Assembly: GCA_000998135.1 (NCBI GenBank)
Contig: LCCV01000006.1
Span: forward strand, 1-53,624
Length of the DNA stretch: 53,624 nt
Source: Parcubacteria group bacterium GW2011_GWA2_42_14
GTDB lineage: Bacteria > Patescibacteriota > Minisyncoccia > Sungbacterales > GWA2-42-14
Reading direction: 5' to 3'
Shown: positions 1-53,624 of the stretch, piece after piece
Numbering within the stretch: position 1 is the first letter of the stretch
Layout: each line of letters begins with the position of its first letter
The notes under the pieces: model-generated
What the model was told of the DNA's origin: nothing
The model's input: only the letters and a program-made list of their open reading frames with translations
Database searches by the model: none
Made by a program: the position numbers and the translations under genes

Positions 1-30
1 ATTGTGAGATTTCAGTATGTGCTCTACCAT
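1..30 (-). CDS. Partial 5' end of a probable IS200/IS605-family TnpA transposase (runs off the window edge)
   Basis: ATG at 30 gives MVEHILKSHN, resembling the 'EHIHKSHN' start of IS200 TnpA proteins; only 10 codons visible; hairpin CCGATGC-AA-GCATCGG at 66-81 just upstream. Confidence 0.4.
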   Translation of the reverse strand, partial: MVEHILKSHN

Positions 31-63
31 TCTTTCATACTACCACCCTTCCTATTCGGTTCC

Positions 64-85
64 TACCGATGCAAGCATCGGGGTA
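64..85. repeat. Hairpin, possible IS200-type end structure or nrdJ terminator
   Basis: CCGATGC(66-72)/GCATCGG(75-81) perfect stem. Confidence 0.45.
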
Positions 86-110
86 AAGTTAGAATTTATA
101 GTGATGCGAG

Positions 111-2330
111 CTAATTACACGTCAAACACACTCCCGGCGGCAATTCTCCCGAAGGCGACGGGTCTTTGGTTTCAATTTCGGTCCTTACATTCGTATCAAT
201 TACAACACCTATTTTATTTTCCAGTTTAGCGGTAGCCCCATCATCATCTTTGGCCAAATTCAAAACCTGAACCGACTTGGATTCGTCGCGATAAATCGTA
301 ATTCCTTTACACCCGGTGTCCCAAGCAAGCAAATATGCTTTTTTTACATCATCAACCGTGGCTGTTGACGGAAAATTTATGGTTTTGGAAACCGCATTAT
401 CAACATGCTTTTGAAAAACCGCCTGAGTTTTTACATGCTCTTCCGGCTTTAAATCATGGGCAGTAATAAAAACTTTTTTCCATTTTTCAGGAACTTCTTC
501 AATGTGGGCGACAGAACCGCGTCTCGCCACCTCTTTCATTACTTTTTCCGAATAAAATCCTACGCGTTTAGCCACATTTTCAAACTGCTTATCAACCTCA
601 ACAAGTTCAGCCCATTCATTTTCATTTTTGGCAATGCGCGATTTTCTTACGTAGGCCAAAGCGAATTTTGGTTCAATACCCTGGGAACATCCGGCTATAA
701 TGCCAATAGTGCCTGTAGGGGCAATTGTGGTAATGGCGCAATTTCTTAATCTTTCTCCACCCGGCTTGTCATAAACAGAATCGCGGAAATTAGGAAAAAC
801 TCCCCTGTTTTTGGCAAGTTCTATTGAGGCCTTATGACTTTCATTATTAATAAAACCCATTAATTTATCGCCTAACTCCATAGCTTTTTTGGAATTATAA
901 GGAATTTCAAGATTAACCAATAAATCCGCCCAACCCATAATGCCAAGTCCAATTCTGCGGTTTCCTCTGCCCATAGTGTCAATTTCCGGCAGAGGGTAGC
1001 GGTTCATTTCAATGACATTATCAAGAAAACGAACCGAAAGTTGAACCGTCTGTCTTAATTTATCCCAATCAACCCCATATTTATTTCCCTTTTTTTTAAT
1101 CATTTTGTTAACATCAATGCTTCCAAGATTGCATGGTTCGTTGGGCAGTAATGGTTGTTCTCCACAGGGGTTCGTGCTTTCAATCTTGCCGAGCTTGGGT
1201 GTGGGATTTCCGCGGTCATTATTCATTCGTTCAATAAACACAACTCCGGGGTCCCCGGTTTGCCAAGCCAAACGCACGATTTTATCAAAAACTTCGCAGG
1301 CATCCAGTTCTTTAACCGGTTGCATGGTTTTTGGATGTATCAATTTATAAGTCGCGCCCTTTTTAACCGCGTTCATAAACTCTTCAGTTATGGCAACGGA
1401 AATATTGAAATTCTGCAAAATTCCTTCTTCGGTTTTGGCGGAAATAAATTCTAAAATATCAGGATGGTCAACTTTTAAAATTCCCATCATGGCGCCCCGG
1501 CGCTTGCCGCCCTGTTTTACCACATCCGCAACTTTATCGAAAACAGTCATAAAAGAAACAGGGCCCGAAGAAACTCCTTGAGTTGTTTTAATAATGTCGC
1601 CCTTGGGGCGAAGACGCGAAAATGAATATCCTGTTCCGCCCCCTGATTTATGAATAATGGCGGTTCCCTTCACAGCGTCAAAAATGCTCTCCATAGAATC
1701 TTCAACCGGAATAACAAAACATGCCGACAATTGTTGCATCGGCGTTCCGGCATTCATAATTGTCGGGGAATTGGGTAAAAATTCCAAAGACGCCAAAAGC
1801 CGATAAAATTTTTCTTCAAATTTAAACAAATCCTCGTCGGTTAAATCAGGATTATAAACTTTCTCGGCCGCGGCAATATTAGAGGCAATTCTGCGAAATA
1901 ACTGCTGCGGGGTTTCAATAACTTTTCCATTCTCGTCTTTTCTAAGATAGCGGGACTCAAGAACCTTAAAAGAATTCTCGGTAATATTGGTTTTGACGTT
2001 ATGGTACAAAAGAAAATATTTGGCCTCCCTTATTTCCTGGCGTTTTTTGCGATATTCCGTATATGCGTCAGCGACATCCTTATATCCTTTGTCGTATAGG
2101 GTTTCCACAACCAAATCCTGAATTTGTTCAACGCGCGGAACGCGTCCGGCAAATTTCTGATTAAGGCGCGAACCAATTTCGTCCGTAAGAATTTTTACTT
2201 CTTTGCCATCGGATTCCCTTACGGCAATAAACGCCTTGTGGATGGCGCTGTAAATTTTCTCATCGTCAAAAGGAACGACCCGGCCGTCGCGTTTTTCTAT
2301 GCGCACAATCTTAAGAGACAGCTTAGGCAT
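111..2330 (-). CDS. nrdJ: Class II (adenosylcobalamin-dependent) ribonucleotide reductase with N-terminal ATP-cone
   Basis: IEKRDGRVVPFD ATP-cone; FLPNSPTIMNAG, LSACFV, GGGTG, STNPCGEQPL, CNLGS, TTIAPTGT, VSKTIN motifs; C-terminal CxxC; start probably 2330 (ORF open to 2426). Confidence 0.92.
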   Translation of the reverse strand: MPKLSLKIVRIEKRDGRVVPFDDEKIYSAIHKAFIAVRESDGKEVKILTDEIGSRLNQKFAGRVPRVEQIQDLVVETLYDKGYKDVADAYTEYRKKRQEIREAKYFLLYHNVKTNITENSFKVLESRYLRKDENGKVIETPQQLFRRIASNIAAAEKVYNPDLTDEDLFKFEEKFYRLLASLEFLPNSPTIMNAGTPMQQLSACFVIPVEDSMESIFDAVKGTAIIHKSGGGTGYSFSRLRPKGDIIKTTQGVSSGPVSFMTVFDKVADVVKQGGKRRGAMMGILKVDHPDILEFISAKTEEGILQNFNISVAITEEFMNAVKKGATYKLIHPKTMQPVKELDACEVFDKIVRLAWQTGDPGVVFIERMNNDRGNPTPKLGKIESTNPCGEQPLLPNEPCNLGSIDVNKMIKKKGNKYGVDWDKLRQTVQLSVRFLDNVIEMNRYPLPEIDTMGRGNRRIGLGIMGWADLLVNLEIPYNSKKAMELGDKLMGFINNESHKASIELAKNRGVFPNFRDSVYDKPGGERLRNCAITTIAPTGTIGIIAGCSQGIEPKFALAYVRKSRIAKNENEWAELVEVDKQFENVAKRVGFYSEKVMKEVARRGSVAHIEEVPEKWKKVFITAHDLKPEEHVKTQAVFQKHVDNAVSKTINFPSTATVDDVKKAYLLAWDTGCKGITIYRDESKSVQVLNLAKDDDGATAKLENKIGVVIDTNVRTEIETKDPSPSGELPPGVCLTCN

Positions 2331-2562
2331 GACTCTTGTGAGGATTGATTTTGTTATTTTTATAGCTGTGGGCATAAATAAATTTTTAATTTGGTAGCCA
2401 AGCACTAATTCTGACCCCATCACCACAATTTTACTCTACTTCCGCGGCGAAGCGCTTCGCCCCAACTCAGGTTGGCCTATTCGGCCACGCGCTTCGCACC
2501 GCATACAATATTTTTCTTTTCCACGCACTTTCTAACAAACATGGGTAAAATTAATGAGAGGT

Positions 2563-2624
2563 TAATTTCGTTCTCCGCAATTCATTCCTCAACAAACATG
2601 GAATGAATTGCGGACGAAATTAAA
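2563..2624. repeat. Long inverted repeat upstream of nrdJ
   Basis: TTAATTTCG..TCCGCAATTCATTCC / GGAATGAATTGCGGACGAAATTAA. Confidence 0.7.
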
Positions 2625-2997
2625 AATTTGGACAAAAATGGAGGACAAAAATGCCACCCTTCTTTTTGTGTCTAGAATGATGAAAGTAGAGAGTAGAATG
2701 TGGAAGAAGTTTCTTCCACCTACCACCTGCTACACACCACAATCTAACAAAGACGGATGGCAACGTAAAACTAAAAAATAAAGTTAAAGGTTTAAAGTTA
2801 CAAAATCTTCTTTATATTTTTATATTATCGCGTAAAAAAATTAATAGCAAAAATTTTTCTGTGGATAAGTGCCAATTTTGTCTGCGAGGCGCAGCCGAGC
2901 AGAAACAAAATTGAGCACCCAGCATATAATTTCCGAAAATTATGGGTGGGTAAACCATATTATAAAAACCTTCATAATCGAGAGGAAAAGATTGCTA

Positions 2998-3026
2998 TTG
3001 ACAAAATACTTTAAATTTGCTATAAT
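2998..3026 (+). promoter_or_regulatory. Consensus sigma70 promoter
   Basis: TTGACA(2998-3003)-17 bp-TATAAT(3021-3026). Confidence 0.85.
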
Positions 3027-3087
3027 GGAATTAACAGTTTCTGTGCACCAAGTCCTACACCAAAACCCCAAAAAGGAGAGGAAAACA

Positions 3088-3399
3088 ATGTACTATCAGT
3101 ACACCCAGATGCTTCCCGGACTCGCCGAGTTTGTTCCGAAACTCGGTCCGGGACACAGGATTCCGACCGCCAAGCATCGCTGTATGTCCTGCCCGCCTAA
3201 CCGCACGGGCAAAGACCATGAAGTTTCCGGGTTGGACCGTTTCAAGGCGGCCACGCATTTTCTGCCGGATGGTCACGCCATGACCAAGAAAGAGCGTGAG
3301 CGGATTGTCGGCCGGTTCATGGTCGAGGCCGTCCGCGCCAAGGTTGGTCAGGATGTTCTCCAGGAGATCAGCGAGACCGACTCGGAGGACGAAAACTAA
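3088..3399 (+). CDS. Small hypothetical protein, possibly Zn-binding
   Basis: AGGAGAGG RBS before ATG 3088; perfect promoter upstream and terminator downstream; CMSC plus His residues; acidic tail. Confidence 0.7.
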   Translation: MYYQYTQMLPGLAEFVPKLGPGHRIPTAKHRCMSCPPNRTGKDHEVSGLDRFKAATHFLPDGHAMTKKERERIVGRFMVEAVRAKVGQDVLQEISETDSEDEN

Positions 3400-3417
3400 T
3401 CGGCCTAAGGCCGTCCA

Positions 3418-3452
3418 GGGGGTCGTTGAACGACGACCCCCGTTTTTTATTT
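3418..3452 (+). terminator. Rho-independent terminator
   Basis: GGGGGTCGT-loop-ACGACCCCC followed by GTTTTTTATTT. Confidence 0.85.
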
Positions 3453-3596
3453 TCTCCGCAATTCATAAAAAATGCTATTACTTCAAATGTAAACTTCTCG
3501 ACTCGTTCCTGCCTCGCTCGAAGAATAAAATTTGACAAGTATCTATAAAAATGTTACATATTACATCAGCAACTCATCAATCTTCTTTGACAAAAA

Positions 3597-4568
3597 ATGA
3601 GCCCCATTACCCCAAACCAGAATAACCAAGAAATCCATAAAAACCATATCAAACCCCCCACGCTCCCAACCAACACCATGTGGGGTAACGGGGTAAACAA
3701 AATCATCGCACTAGTTGTATTCATTTTCCTGCTATTTTCTACGATTCCGGTATTTGCTCTTCAATTCCAGCCGATTAAGGAAATCACCGAATTTGAAAAG
3801 GAAATCATAAGCAATGCCGCCAAAAAGCCGGCCGAGGAAGTACTTAAAGACGCGGTTGAATTCAAAACAAACCGAGGCCTCGTCGTCCTCAAATTCCAAA
3901 ACGGCGATGAGGGATATTATGGATATGGCGGAAAAAACATTTCCTCAAAAACAGCCGCAGACCCTGAAAAAACAACGGAAGAATGTATATTGAATTCTCT
4001 TAAGTATGATGGTTATGATTGTTTGCCTAAAGATTCAAACAAAACCGTTTCTGACAATTCCTCTGAAGACGCTGCCTCTCGCGCAGGAAAAGTGTTTGAA
4101 GAATTTCTAAAAGTGTGGAACAAACCCCTGATAGCAAATGAACTAACCCCGGAAGAACTCGCCGAAGCAGACAATCTAATGCACACATATATTGGTCTTT
4201 TTTCACAATTTCCTGATGACAAAAGACAAGATATCTACTCCATTACCGGTAGCATTACCGCTAGGGGCAACAGATACGCGTCTCAATTTGAAAATACAAT
4301 TTCCTCCTTCGTTGATGCCAAAACCATGGCCGATTTTTATGACTTATATATCAGGGACGCCGAAGATTCTGATCTTCGCATGAGGAACGAAGACAGACCG
4401 AGTGAAAAAGATAAATACATGGCACTCCAAAAGCTCATTGACTATCTCCAGAATTGGCAAGAAGTGAGACCTTTCGCATTATTTGGTACAACTCAAATTT
4501 TTTTTGAAAAGAATGAACCGGCAGTATTGCAGGATTTAATTAACCAGGGAAAAGTAAGAAACATTTAA
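3597..4568 (+). CDS. Hypothetical secreted or membrane-anchored protein
   Basis: 323-aa ORF with N-terminal hydrophobic segment IIALVVFIFLLFSTIPVFA; TTGACA upstream at ~3532. Confidence 0.7.
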   Translation: MSPITPNQNNQEIHKNHIKPPTLPTNTMWGNGVNKIIALVVFIFLLFSTIPVFALQFQPIKEITEFEKEIISNAAKKPAEEVLKDAVEFKTNRGLVVLKFQNGDEGYYGYGGKNISSKTAADPEKTTEECILNSLKYDGYDCLPKDSNKTVSDNSSEDAASRAGKVFEEFLKVWNKPLIANELTPEELAEADNLMHTYIGLFSQFPDDKRQDIYSITGSITARGNRYASQFENTISSFVDAKTMADFYDLYIRDAEDSDLRMRNEDRPSEKDKYMALQKLIDYLQNWQEVRPFALFGTTQIFFEKNEPAVLQDLINQGKVRNI

Positions 4569-4571
4569 AAC

Positions 4572-4621
4572 CCTGAATTACGAAATACAGTTTCAGCGAG
4601 GTATCAGCGTACTAATCAGCG
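4572..4621. repeat. Dispersed TCAGCG-unit repeat, copy 1 (inverted copy at 10317-10367)
   Basis: CCTGAATTACGAAATACAGTTTCAGCGAGGTATCAGCGTACTAATCAGCG matches the reverse complement of 10317-10367 with few mismatches. Confidence 0.8.
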
Positions 4622-4791
4622 TCAAATCTGCTTCTATTTTCCATAGAAGCTGCTAAAGTACGCCAAAAATATGCTGATATTGATAGTTTCATAATTGGAA
4701 GTTTAAAAACGTCTCCCGCAAACTTTTTGCGGGTTTTTTCACAACACAAAAACGCCATCATGGCGTTTTCTTTGTCTTTTTTAACGGCCGG

Positions 4792-5079
4792 CTATCTTGC
4801 CAAACCAACTTTTCTTTCAACACGATTAAGCCGCATGTGCAAACTTCTGATTACATTTTCCATATCAACAACTGTCCTGACCAAGGGACCCATCGCCACC
4901 TTCAAATCATGAACATCATCCCGTACAAGACGCAGTCCTTCGCTCAAAGCTTCTATTTTTCCGTCAATACCGCCAAGACGTTTTTCTATAGCAAGCAAAT
5001 CCTGCTTTGACGCAGTATTCTCGAACCCCTTTGCAATCATCTGGGCCAATTTTTCATTTGTCATTTGTTTTTTAGCCAT
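4792..5079 (-). CDS. Small coiled-coil hypothetical protein (ASKQDL motif)
   Basis: 95-aa ORF with heptad pattern, LAQMIAKGFENTASKQDL...RLNRVERKVG. Confidence 0.7.
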   Translation of the reverse strand: MAKKQMTNEKLAQMIAKGFENTASKQDLLAIEKRLGGIDGKIEALSEGLRLVRDDVHDLKVAMGPLVRTVVDMENVIRSLHMRLNRVERKVGLAR

Positions 5080-5333
5080 ATTTTCTATATTAACAAGTTT
5101 TTGAGAGGAAAAATTTATCTGCCAGCGAACCTGCTGTAATTTTCTGAACTCGAGGAGGAGTCAAAAGTGCCGAGGACGGCTATAAAATTGAGAGGAGCTA
5201 AGTTTTTTGCTTCTCGCAAAAACCCGGGGAAATTTTTAACGCCTCGGTCGGAACCAAAGCTAAATTTCCCGCTGAAAACCAAGTAGTTGGTTTTCAGCCC
5301 CCCTTGGTGAAGAAAATTATGGCAGGCGAGCGA

Positions 5334-6461
5334 TTATTTTTTCCTCCTCAAGAACGCCGGTACCGCGTCCCATTCCGACTCCTCCTCGGCTGCGGCCTTG
5401 GCCGCGTGCGCTACTGTTCCACCATTCACAGTGATTTTTATTGGGTTGCCATTTCCTCCTCCATTCGACTTTTTTACTTCTTCTTTTCTCAGTAAATTAA
5501 CGCCATTGGGACCGAAACCAGTAGCAATAACCGTAATCTTCACCTCGCCTTTCTTTAATCGGTCATCATGAACAGCGCCAAAAATAAGTTTGGCGTCTTT
5601 ATCAACGGACTCCGTAATAACCTTGGCCGCCTCATTAATTTCCCACATGGTTAAATCCTGCCCTCCGGAAACATTAAACAACACGCCCTTGGCTCCGTTT
5701 ATGGAAATATCAAGAAGAGGAGAACTTATGGCAAGCTGTGCCGCCTGAACTGCTCTGTGCTCTCCCGTAGAAGAACCAACGCCCATAAGAGCCGAGCCAG
5801 CATCTTCCATTATTGTCCTGACATCCGCAAAATCCACGTTTACCAAACCGGGCATAGTTATCAAGTCCGAAATTCCCTGAACGGCATTTTTCAAAACATC
5901 ATCACAGAGCCGGAAAGATGCCACCAACGGAGTATTTCTTTCAATCAAATTCAAAAGATTATTGTTAGGGATAGTAATTAAAGCATCTACATTATCTTTT
6001 AAACGAGACCAGCCATCTTCCGCAATTCTCATTCTTTGAGTGCCTTCGAAAAGAAAGGGCTTGGTAACAACTCCGATTGCTAGGGCCCCAACATTTCTTG
6101 CCGCTTCAGCGACAACGGGCGCGGCACCGGTTCCGGTTCCTCCTCCAAGACCGCAGGTGATAAATACCATGTCCGAACCCTTAAGAGCATCCTGAATTTC
6201 ATCGCGGTTTTCTTCGGCGGCCTGTTTTCCAATTTCAGGATTCATTCCGGCGCCTAATCCCCTGGTTAAATTCTTGCCGATATGAATTTTGGAACTGGCT
6301 TTGTGGTGATGTAAATGCTGGGCATCCGTATTTATGGCAATAAAATCAACCCCGTGAATGCGGGAATCCATCATGCGGGTAATGGCTGACCCTCCGGAGC
6401 CGCCAACCCCCACCACTTTAATACGCGCGTATGTTTCTATGTCGGGTTTTATGTTAGGCAT
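5334..6461 (-). CDS. ftsZ: Cell division protein FtsZ
   Basis: [22 protein letters not shown] tubulin signature, NVDFADV, C-terminal VPAFLRRKK. Confidence 0.98.
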
Positions 6462-6470
6462 ATTTTTATT

Positions 6471-6766
6471 TTATCTCTTTTTAGGTGGATATTTCCTGTC
6501 CAAATTAGCACGAAATTTAGCATGTTCGATCTCGTCTATGTGTCCTCGCAAATGTAAATATAATGCCACATCTGGGTGCTCTTGAAATGTTCTATAAAAA
6601 CGACCAGTTCCTACTCCAAACGCTGTGTCTTTAAGACGTCCGAGTTTACTCTCCATTTCATTAAATGCTTTTATGGAGGGGAATCACCCAAAACCCGAAG
6701 CGCTTCAGTCAATACTTCTTTCTCTCTTTCTTCGGAAGATTCTACTATTCTTTCTCTTTCTAACAT
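6471..6766 (-). pseudogene. Small hypothetical gene, apparently split by a frameshift
   Basis: ATG 6766 gives MLERERIVESSEEREKEVLTEALRVLGDSPP*; a 1-nt shift continues KAFNE into the 6471-6656 ORF. Confidence 0.4.
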
Positions 6767-6974
6767 AATTTTCTAATATTTTTTAATAATTTAAACTACA
6801 ACTTTCTGTTTCAATATTGAAATGTCTTTTTCTTGGCGTTTATAATGCTTAACATTTAAACCTCTTGTCCTTATGAAAATTTCAAATTTTTTTAGAATGA
6901 TATTATGATTCTTAATAATCTTTTGGTATTCATTTAGTATAACTTCTTTCATTGATTTCAACCATTTAACTTTT

Positions 6975-7325
6975 TTATTTCCGAATCCCGACCTCTAACC
7001 TTTCAAGCCATTTTCCATGGCGGTCATGAAGTAATTTATCAGCCGCATGATCCTTTTCCGCTTTATCGAATTTCGTACCAATCCCGTCTACCGCCTGCAA
7101 AATTTTAACCTCGCTTTCCTTTACATTATCCTTAGTGGCAAAGTTCTTCAAATCTTCCTTGGTAGTAAAATTTTCAACCATGTTCCGGCTTAATTCTTTC
7201 AAATCATCCTTCGTAGCCATGTTTTTCCGAACAGCAAAAAACTCGTTAGCGGTCATGCGAGCCAGTTTATCCAGCGTCACTTTTGCTTTTTTAACAACTT
7301 TTCCCACTATCTTTAATTTAAACAA
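6975..7325 (-). CDS. Small coiled-coil protein with ATKxDL repeats
   Basis: ATKDDL / TTKEDL / ATKDNV repeats; C-terminal HGKWLERLE. Confidence 0.7.
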   Translation of the reverse strand: MFKLKIVGKVVKKAKVTLDKLARMTANEFFAVRKNMATKDDLKELSRNMVENFTTKEDLKNFATKDNVKESEVKILQAVDGIGTKFDKAEKDHAADKLLHDRHGKWLERLEVGIRK

Positions 7326-7422
7326 AAATGCTTTTCAAGGCAATATGGACAAAAAATTGAAAATATGTCGTTATTTTATTTAGTAGCAAGAAACATGCTA
7401 CATGTCGCTTGTTTCATGTCGC

Positions 7423-8661
7423 TCAGGGTATAAACACCTTAAACCAATTCTTGATTTTTGAACTGACCGATTCAAATGTTGGGTTATAAAAATAGCGATT
7501 GTCTCCGGACAATTGGTTTACCTGCCAGGCGACAAGGCCCAAAGCAACCGGATAAGTAAAAAGCAGCTCTTGCAGATTCTTGTCCGTGGGCTGGGGCAAA
7601 TTTACTTTTTTCCCGACTTCAATGGGCAGGCGCAGTTCTTTTTTGGCAATTTCTTCAATTCCGGGAATATGCGACGCTCCGCCGATTAAAACGACTCCGG
7701 CCGGCAAAAGGCCAAATCTGTCAATACGCTTAAGTTCTTTGGAAGCAAGCTCAAAAATGTCTTTAAACCGCGCTTCCACAATTTCGGCAATATGGCGCTT
7801 AAGATAAACATCATCTCCGTTTAAGCCAAAATCAGCAAGTTTAATAACGTCTTTTTTGGAAAATAACTCGGGAATTGCATGTCCGTATTCAAGCTTGATT
7901 TTCTCGGCAGTATCAATGTGCACTTGAAGCCCCACGGCAATATCATGAGTAATATGCGTTCCGCCAACAGGAAAAACTCCCGCCTGAACCAATCTTCCCT
8001 CCTCCCAAACGGAATAATTTGAAGTTCCTCCGCCAATATCAAGAAGCATAACCCCTAATTCTTTTTGGCGCCGAGAAAGCACTGCTTCGGCTGATGCCAA
8101 AGAGGAAAATATAAAGTCGTCAATTTCCACACCCGCCCCCTCAACGCATTTTATAATGCTTCTTAAAGCGGATTTGGAACCGTCAACAATCATGGCGTCC
8201 ACCTCAAGCCGTATTCCCGTCATGCCGACCGGGTCCTTAATCCCCGACTCATTATCAATTTTGTATTCCCTCGGAATAATATGGATTATTTCCCGATTAG
8301 GATTTTTAGGAATGGAATTTTCCGCGGCCTGAATAACACGCCTTACATCTTCTTCGGCAATTTCGCCATCTGCCCTGGATATGGCCACTACCCCTTTAGT
8401 GTTATAAGTATTTATATGAGTGCCGCCGACCCCCACTACCGCTTTTTTAATGTTCATGCCCGAGGCCTTAGACGCTTCCTGAATGGTTTTTTTGAGAGAT
8501 ACCGTAACTTCATCAATATCAACAACCGAGCCGCGCCTCATGCCGAAAGTCGGGCCTTGAGCCACGCCTAAAATCCGGATTCCTCCGTCTTTCTGCCTTT
8601 CGGCAACAATAGTGGAAATAGCAGTGGTGCCTATATCAATTGTGGTTATAATACGCCTCAT
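7423..8661 (-). CDS. ftsA: Cell division protein FtsA
   Basis: IDIGTT, DPVGMTGIRLEV, LDIGGGTS, GGTHITHDI, AEKIKLEYG, VLIGGAS. Confidence 0.97.
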   Translation of the reverse strand: MRRIITTIDIGTTAISTIVAERQKDGGIRILGVAQGPTFGMRRGSVVDIDEVTVSLKKTIQEASKASGMNIKKAVVGVGGTHINTYNTKGVVAISRADGEIAEEDVRRVIQAAENSIPKNPNREIIHIIPREYKIDNESGIKDPVGMTGIRLEVDAMIVDGSKSALRSIIKCVEGAGVEIDDFIFSSLASAEAVLSRRQKELGVMLLDIGGGTSNYSVWEEGRLVQAGVFPVGGTHITHDIAVGLQVHIDTAEKIKLEYGHAIPELFSKKDVIKLADFGLNGDDVYLKRHIAEIVEARFKDIFELASKELKRIDRFGLLPAGVVLIGGASHIPGIEEIAKKELRLPIEVGKKVNLPQPTDKNLQELLFTYPVALGLVAWQVNQLSGDNRYFYNPTFESVSSKIKNWFKVFIP

Positions 8662-8726
8662 TACTTTTGAATTATGAATTAAGAATCATGCATTATGGCC
8701 GTTTCCTAATTCCTAATTCATAACTC

Positions 8727-9125
8727 CTAATTCACAAAATCAATCTTGGAAAGAATTTCTTTCTCTATACGCTCTGTTTTTTTGGCTATATCGCCGGACT
8801 CCTCATGATGCATTCCCCCTAAATGTAGCATACCATGCAAAATCATCCATGTCATCTGGTATTTATAAGAATTGTCCTGCTCTTTTGCCTCTTTGCGGAT
8901 AACTTCCGGACACACCAAAATTTCACCATAATCCTTGCCGTAGCAAAACGATAATACGTTGGCCGGCTTATTTTTATGGCGATATTTTCGGTTAATTTCG
9001 CGCGATTCCCCTTTCGATACCTCTTTTACTATAATTTCTTTGGGCAGTTTTTTTATAACCGCTTTCGGCAATAATTTTTTAATAGTTTTAATTATTGTGT
9101 CCATTTTAAGCATTTCTATCCCCAT
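8727..9125 (-). CDS. ybeY: rRNA maturation RNase YbeY
   Basis: INRKYRHKNKPANVLSF, GEILVC, HGMLHLGGMHH metal motif; start uncertain (ORF open to 9251). Confidence 0.9.
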   Translation of the reverse strand: MGIEMLKMDTIIKTIKKLLPKAVIKKLPKEIIVKEVSKGESREINRKYRHKNKPANVLSFCYGKDYGEILVCPEVIRKEAKEQDNSYKYQMTWMILHGMLHLGGMHHEESGDIAKKTERIEKEILSKIDFVN

Positions 9126-9332
9126 TACCCATGACCCTCCTTCGCTAAAACTTCGGACGGGCGCAGCACTTTTTATATTTCCTAACGAGGCCATGCGAAA
9201 ATTTATTTTCGTGATGGCCGAGCGACGGAAATTTAAGAAATGCCGTGGCATTTCTTATATTTCTTGTCGCTACCCTACAAATATTACAATTGACTAACAA
9301 AAATAGTACGGCTTAAACGTACTATTTTTTCT

Positions 9333-9824
9333 TTATTCTGGCAACATCTTTTTAACCGCGGCGCTTACCCTATCGCCCGACGCCTGCCCTTTTACTTTTT
9401 TCATCATCTCTCCCATTACACGGCCGAAGTCCTTAATGGTAACACTCCCCAAACCGGCAACCGTGTCGTCAACTAATTTTTCCAATTCTTCGTCCCCCAT
9501 TTCCTTGGGCAAATACGCTTCCAAAATTTTAAGTTCAGCCGATTCTTTTTCAACCAAATCGGCCCTTCCGCCTTTTTCAAATTCTACGATTGCATCGCGC
9601 CGTTTTTTTGTTTCAGAACGTAAAGCGCCAAAGGCCTCCTCATCATTAAGTTCGCTTTCTTTTTCCAGGTTTTTGGTTTCCGGGTTTTTAGAAAGTTTCG
9701 TCCGCTTTTCAATTTCCCGATTCTTAATCGCCGCCAAGAGCATCCGCAAAACCGAAAGCCGCAGTTCTTCCTTATTCCGCATCGCTTCTTTTCTTTCACC
9801 CTCAATTGTCTGCTTGATATTCAT
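9333..9824 (-). CDS. yqeY: GatB/YqeY domain protein
   Basis: RLSVLRMLLAAIKNREIEK, KKRRDAIVEFEKGGRADL, YLP, DFGRVMG. Confidence 0.92.
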   Translation of the reverse strand: MNIKQTIEGERKEAMRNKEELRLSVLRMLLAAIKNREIEKRTKLSKNPETKNLEKESELNDEEAFGALRSETKKRRDAIVEFEKGGRADLVEKESAELKILEAYLPKEMGDEELEKLVDDTVAGLGSVTIKDFGRVMGEMMKKVKGQASGDRVSAAVKKMLPE

Positions 9825-9862
9825 AAAAAAATAATGTGGTTCGCCCACACTGCAACAATCAA

Positions 9863-10093
9863 TTATATCCCAACACGCATCAGTGGCTCATGAATAAGCG
9901 AAATGGCCTCGCAGATATTTTTTAGGGCCTCGTCAAGCGTTTTTCCCTGACTGTAACACCTTTCAAAAAGCGGGCATTCCACCACATAAAAACCATCCTC
10001 GTCTTTTTCCACAAAAAGCGGCAGCTGCAAATTATTTAATTTTCCGCCTGAGGCGGATCCGCCTTTGGCGGAAGATTTTGCCTGTATTGTCAT
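9863..10093 (-). CDS. HicB-like antitoxin domain protein (orphan)
   Basis: VEKDEDGFYVVECP...CYSQGKTLDEALKNICEAI is the HicB N-terminal pattern; N-terminal AKGGSASGG comes from a DNA palindrome. Confidence 0.8.
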   Translation of the reverse strand: MTIQAKSSAKGGSASGGKLNNLQLPLFVEKDEDGFYVVECPLFERCYSQGKTLDEALKNICEAISLIHEPLMRVGI

Positions 10094-10249
10094 AACGATT
10101 CTATATTACCTAAAAAATCCCATAAAATCAAATCCTAATGTTGGTATGTTATTTGTTTGCCTTGAAACGGGCCGAAAGGGCTCGCCCTGAGATTGCCGAG
10201 GGGTTGCCGTTTCCGGATAATTTCTTTACTTTCGATTACGAAATTATAT

Positions 10250-10367
10250 ATCAGCGTAGATTCAGCGTACTCATCAGCGTTTTATCAGCGTTAACAACCT
10301 TTTCACGCCGATTTTTCGCTGATTATTACGCTGATACCTCGCTGAAATTGTATTTTGCAATTCAGGA
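10250..10367. repeat. TCAGCG/CGCTGA periodic inverted repeat
   Basis: Four TCAGCG units followed by CGC(T/C)GA units; right arm shared with 4572-4621. Confidence 0.8.
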
Positions 10368-10452
10368 TTCTTTAACATTCGCAGGCACGTGTAAAATTTA
10401 CGAAAAATCAAAAAAGGTACCTGACACCAATTTTTGACACCAATTTCCTTTT

Positions 10453-10884
10453 TTAACGTTTAGTAAAGAAAGCAAAGAAAAGCAATAATAACGCTATCCA
10501 CGTCAAAGATGTTAGTAAAATATCCCAAAGAGGCATACTTCGACTTTTTGATTTTATTGCTTTCCGAATTAAGTCTTTTGGTACTGGATATGCCACGCCG
10601 AGTTCTTTGGGAAGAATACGTACTTCCCAGTATAAATCAGGTATACGACTTATCATTATAAGAATGATGCTAATTAAAAATAAAACTCCCCACCAATAAT
10701 ATATGTAAAAACAAATTCCTATTGTAGCCAAAATGGATGTGAATGTAACTAAATGATTACCAGAAACCAAGGGTTTTTCAAAAAAGCCTCTTCCCACCAT
10801 ACCAACAAGGTTAGTTCCTAAATAAGTAATAATAAACCAAGTAATTACTGCCTTGAGTATTGAAATAAAAATAAAGGATATCAT
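10453..10884 (-). CDS. Hypothetical multi-pass membrane protein
   Basis: 143 aa with about four hydrophobic segments; AT-rich. Confidence 0.7.
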   Translation of the reverse strand: MISFIFISILKAVITWFIITYLGTNLVGMVGRGFFEKPLVSGNHLVTFTSILATIGICFYIYYWWGVLFLISIILIMISRIPDLYWEVRILPKELGVAYPVPKDLIRKAIKSKSRSMPLWDILLTSLTWIALLLLFFAFFTKR

Positions 10885-10934
10885 AGTTTTATATCAAATT
10901 TACGACCTGTGGCCATGAGACGATGTTGGAGCTT

Positions 10935-11504
10935 TTATAGTCCGAGTAACTTATGAATTGTGGCGGGGTCTAATCCGAAATCCGCCCCTATCCTTAAGGC
11001 CTTAGATAAAATATCGGTCGCGCTCTTAATGGTTGGCAACGCCGACTTTAACTTTTCGAGAAAACTCCTCTCTTTTGTGCCTTCGGCATATTTTGGAATT
11101 TCAGATATGATCTTTTCCTGCAATTCAAGCGCGAAATTTAAAAATTGGGACTGATTCTGCGATTGATTTTGGATGAAGGTATTTCCGTCGTTTTTTGTTG
11201 GCGTATCTAAACCGTATAATCCCTTTAGCCGACCAATAATAGAATTCAACTTGGCCTTAGCCGGAATTGGTTTTACTATATTTCCGCGGTCGTTAATATG
11301 CTCTGGCCTGATTCTATATGTAGCGACATCTTCAATTTCAGGACAAACAATAGGAACACGTTCGATAATAAGATTAGCATGAGCGCTAAAACCATTATCA
11401 TCGAACCAAGAATTTTTGCTCTCGATAGCAACCAGAAGGCCCTTTAGTTCTTCATATACACCTAGAATTGCTTTTTTATTTTTTTCGTCATCATTCATAC
11501 ACAT
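10935..11504 (-). CDS. Hypothetical protein
   Basis: 189-aa ORF; NQSQNQSQ linker and helical C-terminus; no family recognised. Confidence 0.7.
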   Translation of the reverse strand: MCMNDDEKNKKAILGVYEELKGLLVAIESKNSWFDDNGFSAHANLIIERVPIVCPEIEDVATYRIRPEHINDRGNIVKPIPAKAKLNSIIGRLKGLYGLDTPTKNDGNTFIQNQSQNQSQFLNFALELQEKIISEIPKYAEGTKERSFLEKLKSALPTIKSATDILSKALRIGADFGLDPATIHKLLGL

Positions 11505-11611
11505 TTATAATAGATTCAGTAACCGACCTCTTCGGGTGTCGAACCCATCTCAAGATGGCTAAAGAAAAAGGTGTCAGACAGCTTTTTGACACCTTTTTCA
11601 TGCAAAATGTT

Positions 11612-12085
11612 TCAATCCATTTTTAGTTCAACTTCAAGGGGTATATTTGCTACCTGAGTAAATTCTTTTTCATCTTGGTCTTTAATATTCACTAAAATTT
11701 CATACTCACCATTTATTGTAATAGGCAAAGAGTTAAACCTATTTCTATACCTCATATTTTTTATTTCCTTTCTAAAATCAACCCTTTTGAGAAATTTTCC
11801 AATTTCTACTTTTTGAGGATCGATAATTACAACTTCTATATCAACGGAGATTGCCTTATCAGTATTTTTCTTAATTCTGGTAACCAATTCAAAATTAACA
11901 GGAACAACCAATTTTCCAATCTTTTTTTGTTTTTCAATTTCGGTAATTTGGTTTTTTGGTGGTGTAAAAGTAAGTTTTTCAACCAAATTGAAAAGACTTA
12001 AATTATTACTTTCTTGATCCAATACAGAATAAAGACAAAGTACTGACCATATGTGTCTGTATGTTTTATTTTCAACTTTTGCCAT
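11612..12085 (-). CDS. DUF6941-like beta-sandwich protein, third gene of the TA operon
   Basis: WSVLC..SVLDQESNNLSLFNLVE start and DP..., GEYEILV...IPLEV pattern; 8 bp after the antitoxin stop. Confidence 0.65.
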   Translation of the reverse strand: MAKVENKTYRHIWSVLCLYSVLDQESNNLSLFNLVEKLTFTPPKNQITEIEKQKKIGKLVVPVNFELVTRIKKNTDKAISVDIEVVIIDPQKVEIGKFLKRVDFRKEIKNMRYRNRFNSLPITINGEYEILVNIKDQDEKEFTQVANIPLEVELKMD

Positions 12086-12093
12086 ATAAATTA

Positions 12094-12531
12094 TTATTTT
12101 TTTATCGCTTTTAATTTTAAAATGCTATGTCCATTGATTAAATCATCTACTGTCAAATTACTGTAGCGTTTTGTATACGCCACCCCCGTCCCAACCACAC
12201 TTTCAGTAACTGTTGATTCTGGTAAAACGTTTTGTGTGACCGTGTCTGCTTTATCCATAAACCCAAATTTGATAATTAAATATGTGCCAAGCGCTTTTGC
12301 AATTTTATCCAAAAAACCTACATTTGGAAGAAATTTTCCGCTTTCAAGCCGGGCGATACTCGGTTGTTGAGTTTTAATTAATTTTGCCAGATCCTTTTGA
12401 CTAAATCCGCCATGTATTCTTGCGGCGGTTATTAGATTACTTACTTCCACATGAACATCGTGATCTAAATAAATCTTTTTAAAGGACGGCCTTTTTGCTA
12501 TTATTTTTTGTATGATTGAATCTAATGACAT
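12094..12531 (-). CDS. XRE/HigA-type HTH antitoxin with ~50-aa C-terminal extension
   Basis: ARIHGGFSQKDLAKLIKTQQPSIARLESG...LDKIAKALG; directly downstream of the RelE-like gene. Confidence 0.85.
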   Translation of the reverse strand: MSLDSIIQKIIAKRPSFKKIYLDHDVHVEVSNLITAARIHGGFSQKDLAKLIKTQQPSIARLESGKFLPNVGFLDKIAKALGTYLIIKFGFMDKADTVTQNVLPESTVTESVVGTGVAYTKRYSNLTVDDLINGHSILKLKAIKK

Positions 12532-12568
12532 ATTTTTTTATTTTTTAATTATTAAAAATCCAATTTTG

Positions 12569-12946
12569 CTATCTTTGAAATCTTTTGTCCCAATCATCAG
12601 CTCGTTCACGAGCCTTTCCAATATATTTTAAAACCCTTCCATTACTTCCACTCCCCTTAAACATTTCTAGAATTATTATTTTATTACCTCGAACAATACA
12701 GACTGCCCGATACTGCGGAGAGCGTTTAAACTTCAATTCAAATAATTCTATATCCGTTCCCTCTATAACATCTAGGAAATCACTCCTGTTTTTAAGTTGT
12801 GAGATACGATATTCTTGAAAATTTATTAGTTTTTTCGCAATAAAATCGATGTCTTTGTCTGGAAGCGTGAGAAGAAAATCACCAAAAGGCGAGTTTCCTT
12901 GCTCGTCTTCGTAAGGCTCTATAAGCAGTTTTTCGTCGGTTTGCAT
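12569..12946 (-). CDS. RelE/ParE-superfamily (HigB/Gp49-like) toxin
   Basis: YEDEQGNSPFGDFLLTL, LFELKF, YRAVC, IIILEMFK, KARER pattern; toxin-first gene order. Confidence 0.75.
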   Translation of the reverse strand: MQTDEKLLIEPYEDEQGNSPFGDFLLTLPDKDIDFIAKKLINFQEYRISQLKNRSDFLDVIEGTDIELFELKFKRSPQYRAVCIVRGNKIIILEMFKGSGSNGRVLKYIGKARERADDWDKRFQR

Positions 12947-12977
12947 ACACTATTTGGTTTGTTTTTTGAAGCATAGT

Positions 12978-13005
12978 TAATATATAACAAATTTGTTATA
13001 TATTA
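12978..13005. promoter_or_regulatory. Perfect 28-bp palindromic operator overlapping the TA promoter
   Basis: TAATATATAACAAATTTGTTATATATTA is its own reverse complement; minus-strand TTGCTA at 13009-13004. Confidence 0.8.
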
Positions 13006-13102
13006 GCAAGCAGGTATGGAATGTACAAGGGGCATTGTGTATAAGTGGTTCATTTGTTATAAACCAGAATTCAATACCTGGCAGCGTTTTTTTTGCAATA
13101 AT

Positions 13103-13420
13103 CTAAAATTTTTCCTCGTAATGATTGTCTTTGACGTATCCCTGTTCATCCTCATCTTCGGTATCTGCATAATGATAATCCAACAAGGCATTTATTAACT
13201 TTCCCGTTCTGTTCGCCCTAATTTGTAGAATATGCAAAGCGTCACTAGTTGCAATACTTCCCAACTCATCGTTTATATTCTTCAATTTGGCAGTTTCATG
13301 GGCGTAACGAAATATCTCCTTCCAAAGTCTGTTAATTTGGGCTTTGTGTCCATAAACAAAAAAATGTAACAAACCCCAAGTAATAACTACTATTAAAATA
13401 ATTAGTAACGAAATACTCAT
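13103..13420 (-). CDS. Hypothetical protein with N-terminal TM helix
   Basis: 105 aa; hydrophobic N-terminus and acidic C-terminus. Confidence 0.65.
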   Translation of the reverse strand: MSISLLIILIVVITWGLLHFFVYGHKAQINRLWKEIFRYAHETAKLKNINDELGSIATSDALHILQIRANRTGKLINALLDYHYADTEDEDEQGYVKDNHYEEKF

Positions 13421-13617
13421 TTATTTTTTATTTAACATTAGTTAACCCAAAAATCTTGGATTCAAACTAACTTTTTTTATTCTCCCCCAAAACGAGGCGG
13501 TGCGGTCGAGGGCAATATGATTTAAAACAAATCAGAAAATAGCACCTGCCAATATTCCCTAAAAGCCCGCTTTTACCAGTATTTTTAGCCAATTTGTGGA
13601 TAAACTGTGGAAAGGCC

Positions 13618-13646
13618 TTGACTTTTAAGTAGGAAGGGTATAAACT
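13618..13646 (+). promoter_or_regulatory. Antisense sigma70 promoter facing the NYN gene 3' end
   Basis: TTGACT(13618-23)-17 bp-TAAACT(13641-46); no + strand gene downstream. Confidence 0.6.
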
Positions 13647-13651
13647 TTAAG

Positions 13652-13710
13652 CATCATCAGGAAAAGGCACTGCTTTGGGTTTCGTCCCCTAGTGGTGCCT
13701 TTTCATTTTC
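13652..13710 (+). ncRNA. Putative ~55-nt hairpin sRNA antisense to the NYN gene 3' end
   Basis: GAAAAGGCAC/GTGCCTTTTC stem extended by G-U pairs only on the + strand; U-rich tail; promoter immediately upstream. Confidence 0.45.
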
Positions 13711-14229
13711 AGTTTTCACTATAAAAACATCTTCATTGGTTTTTAATATCTTCTCCCCCACTTCTTCCAAAAATTGTATCTTGTCTTGAGCGGCCTTTTT
13801 TAAAAGTGCCGAACACTTATCTTTATTAGGGCTTATAACGGCAGAAAGTTTCGACTTTTTTCTTAAGTATCTAACAACGGTGTCAAAGTCGCCATCACTA
13901 GTAATAAGTACTGCTCCATCATATTCCTTATAGTAACGCATTACACTAAATGCAAGATCAGCGTCTATATCGCCCTTGGGCTTCATTCCGTTCCTTGCCG
14001 GTAATACCGGTTTAAACTTCAAAAGATATCCTTGTTCTTGTAGTTCTGCGTATAAATCCTGATTTTCCGGTATATATCCTATAAAAAGATATGCCTTCTC
14101 AACATTATACTTTTCCTTCAAATATATACGAAGCTTCTTGTAGTCTAAATCTAGACCAGCTGCTCTTGTCCCCAAGTATAAATTTTGGCCATCAATAAAA
14201 GCATAATTTTTCTTTAACTTGTTCGGCAT
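13657..14229 (-). CDS. NYN domain (LabA/DUF88, PIN-like) RNase
   Basis: AFIDGQNL, KGDIDADL, LITSDGDF acidic motifs. Confidence 0.92.
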   Translation of the reverse strand: MPNKLKKNYAFIDGQNLYLGTRAAGLDLDYKKLRIYLKEKYNVEKAYLFIGYIPENQDLYAELQEQGYLLKFKPVLPARNGMKPKGDIDADLAFSVMRYYKEYDGAVLITSDGDFDTVVRYLRKKSKLSAVISPNKDKCSALLKKAAQDKIQFLEEVGEKILKTNEDVFIVKTENEKAPLGDETQSSAFS

Positions 14230-14508
14230 AATTAAATTTCCAAAAAGGCTTTTTATAATTCAGTTTCTTTCCCTCAGTGCGAGCCCGCCGTAATTTTCCA
14301 TTTCTATTCCACCAAGCGAAACGGTGCAGTCGAAAATAATATAATTTTGAAACAAATCAAAAATCGCAACTCCTTTCACCTTTTTAAGCAGTCCTGATTT
14401 TATTAAGAAAACCATCTCGCAGGCCGAGCGGGGTCGCAAAGCGACGGGTTGTCCGGGGGACAACCCCGGGCTTTTGCGAAAAGCAAAAGTGATTCCAAGA
14501 AAACTATT

Positions 14509-14548
14509 GAAGTCGGACTTCCATAGTGCGCTATTGAAGTCCGACTTC
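14509..14548. repeat. REP-like inverted pair of 13-mers
   Basis: GAAGTCGGACTTC(14509-21) / GAAGTCCGACTTC(14536-48), each preceded by CTATT. Confidence 0.75.
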
Positions 14549-14551
14549 ACG

Positions 14552-14797
14552 CTAATACACCCGCTCTTTCATTTTTCCCAGCTTCACCAATCTTTCCCTT
14601 TCTTTTCTCGCCTTAAGCCGCCGCAGAGCGCCTACTTTCCTTGCGCGCTTATTCAACGGGCGTTTATATGACTTCATTTTTCGCGCCTGAAGCAAAACTC
14701 CCGACTGCTGGATAATGCGGGTAAAACGGCGAAGCATCGCCGAAGATGTTTCTTTGTCTTTTTTGATTACGTAAACCAAATTAGTGACATGTAACAT
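14552..14797 (-). CDS. rpsU: 30S ribosomal protein bS21
   Basis: VIKKDKETSSAMLRRFTRIIQQSGVLLQARK...; basic; hisS-HIT-rpsU-yqeY context; true start may lie a few codons downstream. Confidence 0.8.
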   Translation of the reverse strand: MLHVTNLVYVIKKDKETSSAMLRRFTRIIQQSGVLLQARKMKSYKRPLNKRARKVGALRRLKARKERERLVKLGKMKERVY

Positions 14798-14856
14798 GCG
14801 ACATGAAACATGTTAACCAAAAACTTGTCTCTTGTCTCTTGTCACTTGTCTCTTCT

Positions 14857-15204
14857 TTATACACGAAATTTATCCTGGTCTTTCTCCTTTCCCCATCCAC
14901 CAAGCAAATGCAGATGCAGATGGTCCACAACTTGACCTCCTTCCCTGCCCACATTAAAAACCAGCTTATAACCGGCCAGATCCTCATCTTGGGCAACTCT
15001 TTTGGCTACATAAATCAATTTAGAAATAATTTCATTGTGATTCGCTTCCAAATGGGCAATTGACTGAATGTGCGCTTTGGGCACAACCAAATGATGAATC
15101 GGCGCTTTGGGATGAATATCTTTGAATACTACAACATCGCTGTCCTCATAGACAATGTCCGAGGGTATTTCTTTTTTGATGATTTTGCAAAAAATGCAGT
15201 CCAC
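14857..15204 (-). CDS. HIT (histidine triad) family protein
   Basis: DCIFCKI, DIHPKAPIH, GQVVDHLHLHLLGG; GTG start 15204. Confidence 0.95.
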   Translation of the reverse strand: MDCIFCKIIKKEIPSDIVYEDSDVVVFKDIHPKAPIHHLVVPKAHIQSIAHLEANHNEIISKLIYVAKRVAQDEDLAGYKLVFNVGREGGQVVDHLHLHLLGGWGKEKDQDKFRV

Positions 15205-15278
15205 GTTTGAGAGACATGGGGTAAGAGACATGAGACAAGGACGACGTTTCCATGTCGCATGTCACATGTCACTTGTCG

Positions 15279-16709
15279 CTATTTCTTTAGCTTCTTTTTA
15301 AGTATCTCAATCATTTTACTCTGCGGTATCACTTCCTGAATTCCGGAGGACATCTCACGGATTATTATTGTTTCATCAATCGCTTCTTTTTGGCCCAATA
15401 TCAAAGAAATGTCCGAGCCGGATTTATCCGCAAGTTTCAATTGCGATTTTACGGAATCGCGCCCCAGGGATTCGCCGACCGCAATTCCGTTCTTTCTTAA
15501 TTCTTCAAAAATCTTAAAACTTTTCTTCTTGCCCATGTCGCCGAGCTGGACAAAATATACCCGCTGTTTTGGTTCTCCCGGCACTTTTAACCCCAATGAC
15601 TTCATAAGCGCCACCAATCTTTCCATTCCCAAAGCGCCGCCTACCGCCGGTTCAGCGCGCCCGCCCAAAAGCGAAATAAGATTATCATATCTGCCGCCCG
15701 AACCCAAAGCAATACCCTTAAGAGCTTTCGGCTTTTCTTCTATTTTCACTTCCGCAATTACTTCCCCTTCAACTATCGGTTTTTCCGCTTCCTCGATTTT
15801 TTCCGGAACTTTTTCCAAAACGGCCCCCTTCTCTTTTTCACTTTCTAATTCGCCGGCCCAGTCCGAATCGGTAAAAATCTCAAAAACCGTTCTGGTGTAA
15901 TAATCTAATCCGCGAACCAAATACGGATTAAGAATATAAGGAATTCCGGCTTCATCCAAAAATTCAAGCAAAGACGTAAAATGTTTTTTGCAGGCCTCGC
16001 ATAAACTATCAAGCAATTGAGGAGCGTTCTTCTTAAAAATCCGGCATTTTTCTTCTTTGCAATCAAGAATGCGCAAAGGATTTTGTTTTAAACGCCTTTT
16101 GCAGTCCCGACAAAGGCCTTTGGCTTTGGGGCGATAGTATTGCAATAATTGTGAACGATATTGAGGTCGGCAATCACTGCAACCGACGCTATTTACGTGA
16201 AAATAAAATTCCGGAATGCCTAATTCGCGCAAAAATACCGAAAAAACATGGATAATTTCCGCGTCCACCACCGCGTTTTCATCTCCAATTATTTCAAGCC
16301 CGATTTGATTTAATTCGCGGAACCTAAGCCGCTGGGGAGATTCATGCCTGAAAAAAGAGCCAATGTAATAAAACTTTACCGGATGGGGCTCGGCTACAAA
16401 ACCATTTTGGAGATAAGCCCGGACAACGGAAGCGGTTCCTTCGGGCCGAAGCGTTAAGTCGTCCCCGCCTTCGGTTTGAAAAGAATACATCTGTTTTTCA
16501 ACAATATCCGTTTGGGTTCCCACGGCCTGCACAAAAAGCCCGGTTTCTTCAAAATGCGGGGTATCAATGCGTAAAAAATTATAATAGGAAAAAACATTCT
16601 TGGAAACACTGCGGATACGCTCCCAGTATTTCTGGTCTTGAGGAAGAATATCATGCGTTCCTTTCGGAGAGGAAAACGATTTTGGTTTTATTTTTCTATG
16701 ACGTCCCAA
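15279..16709 (-). CDS. hisS: Histidine--tRNA ligase
   Basis: PKGTHD, LRPEGTA, FRHESPQ, LVRGLDYYTRTVFE, GGRYD, GMERL; acidic insertion. Confidence 0.97.
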   Translation of the reverse strand: MGRHRKIKPKSFSSPKGTHDILPQDQKYWERIRSVSKNVFSYYNFLRIDTPHFEETGLFVQAVGTQTDIVEKQMYSFQTEGGDDLTLRPEGTASVVRAYLQNGFVAEPHPVKFYYIGSFFRHESPQRLRFRELNQIGLEIIGDENAVVDAEIIHVFSVFLRELGIPEFYFHVNSVGCSDCRPQYRSQLLQYYRPKAKGLCRDCKRRLKQNPLRILDCKEEKCRIFKKNAPQLLDSLCEACKKHFTSLLEFLDEAGIPYILNPYLVRGLDYYTRTVFEIFTDSDWAGELESEKEKGAVLEKVPEKIEEAEKPIVEGEVIAEVKIEEKPKALKGIALGSGGRYDNLISLLGGRAEPAVGGALGMERLVALMKSLGLKVPGEPKQRVYFVQLGDMGKKKSFKIFEELRKNGIAVGESLGRDSVKSQLKLADKSGSDISLILGQKEAIDETIIIREMSSGIQEVIPQSKMIEILKKKLKK

Positions 16710-16777
16710 AATTAACTAACAACTAACAACCTACAACCCACAACTTTTGTTGTTGGTTATTGGTTGTATGTTGTAGG

Positions 16778-17374
16778 TTAGTAAACTGGTTCTGGAATCA
16801 ATCCGAATTTACTCGGTGGCCATGCCCTGAAAAAAGCCCTGCCCGTAATAAATTTTTTATCAAGCGGCCCCCAACTTCTTGAATCAGAACTATTGCGCCG
16901 GTTATCCCCCAAAACCAGATATTGAACTTTATCCAAAACATATTCTTTTTCGGGAAATGTTTTCAGGTCCGAAGGCAAATAATCCTCTTGAAGAAAAAAT
17001 GGCTCATTGGCTTCACTACCGCTCTTTATCAAAATTTGCCCGTTTTTAATAACAATCGTTTCTCCGGGCATTCCGATAATCCTTTTTATAAAAAATTCTT
17101 TGGGATTATTGGGATAGCGAAAAACAACCACCTCTCCTCTTTGGGGCTCGCGGAACTGATAAGTTAGCTCATCAATTACCAAATATTCCCTATCTTCAAA
17201 GGATGGCTCCATTGACTGCCCCTTAACAATAAACGGCTGGGCTATAAAATAGCGTATGGGCAGGGCGATTACCAGAGCCAGAAGAATTACCTTGCCAAAC
17301 TCCCAAATCTCCCGCCAGGCCGTTGTCTTTTCTTTGGGCTTTTCCTCGCTTAAAACTTTGTTTTCTTCAGCCAT
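16778..17374 (-). CDS. lepB: Signal peptidase I
   Basis: GQSMEP (Ser), FIKRIIGMPGE (Lys), LGDNRRNSSDSRSWG. Confidence 0.96.
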   Translation of the reverse strand: MAEENKVLSEEKPKEKTTAWREIWEFGKVILLALVIALPIRYFIAQPFIVKGQSMEPSFEDREYLVIDELTYQFREPQRGEVVVFRYPNNPKEFFIKRIIGMPGETIVIKNGQILIKSGSEANEPFFLQEDYLPSDLKTFPEKEYVLDKVQYLVLGDNRRNSSDSRSWGPLDKKFITGRAFFRAWPPSKFGLIPEPVY

Positions 17375-17501
17375 AAAGATGAGTATATACCATAAAAAAC
17401 ACTTTTGCAAATCATAAAAATCTATTATACTTAACTTACAACCTGCAACCAAAAACCTACAACGCGCGTTGTCGGTTATCGGTTGCTAGTTGTTGGTTAA
17501 A

Positions 17502-18089
17502 ATGTATCTTTTCATCGGCCTCGGCAATCCCGGGCCAAAATTTGAAAATACCCGCCACAACATAGGGCGGGAGACACTAATGAAATGGCAGGTAAACCTC
17601 AAACTTGCCCCTTTTGAATTTGATAAAAAATGGAATGCCCTTGTTTCCAAAAATAAAAAAGCGATTTTATTATTACCCGAAACGTTTATGAATAATTCCG
17701 GGAAAGCAATTGCTCCGTCAATAAGTTTTTTCAAAATCAGGCCAAAAAATATTATCGCGCTTCATGATGATTCTGATATAGAATTCGGACGAACCAAGCT
17801 TTCCTTCGCCAAACATTCTGCCGGACATAAAGGAGTTGAATCAACCAAACGCGCCATCGGCACTTTGGATTTTTGGCGGCTCCGCATCGGCATTCAACCG
17901 CCCCTTCGGGCGAGTCTCACCAAAGGCGGAAAAAAGAAAAGAGTTGACGCCATGAAACTCGTTTTGCAAAAATTCAAACCGGACGAGGAAAAAACCCTTA
18001 AAAAGGTTATCAAAAAAATTCTGGAAGGACTTGAAATAATTATTGCGGACGGTCCGGAACAGGCGATGAATTTCTTAAATCAAAATTAA
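17502..18089 (+). CDS. pth: Peptidyl-tRNA hydrolase
   Basis: GLGNPG, TRHNIG, PETFMNNSG, HDD, GHKG, RLRIGI. Confidence 0.96.
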   Translation: MYLFIGLGNPGPKFENTRHNIGRETLMKWQVNLKLAPFEFDKKWNALVSKNKKAILLLPETFMNNSGKAIAPSISFFKIRPKNIIALHDDSDIEFGRTKLSFAKHSAGHKGVESTKRAIGTLDFWRLRIGIQPPLRASLTKGGKKKRVDAMKLVLQKFKPDEEKTLKKVIKKILEGLEIIIADGPEQAMNFLNQN

Positions 18090-18101
18090 AAACCCGCGCT
18101 C

Positions 18102-18650
18102 TTATCGAGCGCGGTTTTCTTTTTGGTATTCTAGCATCTGCCGGAAAAGGTCTGCCTGCTCAAGCGCATCATCAAGCGCGTTATGCGTATGAGGAAAATC
18201 AGTTCTGAAAATCAAGTTACTTTTACTTGATTCCTGCCACATTTTTCCGGTTAATCCCATATAATAAGCTTTGGCGCAAAGCACAGCGTTTTCAAAAGGA
18301 TTATGCCCAAGAAAAGTTGCAAAATACCAATCAACGAACATGTGGTCAAAGGGAGCAAAGAAAGCCACAAAAACCGGTTTTTTACCTCCTGAAACCCGCT
18401 TAACCCATACTGCGAATTTTCTCATTGCTTTTTCCGGCGGAGTGCCGAATTGTTTCAAATGTTCCATATCAAGCCCGCAAACAGCAAGAGATTCCGGCTC
18501 ATAATTATCATTTAACGGCTTTAACTCAACATAAAATCTTTGGGAAGTATCATAAACAGGGCACGCGCCGATTGAAAGCATGTTGTAATATCCGGGCCGA
18601 TTCCTGCCGGAACATTCAACATCAACAGAAATATAAATTTCTTCCTGCAT
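18102..18650 (-). CDS. DEDDh 3'-5' exonuclease
   Basis: SVDVECSG, APFD, HTHNALDDA; own TTGACA-17-TAGAAT promoter at 18719-18691. Confidence 0.9.
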   Translation of the reverse strand: MQEEIYISVDVECSGRNRPGYYNMLSIGACPVYDTSQRFYVELKPLNDNYEPESLAVCGLDMEHLKQFGTPPEKAMRKFAVWVKRVSGGKKPVFVAFFAPFDHMFVDWYFATFLGHNPFENAVLCAKAYYMGLTGKMWQESSKSNLIFRTDFPHTHNALDDALEQADLFRQMLEYQKENRAR

Positions 18651-18743
18651 TTTTCATTCCCTTTTTAAAGACCGGCAAAAACATATTTTTATTCTAAACG
18701 CCCCTTGTTAAATTGTCAAATGCGCAGGCAAACTATTCGCTTA

Positions 18744-18794
18744 TTCGCGCGAACTGGCGAATGGTTGCTATGTCGAAATTTAAAAAATCCGCCG
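18744..18794. repeat. Direct repeat copy 1 (copy 2 at 20111-20163)
   Basis: Shares the identical 23-mer TTGCTATGTCGAAATTTAAAAAA plus flanking TTCGYRCGAA and TCCGCCG. Confidence 0.8.
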
Positions 18795-18818
18795 AGTTAA
18801 TTGCGGCGGATTGCTTTT

Positions 18819-19612
18819 TTAAAAAGCTATATTGCAAAGTTCAATAGAATATTTATGCCGATATCCTCGCTGTTCCAACAATTTTCGTTGATACCGCATA
18901 TGAGCCGCTCCAAATTTTACACCTATTGATTGAGGATTTTTCTCACGAATAATTTGATCAAACTTTCGAAAAACCATCTCATCTCGCGGCCGACCTATAG
19001 CGCCCGGAAGTATATCCATCAACACCTCATCCGACCACAAAAAAATAAATCCGTCTCCCCATTCTTTTTTTGAAAATTGATTATTTTCAACACGTTTTAA
19101 TGCGTTTTTAACATATTCAACAACATTCTTCTTTCTAAAAACAGAAAGGCGATTTAACCCCTCTTTCATCTTCTCTTCCGGAGAAAAATCAAATTTCTCT
19201 TCATCCCCGGCTTCCCACCCACTTCCCGCTACATCAAATTGGCCGCTCTCTGAAACAAGGTCTTTAAAATATTGCTGAATCACAATAAAGTAAGTGCGAA
19301 TTGCCGGAAAAAAGGCCTCATCAATTACTTCGCTGTTCATTTTTCTAAAATCTTCTTCCGTCTCTTTTTGAAAATCCTCATCAGAAATTGCCTCTTGCGA
19401 TGAGGGATGAATACAGTATTCATACAAAACGACTTCACATGGTTCTAATATTTTTTTAACATTTTCATAATATTTCTTATCGCCGACATGGTTCATGCCA
19501 ACCATAATTACCCTTTCCCCAATTGCGGGTGTTCATAATAATGCGCATACGTATAAATTCAACCTGGTTTTATAACAAACTCACCGCCATCTTGAGAAAC
19601 TATTTCTGCCAC
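18819..19612 (-). pseudogene. Hypothetical gene with disrupted 5' end (intact portion 18819-19505)
   Basis: GTG 19612 frame has an in-frame TGA at 19561-59 and a frameshift near 19510 before VIMVGMNHVGDKKYYE. Confidence 0.5.
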
Positions 19613-19740
19613 TCTAATTTCCTATTTTTAAAAACCTATTTTTATCTTATTTCATAATAGAAAACCGCAATCAAGTGTCAACCAATAACAACCTAGCAAC
19701 CTAAACTATTTACTACTTAAAACAGCCAGACAACTGTTCT

Positions 19741-19758
19741 CTTATTCGTACGAATAAG
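19741..19758. promoter_or_regulatory. Perfect 18-bp palindrome upstream of the ArsR gene
   Basis: CTTATTCGTACGAATAAG. Confidence 0.65.
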
Positions 19759-19801
19759 CGAATAATTGCATGAACGATAGGAATAGTATACTGATAGCTA
19801 T

Positions 19802-20074
19802 ATGGATAATCATATGAAAAAATTAGAACGAACAATCAAGGCAATGGCCAATTATAGGAGACTTGCCATTCTTGCCTACCTTAAGGGTGAAAGGGAAGCG
19901 ACTGTGGGCAATATTGCCGCAGCCATTCACCTTTCGTTTCGATCAACCTCGAAACATCTTGGTGTCCTGGCAGCAGCTGACATTGTTGAAAAAGAGCAGA
20001 GAAGGTTAGAGGCGTTTTATTGGATAGCTCCGGCTCTTAAACCGGCTGCAAGCCGAATTATTTCTCTTCTATAA
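19802..20074 (+). CDS. ArsR/SmtB-family transcriptional regulator
   Basis: KAMANYRRLAILAYL...STSKHLGVLAAADIV winged HTH. Confidence 0.9.
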   Translation: MDNHMKKLERTIKAMANYRRLAILAYLKGEREATVGNIAAAIHLSFRSTSKHLGVLAAADIVEKEQRRLEAFYWIAPALKPAASRIISLL

Positions 20075-20110
20075 TTTTTTGTTTTCTATGTTATTTGTAT
20101 GATTACACCA

Positions 20111-20163
20111 TTCGTACGAATTAGCAAATGATTGCTATGTCGAAATTTAAAAAAAATCCGCCG
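20111..20163. repeat. Direct repeat copy 2
   Basis: See 18744-18794. Confidence 0.8.
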
Positions 20164-20186
20164 CCTTGATAGGCAGCGGGCTATTT

Positions 20187-20519
20187 TTATTTCTTCTTTA
20201 TGCGGCCGTATACCCTTTTATCGACTATTTTATTCTTTTTAATAAACTCGACTTCAATGTCAATTCCCAGTTCTATCCCTACTGCAAAAATCATATTTAT
20301 GACATCTGCGATTTCTTCTCCAACCGTCGCGGAAATCTCACGGTTTTGATCGACATGCATCCCGCTTATTTTTCTGCACGCATTTACTAATTCGCCCAAT
20401 TCTTCTGTCAATAAAAGCAATCGTTCCTGCAAAGTTTCATCTTCAAATCCGCGCTCTTTGATTTTACAAGCAACAAAGTACTGCAGATGTTTTATTGTAC
20501 CATTTTTTAATTTGAACAT
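20187..20519 (-). CDS. MazG-like nucleotide pyrophosphohydrolase
   Basis: LLLTEELGEL...EEIADV. Confidence 0.9.
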   Translation of the reverse strand: MFKLKNGTIKHLQYFVACKIKERGFEDETLQERLLLLTEELGELVNACRKISGMHVDQNREISATVGEEIADVINMIFAVGIELGIDIEVEFIKKNKIVDKRVYGRIKKK

Positions 20520-20579
20520 TTTTTCTTATCAAAAATCTTGCTTTTTAAACCGTTTTTATGATATAATGTAAAAAGAAAA

Positions 20580-22760
20580 ATGTCAACAGGACCGCCGATA
20601 CGAGAATTTCTGATTGTTTCTATAACCCCCCAATTTTTGGAAAGGGGTGTTTTGTGGTTTCAGGAAAATTACGAAAAAGTTAAACACGCTATAAGAAGTC
20701 CTTCGGCAAGCTCAGGAAATACAATTGGGTTTTGGCAAAATAACGCGCTGATTATTGAAAAAGAGCTGGAAATAAAGCCCGGAGAATTTTTACGGCGCAT
20801 TTCCGGTTTCGGCTATGAAAAAACTGGGATGCTTTTCGGAAAAGGGGAATTCGCGCATCACGGAAATATAATTGATATTTGGCCGATAAACTCCGATGCG
20901 CCCTTCAAAATTGAATTTTTTGGAAATAAGATTGAAGAAATTTACCTACAACCTACAACCGACAACAAACAACCGACAACTACTACGCGATTTACAAAAA
21001 AATACGGAAGTCTTAAAAATTTAAAACCGGGTAATTATGTCGTTCACGTTGACCATGGTATAGGAATTTTTCGCGGTATTACCGCGAAAAATGAAATCCA
21101 AAATCCGAAATCCGAAATCCTAAACAAACCCAAAATTCAAAACCACAAAATACAAAACGAGTTTGGAAATTTAAAATTGGAAATTGAAAATTCCACCACA
21201 AAAAATGCCGATGCATTTTTTATGGTTGAATATGCTCCGCCCAGAGACAGAACCGAACCTGACCGGCTTTTTGTCCCGGTTGAACAGGAAAAACGCCTTT
21301 CCCCTTATATCGGCTTTGAAACGCCTGTAATCCATCGCCTGGGAGGAAATCTCTGGACAAAAATCAAAAAACGAATAAGAGAGGACGCCGAAAAATTGGC
21401 CAAAGAATTGCTTAAAATTTACGCGGTGAGGGAAAGCATTACAAGGCCTCCTTACCAATTTGACGAAACAATGGCGCGTGAATTTGCCGATGAATTTGAA
21501 TTTGTTGAAACCGAAGACCAAACCAAGGCCATTGAAGACATTAAAAAAGATTTTTTGCGGGAAAGCCCCATGGACAGGATTATTTGCGGAGATGTTGGAT
21601 TCGGCAAAACCGAAGTGGCTATGCGGGCCGTGTTTGACGCTGTCGCGAATAATTATCAGGTTGCCTTAATTTCACCAACCACGATTCTTGCCAATGAACA
21701 CAATAAAAATTTTGAAAAACGTTTTGCAAAATTCCCCGTGGAAATTTGTTCGCTTTCCCGTTTAACTCCGGCAAAAGAACTTAAAAAAACCTTGGAAAAA
21801 ATAAAAGAAGGGAAATGCGACATAGTTATAGGCACCCATCGCCTGCTTTCTCAAGACGTTGCATTCAAAAATTTAGGCCTAGTTATTATTGACGAAGAAC
21901 AGCGTTTCGGCGTCAAGCAAAAAGAAAAATTCAAAGAACTCCGCTCTTCCTGCGATATTTTATCGCTTTCGGCCACACCCATTCCAAGAACGCTTAACTT
22001 GGCCATGGCCAAACTTCGCGACCTTTCCATAATTTCTACGCCGCCCCCCGGCCGCCTGCCTATTAAAACATTCATTCTCCCGCATTCTTATAAAATATTT
22101 GCCCGGGCGATTATTTCGGAAATTAAGAGAAAAGGCCAAATTTATTTTCTTCATAACCGCATTGAAACAATTGAAAAAGTTAAAGAAAAATTGCAAAGAG
22201 CGCTTGAAAAAGAGAAAAAAAATAAAAGTAGCGCAAATTTTCGCACTCGTGAAAATTTGCGCGTCAATTCCACCTTCCACTTTCCGCTTTCCACCCCCCG
22301 TATAGAAATCATCCACGGCCGGATGGATGAAAAAACCATGATTAGAATCATGGATGAATTCCGCGCCAAAAAAATTGATATACTACTCGCAACGACAATC
22401 ATTGAAAACGGCCTAGATTTTTCCAATGCCAATACCCTGATAGTGGACGATGCAACCCGGCTTGGTTTGGCACAGGCCTATCAAATAAGAGGAAGAATAG
22501 GAAGAGGCGATAAAGAGGCCTACGCATATTTTTCCTATCGGCCAAATTCAATTACCGAAATGGCTATGGAGCGGCTTCTGGCTCTCAAAGAATTTGAAGA
22601 ACTGGGCTCGGGATATGAAGTAGCTCTTCGGGACCTTGAAATGCGCGGAGCGGGAAATATTTTGGGACGGGAACAATCGGGAGCCATTAACCGCGTGGGC
22701 CTTAACCTTTACTGCCAAATCTTGGCCGATGCGGTTGAAGAATTAAAAAAGACGGCGTAA
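20580..22760 (+). CDS. mfd: Transcription-repair coupling factor (shortened form)
   Basis: YVVHVDHGIG (RID), GDVGFGKTEVA, IIDEEQRFG, SATPIPRT, QIRGRIGR, DLEMRGAGNILG; lacks the C-terminal TRCF domain. Confidence 0.92.
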   Translation: MSTGPPIREFLIVSITPQFLERGVLWFQENYEKVKHAIRSPSASSGNTIGFWQNNALIIEKELEIKPGEFLRRISGFGYEKTGMLFGKGEFAHHGNIIDIWPINSDAPFKIEFFGNKIEEIYLQPTTDNKQPTTTTRFTKKYGSLKNLKPGNYVVHVDHGIGIFRGITAKNEIQNPKSEILNKPKIQNHKIQNEFGNLKLEIENSTTKNADAFFMVEYAPPRDRTEPDRLFVPVEQEKRLSPYIGFETPVIHRLGGNLWTKIKKRIREDAEKLAKELLKIYAVRESITRPPYQFDETMAREFADEFEFVETEDQTKAIEDIKKDFLRESPMDRIICGDVGFGKTEVAMRAVFDAVANNYQVALISPTTILANEHNKNFEKRFAKFPVEICSLSRLTPAKELKKTLEKIKEGKCDIVIGTHRLLSQDVAFKNLGLVIIDEEQRFGVKQKEKFKELRSSCDILSLSATPIPRTLNLAMAKLRDLSIISTPPPGRLPIKTFILPHSYKIFARAIISEIKRKGQIYFLHNRIETIEKVKEKLQRALEKEKKNKSSANFRTRENLRVNSTFHFPLSTPRIEIIHGRMDEKTMIRIMDEFRAKKIDILLATTIIENGLDFSNANTLIVDDATRLGLAQAYQIRGRIGRGDKEAYAYFSYRPNSITEMAMERLLALKEFEELGSGYEVALRDLEMRGAGNILGREQSGAINRVGLNLYCQILADAVEELKKTA

Positions 22761-22788
22761 TGCCGTCTCAAAAATCTAACTAAAAAAA

Positions 22789-24531
22789 TTAATTTTCTTT
22801 CGGGTTAAGATCATTTTCCTTGTTCTCTTTAACCGCTTCCACAAAAGCCTGAATAACCGGCGCGGAAATCGCATAAGTGGCATCACTGACATCCTTGGGT
22901 TCATTAGGGTCAATCCCTGTATTCATAAACAAACCGACAACCTCGCCCCGAACGTTAAAAATCGGCGCTCCCAAAGCGATATTTTTTACCTTAGCCGGAA
23001 AAATAAGCGCGGGTCCTACCCGATTAAGAAGGATTTCCGAATACGGCAGGGAATCACCGTTTCCGATATTTTTCAAAACCAGCGAAAAATAAATAGTGCC
23101 GACTTTTGTTTTTTCCGAAAAAACAACTGGCTTTTTATAATTAGGATACGGCTTTTCAAGTTTGAATAATGCCAACCCGATTTCTGATTCGGCAAACACC
23201 AGCTTGGCCGGAATACGATTAAAAAAGTAATGAGACCTATAGGCCTGCAACGGGTCTTTATTCAAAAACGAGGTAACACTAACAATATATTTTTCATCAA
23301 CCAAAAATGCGTTGGTGTAACGATAGACAGAATTCCCTCTCCAGTCAATAGAATCTTCAGTAAGCAGTCCCTGATTTCCGCTAATCACTTCGGCCACAGC
23401 CGGGGGAAGAAGCTCAAGCGATTCTCCGAAATTAGGAAAAGAATTTTTCTTTTTTTCCGGCAATTGGGGCGACTCACCGCCGCCGTTTTCTTCTTCCAAA
23501 CCCCTCATCGGGCGCTCGGTTAAAACAACGTTAAGTTTTAATTTCTGGCCGTTACGCAAAACCTCCATAGGCAGGGAAACTCCGACAGGAGAACGCGCCA
23601 CCAACCTTTGCAGATGGAACGCTCCGGTAATACTAACACCATTGAAAGAAACAATAATATCGCCATTGCTAACTCCGGCCAAAGCCGCCCCCGTATTTTC
23701 CTGAACGCCGACAATAAAAACGCCCTCATTTGCCGGAAGAGGCCAGGGAATATTTTTTGCCTTAGCCGTTTCTTCGTCTAAATCCTGTGTCAAATCAGTA
23801 ATTTCCACCCCTAGGTGCGCGTAAGTAACCTTGCCTTTCGCTATAATTTCCCGAGCCGATTTCAAAACATCATTAATAGGAATGGCAAAACCAATGTTGT
23901 TGGCTTTTTCTGGATTAATGATGGAAGAATTCATTCCAACAACTTCTCCCTTAATGCTAAATAATGGCCCGCCGGAGTTTCCCGGGTTGATTGCGGCATC
24001 AGTCTGAATAACTTCCTGGGTTCCGCCGAATGGACCGCCCCTATGAACACCGCTTACAACACCCACAGTAACACTCTGGTATAACCCAAAAGGAGTGCCA
24101 ATCGCGTATACCCATTCACCGGGTTTAACCTTGTCGGAATCTCCAAGCGGGACCGGAGCCAAATTAACCGGTTCATCAATCTTCACAACAGCGACATCAA
24201 GTTCCGTATCCGGTTTGCCTACCACCCGCGCCTTATAATATTTTTTCTCGGAAACATACACCTTAACTTCTTTGTCGTCCTTAACCACATGGGCGTTGGT
24301 CAAAATGAAACCATCTGCCGTCAAAACAAATCCGCTTCCCTGGCCCTTGCCGTTTACCGAAATCAAAACGGTGTGCTTAACGCTCTTTTCAAAAAGATTG
24401 GAAAAGGTATCAGGGTGGATGGTTGTATCGATTTTCTTGTTCTTCGAAGAAGCGGCATGGAGGTCATTAACCGTTACAAAAGTTGCTAATAAAACCATCA
24501 ATATAACCAACCACGTTTTTCCAAAACGCAT
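22789..24531 (-). CDS. HtrA/DegP-family serine protease with PDZ and an extra C-terminal trypsin-like domain
   Basis: Signal peptide; GSGF, TNAHVV, DVAVV, QTDAAINPGNSGGPL; PDZ; second domain ending GAPIFNVRGEVVG. Confidence 0.9.
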   Translation of the reverse strand: MRFGKTWLVILMVLLATFVTVNDLHAASSKNKKIDTTIHPDTFSNLFEKSVKHTVLISVNGKGQGSGFVLTADGFILTNAHVVKDDKEVKVYVSEKKYYKARVVGKPDTELDVAVVKIDEPVNLAPVPLGDSDKVKPGEWVYAIGTPFGLYQSVTVGVVSGVHRGGPFGGTQEVIQTDAAINPGNSGGPLFSIKGEVVGMNSSIINPEKANNIGFAIPINDVLKSAREIIAKGKVTYAHLGVEITDLTQDLDEETAKAKNIPWPLPANEGVFIVGVQENTGAALAGVSNGDIIVSFNGVSITGAFHLQRLVARSPVGVSLPMEVLRNGQKLKLNVVLTERPMRGLEEENGGGESPQLPEKKKNSFPNFGESLELLPPAVAEVISGNQGLLTEDSIDWRGNSVYRYTNAFLVDEKYIVSVTSFLNKDPLQAYRSHYFFNRIPAKLVFAESEIGLALFKLEKPYPNYKKPVVFSEKTKVGTIYFSLVLKNIGNGDSLPYSEILLNRVGPALIFPAKVKNIALGAPIFNVRGEVVGLFMNTGIDPNEPKDVSDATYAISAPVIQAFVEAVKENKENDLNPKEN

Positions 24532-24549
24532 TTTCGTTCTCCTTTTTCA

Positions 24550-24660
24550 AGGACAAAAAAACAGGGATTTTCGCCTACTCCTTCCTATTCAAGCATGTCA
24601 AAGTGCCATGCTTTCTTAGGAATAGAGTCGAAGAGAAAACCCCCGTTTTCTTTGCCCTTT
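24550..24660 (-). ncRNA. Rod-like structured leader RNA upstream of htrA
   Basis: Nested IRs whose G-U pairs favour the minus strand; TTGACA-16-TATAAT promoter at ~24714-24687. Confidence 0.45.
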
Positions 24661-24841
24661 TCTTTCCAGAAAGCTATTGTAATTACATTATATCATGCTG
24701 GAATCTATTGTCAAATTATTAACCGCTAATCAATCGCGAATTATTTCGCGAATGGTTCGATAAACTCACCATAAATATTCGCGAATAAAATTAGTGATTG
24801 ATTAGAGAGAATTGGACAAAAGAAAAAAATAAAGCCGCCCG

Positions 24842-25909
24842 TTAACCGCGGGCGGCAAAATTAAATTTAAAGAACTTAGGAATATAATCGCGCAATCTTA
24901 TTTTGTGATTAATCTTAAAGAACAAAAAGAAGAGCATTAGGCCCAATGAACCAAGAGGAACATCGGCATCAGTCCACACCGGCACAGGCCGGGTAGCTTT
25001 CGTCTTCACATCTTCAAAAATTTTAGAAAGATGTTTCTTCAGCTCTCCGGAATTTTTGTAAGTGTAGGACTCGCCGCCTGTGTCTTTAGCAATTTTATAA
25101 AGGGTGGCTTCATCAACTTCAGTATATGTTGTCTCGCGATTCTCATTTTCCAGAAATCCGATTCCGCGGCGGCCGGGGACAGGAGACCTTGCGAAACCCA
25201 CCGCGATAGTATCAATCACGATTTTTTTCTCCCGAGCATAAGCAATGCCGAAATCAACGTCAGTTTCTTCTGACTCTGTTTTATCGCCATCGCTTTCCAA
25301 AATCAATCTCCTGATTTTTGCCTGCTCCGGAAACATATCTGCCGTCACCTTAATCGCCGCTTCAAAATTAGTTCCCTGATTTTCAAAAAAATCAGGAGTT
25401 ATAGCGTCCAATTTTTGCAAAAAAAGGTCATAGTTGGAGGTTGCTTCCTGCACGGGAATGGCTTCTCCCGCAAAAACAACAAGGCACTGTGGAATTCCTG
25501 CAGGAAAAGGAGGCGCTAAAAATTCCCGAATCTCGCGCTTGGATTGTCCTATTCTGCCATCCGGGCCAAAATGGCCTTCTTCCGCTCTGGTCGAGCCGGA
25601 AATATCTACAGACCAGCACATTACCACGTCTTCTTTGAAAAAATGCGGAACCCAGGCCTGATACTGCATACCGGACAAAAACATAACGCCGATTGCGAAC
25701 AAAAGGCCAAAAACAGCGCACTCTTTTAAATATTGCCGAAGCATCTGTTTTCTCAAAATCAAAAATTGCTCAAAAAATGCTTTGGAACCAGACAATCGTT
25801 TTCCTTTCATCAGTATTCTTAAATACGGAATAAAAAGAAAGGCGGGAAAACCCGCCAATAACCAAAGATAGCGCGGGTCCGTAAACTGAAAACCGGGCAA
25901 ACCGCCCAT
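24842..25909 (-). CDS. VWA-domain membrane protein (BatB-like)
   Basis: FTDPRYLWLL N-terminus, VDISGS MIDAS, GTNFEAAI, SDG, DEATLYKIAKDTGG. Confidence 0.88.
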   Translation of the reverse strand: MGGLPGFQFTDPRYLWLLAGFPAFLFIPYLRILMKGKRLSGSKAFFEQFLILRKQMLRQYLKECAVFGLLFAIGVMFLSGMQYQAWVPHFFKEDVVMCWSVDISGSTRAEEGHFGPDGRIGQSKREIREFLAPPFPAGIPQCLVVFAGEAIPVQEATSNYDLFLQKLDAITPDFFENQGTNFEAAIKVTADMFPEQAKIRRLILESDGDKTESEETDVDFGIAYAREKKIVIDTIAVGFARSPVPGRRGIGFLENENRETTYTEVDEATLYKIAKDTGGESYTYKNSGELKKHLSKIFEDVKTKATRPVPVWTDADVPLGSLGLMLFFLFFKINHKIRLRDYIPKFFKFNFAARG

Positions 25910-26595
25910 TAGTGCGCTCCCTTAATTGATTTTCCGGGAGATGCGCCGGGAATATAAAACGGCAACTTGTCGCCTTCCTGCGAGGAACTGCCGTCCTGGG
26001 CCGAACCATTTTCATCTCCAAAAAGATTTCCTAATCCCTGGCCTTCGCCTTTTCCGTCTTTATTTGAGGGAGGAACTCTTGTTAGCCAATCAATATTTTG
26101 TCCGACAAAAATCATGCAGGATACGTTGTTCCCGCAATTCTTGAGCGATGTCAGATAATCATCAAGAGCAGATTTTGCCAATTTCTTAATCATCGCCGGA
26201 TCTTCTTTTAAAATCATTCCCAAAAATACCTGATAAACTTCGGCATTGGCCTTATTGTTCCAAACCTGCCAAAGCCACGATACATCCTGAACGTTTTTAA
26301 GATTAAGGGAATCCAGCTGTCTTACGTAAGAAACATAAGACGCTTTAAGCTCTTCAATATTTACGGTTTCTGGCGCGTTGGGTTTCTCAGCAGCATTAAC
26401 CAATCCCCAGAAACGGGAATCGTCCTCGCGATATGCCTCATTGGCTTTCAAAAACTCATCAAAAGCCGAACTTTTCGGAATATTTTTCGCTTTTTCGGCC
26501 TCATATCCGAAATAGGAAAAAAAACCGCCGAAGCCGACCAGCATTATTCCGAAAAAAAACAATAAGAATTTTTTCTTGTTTTTACCCTTATTCAC
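25909..26595 (-). CDS. Membrane-anchored TPR-like protein (BatC/MxaK-like)
   Basis: AAGGAGG RBS plus GTG 26595 overlapping the VWA stop; TM helix, ANEAY, WNNKANA, Gly-rich tail. Confidence 0.65.
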   Translation of the reverse strand: MNKGKNKKKFLLFFFGIMLVGFGGFFSYFGYEAEKAKNIPKSSAFDEFLKANEAYREDDSRFWGLVNAAEKPNAPETVNIEELKASYVSYVRQLDSLNLKNVQDVSWLWQVWNNKANAEVYQVFLGMILKEDPAMIKKLAKSALDDYLTSLKNCGNNVSCMIFVGQNIDWLTRVPPSNKDGKGEGQGLGNLFGDENGSAQDGSSSQEGDKLPFYIPGASPGKSIKGAH

Positions 26596-27655
26596 CGGTG
26601 CTACCTCCTTTTCTGTTTCTTGTTTTTCTAAACCGCCAGATAAACTCTTCGGCCAAAAACATAAAAGCATAAAGGGCGGAAAAAAGCATGATTCCCGCTC
26701 CAAGTTCTCGGACAAAGGTACGGGGCCTGATGCCGGAAATAATGCTTGCTTCAAGAGGATTAAGGGTGCCAATATCCGCAAAAACGCTTTGTAATTCTTT
26801 TTCCAGAAGTGCTGGCTTGGAAACAAGCGCCGGGTCAATAAAATATTCTTTGCCGCCGGTATCTCTCACGGCCCTGATAACCGCATCCGGACTATTTTTG
26901 GTAAAAATCATGAAGTATGTCCTGATTCCCAGCTCCCGCATAACGGTTAAAACCTGAACGGGATAAATTCTTTCCGAATTAGGAAAATCCGCGTCGGTTT
27001 CCGCAATCACGATAAAACCAGAATGGGAATTTCTTTTTCCTTCGTTAATTTCCGGCATTTTTTTTCTCTCAAGGGTATTGAGCAAAATATCGCGTTCAGT
27101 TTGTTCATAAATGCCCGCTTCTTTCAGAATAATTTCCAGGGACATTAAAAGCCCTACACCCACCTCGGTTCCTCCGCCAAGAGAGGTGGCGCTAAAAGAT
27201 TTGTTCAGGTCTTCATTGGTAACCTTGGTAATTACTTTGGCTGATTCTCCGCAAAGAGTGCTGACGGCGGTATCGGAAAAATAAACTCCGCAGAATCTGT
27301 CTTGCCTTCGAAGATTCATAAAGGACTCGGAAACTTTTCCCAAAAAATCAAGAAGCTGGCCCATGCTTCCGGAACGGTCCTGCACCAGCACAATCACGTA
27401 ATTTTTAATTTTCGTGTAGCTCGCAACCTCACCCTTGAAAAGCCCTGAAAACAGCAACACCAGCAACGTGCCGGTAAAAGCAATGAAAAAATTGCGGAGG
27501 TGGCGGAAAAAAGATTTCTTTCCGGCACCTCCAGCCCTAACGACTCCGGCAAGCGGCCAATGAAATTCCGGCAGCGCCTTCACCCAAAACATCCATAAAG
27601 CAATGCCTAAAACCGGAATAAAAACCAACAAAAACCACGGTCTCAGGAAACCCAT
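26588..27655 (-). CDS. VWA-domain membrane protein (BatA-like)
   Basis: FLRPWFLL N-terminus, QDRSGSM MIDAS, GGTEVGVGL, DTGGKEY, C-terminal TM. Confidence 0.88.
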   Translation of the reverse strand: MGFLRPWFLLVFIPVLGIALWMFWVKALPEFHWPLAGVVRAGGAGKKSFFRHLRNFFIAFTGTLLVLLFSGLFKGEVASYTKIKNYVIVLVQDRSGSMGQLLDFLGKVSESFMNLRRQDRFCGVYFSDTAVSTLCGESAKVITKVTNEDLNKSFSATSLGGGTEVGVGLLMSLEIILKEAGIYEQTERDILLNTLERKKMPEINEGKRNSHSGFIVIAETDADFPNSERIYPVQVLTVMRELGIRTYFMIFTKNSPDAVIRAVRDTGGKEYFIDPALVSKPALLEKELQSVFADIGTLNPLEASIISGIRPRTFVRELGAGIMLFSALYAFMFLAEEFIWRFRKTRNRKGGSTGE

Positions 27656-27656
27656 A

Positions 27657-29207
27657 TTATTTCTCCCAACTGAAAATTTCCCGAATCAAGTTCCTGAAAT
27701 CAATATTGCTTTGACGGGCGTTTTCCACGTCATTGACGAACTCAAGGGATTTCAAAACCAACCCTAATGGCAAAACCATCTCCAGGCGATGCTTCCAATC
27801 CGCGGAATTGGCGCTGGCCAAGGGCCCGTATTCATTACCAAAGTAGTAAAGCCCCAGCATTCTCTTTAATAGTTTAAGGCGGTCAACGGCGTTCATAACA
27901 TCAACCTGTCCCCGGTATCTTTCCCAAAGCACGCGCGCCTTTTCTTCTTTAGACGCCTCAACTTTTTCATCCGGCTTCTTACCGGACTTGAACGCAAGAA
28001 TAATCAAAAAGGCGCCGGCGCAAACACCAATAATTCCCAGCCACCAGGGAACGAACTCCGACAATCCTTGTTCGCCTTTGTCCGAACTAATGACAGAAAC
28101 CGCGTTGGGAATTCCGTTAACAGTAATTTGGCTCTTCGGCGACAAAGGCGACACCAAAATTCGCGCTTCGGGAATAATACCTTCCAGCCGGTTCTTATTA
28201 TCTTCAACATTTCCCGCGATATTGTAGTAATAGCGAAGTAGCGGCAGAATAAATTCGCCCGAGCGCAAAATCCTGAATTTGTATTCAACAGTGTCCACCA
28301 CTTCACCTGTCGCCAATTTTTCTACAGCCGCCTTATATGTGCGGTCCCCTTCAAAACGGCGAAGGTTCTGGGGTAATCCCTGGGGTAACCAAGTCCTAAG
28401 AAGTTTGGTATTGATAGAAAGGTCATCGAAACTCACCTTGATATCCGGCGCCCTGAAAAACTTAACGCGATAACAAAAAACCCCTGTTGCCACTATGTTT
28501 CCCGCGCCGGCGCCGTTCAAACATTCGGCCTCCACCCTGGCTTCCGCCCGAATCGGAGATTTTACCCGAATAAATTCAACTCTTGAAGAAAGTACGCGAA
28601 ATTCGTTTTCTGGAGCAAACACAATCGCCCACAAAAATACATTCTTGCCCGATTTAACCGTAGGACGCGCCGTAGTCGTATTTGTTCCTTCGTTAAAATC
28701 CGTAATCTCCAAATTCATTGCCGCCATTAATTTTATAATCTCTTCTTTGGGGAAAAATTTTTTCCATTGAATGCGGATAACGCCAGAAAGGGCGAATGGA
28801 CCTTCCGGAAATTCAAAAACCGAAGAAGCAAACGGAACTTTTGCCGAAACCTCGTTCCAGCGAGCCAAAACCGCGTCAATCGTCAACGGGGTTTTAAGGT
28901 ACCGGAAACGGATAAAATCCGGCTTTTCATAAAGCGTATCGATTTTTTCCAGTCCAAACCGGACCTCAAGCGTTCTTTGCAAATCAGTTCTGGCCGCTTC
29001 ATCCAGCCCGCCAAAATAAACAACCAAAAAATTTTTATCAACTAACGGCAGTATATCCTGCAATTCTCCATTTATAACTCTCTTAATATTCTCACGGCTA
29101 AAAATCGGGAATTTTAGTTCTTCTGCCCAAACCGGCCCCGAACGGATAAATCCCGCTAAACACGAAAAAAAACCAATAAATATGACAACCTTAACCAAAA
29201 TTTTCAT
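27657..29207 (-). CDS. Secreted/membrane protein, BatD-like position
   Basis: Signal peptide, YKFRILRSGEFILP beta motif, C-terminal TM plus helical tail. Confidence 0.6.
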   Translation of the reverse strand: MKILVKVVIFIGFFSCLAGFIRSGPVWAEELKFPIFSRENIKRVINGELQDILPLVDKNFLVVYFGGLDEAARTDLQRTLEVRFGLEKIDTLYEKPDFIRFRYLKTPLTIDAVLARWNEVSAKVPFASSVFEFPEGPFALSGVIRIQWKKFFPKEEIIKLMAAMNLEITDFNEGTNTTTARPTVKSGKNVFLWAIVFAPENEFRVLSSRVEFIRVKSPIRAEARVEAECLNGAGAGNIVATGVFCYRVKFFRAPDIKVSFDDLSINTKLLRTWLPQGLPQNLRRFEGDRTYKAAVEKLATGEVVDTVEYKFRILRSGEFILPLLRYYYNIAGNVEDNKNRLEGIIPEARILVSPLSPKSQITVNGIPNAVSVISSDKGEQGLSEFVPWWLGIIGVCAGAFLIILAFKSGKKPDEKVEASKEEKARVLWERYRGQVDVMNAVDRLKLLKRMLGLYYFGNEYGPLASANSADWKHRLEMVLPLGLVLKSLEFVNDVENARQSNIDFRNLIREIFSWEK

Positions 29208-29322
29208 TGAATCATCCCCGTTTATTATTTGTCAAAGACCGCTTTTTATTGTCTTAACTGGTAGCAGAAAAAAGGACGGATGTCAACCCCTCGTTATAAA
29301 AAAGCGTCCGTTTAAGGACGCC

Positions 29323-30267
29323 TTACGTTCTTTTGATTTTTTGCAAAAGAAAATGAATCGGAACCAAAACATTGTCAGGGCTTGTTATTTTTGTAAAAAG
29401 GATGGCCGAATTACGGCACTGAACCTCAAATTCTTCAAGTTGTGCCGTGATCCTTTTTTCAATGACCTTTTTTTGCTTGTAAGAACCTCCGGAAAGCAAA
29501 AAGGTTTTTCCGTTTTCCGCGTCAAAAACAGCAAGCTCGCCAATATCGGGAATTTTTTCCTCGGCCGGATCGCGTATCGCAATCGCAAATATGGCAAATT
29601 CCGCCACTCTTAAATCTCGAAAAACACGGCCATATTCTTCCGGCGCAATAAAATCAGAAATAAGAACCAAATTTGCTTTAGTTGTTTCGCGTTCTAAAAG
29701 ATTCCTTAAATCTTCGGCAAATGCCCGGGGCGCGCGGCTATTTCGCTGTAAAATATTTTTTCTTACAGCAAAAATTTCTTTGGCAAGTTCTTTGACCCTT
29801 TCTTCATATTCTTTACGCCACTCTTTAATGGTCAGACGCAAATGCTCGGGCTGTAAATCCCTTTGCCCAACCGATGGGTCCGGCAGGTCAGCCCAATCAA
29901 TAAACCGAACCGGTCCGTCATGGACAAAAATTGAAGCTAAGCTCCATGCCGCAAGCAGGGCCGAATCAAGTTTATCTCCAAAATACATCGTTTTTGCCAT
30001 ATTAATAACGACATAAGCTGGGCGAATTTCTTCATCGTAATATAACCGCACGAGTTTTCGTTTATCCGGCTCCTGAGCCGAAAGTTCAAAATCAATATCG
30101 GAAAAGGCATGGATGGCCGGGTCATATTCGGCTATGCCGCTTGTTTGATACCCGGAGCCGACAAAAGGGCTCGGGTGTCGGCCGCGAAAAAGCATATCAG
30201 CCGCTAAAATCGGCAGTTTCATTTCCAAAATTAGAAGTTTTTCTTCAAACTCCTTTTCAGTAAGCAT
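29323..30267 (-). CDS. DUF58 domain protein
   Basis: GRHPSPFVGSG..EYDP..IDF, LVLISDF, IRDPAEEKIPDIG..FDAENG; directly after moxR. Confidence 0.85.
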   Translation of the reverse strand: MLTEKEFEEKLLILEMKLPILAADMLFRGRHPSPFVGSGYQTSGIAEYDPAIHAFSDIDFELSAQEPDKRKLVRLYYDEEIRPAYVVINMAKTMYFGDKLDSALLAAWSLASIFVHDGPVRFIDWADLPDPSVGQRDLQPEHLRLTIKEWRKEYEERVKELAKEIFAVRKNILQRNSRAPRAFAEDLRNLLERETTKANLVLISDFIAPEEYGRVFRDLRVAEFAIFAIAIRDPAEEKIPDIGELAVFDAENGKTFLLSGGSYKQKKVIEKRITAQLEEFEVQCRNSAILFTKITSPDNVLVPIHFLLQKIKRT

Positions 30268-30275
30268 CTATTGTC

Positions 30276-31472
30276 TTACCACTCAACATTTTCAACAATG
30301 TGCTCCATAATCAGGCGCCGCATTATATATTCGCCCCCGAAATCATGCGCCAGAAGTTTTGCCGTAGGAGTCAGCCAAATGCGATGCGCCAAAACATCTA
30401 CCGCAATCTTTTGAACATCTTTTGGCAAAACCCGAAGTTCACTTCTGTTTTCCTTTTTATGAGCAAGGAAAGACGCGGCCTTAGAAATATTTTCAAGAAA
30501 CAAGGGTCCTCTGGGCGAAGAACCATTGGAAATAAGTTCTTCCAGCCCGTATTTTTCGGCAAATTTCGTTTCTTTCCAAATATATTCCCAATTCGGCCTA
30601 AATTCTTTTTCGCTCTTTAATGCCCGTTTCCTTTCGTCAAAAGAATGGGATTTGGAAGGATTGTGCGTGGCCCTTGTCAAATTAGTGATATAGGTGCGCA
30701 TGTCATCGGAAACAACGGCTTCTTCATAAATGAATTTCCTGCGAAACTGCAGATTTTCAATGGTTGACACCGGTTCTACCGTCATTTTGTCAAATTTCTT
30801 ATTTCGCGCCACAATCTCTTTTAAATCATCGGAAGAATAATCCGGCATTTTGGGCGCCATTCCGAATCGGTCAAGCTGGGCTTCAGGAAGCGGTTTTACG
30901 CCTTTTTGTTCAAGAGGATTTTGGGTGGCATAAAGCTGAAATGGATCAGGAAGCTGTTTCGTATTCTTTCTGCGGTCTTCGTCTTTTTCTCCGGGAATAG
31001 CGTAAGTTACAGTGCCCTCGCCCATAGCTTCAAGAAACGCGGATTGAGTATCTTCATCGGCGCGGTTAATTTCATCAACCAAAACAACATTGGCCCAAAT
31101 AGGTCCGTAATCAATATACCATTCATCATTGATAATGCGGGCGCCTCCCAAAACCTTGGATGCCCTAAGATCGGGGTTGCACTGAATGCGGCTGAATCTG
31201 CCACCGGTTAAATCTGCCATAATCTTGGCCCTAAGCGTTTTACCCGTGCCGGGAACTTCGTTAAGAAATACCGGAGGGCATGGTCCGAGCATAATCCTTT
31301 CTTTATAAGAATCAGCGCCGGATTTAGACATCCGGGGGGCAACAGCCAAACGGCACATTTGCAACCGGGCTATTTCTCCTGAATCGCCAACCACAAACTC
31401 ACGGATTTTTTCAAATTCCTTATCGGTGATAGCCAGATATTTTTCCAAATCCAGCCGAACATTTTCATCCAT
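30276..31472 (-). CDS. moxR: MoxR-family AAA+ ATPase
   Basis: PGTGKT, RIQCNPDL, LVDEINRA, FLEAMGE, ATQNPLEQ..PLPEAQLDRF, GSSPR, VLAHR. Confidence 0.93.
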   Translation of the reverse strand: MDENVRLDLEKYLAITDKEFEKIREFVVGDSGEIARLQMCRLAVAPRMSKSGADSYKERIMLGPCPPVFLNEVPGTGKTLRAKIMADLTGGRFSRIQCNPDLRASKVLGGARIINDEWYIDYGPIWANVVLVDEINRADEDTQSAFLEAMGEGTVTYAIPGEKDEDRRKNTKQLPDPFQLYATQNPLEQKGVKPLPEAQLDRFGMAPKMPDYSSDDLKEIVARNKKFDKMTVEPVSTIENLQFRRKFIYEEAVVSDDMRTYITNLTRATHNPSKSHSFDERKRALKSEKEFRPNWEYIWKETKFAEKYGLEELISNGSSPRGPLFLENISKAASFLAHKKENRSELRVLPKDVQKIAVDVLAHRIWLTPTAKLLAHDFGGEYIMRRLIMEHIVENVEW

Positions 31473-31568
31473 TGTTTTTTCTCCTTTCCTTGTCCTCCGG
31501 AGCCCTGGCAGAGGAGGATGTGGCTGTCTGCCTTTGGCAGATTAAGCCGTTTTTTGTTAAACCGGAAC

Positions 31569-32516
31569 TTAATATTGACCAATACAAGAAGGAAAATAAA
31601 AGCCATTGAAAATATCTTTAGCGGCTCTCTTGGCCGAACTTGCCAAACTCTCCGATTTAGAAAGTTCCACGGTAAAAAAAGAGGTTTCTTTTTCCAAACG
31701 GCCATAATTAATAATTTTCAGCCAATCCCTGCCGTTTTTTGAATTATATTCCAAAACGGCCCGGTTCCATATCGGAGAAATAATACCCACAAGTTCTTTA
31801 GGAAATTCAATAATTTCCAATCGGACAACGGGGTAAACTTCGCTTGCGCTAAAACGGAGATTATAAGAGTCCTTCAATTCTTTGAAAAGAAGGGAAATAA
31901 AAGCATCCGCTTTAATAGGAAATTTATTAAAGTATTCCGGCGTTAAACGGCTATTAGTCCCAGTAGCCCCCTTTAATTTCTTAGCGTCTTCGGACGGCGC
32001 TTCCGACCTGGAAACACAACTAATACCGGTTAGGCCGGATACTGTTTTATTTTTCATTTCAGCCAATATTTTTTCAGAATCAATAATCTTGCGCCAACCC
32101 GGAACATCTTCTTTCGCCAGACGCAGATAGTAAAAACCCGTGTATGCCGGTCTTACGCGCCCTTCCGAATCTTCATCCAAATAAGCGCGGACGGACAAAT
32201 ACAAAGCATTTTTGCTTTCTTCTGTTTCCGCGGAAAAAAAACGATGTTGCGATTCCCGGAAATATTTTTTCAGCGCGTCAGGATAAGTTTCTATGCGGAA
32301 TAATGTAATTATTCTTGATTGCGTATCGGATACAGTTATTACTTCAATTTTTTCCTTAACAAGGATAAAACCGGCTTTTTTCATAAAGAACTCAATATTT
32401 TTAACCGCGTAACCGTGGAATTCCCTATTATAGGTCAAGAAAGGCGAAGATTCAGCGATTTTACAAAATCCTGATATAAATAGGCCCAAAGCAAGAATAA
32501 ACCAAATTCTCCTCAT
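31569..32516 (-). CDS. Secreted hypothetical protein (paralog of 32625-33530)
   Basis: Signal peptide; shared motifs YPDxLKKYF, GxxCxSR, FxELK, AAKxIF..Y.PSC. Confidence 0.75.
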   Translation of the reverse strand: MRRIWFILALGLFISGFCKIAESSPFLTYNREFHGYAVKNIEFFMKKAGFILVKEKIEVITVSDTQSRIITLFRIETYPDALKKYFRESQHRFFSAETEESKNALYLSVRAYLDEDSEGRVRPAYTGFYYLRLAKEDVPGWRKIIDSEKILAEMKNKTVSGLTGISCVSRSEAPSEDAKKLKGATGTNSRLTPEYFNKFPIKADAFISLLFKELKDSYNLRFSASEVYPVVRLEIIEFPKELVGIISPIWNRAVLEYNSKNGRDWLKIINYGRLEKETSFFTVELSKSESLASSAKRAAKDIFNGFYFPSCIGQY

Positions 32517-32624
32517 TATTTATTGCCTTTCCGGCAAATTTACAAAGAACTTATTATCTAAATAAGTACATAAAAAAAGACCGCTTGTCAACCCTGTTAT
32601 AGGTTTAAGGCGGTCCCGATATAA

Positions 32625-33530
32625 CTACATCATATCATAATATTGCGGACAACTGGGGGCATAAAGACTAATAAAAATATTCTTAGCGGCTTCGGCCGCT
32701 TTTTTCCCCAATGATTCGCGGCCGTCAAACGTAACAATTACCATGCTATTTTGATTTCCGTAATATCGGTCTGTACGGCTTATAAAAACTTTTTCGGTAC
32801 GGTCAAACTGCTTGTTTTCAAGCAAAAAAAAGACGCTATTCGGTTCCGGCAAAAGAAGCGAAAGCTCGACGGGAAAACCAAAAACTCGCATCTCCATAAA
32901 CGGAAAACGTTCAGTAACAGTGTATCTTAACCCATAATATTTAAGCTCCCTAAAAAAAAGAGTGATAAATTCATCAACGTCATAAGGAAAATTACGAACC
33001 CGCAAGAATAAAGAATTTTCTCCTTCGTTTTTTCTGGCGAATCCGCCGTAACGCGACCGGCAATCAAGACCATAAAGCGCCAAAATCAATTCAGCTTTCG
33101 CTTCCCTAACCAGTTCCCCAATATCAAAATAATAAAAATCTTTTTTGTCTATATGCTTGAAAAAAGAAAGGCGTTCAGCCGGCTTCCCGTCTTTTATCGT
33201 TTTAACGGAAAACACGACGGTACTGTCAAGTTCCAGCAATTGAAGCGTAAAACCTTGAGGAACCGGCTCTCCAAAATATTTTTTGAGAGAATCGGGATAC
33301 TTTTTTATCCGTATTTCAACACTAACCCCTTGTCCATTGCCATCCGTTATTTCTTTGGAAATTCCGGTATCAAGCGCGAAACCGGCTCTTCGCAAATCTC
33401 CGGTAATCCGCTTTACAAAATCGCCATAGGCGGTTTTATATTCGTATTTGGAAAAAGAAGCCGCATCGGCAACAAAACTAAACACAAAATATGTTAAGAC
33501 AAAACAACTGGCCGCCAGAACCTTTTTCAT
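32625..33530 (-). CDS. Secreted hypothetical protein (paralog of 31569-32516)
   Basis: Signal peptide ending ADA; same shared motifs. Confidence 0.75.
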   Translation of the reverse strand: MKKVLAASCFVLTYFVFSFVADAASFSKYEYKTAYGDFVKRITGDLRRAGFALDTGISKEITDGNGQGVSVEIRIKKYPDSLKKYFGEPVPQGFTLQLLELDSTVVFSVKTIKDGKPAERLSFFKHIDKKDFYYFDIGELVREAKAELILALYGLDCRSRYGGFARKNEGENSLFLRVRNFPYDVDEFITLFFRELKYYGLRYTVTERFPFMEMRVFGFPVELSLLLPEPNSVFFLLENKQFDRTEKVFISRTDRYYGNQNSMVIVTFDGRESLGKKAAEAAKNIFISLYAPSCPQYYDMM

Positions 33531-33647
33531 AAAACATCCTCTTTAAAAATTGCAAAGAACTGATTAATTTAAAAAGTGGACCAAAAAAGCAAAATTGTCA
33601 ACCCCACCGTTTGCAATTAAAAACGAAACCTACTATAGTTCGCGGTA

Positions 33648-34520
33648 ATGTCTGACATTAGCACAATATATGCCAAAGACAAAAATTTCCCCAAATTATT
33701 AAAGGAAATTCACTTGCCACCCCAATTATTATATGTAAGAGGCGTATTGAAGGCCGAGGAACATTGTCTTGCCGTTGTCGGCACAAGAAAACCGACAAGA
33801 TACGGCATTGAGGCAACGGAAAAAATAATCAGAGAATTAGCCAAACTCTCCAATCTTACGATTGTAAGCGGACTGGCAACCGGAATAGATACCGCAACGC
33901 ACCTTGGGGCGCTAAAAAATAATTTGAGAACCATTGCGGTACTCGGCACGGGGGTTGACTCAAAAACAATATTTCCTCCGCAAAATAAAAATTTGGCCGA
34001 GAAAATTATTCAAGCGGGCGGAGCGGTTATTTCGGAATATCCGGAAGGCGCGCCGGGACTTGCCCATCATTTCCCGGAAAGAAACAGAATAATATCGGGG
34101 CTGTCTTTAGGCACCTTGATTATTGAAGCCAAAGAAAAATCCGGCGCTTTAATTACCGCGCGCCTGTCTCTTGAACAAAACCGCGAGGTATTCTGCCTAC
34201 CCGGCTCAATTTTTTCCTCCAACTCATTCGGGCCGCATCTTTTTATAAAAAAGGGGGCGAAATTAGTCACTTCAGCGGAAGATATTGTTGAAGAACTAAA
34301 CCTGCCCAATCTTTTAGAAATCAGAAAAGAAAAACTAGAAATTCTTTTAACCAAAGAGGAAAAGTTTATTTTGGATGCAATATCAAACGAGCCCTTAACC
34401 GTCGACGAAATAAAAGAAAAAACGCAGTTTTCAACATCCGGTATTCTTTCAACTTTATCTATGTTAGAATTAAAAGGGTTGGTTAAAAGAGGAGATAATG
34501 GACAATGGATTGGATTATAA
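33648..34520 (+). CDS. dprA: DNA-processing protein DprA
   Basis: AVVGTR, IVSGLATGID, FPERNRIISGLS, EAKEKSGALITA, C-terminal winged helix. Confidence 0.96.
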   Translation: MSDISTIYAKDKNFPKLLKEIHLPPQLLYVRGVLKAEEHCLAVVGTRKPTRYGIEATEKIIRELAKLSNLTIVSGLATGIDTATHLGALKNNLRTIAVLGTGVDSKTIFPPQNKNLAEKIIQAGGAVISEYPEGAPGLAHHFPERNRIISGLSLGTLIIEAKEKSGALITARLSLEQNREVFCLPGSIFSSNSFGPHLFIKKGAKLVTSAEDIVEELNLPNLLEIRKEKLEILLTKEEKFILDAISNEPLTVDEIKEKTQFSTSGILSTLSMLELKGLVKRGDNGQWIGL

Positions 34521-34628
34521 AATCCCAAATCCCAATACCAAAATCACAAATAAATTCAAATATCAAAAGTTTTTGATAATTTAAATTTTGAAATTATTTG
34601 GAATTTGGGATTTTGAAATTTGGATTTT
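34520..34628. repeat. 7-nt-period degenerate inverted repeat
   Basis: AAATCCC-type units followed by TTTGG(A/G)A-type units. Confidence 0.75.
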
Positions 34629-34643
34629 CTTTAATCCTAAATT

Positions 34644-36776
34644 ATGTCAAAAAGTTTGGTTATAGTCGAATCTCCAACAAAGGCAAAAACGATATCCAGA
34701 TTTCTGGGGGGCGATTTTATAATTGAATCCAGTTACGGCCATATACGCGATCTTCCGGCCTATAAATTGGGGGTTGATGTTGAAAAAGATTTTGAACCGC
34801 AATACGTAATTTCAAGAAAATCTCAGCCGAAAGTAAAAAAACTTAAAGAAGAATCTGAAAAAGCGGATAAAATTATACTTGCTACCGATGAAGACAGGGA
34901 AGGAGAAGCGATTGCGTGGCATTTAGTCCACGCGCTTGGCCTTAATAAGCCAACAGCCAACAAACCGCACGAGCGCATTGTATTCCACGAAATCACTAAA
35001 AAAGCCATAGAAGAGGCTCTTAAAAACCCGCGCCCCATTGATGAAAAACTTGTAAACGCCCAGCAGGCGCGGCGCATCCTTGACCGCCTGGTCGGTTATC
35101 AACTCTCCCCGTTTTTATGGAAAAAAATTACCAGAGGCCTTTCTGCCGGCAGAGTGCAATCAATAGCGGTACGCCTGATAGTTGAACGCGAAAGAGAAAT
35201 AAAGAAATTTAACGCGGAGGAATACTGGTCAATTGAAGCCCTGCTTCAATCGCAGGAACTTGCGCGGACAGGTACAGAGACAGACGCGGACAACTCTTTT
35301 CCCGCCGCATTGATAAAAATCGGGGATAAAACTCTTGATAAATTTGCCATAAAAAATGAAGCCGATGCTACAAAAGTTATTGAAGATATCAGTGATTCGC
35401 AGTGGAAAATTTCATCCGTTGAAAAAAGAGCCGTAACCAAAAAACCCTCTCCGCCGTTTACCACAAGCACCCTCCAGCAAGAAGCCTGGCGGCGCCTTCG
35501 GTTCTCCGCCAAACAAACAATGCTTATAGCCCAACAGCTTTATGAAGGCATTGAATTAGGAGAAGGTCCGGTCGGGCTAATTACTTATATGCGAACCGAT
35601 TCTATGAATTTATCAGAAGATTCGCTCAAGGGGGCAAAAGAATATATTGAAACTATTTTAGGAAAAAAATACAATTTGCCGGTACCCGCGCGTTTCAAAA
35701 CAAAATCAAAAGGAGCGCAGGAGGCCCACGAAGCAATACGCCCGACAGACCCGCAAAAAAATCCCGAAGTAATAAAATCATATTTAAACAAAAACCAATA
35801 TCGGCTCTATGATTTAATTTGGAGAAGATTTATCGCAACGCAAATGCCCGATGCCATTTTAAATTCTACAACCGCCGATATTGAAACAACAAAGGACGGT
35901 ATCGAGCCGCATATCTTCCGAGCCCACGGACAAACAATGCAATTTGACGGCTTTCTTAAAATTTATCCCTTAAAGATTGAAGAGGTTATACTGCCGGAAC
36001 TTCAAAAAGGAGAAAAATTGGATTTAAAAGAAGTAAAACCGTTCCAGCATTTTACCGAACCGCCTCCGAGATTCACCGAGGCCTCACTGGTAAAAATTTT
36101 GGAAAAATTCGGAATCGGCCGACCCTCAACATACGCGCCGATTATGTCAACGATTCAGGACCGCGGATATGTCATAAAAAATCAGGAAAAAAGATTTGAA
36201 CCGACGGATATCGGCTATGTAGTCAATGATATGCTGGTAGAACACTTTCCGGTAATTGTTGACGTACAATTTACGGCCAAAATGGAGGAGGAATTGGATG
36301 AAATTGCCGATGGCAAAAAAGAATGGAGGCCGGTTATTAAAGAATTTTACGAACCTTTTGCCAAAAATCTTTCAGAAAAAATGGAAGAAGTTATAAAACA
36401 AGTGCCCGAAGAAACTACCAGTGAAATTTGCGAGAAATGCGGGAAACCCATGATAGTCAGATTCGGCCGGTTCGGAAAATTTTTGGCCTGTTCCGGCTTC
36501 CCCGAATGTAAAACTACAAAATCCCTGAAAGCGCGCGAAGCCGCGCAAACTCTTGATATGGCCTGCCCCAAATGCGTTGAAGGACAAGTAATTATTAAAA
36601 AAACCCGCCGGGGAAAAATATTTTTCGGATGTTCGCGCTACCCCAATTGCAACTTTGCCTCGTGGGGAAAACCCATCGGAGAAAAATGCCCAAAATGCAG
36701 CCACCCACTGATTGAGGATACTAAGGGAGGGGTAAAATGCAACAGTAAAGAGTGTGATTATAAAATGAAAAAGTAA
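34644..36776 (+). CDS. topA: DNA topoisomerase I
   Basis: IVESPTKAKTI, ATDEDREGEAI, SAGRVQS, ITYMRTDS, GIGRPSTY, C-terminal Zn ribbons. Confidence 0.98.
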   Translation: MSKSLVIVESPTKAKTISRFLGGDFIIESSYGHIRDLPAYKLGVDVEKDFEPQYVISRKSQPKVKKLKEESEKADKIILATDEDREGEAIAWHLVHALGLNKPTANKPHERIVFHEITKKAIEEALKNPRPIDEKLVNAQQARRILDRLVGYQLSPFLWKKITRGLSAGRVQSIAVRLIVEREREIKKFNAEEYWSIEALLQSQELARTGTETDADNSFPAALIKIGDKTLDKFAIKNEADATKVIEDISDSQWKISSVEKRAVTKKPSPPFTTSTLQQEAWRRLRFSAKQTMLIAQQLYEGIELGEGPVGLITYMRTDSMNLSEDSLKGAKEYIETILGKKYNLPVPARFKTKSKGAQEAHEAIRPTDPQKNPEVIKSYLNKNQYRLYDLIWRRFIATQMPDAILNSTTADIETTKDGIEPHIFRAHGQTMQFDGFLKIYPLKIEEVILPELQKGEKLDLKEVKPFQHFTEPPPRFTEASLVKILEKFGIGRPSTYAPIMSTIQDRGYVIKNQEKRFEPTDIGYVVNDMLVEHFPVIVDVQFTAKMEEELDEIADGKKEWRPVIKEFYEPFAKNLSEKMEEVIKQVPEETTSEICEKCGKPMIVRFGRFGKFLACSGFPECKTTKSLKAREAAQTLDMACPKCVEGQVIIKKTRRGKIFFGCSRYPNCNFASWGKPIGEKCPKCSHPLIEDTKGGVKCNSKECDYKMKK

Positions 36777-36847
36777 TGCAAACAATACAGCAAAATTGTT
36801 CATTCCCGAAATTAGAACTAAAAAAACCGAGCATGGCCCGGTTTTAA

Positions 36848-37258
36848 TTATTTTGCCGAAGAACGGTTAAAATCCCGAAATTCTTCCCTGGCAAATAAAA
36901 GCGCCTTATTTAAAAACTGATTCGCTTCGCCCCCCAGCGGTTCAAGCCGCTCTAACCATATCCTTTCTACTCCTTCGGACAATTTATATTCTTTAAATTC
37001 CGGACTAACCGTAATTATACATCCTATCCAGCATAAGGCCGATAAAAATCCGGAAAGCTCCGGAGATTCGGGATATGCTCCATCCCAGTTGAAACTAAGG
37101 TTTTCAAAGAACTTTGGCTTTCCCTCGGTTTCCGGCATCTTTTTCAAACGGTAAAACAAAAGATGCCACGGCCTTAAAGAAAGAAAAGAAAACTTCACAT
37201 CATTTCTCTGCATTAAAAGTATAAGAAACCTTACGAACTCGCCCAGCGAAAGTTCCAT
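36848..37258 (-). CDS. Hypothetical protein
   Basis: 136 aa with AGGAG RBS; FNWDGAYPESPEL motif. Confidence 0.65.
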   Translation of the reverse strand: MELSLGEFVRFLILLMQRNDVKFSFLSLRPWHLLFYRLKKMPETEGKPKFFENLSFNWDGAYPESPELSGFLSALCWIGCIITVSPEFKEYKLSEGVERIWLERLEPLGGEANQFLNKALLFAREEFRDFNRSSAK

Positions 37259-37346
37259 TTTCCGCCCTTCTCCTTTTTTAACTCTTCAACAAAGATACCA
37301 AATCTGACAAAAAAATCAACAAAAAAGGAACGAAACCGCTTCCATA

Positions 37347-37622
37347 TTATTTACTTTCTTTACCTTCATTCAAAATATAGGATAACCATAAGACCGCCGG
37401 CACAATAATGATTGCAGCCAATACAGCATATAAAAGCCCAAAAACGACTGTAAAAGCGACTTCTTGAGACACATTATGAAACATTAACGGACCTTCTTTA
37501 AAATATTTTAAAACACTCGCGCCCGACCCGCCCGGCAAAAATAGCGAATATTCAAGCACGGCCAATACGGCCAAACCGAGCAAAAGAAAAGCAAGAGCAA
37601 AACAAAGTTTCAAGGTCCTCAT
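37347..37622 (-). CDS. Small two-TM membrane protein
   Basis: Two hydrophobic segments; own TTGACA promoter at 37696-37691. Confidence 0.65.
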   Translation of the reverse strand: MRTLKLCFALAFLLLGLAVLAVLEYSLFLPGGSGASVLKYFKEGPLMFHNVSQEVAFTVVFGLLYAVLAAIIIVPAVLWLSYILNEGKESK

Positions 37623-37720
37623 ACCTGGCCTTTTTTCCTTAAATTTTTTAAAGAACCCTGCTTTTTATTAGTAGCAAAAGTATCGTTTAGTGTCAACCTC
37701 AAAAATGCTTTCATTTTCTG

Positions 37721-37746
37721 TTCCCTTATTCGCGCGAATAAGGGAA
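37721..37746. repeat. Perfect 26-bp palindrome (same family as 19741-19758)
   Basis: TTCCCTTATTCGCGCGAATAAGGGAA. Confidence 0.8.
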
Positions 37747-37786
37747 TAAGAAAAAATTAAAAAAGCCGCAAAGTTTTCCGCGGCTG

Positions 37787-38554
37787 TTATTTTTCAGCGT
37801 TTTCTTTTGGCACAACTATCGTCTTCAAAACCAGCGAAAATATCCAACTGAACGGAGGGATGTTCATCATATTCTTTAAATTGGCAAGAACAACGGAACC
37901 GGCGGCAATAGATGTGCCTTCCGGAAATTCATTAGGAGCAATTATGTTTGTATTAATGCCGGTAGAGCAATTCGGACCAAAAACGGTCTTATGTTTATTT
38001 TTTCCATCATAATTTGCCGTAATCGTTCCGGCGCCGATGTTAGAATCGTCTCCCACGGTCGCATCACCAAGATAACTATGATGAACATCTTTTACGTTCT
38101 TGCCCAAAATAGAACAATTTAATTCGGCCAAAGCGCCGATAACCGTTCCATTTCCTATTTTAGAATTCTTCTGGTGCGGAAGTCCGAGAGTAACTCCGTC
38201 TCCTGCTTCCACGTTTAAAAGAGTAGTATGGGGATAAACCAAACAGCCGCTTCCTAAACGCATTTCCATTTTTCCTTTGGCTTTCTCTTCTTTAGTGATT
38301 TCTTCGCCGATTAGCGCCGAACCCGGCATTATTACGCAGTTCTTCCCGATAGTAACCCTGCCCGCAATGACACAATTAGGGAAAATGATGGTTCTCGCGC
38401 CAATTTCCGCCCTTTCATCAACAAACGTACCGGATATCTCCCTTTTTACGAAAATCGGCAAATCGCCAACCGGAGTTGTCTGAAGTTTTAACCTCCACCA
38501 TTCTTGAGCGGTTAACATAGAATAAGCCATATACTGAGCTTCATCGTAGGTCAT
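37787..38554 (-). CDS. Stand-alone GlmU C-terminal (left-handed beta-helix) acetyltransferase-like protein
   Basis: Hexapeptide repeats; HHSYLGDA, NIGAGTITANYDGKNKHKT, IAAGS; no nucleotidyltransferase domain. Confidence 0.8.
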   Translation of the reverse strand: MTYDEAQYMAYSMLTAQEWWRLKLQTTPVGDLPIFVKREISGTFVDERAEIGARTIIFPNCVIAGRVTIGKNCVIMPGSALIGEEITKEEKAKGKMEMRLGSGCLVYPHTTLLNVEAGDGVTLGLPHQKNSKIGNGTVIGALAELNCSILGKNVKDVHHSYLGDATVGDDSNIGAGTITANYDGKNKHKTVFGPNCSTGINTNIIAPNEFPEGTSIAAGSVVLANLKNMMNIPPFSWIFSLVLKTIVVPKENAEK

Positions 38555-38692
38555 TTTCTGTCTCCAAATTTGTCAAAAAGCTTACTTTTCTATTATCATG
38601 AGTAAAAGAGTAAATCAAGGCGGCGGTCTAATTCAATGCCAATGCCTGTGGTTAGAGCTTTGATTGAGCTCAGCCGAAATCTTTATCAAACC

Positions 38693-39694
38693 ATGCTAAT
38701 GAATATCAACGATACAAATAAAAAGGTATATCCAAAAATTGTAGTAATCGGCGGGGGCACCGGTGTTTTTACCGTTCTTTCGGGATTAAGAAATTATCCG
38801 GTTGATTTAACCGCTATTATTTCTATGTCCGACGACGGAGGCTCAACCGGAGCTCTTCGCGAAGAATTCGGAATACTCCCGCCGGGCGATGTGCGGAGAG
38901 CTTTAGTGGCCTTGGCGCATACCGACAACCGCCTGCTTTCAGAATTATTCAATTACCGATTTGAAGAAGGACAGCTTAAGGGGCATGCCTTTGGGAATAT
39001 CATGCTTACGGCCCTTGAAAGAATGACCGGAAATTTTGAATCAGCCCTTGACGAAGCCGGAAGAATTTTAAATGTGCAAGGCAGAGTTATTCCGGTAACT
39101 CTTGATAATATCCGCCTTTGCGCCGAATTGGAAAACGGAGAAATTGTGAAGGGTGAGACAAATATTGATATTCCCAAACACGACCCCAATATCAGGATTA
39201 AAAAAGTTTATCTTGAACCTAAAACCTACGCAAACCCAAGAGCCCTGGATTCAATTTTGAAAGCTGACCTCGTAATTCTCGGGCCGGGAGATCTTTTTAC
39301 GAGCGTCGTCCCTAATCTTCTGGTAAAAGGAATTCCGACGGCCATAAAAAAATCAAAAGCAAAAAAAGTTTATGTGGTAAGCTCCATGACTAAACCGGGC
39401 GAAACAAACAATTTTTCAGCAAATGATTTTCTTAATGTTTTAGAAAAATATCTCGGAACAGGAATTCTTGATTACATCGTAATAAATACCAAAAAACCGC
39501 CGCTCCCGCGGCTGAAAGATTACACGACCGAAGGAAAAATGATGGTTGAAGCGGAAAACTTGCCTGGAGCGACCGGCAATGGCCAAACTATTCCCCCAAA
39601 ACCAACACCGATTTATGGAGATTTCATCCGCAAATCCGGCTTTGTCCGACACGACCCGGAAAAACTGGCCAGGGTTTTAGTTTCCTTGATATAA
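38693..39694 (+). CDS. yvcK: YvcK/GlmR (CofD-related) family protein
   Basis: IGGGTG, DDGGSTG, PPGDVRRAL, GHAFGN, GPGDLFTS, RHDP. Confidence 0.93.
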   Translation: MLMNINDTNKKVYPKIVVIGGGTGVFTVLSGLRNYPVDLTAIISMSDDGGSTGALREEFGILPPGDVRRALVALAHTDNRLLSELFNYRFEEGQLKGHAFGNIMLTALERMTGNFESALDEAGRILNVQGRVIPVTLDNIRLCAELENGEIVKGETNIDIPKHDPNIRIKKVYLEPKTYANPRALDSILKADLVILGPGDLFTSVVPNLLVKGIPTAIKKSKAKKVYVVSSMTKPGETNNFSANDFLNVLEKYLGTGILDYIVINTKKPPLPRLKDYTTEGKMMVEAENLPGATGNGQTIPPKPTPIYGDFIRKSGFVRHDPEKLARVLVSLI

Positions 39695-39713
39695 TACGAA
39701 TAACACGAACCAT

Positions 39714-40427
39714 ATGCGAACAACGCGAATAATTAAACTTAGCGGAGAAAATTACAAAAAGGCCATTGAAACTTCGATGGCTTTTTTAAAAAAGGGAGAA
39801 ACAATTGTTGTACCGACCGATACGATTTATGGTCTGGCTTGCGACGCCCTAAACGAAAAGGCAATTGAAAAATTGCTGAAAATAAAAGAGCGCGACCGGC
39901 AAAAAGGCCTACCGATTTTTGTAAACTCAATTGAAATGGCGCGCCGTCTCGCCTACATTGATAAAAAAAAGGAGGAATTTTTAAGAAGGATTTGGAATTC
40001 GGATTTGCTAAGGCCCGGCCTTGACATAAAAAGGCCGGGCCTTGATGATACGGCTGTCGGGAAAATCACTGTAGCGCTTTACGCAAAAGATGTTATTCCG
40101 AAAATCGCAACCGGCGGTCGAGAAACAGTGGCGCTCCGAATGCCTGATTATAAATTTATTCTGGACTTAATAACGGCGTTGGGCCGACCTATTACCGGCA
40201 CTTCGGCAAACATTTCCGGAAATAAGCCAATTAATTCAGCAACCGAAGCGGCAAAACAATGGAAAAGTAAAAAAAATGCTCCCGCCTTAATAGTTGACGG
40301 CGGAGAAATTATAAACAACGAACCATCAACAATTGTTGATATAACCGGCCCTTCCCCAATAATTCTTCGCTCGGGTATCGTTACCAAAAAAGAACTTGAT
40401 AATTTTTTTAGGCGGGCGTATATTTAA
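39714..40427 (+). CDS. tsaC: L-threonylcarbamoyladenylate synthase (Sua5/TsaC)
   Basis: PTDTIYGL, KIKER, VALRMP, TSANISG, PSTIVD. Confidence 0.92.
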   Translation: MRTTRIIKLSGENYKKAIETSMAFLKKGETIVVPTDTIYGLACDALNEKAIEKLLKIKERDRQKGLPIFVNSIEMARRLAYIDKKKEEFLRRIWNSDLLRPGLDIKRPGLDDTAVGKITVALYAKDVIPKIATGGRETVALRMPDYKFILDLITALGRPITGTSANISGNKPINSATEAAKQWKSKKNAPALIVDGGEIINNEPSTIVDITGPSPIILRSGIVTKKELDNFFRRAYI

Positions 40428-40686
40428 TCCAGTTCCGCAAAAACAAAATATTAAGAGGGTAAAAGTGAAAAAACAAACCCATAATCGCTTCAAAAAACAC
40501 CCAACCCCTGACCTTGCATTGCTTTATGTGGCCATTAATACATCTCACCTCTGGAAAAACGAAGATGGCTTTCCGCGAACACTTAAGGTTTTAATGAACG
40601 ATCCTGAGAAAGAAATGCTCCGCCTTTCTAAAGAAATAGAAACGGAGTTGACAAAACGCGGCATTCACTATGAAAACCTCTGCTAA
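40396..40686 (+). CDS. Hypothetical protein
   Basis: Short ORF followed by a terminator-like hairpin; real start probably downstream (~40459-40465). Confidence 0.45.
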   Translation: MIIFLGGRIFNPVPQKQNIKRVKVKKQTHNRFKKHPTPDLALLYVAINTSHLWKNEDGFPRTLKVLMNDPEKEMLRLSKEIETELTKRGIHYENLC

Positions 40687-40842
40687 TTTTGGAACACTCT
40701 AAAACGGGTGTTTTTTATTTGTTAACCCCCACACCCATGCATGGTTGTGGGGGTGAATATTCTGTGGTTGTATTCTTCTTATTATTTCTATATTGTATAA
40801 AGCAACAAGCGACACGTAACATGTCTCTTGTCTCATGTCACC

Positions 40843-41523
40843 ATGCTACTATCACGCGATGCCATTTTAAGACATCTCAAAAAAGGGACAATCATTATTG
40901 AGCCGTTTGACGAGCGGAAACTCAAAACAACAAGCTATGACGTAACGCTTGGAAATTTTTATTGGAAAGAAAAACACCCGGATGGCGGCGCAACATTGCA
41001 TAACGTCTATGACGAAGAGTCAACAAAACGGGTATGGTCGGGTCCGCACGAAGCCGAATGCGCCAAAGATGTCGCGAAAAGAACCGGGGTTCTGCTCAAA
41101 AATATAAAACCTGATGAAAAAGTGCTGCTTCTCCGCCCCGGAGAAACTGTTTTGGCGCATACACAGGAATTTATCGGCGGTAGAGATATTTGCGTCGGCA
41201 AGATGTATGCCCGCTCTTCTTTGGGCCGAAATTTTATTGAGGTCTGCAAAGACGCCGGCTGGGGCGATATCGGGTATTTCAACCGCTGGACAATGGAGGT
41301 GACAAATAACTCCCAACATTTTACCATACCGCTTGTTGTGGGCCGGAGAATCGCCCAAATGGTTTTTTACGAAGTGGAGCCGCTCGCCCAAGCCCCCGAT
41401 TACGTCAGTGAAGGAGGAAAATACCAGCTCTCGCAGGAAATTGAGGAAGTGAAAAATTCGTGGAACCCTCACATGATGATTCCGCAGATGCACAAGGATT
41501 GGGAAATTAAACTTACGTCTTGA
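40843..41523 (+). CDS. dcd: dCTP deaminase
   Basis: MLLSRDAI, SYDVTLG, ARSSLGR, DIGY, RIAQMVF, GKYQ. Confidence 0.88.
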   Translation: MLLSRDAILRHLKKGTIIIEPFDERKLKTTSYDVTLGNFYWKEKHPDGGATLHNVYDEESTKRVWSGPHEAECAKDVAKRTGVLLKNIKPDEKVLLLRPGETVLAHTQEFIGGRDICVGKMYARSSLGRNFIEVCKDAGWGDIGYFNRWTMEVTNNSQHFTIPLVVGRRIAQMVFYEVEPLAQAPDYVSEGGKYQLSQEIEEVKNSWNPHMMIPQMHKDWEIKLTS

Positions 41524-41642
41524 TGTAAGCTTTAATGGGAGATAAGACGAGGGCCGTCAACGGCCTTTTTAATTATTTGACAACATACCAATTAATTTGA
41601 TACTTAAAACTTAGCGCTCTTTAAAAAAGGTGGACAACACAA

Positions 41643-41972
41643 ATGAACGCCAGAGAAAAAGCTCTCATATTGCTGAATGAGGCAAAAAAAACTGTTGAGG
41701 AATCTCAAGGAAAAATCTGGGGGTTCGAACCGGTCGGCGAGAATAGCATTATTCTTACTGGAGAAAAACTCTCGTCTGAAGAGCGAAACGCCTTTCTTTC
41801 CAAACTTCCGAGTTTTACAAACGTTTACTTTCTAACCGGTATCGCGCCGCAAACATATGCGGAAGATCCGACCCTAGTGCAACGGGTTTCTTTCTACGGA
41901 GGAACGCTACCCGGCTGGGAATGGGCAAGAGGCGCAGGAAAATGGGAACACTTTTATCAAGAGTGCAGTTAA
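41643..41972 (+). CDS. Hypothetical protein
   Basis: 109 aa; own promoter and RBS upstream, terminator-like hairpin after. Confidence 0.65.
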   Translation: MNAREKALILLNEAKKTVEESQGKIWGFEPVGENSIILTGEKLSSEERNAFLSKLPSFTNVYFLTGIAPQTYAEDPTLVQRVSFYGGTLPGWEWARGAGKWEHFYQECS

Positions 41973-42044
41973 CCAATCTATAATATTGGGCCGTTTATTA
42001 CAAGCGGCTTTTTTCTTTTGTTTTTTTGTGATAGAGATATAGAT

Positions 42045-42680
42045 ATGGGAAGAGATAAAAAGAATCATTATATATCTGTTACCGGAATAATGGGCTCAGG
42101 AAAAACAACCGCGGCGAATCTTCTGGCGCGTAGGCTGGGTTTTCATTTATTTGAAGAAAACGTCAAAGAAAACGTTTTTTTGCCGCTTTTTTATAAAGAC
42201 GCCAAACGTTGGGCGCTTCCGGCCCAGCTTTTTTATCTTCGGGAAAAAACCCATCAGCTTGAAAAAATAAAAAATCTTTTGCCGCGAACAAGCATAATCC
42301 AGGACTCCCCTATTTATCAGGACCATTTTACCTATGCCAAAGCCCAATTGCTTCTTGGCAACATGAACAATGACGAATACGCCCTTTATCAAAAATTTTT
42401 TGATGTGTTTCATCAAAACCTGCCAATTCCTGACCTTATCATTGAACTCGAAACTTCTTTGCCTATAATTCAAAACCGAATCCAAAACCGGGCGCGCAAT
42501 TATGAAAAAGAGATTGCTCCCGCCTATATAAAACTGCTCTCCGTCCTCCAAAAAGATTGGATATCGCAAAGCCCTCATTTAAAAATTATCACCGTCAACA
42601 CCGACAATTTAAATCTTGTCGTAAATACTGCCCACCAAAAAGAATTTGTTGAAATGGTAAAGAAAAAATTAGCGCAATAA
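42045..42680 (+). CDS. Deoxynucleoside kinase
   Basis: GIMGSGKTT P-loop, LFYKDAKRW, Q..F, IIQD, PDLII, RIQNRAR.YE. Confidence 0.92.
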   Translation: MGRDKKNHYISVTGIMGSGKTTAANLLARRLGFHLFEENVKENVFLPLFYKDAKRWALPAQLFYLREKTHQLEKIKNLLPRTSIIQDSPIYQDHFTYAKAQLLLGNMNNDEYALYQKFFDVFHQNLPIPDLIIELETSLPIIQNRIQNRARNYEKEIAPAYIKLLSVLQKDWISQSPHLKIITVNTDNLNLVVNTAHQKEFVEMVKKKLAQ

Positions 42681-42691
42681 AACTCGAAAAA

Positions 42692-42779
42692 TTTCATCTT
42701 AACAAGTATTGGCCGATCGTTCAGTGTTTGTTAAGATGAAAAAAAATATAAAAAAATCACCTATGAAATTAGGTGATTT
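42692..42779. terminator. Two hairpins between convergent genes
   Basis: TTTCATCTTAACAA/TTGTTAAGATGAAA and AAATCACCTA/TAGGTGATTT. Confidence 0.6.
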
Positions 42780-43545
42780 AAACTACTGTTAACAATTCTC
42801 CGATTGTCCGGATGGTAACGGCGCGTGGATGCTCAATGGATATAGATGTCCAATAGTCCATTCCGCGTTTACCGCGAAAATATTGCGAGGTAGAGCCGTG
42901 AGGAATATAAATTCCACGCCACCGTTCTGATATTTCAAGCGCGGGACGCACATCGCTTTCTCCGTTACCGACGGCATACCATGCGCTACTGGACGCAGAG
43001 CATTTTTCGCACCAACCGCTTACGGCAATAAAATCTTCCTTGGTTTTTTTAAATTCGGTAATCCTTACATGTTTTTCATCAAAAAATTCATGGAGGCCGA
43101 GAAATTCCGCTTTTTTGGAAAAAACTTTTTTGTCGTAGCTCGAAAGAAAACAAAGAGTATGCCCGTCGTTTTTAAGTTTCCCCAAAACTTCTTTTGCTCC
43201 GCTTGACCACTTCAATCTTTCATAATCAAAGGGCTGATCGCCGATTTTCCGGATTTGCTCTTCATGCTCAATGCTGTGCGCATCTTCGCCATATTCAAAT
43301 TTAACGCGCTTGCATAAATCCTGATACATTCTAACCATCGCTTCCGCCACACGCCCCCGTTTAACTCCCCATTCTTTGTATAGTTCGCTTTCTATCAGGA
43401 AATATCGTTCCCAAATCAAGTGCAGTGCAGGCGCTTTATTCTCAAAAACTTTATACATATAGCTTAAAAAGTTGGCATAGGCCTCGGAATACTGCCATTC
43501 ATTCATCCAAAGAGTATCATCGCCGTCAAACACAAAAACATCCAT
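42778..43545 (-). CDS. HAD-superfamily hydrolase
   Basis: FDGDDTLW motif I, FKK, VGNGESDVRPA motif; start 43545. Confidence 0.88.
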   Translation of the reverse strand: MDVFVFDGDDTLWMNEWQYSEAYANFLSYMYKVFENKAPALHLIWERYFLIESELYKEWGVKRGRVAEAMVRMYQDLCKRVKFEYGEDAHSIEHEEQIRKIGDQPFDYERLKWSSGAKEVLGKLKNDGHTLCFLSSYDKKVFSKKAEFLGLHEFFDEKHVRITEFKKTKEDFIAVSGWCEKCSASSSAWYAVGNGESDVRPALEISERWRGIYIPHGSTSQYFRGKRGMDYWTSISIEHPRAVTIRTIGELLTVV

Positions 43546-43695
43546 TCTGGCCTCGTTTTTATTTTTAAAATATCTGAAAAGAGCATAACAAAATAACAAA
43601 ACCGCGTCAATTACCAAACGCTCTTGACAGCAAAAATTTGATTTGATACATATTAAATTACAGTTCTTTTTAAACCCAAAACCAAAAGCAGAAAA

Positions 43696-44043
43696 ATGCA
43701 AGAAATCCTAAAAATGGTCATTGAACCATATCTCATGCATCCTCCGGGATGGAAACTTCACTGGTTGCCGGTCCTCGGAACTACGGAAACAATGAATAAG
43801 CCGATTTCTATTGACTCAGAACATTTTCACAATGCCATTAGCATATTGCGCGGCCAACTTCCTTATAGGGGCATTGGAACAGCTTCAGGCGAAATGTATA
43901 TGTTTCTTGACAAAGGCATGACCCCGGATGATGCCCAAAGAATTCATGAATTCATCCAAGGCGCATATTGGCTTACGCTAAAAGAAACACATTCTTCTTA
44001 CGCGCTTGAGGTCTCACTCAAAACATTAGCTTCACAAAAATAA
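43696..44043 (+). CDS. Hypothetical protein
   Basis: 115 aa; TTGACA promoter at 43624; terminator-like hairpin after. Confidence 0.65.
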   Translation: MQEILKMVIEPYLMHPPGWKLHWLPVLGTTETMNKPISIDSEHFHNAISILRGQLPYRGIGTASGEMYMFLDKGMTPDDAQRIHEFIQGAYWLTLKETHSSYALEVSLKTLASQK

Positions 44044-44179
44044 CTGTGAAGCTTTTTTTATTTCCACCCCTATTTGCTTCTGTGAGCCGCAAAACAATAT
44101 TGATAAAGAAGAACTTGTTACAATTCCTATTCTCAGTATCAATAGGTACAGCCATTTGAAAAAAGGGACAGGTTGAATT

Positions 44180-45544
44180 ATGATAAAAGGACGAAAAATG
44201 ATCAATTTAAACTCGATAAAAAAGAGATTTGATAATTACGAAAAACTGGAAGAAAAACGCCAGCATTTTACCTTAAATCTTACTGCCTCTGAAAATATTG
44301 CCTCAAAATATGTAAGAAGCGCTATGGCGTCTGTTTTTGCCAATAAATACTCGGAAGGCAGGCCGTTGAAACGCTACTACGGCGGGCATGAAATTATTGA
44401 CCTGATGGAGCTTGATGTTGAAGAATTGGCGCGTATGGCGTTCAAGGCAGAAGGATACCATGTAAACGTGCAACCCTATTCGGGAAGCCCGGCTAACTTT
44501 GCCTGCTACTCTGGAATTATTGAATACATCGCCCGACTTAAGAAAAAACAAACAGGAACACTTCCCTCGTTTCATGAAGTTGTCCAAAATACTATTTTTC
44601 TAGGAATGAAACTTGACCAAGGCGGCCATTTAACACAGGGCAATATTCCGAGTTTAACCGGCAGAATTTTTAATTTCGTTCATTACGGAATTAACCGCCA
44701 AACCTACCGCATTGACCTAAATGAAATCAAGGAATTGGTGAAAAAACATAATCCCAAACTTATAACCATCGGCCCGAGCTCTTATTCCCGCGCCTTAAAT
44801 ATATTTGAAGAACTTGCTAAAATTGCCCATGACAACGGAGCGCTTTTTATGGCGGATATCGCGCACACCGCGGGCCTTGTTGCCGCAGAGGTTCAACCAA
44901 GCCCATTTCCGCATGCCGATATAGTTACCATGACAACACACAAAACTCTCCGTGGACCCCGTGGTGCTTTGATTTTTGTTAAAGAATCAAAAAAGTTTGA
45001 TTCGGGCGAAAAAAATAAAAAAGACGAACCAATTATTATTTCTCTTGCCGACATGATTGATAAGGCCGTGTTCCCCGGACTTCAGGGCGGACCGCATGAC
45101 CACCAGACCTATGCTATTGGCAAAGCCCTGACTGAAGCGCTTGACCCGAAATTCAAAAAATACGCCGCACAGGTTGTAAAAAACATAAAAACGCTTGCTG
45201 AAGAACTGCAGGAACTAGGATACACGATTATATCCGGCGGCACAGAAAACCATCTTTTAGTAATTGACCTTCGCCCAAGCGGCCTTTCCGGAAAAGAAGC
45301 GGAAGACCGGCTCGCCAAAGCCGGAATTGTCGCCAACCGTAACGCCATTCCTTTTGACCCGGCTCCGCCATGGAATCCTTCAGGCCTTCGCTTAGGAACC
45401 GCGGCTCTTACCACACGCGGGATGAAAGAAAAAGAAATGAATATGGTAGCCATACTTATTCATAACGCCTTAACAAACAACCAGGCACCTGCTACCCTTA
45501 AGAAGGTTCATTCATTATGCAAAAAATTTCCCGGAGGGAAATAA
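44180..45544 (+). CDS. glyA: Serine hydroxymethyltransferase
   Basis: ASEN, NKYSEG, NVQPYSGSPAN, DIAH, TTHKTLRGPRG, FPGLQGGP, SGLRLGT. Confidence 0.96.
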   Translation: MIKGRKMINLNSIKKRFDNYEKLEEKRQHFTLNLTASENIASKYVRSAMASVFANKYSEGRPLKRYYGGHEIIDLMELDVEELARMAFKAEGYHVNVQPYSGSPANFACYSGIIEYIARLKKKQTGTLPSFHEVVQNTIFLGMKLDQGGHLTQGNIPSLTGRIFNFVHYGINRQTYRIDLNEIKELVKKHNPKLITIGPSSYSRALNIFEELAKIAHDNGALFMADIAHTAGLVAAEVQPSPFPHADIVTMTTHKTLRGPRGALIFVKESKKFDSGEKNKKDEPIIISLADMIDKAVFPGLQGGPHDHQTYAIGKALTEALDPKFKKYAAQVVKNIKTLAEELQELGYTIISGGTENHLLVIDLRPSGLSGKEAEDRLAKAGIVANRNAIPFDPAPPWNPSGLRLGTAALTTRGMKEKEMNMVAILIHNALTNNQAPATLKKVHSLCKKFPGGK

Positions 45545-45545
45545 A

Positions 45546-45722
45546 ATGGCGATATACAACGTAATTACGAGCGACGGAAGCTGCGCTTTTGTTGGAACAT
45601 CAAAACTATTGGACTTGTTCCGCCAAACCTGCCAGGAAAAGAAGCCCCATAACACCGAAGAATATGCGGCAGCGTTTAATGAAGCAAAAAAGAGATTTGC
45701 GGAAAAAGAGAAAGGGTCATAG
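45546..45722 (+). CDS. 58-aa hypothetical protein (below the ORF-track cutoff)
   Basis: Starts 1 bp after the glyA stop with a GGAGG RBS; MAIYNVITSDGSCAFVG...; terminator GGAAG..CTTCC-T7 follows. Confidence 0.5.
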   Translation: MAIYNVITSDGSCAFVGTSKLLDLFRQTCQEKKPHNTEEYAAAFNEAKKRFAEKEKGS

Positions 45723-45770
45723 AGGAAGTTTCACGCTTCCTTTTTTTAATTGTTTATCTGCTATAATCTA

Positions 45771-45897
45771 GACCGTCCGAAAACTGCGAAAAAAGCGCTT
45801 TCGTCATTCTGAGCTAAGCGAAGAATCTCGTGTTTAAACCAATTTCGAAAGGCAGAAATTATTCACAAAGTTCAGAATGACAGTTTTTAAGACGGTC
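45771..45897. repeat. MITE/REP-like palindromic element
   Basis: Outer IR GACCGTC..AAAACTG / CAGTTTT..GACGGTC; inner GTCATTCTGA / TCAGAATGAC. Confidence 0.75.
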
Positions 45898-46081
45898 CGA
45901 ATACGGTTATTCATATTATTGACAAATAATAATTCAAATAATATCTTAATAATATTGGTTCTTTGCAAAAATTTCCGGCACAGGAAAAACCATGGCTATT
46001 CACAATTTTATATTGAGATAATATATAAACCAGCAAGAAGAAAAACCGGGGCTTTTTGACATATTACTTACTCGATTATTA

Positions 46082-46429
46082 ATGTTTGCCTGTTTCATGG
46101 CCGTTGTTTATGTATCCTGGCCACTATACCGGCAAATGGACAAAGCAGGATTTTTTCCGGAGCCGAGAATAGAAATTACCGGTTTTCAGCCGAATGAACA
46201 AGTGATAATTACACGCCCCCACTCTTTCTCCGGCATTTCACGCGAGGCATGGGCAGATAAATCCGGCAAAGCGGTATTTCATGATTTATCTCCTGGAAAT
46301 TGGGTTATAACAAAAGGGGGCACCGAAAAATTGCAAAAGACAACAATTTATATTCCCGACCGCTATGGTATTTTTATAAAACAGATTGAACAATTCGAAA
46401 TCCGGATAATTTTTCAACGAGGAGGTTAA
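46082..46429 (+). CDS. Hypothetical membrane-anchored beta-sandwich protein
   Basis: TM-like N-terminus; ADKSGKAVFHDLSPGNW prealbumin/Cna-like pattern. Confidence 0.55.
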   Translation: MFACFMAVVYVSWPLYRQMDKAGFFPEPRIEITGFQPNEQVIITRPHSFSGISREAWADKSGKAVFHDLSPGNWVITKGGTEKLQKTTIYIPDRYGIFIKQIEQFEIRIIFQRGG

Positions 46430-46468
46430 ATGCTTCCTTTTTTCGTTATTTTGAGCTATTATTCAATT

Positions 46469-47326
46469 ATGATTTCACTTGACGGAAAAAAATTATCGCA
46501 AAAAATACTTGCTGAATTGAAACAGGAAATCGCCGATATGGCTAAAAAACTGCGGCTGGCAGTAGTAGTTATCGGGCAAAATCCCGTAACTCAAAAATTC
46601 ATCCAACAAAAACAAAAAGCCGCCCAATTTATCGGCGTTGATTTTAGAATCTTTCCATTTGAAGAAACTGTTGCTACCGACGAACTCCGCAAACGCATCG
46701 CCCAAATTGTTCACGAAAAGAAAAATACCGGAGTTATAATACAACTTCCTCTGCCCGAACATTTAAGCGTTCAGTATATTTTAAATTCGGTAACTCCGGA
46801 AAAAGATGTGGATATGCTTTCGGCCCGCTCCATCGGGAACCTCGTTGCCGGAAAATCAGAAATTTTGCCGCCTGTTGCCGGGGCCATAAAAGCGTTTTTT
46901 GAAGAATATGGCATTAACTATAAATCCAAATATATTACCGTTATTGGAGCGGGAAAATTAGTCGGCCTGCCTGTTTCACTCTGGCTTTTAAACGAAAAAA
47001 CAACATTCAGCGTTCTAAGAAGTACTACGCCCAATATTTCCGAATTCACCAAAAAAGCCGATATTATCATTTCGGGGGTCGGTAAACCAAAATTGATTAC
47101 CGGCGATATGATAAAAGAGGGTGCTGTCGTAATTGACGCCGGAACTTCGGAATCAGAAGGTCCCTCGACTGGGCTCGGGACAAGTAAAATCGTCGGAGAT
47201 ACTGATTTTGAATCGTGCGCAGAAAAAGCATCTTATATAACACCGGTTCCCGGAGGCGTGGGGCCGGTTACAGTGGCTATACTTTTTAGAAATTTGCTTA
47301 CGCTTGCCAAGGCACAAAAGAAATAA
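46469..47326 (+). CDS. folD: Methylenetetrahydrofolate dehydrogenase/cyclohydrolase
   Basis: LDGK, IQLPLP, PEKDVD, LVGLP, VIDAG, ITPVPGGVGPVTVA. Confidence 0.95.
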   Translation: MISLDGKKLSQKILAELKQEIADMAKKLRLAVVVIGQNPVTQKFIQQKQKAAQFIGVDFRIFPFEETVATDELRKRIAQIVHEKKNTGVIIQLPLPEHLSVQYILNSVTPEKDVDMLSARSIGNLVAGKSEILPPVAGAIKAFFEEYGINYKSKYITVIGAGKLVGLPVSLWLLNEKTTFSVLRSTTPNISEFTKKADIIISGVGKPKLITGDMIKEGAVVIDAGTSESEGPSTGLGTSKIVGDTDFESCAEKASYITPVPGGVGPVTVAILFRNLLTLAKAQKK

Positions 47327-47456
47327 ACAAATAAATCAAATATCGTCCGGGTTTGCCCGCCCCGCTGAAATTTCTGCAAAGCTGGTCAAAGACATATTTT
47401 AAATGTAACTTCTAGATTTCACCGCGCTAAAATCGCGATTTTACTCGAAGAATAAA

Positions 47457-48041
47457 ATGGATATTCTTTTCAAAATTGATACACAAATTTTACTCTGGTT
47501 CAACTCCTGGGTTGGATGGTACGACTGGGTTGACATAACAATCGTTTTTCGGGTAGAGATACTTCCTTATTTTTTCATTGCGGGACTCATGTTTTTTGCC
47601 GTTTTTTACAAAAACGAGGAACAAAAAATCAAAAATAGGTTAATAATTTTGGAAGCATTGGCCGCAGGTTTAATTTCTCGTTACGTTATTACCGAAACAA
47701 TACGATTTCTTTACAATCGTCCGCGCCCCTTTGAGGCCGTGGAGGGACTTAATCAACTGCTCCAGCACTTGCCCGGATATTCTTTTCCCTCTGGACACGC
47801 GACGTTTTATTTCGCGCTTGCCGCAACAATATTTCTTTACCACAAAAAAGCCGGCATCTTATTTCTTTTTGCCGCGTTTCAGTTAACCCTAACCAGAATC
47901 GCCATAGGATTTCATTGGCCGTCGGATATTTTAGCGGGGGCAATTCTTGGAATTACCATATCTCTCGTTGTCCACTATCTAGAAAAATATACTCCTTACG
48001 GTTTTAAAAAAATATTTATTGATATTCTCAAAAAATATTAA
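47457..48041 (+). CDS. PAP2-family phosphatase (undecaprenyl-PP phosphatase-like)
   Basis: RPRP, SFPSGH, RIAIGFHWPSD. Confidence 0.92.
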   Translation: MDILFKIDTQILLWFNSWVGWYDWVDITIVFRVEILPYFFIAGLMFFAVFYKNEEQKIKNRLIILEALAAGLISRYVITETIRFLYNRPRPFEAVEGLNQLLQHLPGYSFPSGHATFYFALAATIFLYHKKAGILFLFAAFQLTLTRIAIGFHWPSDILAGAILGITISLVVHYLEKYTPYGFKKIFIDILKKY

Positions 48042-48106
48042 AAAGAACGGCCTGACAAAGGCCGTTACTTCAAAAATTTTTATCATACGAAAAAATGGCT
48101 AATTTT

Positions 48107-48331
48107 CTAACCCGCCAAGACCAAGATGATCGCTACCACTAAAATAATCGGAGAAAAAAGAACTACCAACATCATAAACGGTATCACAACCATTGCCGCC
48201 AGATAATAATGCGCAAAAGTCAGGTTTTCAGCATTTCCCCAACCGGGACCAAACTGAAACAAAACAAAAGGAATAACCGCATAAACCAGAACAAAAATAA
48301 GTGAACTAATAACCACCCACCTTTTATCCAT
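48107..48331 (-). CDS. Small membrane protein
   Basis: Two hydrophobic segments; own promoter. Confidence 0.6.
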   Translation of the reverse strand: MDKRWVVISSLIFVLVYAVIPFVLFQFGPGWGNAENLTFAHYYLAAMVVIPFMMLVVLFSPIILVVAIILVLAG

Positions 48332-48436
48332 TGCGTTTTTCCTTTTTTAAAGACCTTATCTACATAATACAATAAATCGTGAAAAAAACAAGGGTAAGCC
48401 AAAAAAATACCGTCCCGCTTTCAGCGGGACGCGTTT

Positions 48437-48829
48437 TTATTCAGGAGAAAATGATGTTCCACAGCCGCAACCTGATTTGGCATTGGGATTTTTAAAAACA
48501 AAACCGGCCTCAAGTCCGTGAAAAACATAATCAATGGCAGTACCGTTCAAATAAAGGTAGCTTTTAGCATCCACCACGATTTTAAATCCCCAATCAGCTC
48601 CCTTGCCTTCGGCAAGCATTTTTTCATTGGGAAAAATTTTATCATGCTTCTCTACTTCCGCATCAAGTTCAAGGATGTAACTTAACCCCGAACAACCGCC
48701 GCCCTTAACGCCGAACCTCAAAAAAATTTCTTTGTTAAAATTAGGGTCTTCAGCTTTACGCTTCTTTAAAAACCACTCAATTTCGCCTTTAACCTTATTT
48801 GCCGCCGCTTCGGTAACGTCAATCGCCAT
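48437..48829 (-). CDS. iscA: IscA/HesB A-type Fe-S carrier
   Basis: VTEAAA, GGGCSGLSY, FKNPNA..CGCGTSF. Confidence 0.93.
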   Translation of the reverse strand: MAIDVTEAAANKVKGEIEWFLKKRKAEDPNFNKEIFLRFGVKGGGCSGLSYILELDAEVEKHDKIFPNEKMLAEGKGADWGFKIVVDAKSYLYLNGTAIDYVFHGLEAGFVFKNPNAKSGCGCGTSFSPE

Positions 48830-49064
48830 TTTTGTTCTCCTTTCTTTTTGGGTTTTTACCGGTACCTCCGCAATGCTCGCAATTTACCGCCTGAAGATCT
48901 TGAGAATCGTGAACATCGGCCCATTGTTTCCCGCTACCCCCGCAAAAGGGGCACGTTTCCGTCTTTGGGTCCGCAATTTTACATACCAGCCAAAGCAAAA
49001 AAATAAAAACCGCAATGAAAATCGGAAACCACCATGCCCTAAGAAACAAAATAAAATCATTCAT
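48819..49064 (-). CDS. Small membrane protein with DnaJ-type Zn finger
   Basis: TM helix, then CPFCGGSG and CEHCGGTG; abuts iscU and overlaps iscA. Confidence 0.7.
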   Translation of the reverse strand: MNDFILFLRAWWFPIFIAVFIFLLWLVCKIADPKTETCPFCGGSGKQWADVHDSQDLQAVNCEHCGGTGKNPKRKENKNGD

Positions 49065-49454
49065 TTATTTTCCCTCCTTTTTGGCTCTATAGTCGGCAAT
49101 CGCCGCCTTAATCGCGTCTTCGGCTAAAACAGAACAATGAATTTTTACCGGCGGAAGCTTTAACTCATTAACAATATCGGTATTTTTAATTTTTTGAGCA
49201 TCTTCAACTGTTTTGCCCTTTAACCATTCGGTAGCAAGCGAAGAAGAAGCAATAGCCGAACCGCAACCAAACGTTTTGAATTTGGCATCTTCAATAATGC
49301 CCGTTTCCGGGTTTACCCTGATCTGGAGCTTCATGACATCTCCGCATTCGGGAGCGCCCACAAGACCCGTACCGACATTCTTCACGTCTTTAGGAAATGA
49401 ACCAACGTTCCGGGGATTACTATAGTGGTCAATAACCTTGTCGCTGTAAGCCAT
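49065..49454 (-). CDS. iscU: Fe-S scaffold IscU
   Basis: YSDKVIDHY.NPRNVG, GAPECGD, FGCGSAIASSS, LPPVKIHCS; AGGAGG RBS. Confidence 0.96.
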   Translation of the reverse strand: MAYSDKVIDHYSNPRNVGSFPKDVKNVGTGLVGAPECGDVMKLQIRVNPETGIIEDAKFKTFGCGSAIASSSLATEWLKGKTVEDAQKIKNTDIVNELKLPPVKIHCSVLAEDAIKAAIADYRAKKEGK

Positions 49455-49589
49455 TATTCACCTCCTTTTTTCCGTTCATTTTTTCATTTTCAATGAAACT
49501 GTAATTAACGATAGCAAACCAGACCAAAAAAGAAAAGACCGCGACATCGGTCAAGACACAAAAAAGCTCCTCGCGAAAATTCGGAAAGG

Positions 49590-49812
49590 CGGCGCTTGCC
49601 CGCCGAAGCCCCTGCCTGTGCCGTCGGCACGGCAGACAGGTCGGCGCAGGCAGAGAGCCGCACCGACTTGTCCGTCCGAATCTTTAGCGAAGAAGGATGA
49701 CAATTTTCCTTCGACTTTGCTCAGGATGATAAGCCTGGACTTCGGCCGAGCTCAGTTGAGGTCTCGAACCACAAGTTTTTCTTTGTTTACACTGAACTTG
49801 TCGAAGTGGCGG
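49590..49812. repeat. Cluster of REP-like palindromes
   Basis: CCTGCCTGTGCCG..CGGCAGACAGG, GTCCGTCCGAATCTTTAGCGAAGAAGGA, CCTTCGACTTTGCTCAGG, CACTGAACTTGTCGAAGTG. Confidence 0.7.
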
Positions 49813-49834
49813 CAAACTCTCCTACGAAAAGTTG

Positions 49835-50296
49835 TCAAAAAAGAAACACATAGAAAACGACGAGACCGACAGAAGAAAGTATCAATTCTACTTTTGTTCC
49901 CGAATAAAGCCATCCCCAATATTTAAATTTATTGAAAGGCACAAATGGTTTGTGCTCATAGCGCATCACCGAATCGAGCGCGATATGTAATAAAAGAAAA
50001 GCTGGGAAAATCCACCATCGTACAGGGAGCCAAAAAGATGAAATCAAAAAACCAATTATTATCCCCGCAAAAGTTCCAAACATAATTTCCTGTAGCCAGC
50101 TATGTTGTTTTGTGCCGTAAGTAATTTTCCGCTCTCGTAGAAAGTCCTTGATGTCTTGAGCCCATTTTCTATTTACAAAAACATGATCTATATCTACGCC
50201 GACGCCGGCAAGCAATGCCACATATAATTCCGGGGTCTCGATTGATAGGGCCTTACCGAACACCAATGTTCCTAAAATATGTGAGATAATTAGCAT
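49835..50296 (-). CDS. YdjM-like metal-dependent membrane hydrolase
   Basis: SH..G, DIDH, HSWL, LLHIALD motifs. Confidence 0.75.
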   Translation of the reverse strand: MLIISHILGTLVFGKALSIETPELYVALLAGVGVDIDHVFVNRKWAQDIKDFLRERKITYGTKQHSWLQEIMFGTFAGIIIGFLISSFWLPVRWWIFPAFLLLHIALDSVMRYEHKPFVPFNKFKYWGWLYSGTKVELILSSVGLVVFYVFLF

Positions 50297-50767
50297 AAAA
50301 GCTGTGAATTACAAAAATGAAATTATTCTTGAAAAATTTTATTTTCCTAAAATGCAGAATCGCCAACTGATTCCCCCAAAATCCAATACAAATTAGTCGC
50401 CGAGCCCTTCCTTTGTCAGGATAAACTCCGCGAGGCGAACCAAAACTCTTTGGCTTTTCCTACGTGGTGTATTTATACAACCACACTCGAACTCATTTTA
50501 TCAAGAATTGCTGAACGAAACCAGTCGCTTCGCCCCGCCGCCGCTCGCTAACGCTCGCCCCCACCAAAGAAAAGTTTTGTTTGCGGTTTTTGATTTGCGC
50601 GCGATCATTTTCTTTTAGAAGGAAAACAAAACTTTTCTTTGGTGTCCTGCCCTGAACGAGCAGGGCGGCGGGCTTGGCTTCTATTTTTTGCAAGAACACG
50701 GCGGAATTCCCCCCACACCCCCCTTCCGCCGTATTCTTGCGGGGACGGACGGGATTTTTGGCGACGA

Positions 50768-52099
50768 CTAAAATGTTCTGATTTCTCCCTTGAATAACCA
50801 ATCAGGAACTTCAACTGATTTCGTATTCCGATGATTCGCTAAAATAAGCCGGAGTGTCCGTATTGCTGTGTATGCCTGTTTTATCAATTTTTTCTGATCT
50901 TCATAAAATCTTAAATTCCATTCGTTTTTAAAATGAGAATGTGCGGGTTTAGAACGAAGACCGCGTATTTCACGAAAAGTTTTAAACATTTCATCTTTTG
51001 GCCCATGATCGGAAAATCTAACAGTCTTGTTAATCCAAATTTCCAATTTCCGAATAAGTTGATTATCAATCTTTTCCATAGTTTCGCCGTCCGAAAGATC
51101 AGATTCACTAATTTTATCTTTAAAAAATTCTTTATTTAAATTATCACTCATCATGCGATCTAATGTATGGCAGAATAGTTCATATTCCCGCAATGTCGGC
51201 AAGATGAGAAAGCCAAAATTTTCAGGTTTTTCATCGTATTCAAAAGTTTTGTTTATCAATGAAATCCCGCCAATTTTTTCTGACATTTCTTTTATAATCT
51301 CCAACTCTTTAAGAAACGCAGAAAAAATTGACTCTTTTTCGTAGAAATCTCCAAGAATAGACCTCCGAAATTCTGGGTGTAGCCGATATTTATAATATCC
51401 GCCCAGCATTTTTGCCTTCCAAATTTGCTGATGTTCCGGTGTCAATTTTGCCAAATCAGTAAGTAAAATAGCAACTGCGCGAATTCCACTATCCCCAAAA
51501 CCGAAGCCGAAATGCTCTATAAAAATTTGATCCGACGGATTAAGTAATTTTTCGTCCACATATATTATTGAACCGGTTATATCATCTGTCCGATATTTAT
51601 AGCGTGGGTCATTTCTATAAATTGCTAAAATACCAAGCTCAAAAAAATAGGGTCGCAACTGCCATTCACCCATCGCCAAGCGCAAAGTAAATGGCCGAGA
51701 AATATATTTTTTCCAATCCACTATATTTTTCAGGTGATCTGGTGCTGGATAAACACAGCAGCCAATTCCTTGAACAAATTTAATTTTAATATCTCCTTCA
51801 CCAAATGTTTCCGCACCTACTTCCGATTGTTTTATATGATCGTCAATTTGAAACTGGTGCAGCTTTTCAATTTGTTTTTCTATGGCTGGCGCAGGAAATG
51901 GTTTAATATGCGGATTTGGAATATCGCCCTCATAAATCAAATCGATCTTTCGATTCTTGATTAACGCAGTAATTTTTTCCTTAAATTTGTTTTCTAAAAG
52001 AGATGATTTTTTATATAAGTCCTCAATCGATATTCCATTGAAATCTCTTGAGTTAAGGTAGAAACTTGTTATCTCATTTAAAATGTTTTCCTTGTCCAT
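50768..52099 (-). CDS. Hypothetical protein with C-terminal RxxxxH (HEPN-like) motif
   Basis: 443 aa, co-oriented 9 bp after the HNH gene; IRGLRSKPAH in a helical C-terminus. Confidence 0.7.
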   Translation of the reverse strand: MDKENILNEITSFYLNSRDFNGISIEDLYKKSSLLENKFKEKITALIKNRKIDLIYEGDIPNPHIKPFPAPAIEKQIEKLHQFQIDDHIKQSEVGAETFGEGDIKIKFVQGIGCCVYPAPDHLKNIVDWKKYISRPFTLRLAMGEWQLRPYFFELGILAIYRNDPRYKYRTDDITGSIIYVDEKLLNPSDQIFIEHFGFGFGDSGIRAVAILLTDLAKLTPEHQQIWKAKMLGGYYKYRLHPEFRRSILGDFYEKESIFSAFLKELEIIKEMSEKIGGISLINKTFEYDEKPENFGFLILPTLREYELFCHTLDRMMSDNLNKEFFKDKISESDLSDGETMEKIDNQLIRKLEIWINKTVRFSDHGPKDEMFKTFREIRGLRSKPAHSHFKNEWNLRFYEDQKKLIKQAYTAIRTLRLILANHRNTKSVEVPDWLFKGEIRTF

Positions 52100-52108
52100 A
52101 AAGAGATT

Positions 52109-53218
52109 TCATATTCCAGATTTAGTTCGATTGTGTTCCTTGCATAGCATTTGGCAATTCTCTGCAATCGTTTTTCCACCCTCGTGCCAAGGCGTTATGT
52201 GATCAGCTTCCATTTCTGAAATATCCCACTTTATCTTTTCCTTTTTCTGCTTCTTACAGAACTGACAAATTCCATTTTGCCGTTCATACGCTTCGCGCTT
52301 CATCTTTTCGGTGAAAGCACGAATATTCAAAAATTTTTCATTTCTAGTTAAAACATATTCGTAAATACCGGATTTTTTGGTCACATCTTCGTCTTGCATT
52401 AACTCGGTTGTTTCCTTTTCCAGTTTCTTTGAATCAAATTTTTTATCTTTGAATTGGTTATACAACTCGCCCCACGGCACATTGTTCATTTCTCGGCGAT
52501 AATTCGGAAAAATCTTCCGCGTCCAAGTAATCACATCTTGGAAATAATCCCATAAATCGTCAGCATTTTTGTCATGTTGATGCTTGGCCATGTAATCTTC
52601 AATCTTGCCGTCATTTATCCACGAAAGCGCAGTTTCTAAATACTCCTGCCGTATCGGCGAGCCGCTCACTAATTGTCCGCCGTCATTTGCGAGTAAATAT
52701 GCGGCACAATTTGATTTGCTAAATTTCAATTTAGCGTCGGAAAGCCACGAGCCGGTATAAACTGCGTTACGAATTTCTTGGTCGGTCAATTTTTCTCCAG
52801 CGATGTTGATAACCCTGAACCAGTCCAGCCGTTCTTTGTCCGTGCCTTCACAAAAGTAAATCATCAATTCGTAATCCAAAATTTTATCCTGCTCCTCTTT
52901 GGTTAGATTATGAAAAAAGCGGTCGTTCAACGAAAAATCACCAGTAACATACTGCCCAATGCTGATGGTACGCTGTTGGCCGTCTAGCACTTCGTATCCG
53001 CCGTCATCCCTAATCATCCAATACATCACATTCAACGGAAAGCTGTTTTTGATAGTTTCTATCACGGCATTGCGTTGCTTTTCCTTGTACACAAACTCAC
53101 GCTGGTATTTTGGACGAATATCCAATTTGCCGCCATAAGCCACAACACCTTCTTCGGCACTGTCTTTGTAACTGGCAATTACTTTTCTGACTTTAATTTT
53201 ATGGAGATCAATTTTCAT
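52109..53218 (-). CDS. DUF262 (GmrSD N-terminal) + HNH endonuclease
   Basis: PKYQREFVY, VLDGQQR, FRVIN..G; C-terminal CQFC, EADHITPW.EGG.T..NCQMLC..HN. Confidence 0.92.
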   Translation of the reverse strand: MKIDLHKIKVRKVIASYKDSAEEGVVAYGGKLDIRPKYQREFVYKEKQRNAVIETIKNSFPLNVMYWMIRDDGGYEVLDGQQRTISIGQYVTGDFSLNDRFFHNLTKEEQDKILDYELMIYFCEGTDKERLDWFRVINIAGEKLTDQEIRNAVYTGSWLSDAKLKFSKSNCAAYLLANDGGQLVSGSPIRQEYLETALSWINDGKIEDYMAKHQHDKNADDLWDYFQDVITWTRKIFPNYRREMNNVPWGELYNQFKDKKFDSKKLEKETTELMQDEDVTKKSGIYEYVLTRNEKFLNIRAFTEKMKREAYERQNGICQFCKKQKKEKIKWDISEMEADHITPWHEGGKTIAENCQMLCKEHNRTKSGI

Positions 53219-53219
53219 A

Positions 53220-53624
53220 CTATTTTTTGCGTTTAATTAAAATGCGGTTGTATATTTTCCTTCCCCGAATAAGGGTAAGGCATCTATAACCAATCCATCT
53301 TGCAGAATTAGCTACACCCAGCATTTCAAATTGTTTTGGGTTATATTTATCAACAAACGTAATTGGAACGCCCATCACACCATTGTAATTCATTGGAATA
53401 TCAGAAACCTTGTCAATGTTTATGACATCGTAGTTGTCATACTTGGGAAATTCCTCTGGCGTATATTTTTTATACAACACGATATTCTCGTGTCGTTTAG
53501 TAGTATCAAGATTTGTAAACCACAAAATTCTTCCCATGCTGAAATATTTCACACCATTTACAATTTTCTTTCTTGATTCTGTAGAAATGTCGTAATCCAT
53601 CGGAACCTGAAACCATTTTGTGCC
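53220..53624 (-). CDS. EcoRI-family adenine methyltransferase, C-terminal part (open at the window edge)
   Basis: WFTNLD, KYDNYDVINI, DIPMNYNGVMGVPITF.DKYNP.QF, YNRILIK; frame stays open to 53624. Confidence 0.88.
   Translation of the reverse strand, partial: GTKWFQVPMDYDISTESRKKIVNGVKYFSMGRILWFTNLDTTKRHENIVLYKKYTPEEFPKYDNYDVINIDKVSDIPMNYNGVMGVPITFVDKYNPKQFEMLGVANSARWIGYRCLTLIRGRKIYNRILIKRKK

Follow-up and report, generated by a model that had tools for sequence, protein, structure and literature searches.

A candidate SecB-independent, TAC-like toxin-antitoxin cassette whose third gene is remotely related to DUF6941

The closest described systems to the locus reported here are the toxin-antitoxin-chaperone (TAC) systems, M. 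tuberculosis HigB1-HigA1-SecB(TA), E. coli HigBAC, MqsRAC and CmdTAC, in which a toxin, an antitoxin and a third gene form a tricistronic operon, the antitoxin carries a variable, disordered C-terminal extension (ChAD) that two-gene relatives lack, and the third gene is common to unrelated toxin-antitoxin (TA) families whose antitoxins are HigA, MqsA, HicB and CmdA. In the available text of the sources that set this precedent (PMC5105189, PMC6377645, 10.1101/2024.02.24.581848 and PMC11618068) the third protein is a SecB-like chaperone throughout, and it is also a phage sensor. The two-gene Gp49/HigB-HigA pairs, such as S. pneumoniae HigBA (6af3), have the toxin gene first and are likely autoregulated through a palindrome. 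HipBST likewise has three co-transcribed genes that include one for an HTH protein, and its extra gene, as described in the available portion of PMC9325769, derives from the splitting of the toxin and acts as the antitoxin.

The window analysed here is the whole 53,624-nucleotide stretch of contig LCCV01000006.1 from Parcubacteria group bacterium GW2011_GWA2_42_14. An open reading frame list and an inverted-repeat search place three co-oriented minus-strand genes in a 1.4-kb cassette bracketed by a perfect palindrome and a hairpin terminator (Table 1). An earlier note on this DNA had described three tightly packed, co-oriented genes behind a perfect 28-bp palindrome, and both the palindrome and the packing are borne out, the gene coordinates giving gaps of 37 nt between the toxin and antitoxin genes and 8 nt between the antitoxin gene and the third gene. 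With one palindrome, one terminator and the same gene order in related loci, the cassette has the TAC form of a tricistronic operon in which a TA pair is followed by a third gene.

Table 1. Features of the three-gene cassette, in window coordinates
Feature	Position	Strand	Basis
28-bp palindrome, probable operator for XRE antitoxin dimer	12978..13005	.	14+14 nt, 100% complementary
Toxin gene, Gp49/HigB type, 125 aa	12569..12946	-	Pfam Gp49 E 0.0075, below cut-off; A4 profile (see text) vs HigB structures
Antitoxin/repressor gene, 145 aa, XRE-type HTH at residues 36-83 plus C-terminal tail	12094..12531	-	HTH_3 E 4.7e-11
Stretch coding the T/V/S-rich C-terminal antitoxin tail, residues 93-145	12097..12255	-	Tail comparisons among cassettes
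Third gene, 157 aa, clade remotely related to Pfam DUF6941	11612..12085	-	Profile searches, hhalign, Atlas neighbours
Hairpin then U-rich stretch, probable intrinsic terminator	11564..11599	-	18-nt arms, 89% complementary

The palindrome lies 32 nt upstream of the toxin ATG, and its 22-nt core is found only once in the window (0 in 100 shuffles) and only once in the whole 1.24-Mb genome. Similar palindromes, with half-sites of the type TATA(T/A)A(G)CA, precede the toxin gene in three of the related loci described below (L002, L003 and L014). It is the probable operator of an XRE antitoxin dimer, a prediction in line with the palindromic operator that the available part of PMC6377645 gives for a HigA-type repressor of a TAC system. 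The terminator hairpin just downstream of the third gene, which was absent from the earlier note, marks the operon end; its 13-bp stem has a folding energy of -18 kcal/mol (z -3.0), and one of 200 shuffled sequences folds as well. A scan for sigma-70 promoters found 6 sites, 7.8 being expected, and TTGCTA...TATATT hexamers were spotted by eye around the palindrome. An Rfam scan of positions 9300-15300 gave no match, and a tRNA search over 7000-18000 found none.

The first gene encodes a protein whose proposed assignment to the HigB/RelE toxins is upheld at the family level. Its score against Pfam Gp49 (PF05973) is 16.7 bits, below the cut-off of 23.9 that 14 cassette toxins in other loci pass, and a search with A4, a profile built from 18 toxins of such cassettes, finds homology to S. 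pneumoniae HigB (6af3_A) at E 2e-9 and to M. tuberculosis HigB1 (7nbu_Y) at E 1e-6. Residues K72, R80 and K97 lie at or adjoin the three basic catalytic positions named for the M. tuberculosis toxin in the available text of PMC9098466, where they are R68, R77 and K95, respectively; the third is one alignment column off, and R80 is invariant in A4. The protein, which thus combines HigB homology with basic residues at the catalytic positions, is probably a ribosome-dependent mRNase of the RelE/ParE superfamily. Its activity is uncertain because the Pfam score is below the cut-off and because it carries FKGSGS where most of its relatives have F-x-KK-x-x-IP. It has no match among the PADLOC defence models.

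Directly after the toxin gene comes that of an XRE/HigA-type antitoxin, which scores 43 bits with Pfam HTH_3 (PF01381), where the cut-off is 23, and whose best-matching solved structure is that of S. pneumoniae HigA (6af3_B, E 3e-6); the TAC toxin of M. tuberculosis and HigBA of S. pneumoniae belong to the same HigB/HigA lineage as this toxin and antitoxin. The T/V/S-rich tail that had been pointed out on this antitoxin (DKADTVTQNVLPESTVTESVVGTGVAY...) is indeed present downstream of the HTH. The protein has 62 residues beyond the HTH, about 55-60 of which make up the tail, and the XRE antitoxins of 25 cassette loci extend 44-73 residues past theirs, as against 3-10 residues in eight of nine Gp49-XRE loci of the same order that have only two genes (30 in the ninth). 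The phylum's 30 best Gp49 loci have 31 antitoxins encoded downstream, of which 30 measure 89-117 aa, and the third gene is present in none of these loci. A second antitoxin family found in such cassettes, DUF2283, behaves similarly, with lengths of 93-110 aa in cassettes, as against a range of 68-88 aa that takes in 26 of 27 controls. Like the ChAD of TAC antitoxins, then, the C-terminal extension is missing from two-gene relatives; that it is disordered is putative. The tails of 24 cassette antitoxins are unalignable and have no common alignable motif, the aromatic ChAD motif of SecB(TA) clients was not noticed in them as a conserved element, and tail composition is 59% S/T/N/Q/G/P/D/E/K. Terminal hydrophobicity is the sole feature that they have in common: in 20 of the 25 XRE tails, and in 5 of the 6 from DUF2283 proteins, hydrophobicity is higher over the final 8 residues than over the remainder, a weak feature.

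The third protein had been called DUF6941-like, and this too is upheld at the level of family. In the HMM comparison of DUF6941 with SecB that the earlier note had proposed, it scores 17.8 bits against Pfam DUF6941 (PF22091) and has no match to SecB (PF02556) at E<=0.1; it is not filed in DUF6941 as Pfam defines it because the cut-off is 27 bits. Its profile (A1) nevertheless aligns by hhalign with that of canonical DUF6941 proteins (A5) over 129 columns with a probability of 97.6% and an E-value of about 3e-12 (3.3e-12), 42 of 68 aligned clade members match DUF6941 at E<=0.01, and its ESM Atlas model (pTM 0.85) has DUF6941 clusters as structural neighbours, with TM scores of 0.70-0.81, so that profiles, hhalign and Atlas neighbours all point to remote homology and a shared fold. 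Identity to canonical DUF6941 proteins, which are of similar size, is only 15%, and 23 of 27 canonical genes have no match to the third-gene profile. The third gene marks out a distinct clade, remotely related to DUF6941, with 1176 representatives among its relatives at E<=1e-3. Weak Ig-like sequence matches support a putative beta-sandwich fold. An Atlas search among named clusters outside DUF6941 gave a best score of 0.76, which is at chance level. Among 68 family members none matches SecB at E<=0.01, and Pfam scans of the third protein and these 68 gave no match to HSP20/alpha-crystallin. No fusion of an antitoxin to the third protein was found among longer proteins (weak evidence).

The surroundings of the third gene were surveyed, as the earlier note had suggested, in 48 non-redundant loci whose third gene matches A1 at E<=1e-15, nine duplicates having been removed (L035, L040, L041, L050, L056, L063, L064, L067 and L068). 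The third gene lies immediately downstream of a recognisable "middle" gene in 43 of the 47 loci with upstream room, which upholds its link to TA pairs; the gap between the middle and third genes has a median of 3 nt and is within -45 to +20 nt in 35 of 39 cases. Twenty-six of the 48 third genes follow an XRE gene (the Gp49-XRE class), six follow DUF2283 (the DUF4258-DUF2283 class), ten follow a conserved gene for a helical protein that is paired with an NlpC/P60-like gene, and one (L043) comes after a NikA-like RHH gene, for which no toxin was recognised; the remaining loci have an unclassified upstream gene (three), no adjoining gene (one) or no upstream room (one). Of the first genes in the 22 XRE loci with room for one, 18 reach E<=0.01 against Pfam Gp49 (14 of them above the cut-off), three are alignable relatives and one is different; DUF4258 precedes DUF2283 in 5 of the 6 DUF2283 loci. 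Further genomes show the same three-gene order in other surroundings (L002, L003, L008-L011 and L012-L017). Two cassettes that differ in type sit on one contig (L013), and their separate third genes are 32% identical. No relatives were found on viral contigs or on plasmids.

The architecture that had been claimed for this locus, a HigB/RelE-type toxin gene followed by that of a tailed HigA and by a DUF6941-like gene where TAC systems have SecB, stands because of this comparative evidence, that is, co-occurrence in 43 of 47 loci, tails that are missing from two-gene relatives and a third protein that is not SecB; the functional part of the TAC analogy is what we infer. As in TAC systems the third gene is common to unrelated TA families and the toxin here is of the Gp49/HigB family, as is M. 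tuberculosis HigB1. The differences are that the third protein is DUF6941-related, that SecB was found neither in any of 401 genomes of the host phylum nor in this 1.24-Mb genome, and that the partner antitoxins are XRE/HigA, DUF2283, the helical protein and RHH. Two-gene Gp49/HigB-HigA loci have a homologous toxin and HTH antitoxin, but neither a tail of this length nor the attached third gene, and unlike the extra gene of HipBST the third gene here is an unrelated add-on tied to the antitoxin tail. The searchable literature, a scope outside which lie the supplementary TAC locus lists of PMC5105189 and 10.1101/2024.02.24.581848, gave no prior description of this cassette type and nothing on DUF6941.

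The neighbourhoods of canonical DUF6941 genes are of another kind, chaperone and protease operons rather than TA-like cassettes. Five of 27 such genes, including ones from CPR genomes, lie between dnaK and dnaJ and one more adjoins dnaK, while two of 27 are beside a gene for a ClpP-like SDH-type protease and one of 27 is beside one for a PrsW protease. These neighbours link the DUF6941 superfamily, by gene context, to protein quality control. We note that the dnaK link belongs to a different subfamily, that of the canonical genes, most of which the third-gene profile does not match. ClpP, Lon and DnaK are encoded in the genome studied here.

The reading that we prefer, to which we would give about an even chance, is that the cassette is a self-contained, horizontally mobile three-gene TA module of TAC-like, SecB-independent type, with the antitoxin tail as the target of the third protein. 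A single promoter, overlapped by the palindrome, would serve all three genes, and an XRE antitoxin dimer bound to the palindrome would repress the operon. The disordered tail would make the antitoxin unstable or poorly soluble, and the DUF6941-related protein, made right after the antitoxin across the 8-nt gap, would bind the tail and keep the antitoxin functional. Were the third protein lost, titrated (for example by a phage protein) or no longer made, the host proteases ClpP and Lon would remove the antitoxin, and the toxin would then halt translation. Counting against this reading are the want of an alignable tail motif, the mirror-tree result for antitoxin core and third protein given below, the failure to find fusions (weak evidence), the uncertain activity of this toxin and the different subfamily to which the dnaK link belongs.

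A third protein that destabilises the antitoxin would yield the same genomic pattern. The third protein might accordingly bind the tail in a negative or switch-like role, as a protease adaptor or sensor that hands the antitoxin over to ClpP or Lon or that lets go of it on meeting a trigger, and the linkage to tail-bearing middle genes, the proteases beside canonical DUF6941 genes and the chaperone that doubles as a phage sensor in the available text of 10.1101/2024.02.24.581848 and PMC11618068 are all in keeping with it. We nevertheless regard such a role as unlikely, since a constitutive, co-translated destabiliser would be toxic to its carrier unless tightly regulated, a regulation of which the sequence gives no sign, and since the dnaK-dnaJ context (6 of 27) is commoner than the protease context. 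Less likely still is a third protein that acts on the toxin or independently of the tail, whether as an additional neutraliser, as a co-repressor, or as an independent effector or immunity protein that uses the TA pair as its regulator. In its favour, the partner toxins Gp49 and DUF4258 are both of the BECR fold according to the available part of PMC11980606, and one Atlas cluster has a DUF6941-like domain fused to an HNH nuclease domain. In a mirror-tree comparison of 16 cassettes the toxin and third protein are likewise weakly correlated in pairwise identity (rho 0.23, with 32 of 2000 permutations as high); in the same comparison toxin and antitoxin give rho 0.32 (4 of 2000), and the antitoxin core and third protein show no co-divergence (rho 0.08, 526 of 2000). 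A role directed at the toxin is harder to reconcile with third genes that follow modules begun by an unrelated NlpC/P60-like gene in ten loci and the RHH gene of L043 in another, with a third gene that always neighbours the middle gene and not the toxin gene, and with extra tails that are borne by the middle proteins; the third protein moreover matches no PADLOC defence model, and neither it nor the 68 family members has a Pfam match to a DNA-binding family.

It is also conceivable that the third gene is a passenger of small mobile modules with no functional link to them. One third gene has no adjacent upstream gene (L044, of which L063 is a duplicate), the gene upstream is unclassified in L049, L057 and L062, and in L003 the third gene is split beside an intact TA pair; a search for decayed toxin or antitoxin remnants upstream of the third gene in L044, L047, L049, L057 and L062 found none. 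The recognisable middle genes and short gaps of the survey, the longer tails that are specific to third-gene loci, and the absence of the third gene from all 11 + 30 + 30 control loci (two-gene Gp49-XRE, DUF2283 and phylum Gp49 sets, respectively) already disfavour this explanation and leave it very improbable.

A wider proposal, which we put forward tentatively and hold to be somewhat less probable than the tail-directed module itself, is that the DUF6941 superfamily consists of small, ATP-independent chaperones or co-chaperones, with one branch at dnaK-dnaJ and another that would have been recruited repeatedly as the tail-recognising addiction partner of two-gene conflict modules of four or more unrelated kinds (Gp49-XRE, DUF4258-DUF2283, NlpC/P60-like plus helical protein, and RHH), a SecB-independent reinvention of chaperone-addicted TA defence in SecB-less phyla. 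Because the cassette is only 1.4 kb it can be tested directly in E. coli. If the tail-directed reading is true, it would give a first functional handle on DUF6941 and, for CPR bacteria, the biology of which is largely unknown, candidate phage-defence systems or stress switches that can be tested. The third-protein family is linked to several antitoxin families in a phylum in which SecB was not found, and it would then be a second, unrelated family in the SecB slot, which would make "tail plus dedicated helper" a general and convergently evolved way of arming TA modules.

The earlier note had described three co-oriented, tightly packed genes behind a perfect 28-bp palindrome, and ORF coordinates (gaps of 37 and 8 nt) together with a palindrome scan bear this out. 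The 22-nt core of the palindrome occurs once in the window, with 0 matches in 100 shuffles, and once in the 1.24-Mb genome; the toxin genes of loci L002, L003 and L014 are likewise preceded by related palindromes. The hairpin beyond gene 3 has an energy of -18 kcal/mol (z -3.0), and an equally good fold arose in 1 of 200 shuffles. Together the palindrome, the three closely spaced genes and the probable terminator thus make up a compact unit of ~1.45 kb.

Features of the cassette and its surroundings in the window
Feature	Position	Strand or location	Remarks
yqeY/GatB-like gene	9333-9848	flank of ~4.7-kb stretch	
HicB-like antitoxin gene, 76 aa	9863-10093		HicB_lk_antitox, E 6.5e-7 (Pfam)
Short repeated elements	10038-10079, 10227-10365, 14383-14497, 14784-14874, 15210-15285		
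189-aa ORF	10935-11504	just downstream of cassette terminator	
Hairpin, then U-rich stretch	11564-11599	mRNA strand, 3' of gene 3	13-bp stem
Gene 3, 157 aa	11612-12085	minus	ORF listing
Gene 2, antitoxin, 145 aa	12094-12531	minus	ORF listing
Gene 1, toxin, 125 aa	12569-12946	minus	ORF listing
Perfect palindrome, 14+14 nt	12978-13005	32 nt upstream of first start codon	
rpsU	14552-14797	flank of ~4.7-kb stretch	

The window toxin scores 16.7 bits against Pfam Gp49 (PF05973), below the cut-off of 23.9. A profile built from 18 cassette toxins picks up S. pneumoniae HigB (E 2e-9 for 6af3_A) and, at E 1e-6, M. tuberculosis HigB1; the latter is the toxin of a classical toxin-antitoxin-chaperone (TAC) system with catalytic residues R68, R77 and K95, according to the part of PMC9098466 consulted, and K72, the invariant R80 and K97 of the window toxin fall at, or one column off, these positions. 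PF_gp49 toxins are described, in the consulted part of PMC11980606, as ribosome-dependent mRNases whose gene stands first in the pair. In the antitoxin an HTH_3 domain spans residues 36-83 (Pfam, E 4.7e-11), with 62 further residues after it, and the protein's best solved relative is 6af3_B (E 3e-6), the HigA partner of the same S. pneumoniae HigB.

A scan of 1.84 billion representatives yielded 1176 relatives of the third protein at E<=1e-3, of which 336 reach E<=1e-10; no solved relative was found by sequence. The earlier note's description of the protein as DUF6941-like and not SecB holds as remote kinship, short of Pfam membership: the protein scores 17.8 bits, below the DUF6941 cut-off of 27, and a profile-profile comparison of its clade with 18 canonical DUF6941 (PF22091) proteins gives a probability of 97.6% (E 3.3e-12, 129 columns, 15% identity). 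Of the 68 aligned members of the clade, 42 reach E<=0.01 with Pfam DUF6941; SecB is matched by none. Since the clade profile is matched by just 4 of 27 canonical DUF6941 genes at E<=1e-3, the third gene represents a separate clade within the DUF6941 superfamily. Its ESM Atlas model is confident (pTM 0.85, pLDDT 0.87) and has DUF6941 clusters as structural neighbours (TM 0.70-0.81); only weak Ig-like sequence matches point to a putative beta-sandwich fold. We note that the Atlas also holds a 342-aa Actinomycetota cluster in which some members join a DUF6941-like domain to an HNH_2 nuclease domain.

In the search for homologues of the third gene, 4 of 61 related genomes and 5 of 401 genomes of the phylum had a match, a one-genome-per-species collection gave 20 loci and metagenome contigs gave 61. 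Keeping only third genes with E<=1e-15 against the clade profile and removing nine duplicates (L035, L040, L041, L050, L056, L063, L064, L067 and L068) left 48 non-redundant loci. The expectation that the third genes would lie beside toxin-antitoxin pairs was borne out, with a Gp49 toxin and an XRE/HTH_3 gene preceding the third gene in 26 loci (class A) and DUF4258 then DUF2283 in six (class B; the DUF4258 gene itself is present upstream in 5/6). In ten more (class C) a 168-aa NlpC/P60-like protein and a conserved unknown protein precede it, in one (class D) a NikA-like RHH protein, and in three an unclassified ORF; one third gene has no upstream gene and one lies at a contig end. First genes of the 22 XRE loci with upstream room match Gp49 at E<=0.01 in 18 cases (14 above the cut-off), are alignable relatives in three and differ in one. 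Middle and third genes are separated by a median of 3 nt (n=39 loci). More remote DUF6941-type genes, from Polyangiaceae and soil contigs (E ~1e-6 to 1e-11), have no toxin-antitoxin genes beside them. Named records with the cassette belong to Saccharibacteria, Paceibacterota, Magasanikbacteria and Nomurabacteria; these records and the size of its genome make the host probably a CPR/Patescibacteria bacterium. On one contig a class B and a class A cassette are separated by 1.3 kb; both have a third gene, the two being 32% identical, and this suggests cognate specificity.

The class C loci (L019, L023, L039, L054, L058, L060, L069 and L071, also L059 and L065) come partly from Chloroflexota records. 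Their first protein has invariant Cys and His and weak NlpC/P60, DUF7689 and CHAP matches (Pfam/PDB), and their second is helical, 167-226 aa long with a variable tail, and of no known family; these two genes, with the third-gene homologue next, may be an undescribed toxin-immunity-like pair. Locus L093 (1426-2670) has a two-gene Gp49-XRE pair followed directly by DUF2283-DUF4258, antitoxin first and the DUF2283 protein untailed (75 aa), unlike the three-gene cassettes, where DUF4258 is first. Two loci are decayed copies: in L003 (1492-2009, genome G045) the third gene is broken into 56- and 109-aa ORFs beside an intact toxin-antitoxin pair, and in L070 (491-1429) it is reduced to its first ~86 residues, running into a methyltransferase-like reading frame.

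Lengthening of the antitoxin tail tracks the presence of the third gene. Cassette XRE antitoxins extend 44-73 residues past the HTH (median 56; n=25, leaving out L048 and the duplicate L035), against 3-10 residues in eight and 30 in one of the nine two-gene Gp49-XRE loci from the same order that could be scored, none of the 11 such loci having a third gene. The third gene is likewise missing from the 30 best-scoring Gp49 loci across the phylum, many of them close kin, where the downstream antitoxins measure 89-117 aa in 30 of 31 cases and 46 aa in the other. DUF2283 antitoxins are 93-110 aa long in cassettes; of 27 controls, drawn from 30 loci that have no third gene, 26 are 68-88 aa long. The tails consist of S, T, N and similar residues to 59-61%; no alignable motif was found among the cassette tails compared, and those of the class C middle proteins are likewise unalignable. 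A weak trend toward a more hydrophobic C-terminal end is seen in 20/25 XRE and 5/6 DUF2283 tails.

The cassette acts like mobile DNA. G004, G005 and G001, three genomes from the host's family, have a yqeY-like gene adjoining the rpsU region and lack window positions 9850-14550, so the ~4.7 kb with the cassette is an insertion here; in genome G054 the cassette lies between aminoacyl-tRNA-synthetase-like genes. The stretch looks like a small variable island, and also holds the HicB-like gene (with no obvious HicA partner among nearby ORFs of at least 40 aa), two small membrane-like ORFs, the 189-aa ORF and an NYN-domain gene. The 189-aa ORF has 45 homologues (32-75% identity), all unnamed and lacking a Pfam domain; other cassette loci showed no copy of this ORF next to the cassette. 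Among the short repeated elements, which match no Rfam family, a ~40-nt palindromic unit recurs on both strands in several of the family's genomes, and ~140-nt and ~110-nt units have several further copies in the host genome (73-92% identity).

TAC systems, as defined in the part of 10.1101/2024.02.24.581848 consulted, add to a toxin-antitoxin pair a SecB-like chaperone that recognises a disordered C-terminal chaperone-addiction element (ChAD) of the antitoxin; ChADs are variable in both length and sequence and are transferable from one antitoxin to another, as stated in the consulted part of PMC5105189. The cassette shares every architectural feature with TAC except a SecB-like third protein, and is therefore not a TAC member as defined, though its mode of action may be similar. 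No SecB was found in the host genome (95% complete) or in any of the 401 genomes of the phylum; the host encodes ClpP (two matches), Lon and DnaK. A TAC-like model of the whole cassette, our preferred reading though about as likely as not, would have an antitoxin dimer bind the palindrome, repress the operon and neutralise a putative HigB-type mRNase. The tail would create dependence on the third protein, which would bind it with an effect that may be protective or destabilising; if the trigger were that the third protein is lost or titrated away, the antitoxin would be exposed to ClpP or Lon and the toxin freed. Against this model count the departure of the window toxin from the family motif and the mirror-tree comparison of 16 cassettes, in which antitoxin core and third protein show no co-divergence (rho 0.08; 526/2000 permutations as high), with rho 0.32 (4/2000) for toxin and antitoxin and 0.23 (32/2000) for toxin and third protein. 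The result lends the model no support and may reflect module swapping, of which a weakly supported quick tree gives an example, L043 (RHH partner) being sister to L037 (XRE partner). Canonical DUF6941 genes occur in 28 of the 401 phylum genomes (G214 included); at the 27 loci examined, without that of G214, they lie between dnaK and dnaJ in five and directly after dnaK in one (L138, L143, L147, L153, L155 and L157), and beside a ClpP-like protease in two.

A literature search found no published mention of DUF6941, and no description of the cassette in the TAC, SecB-like, DUF2283/DUF4258, CPR HigB and tricistronic antitoxin literature, main texts as distinct from supplementary TAC-locus lists. 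What stands of the "undescribed TAC analogue" proposed in the earlier note is the architecture rather than TAC membership, and the cassette is apparently a new form of the known toxin-antitoxin-plus-helper architecture, in which the third protein is not SecB-like.
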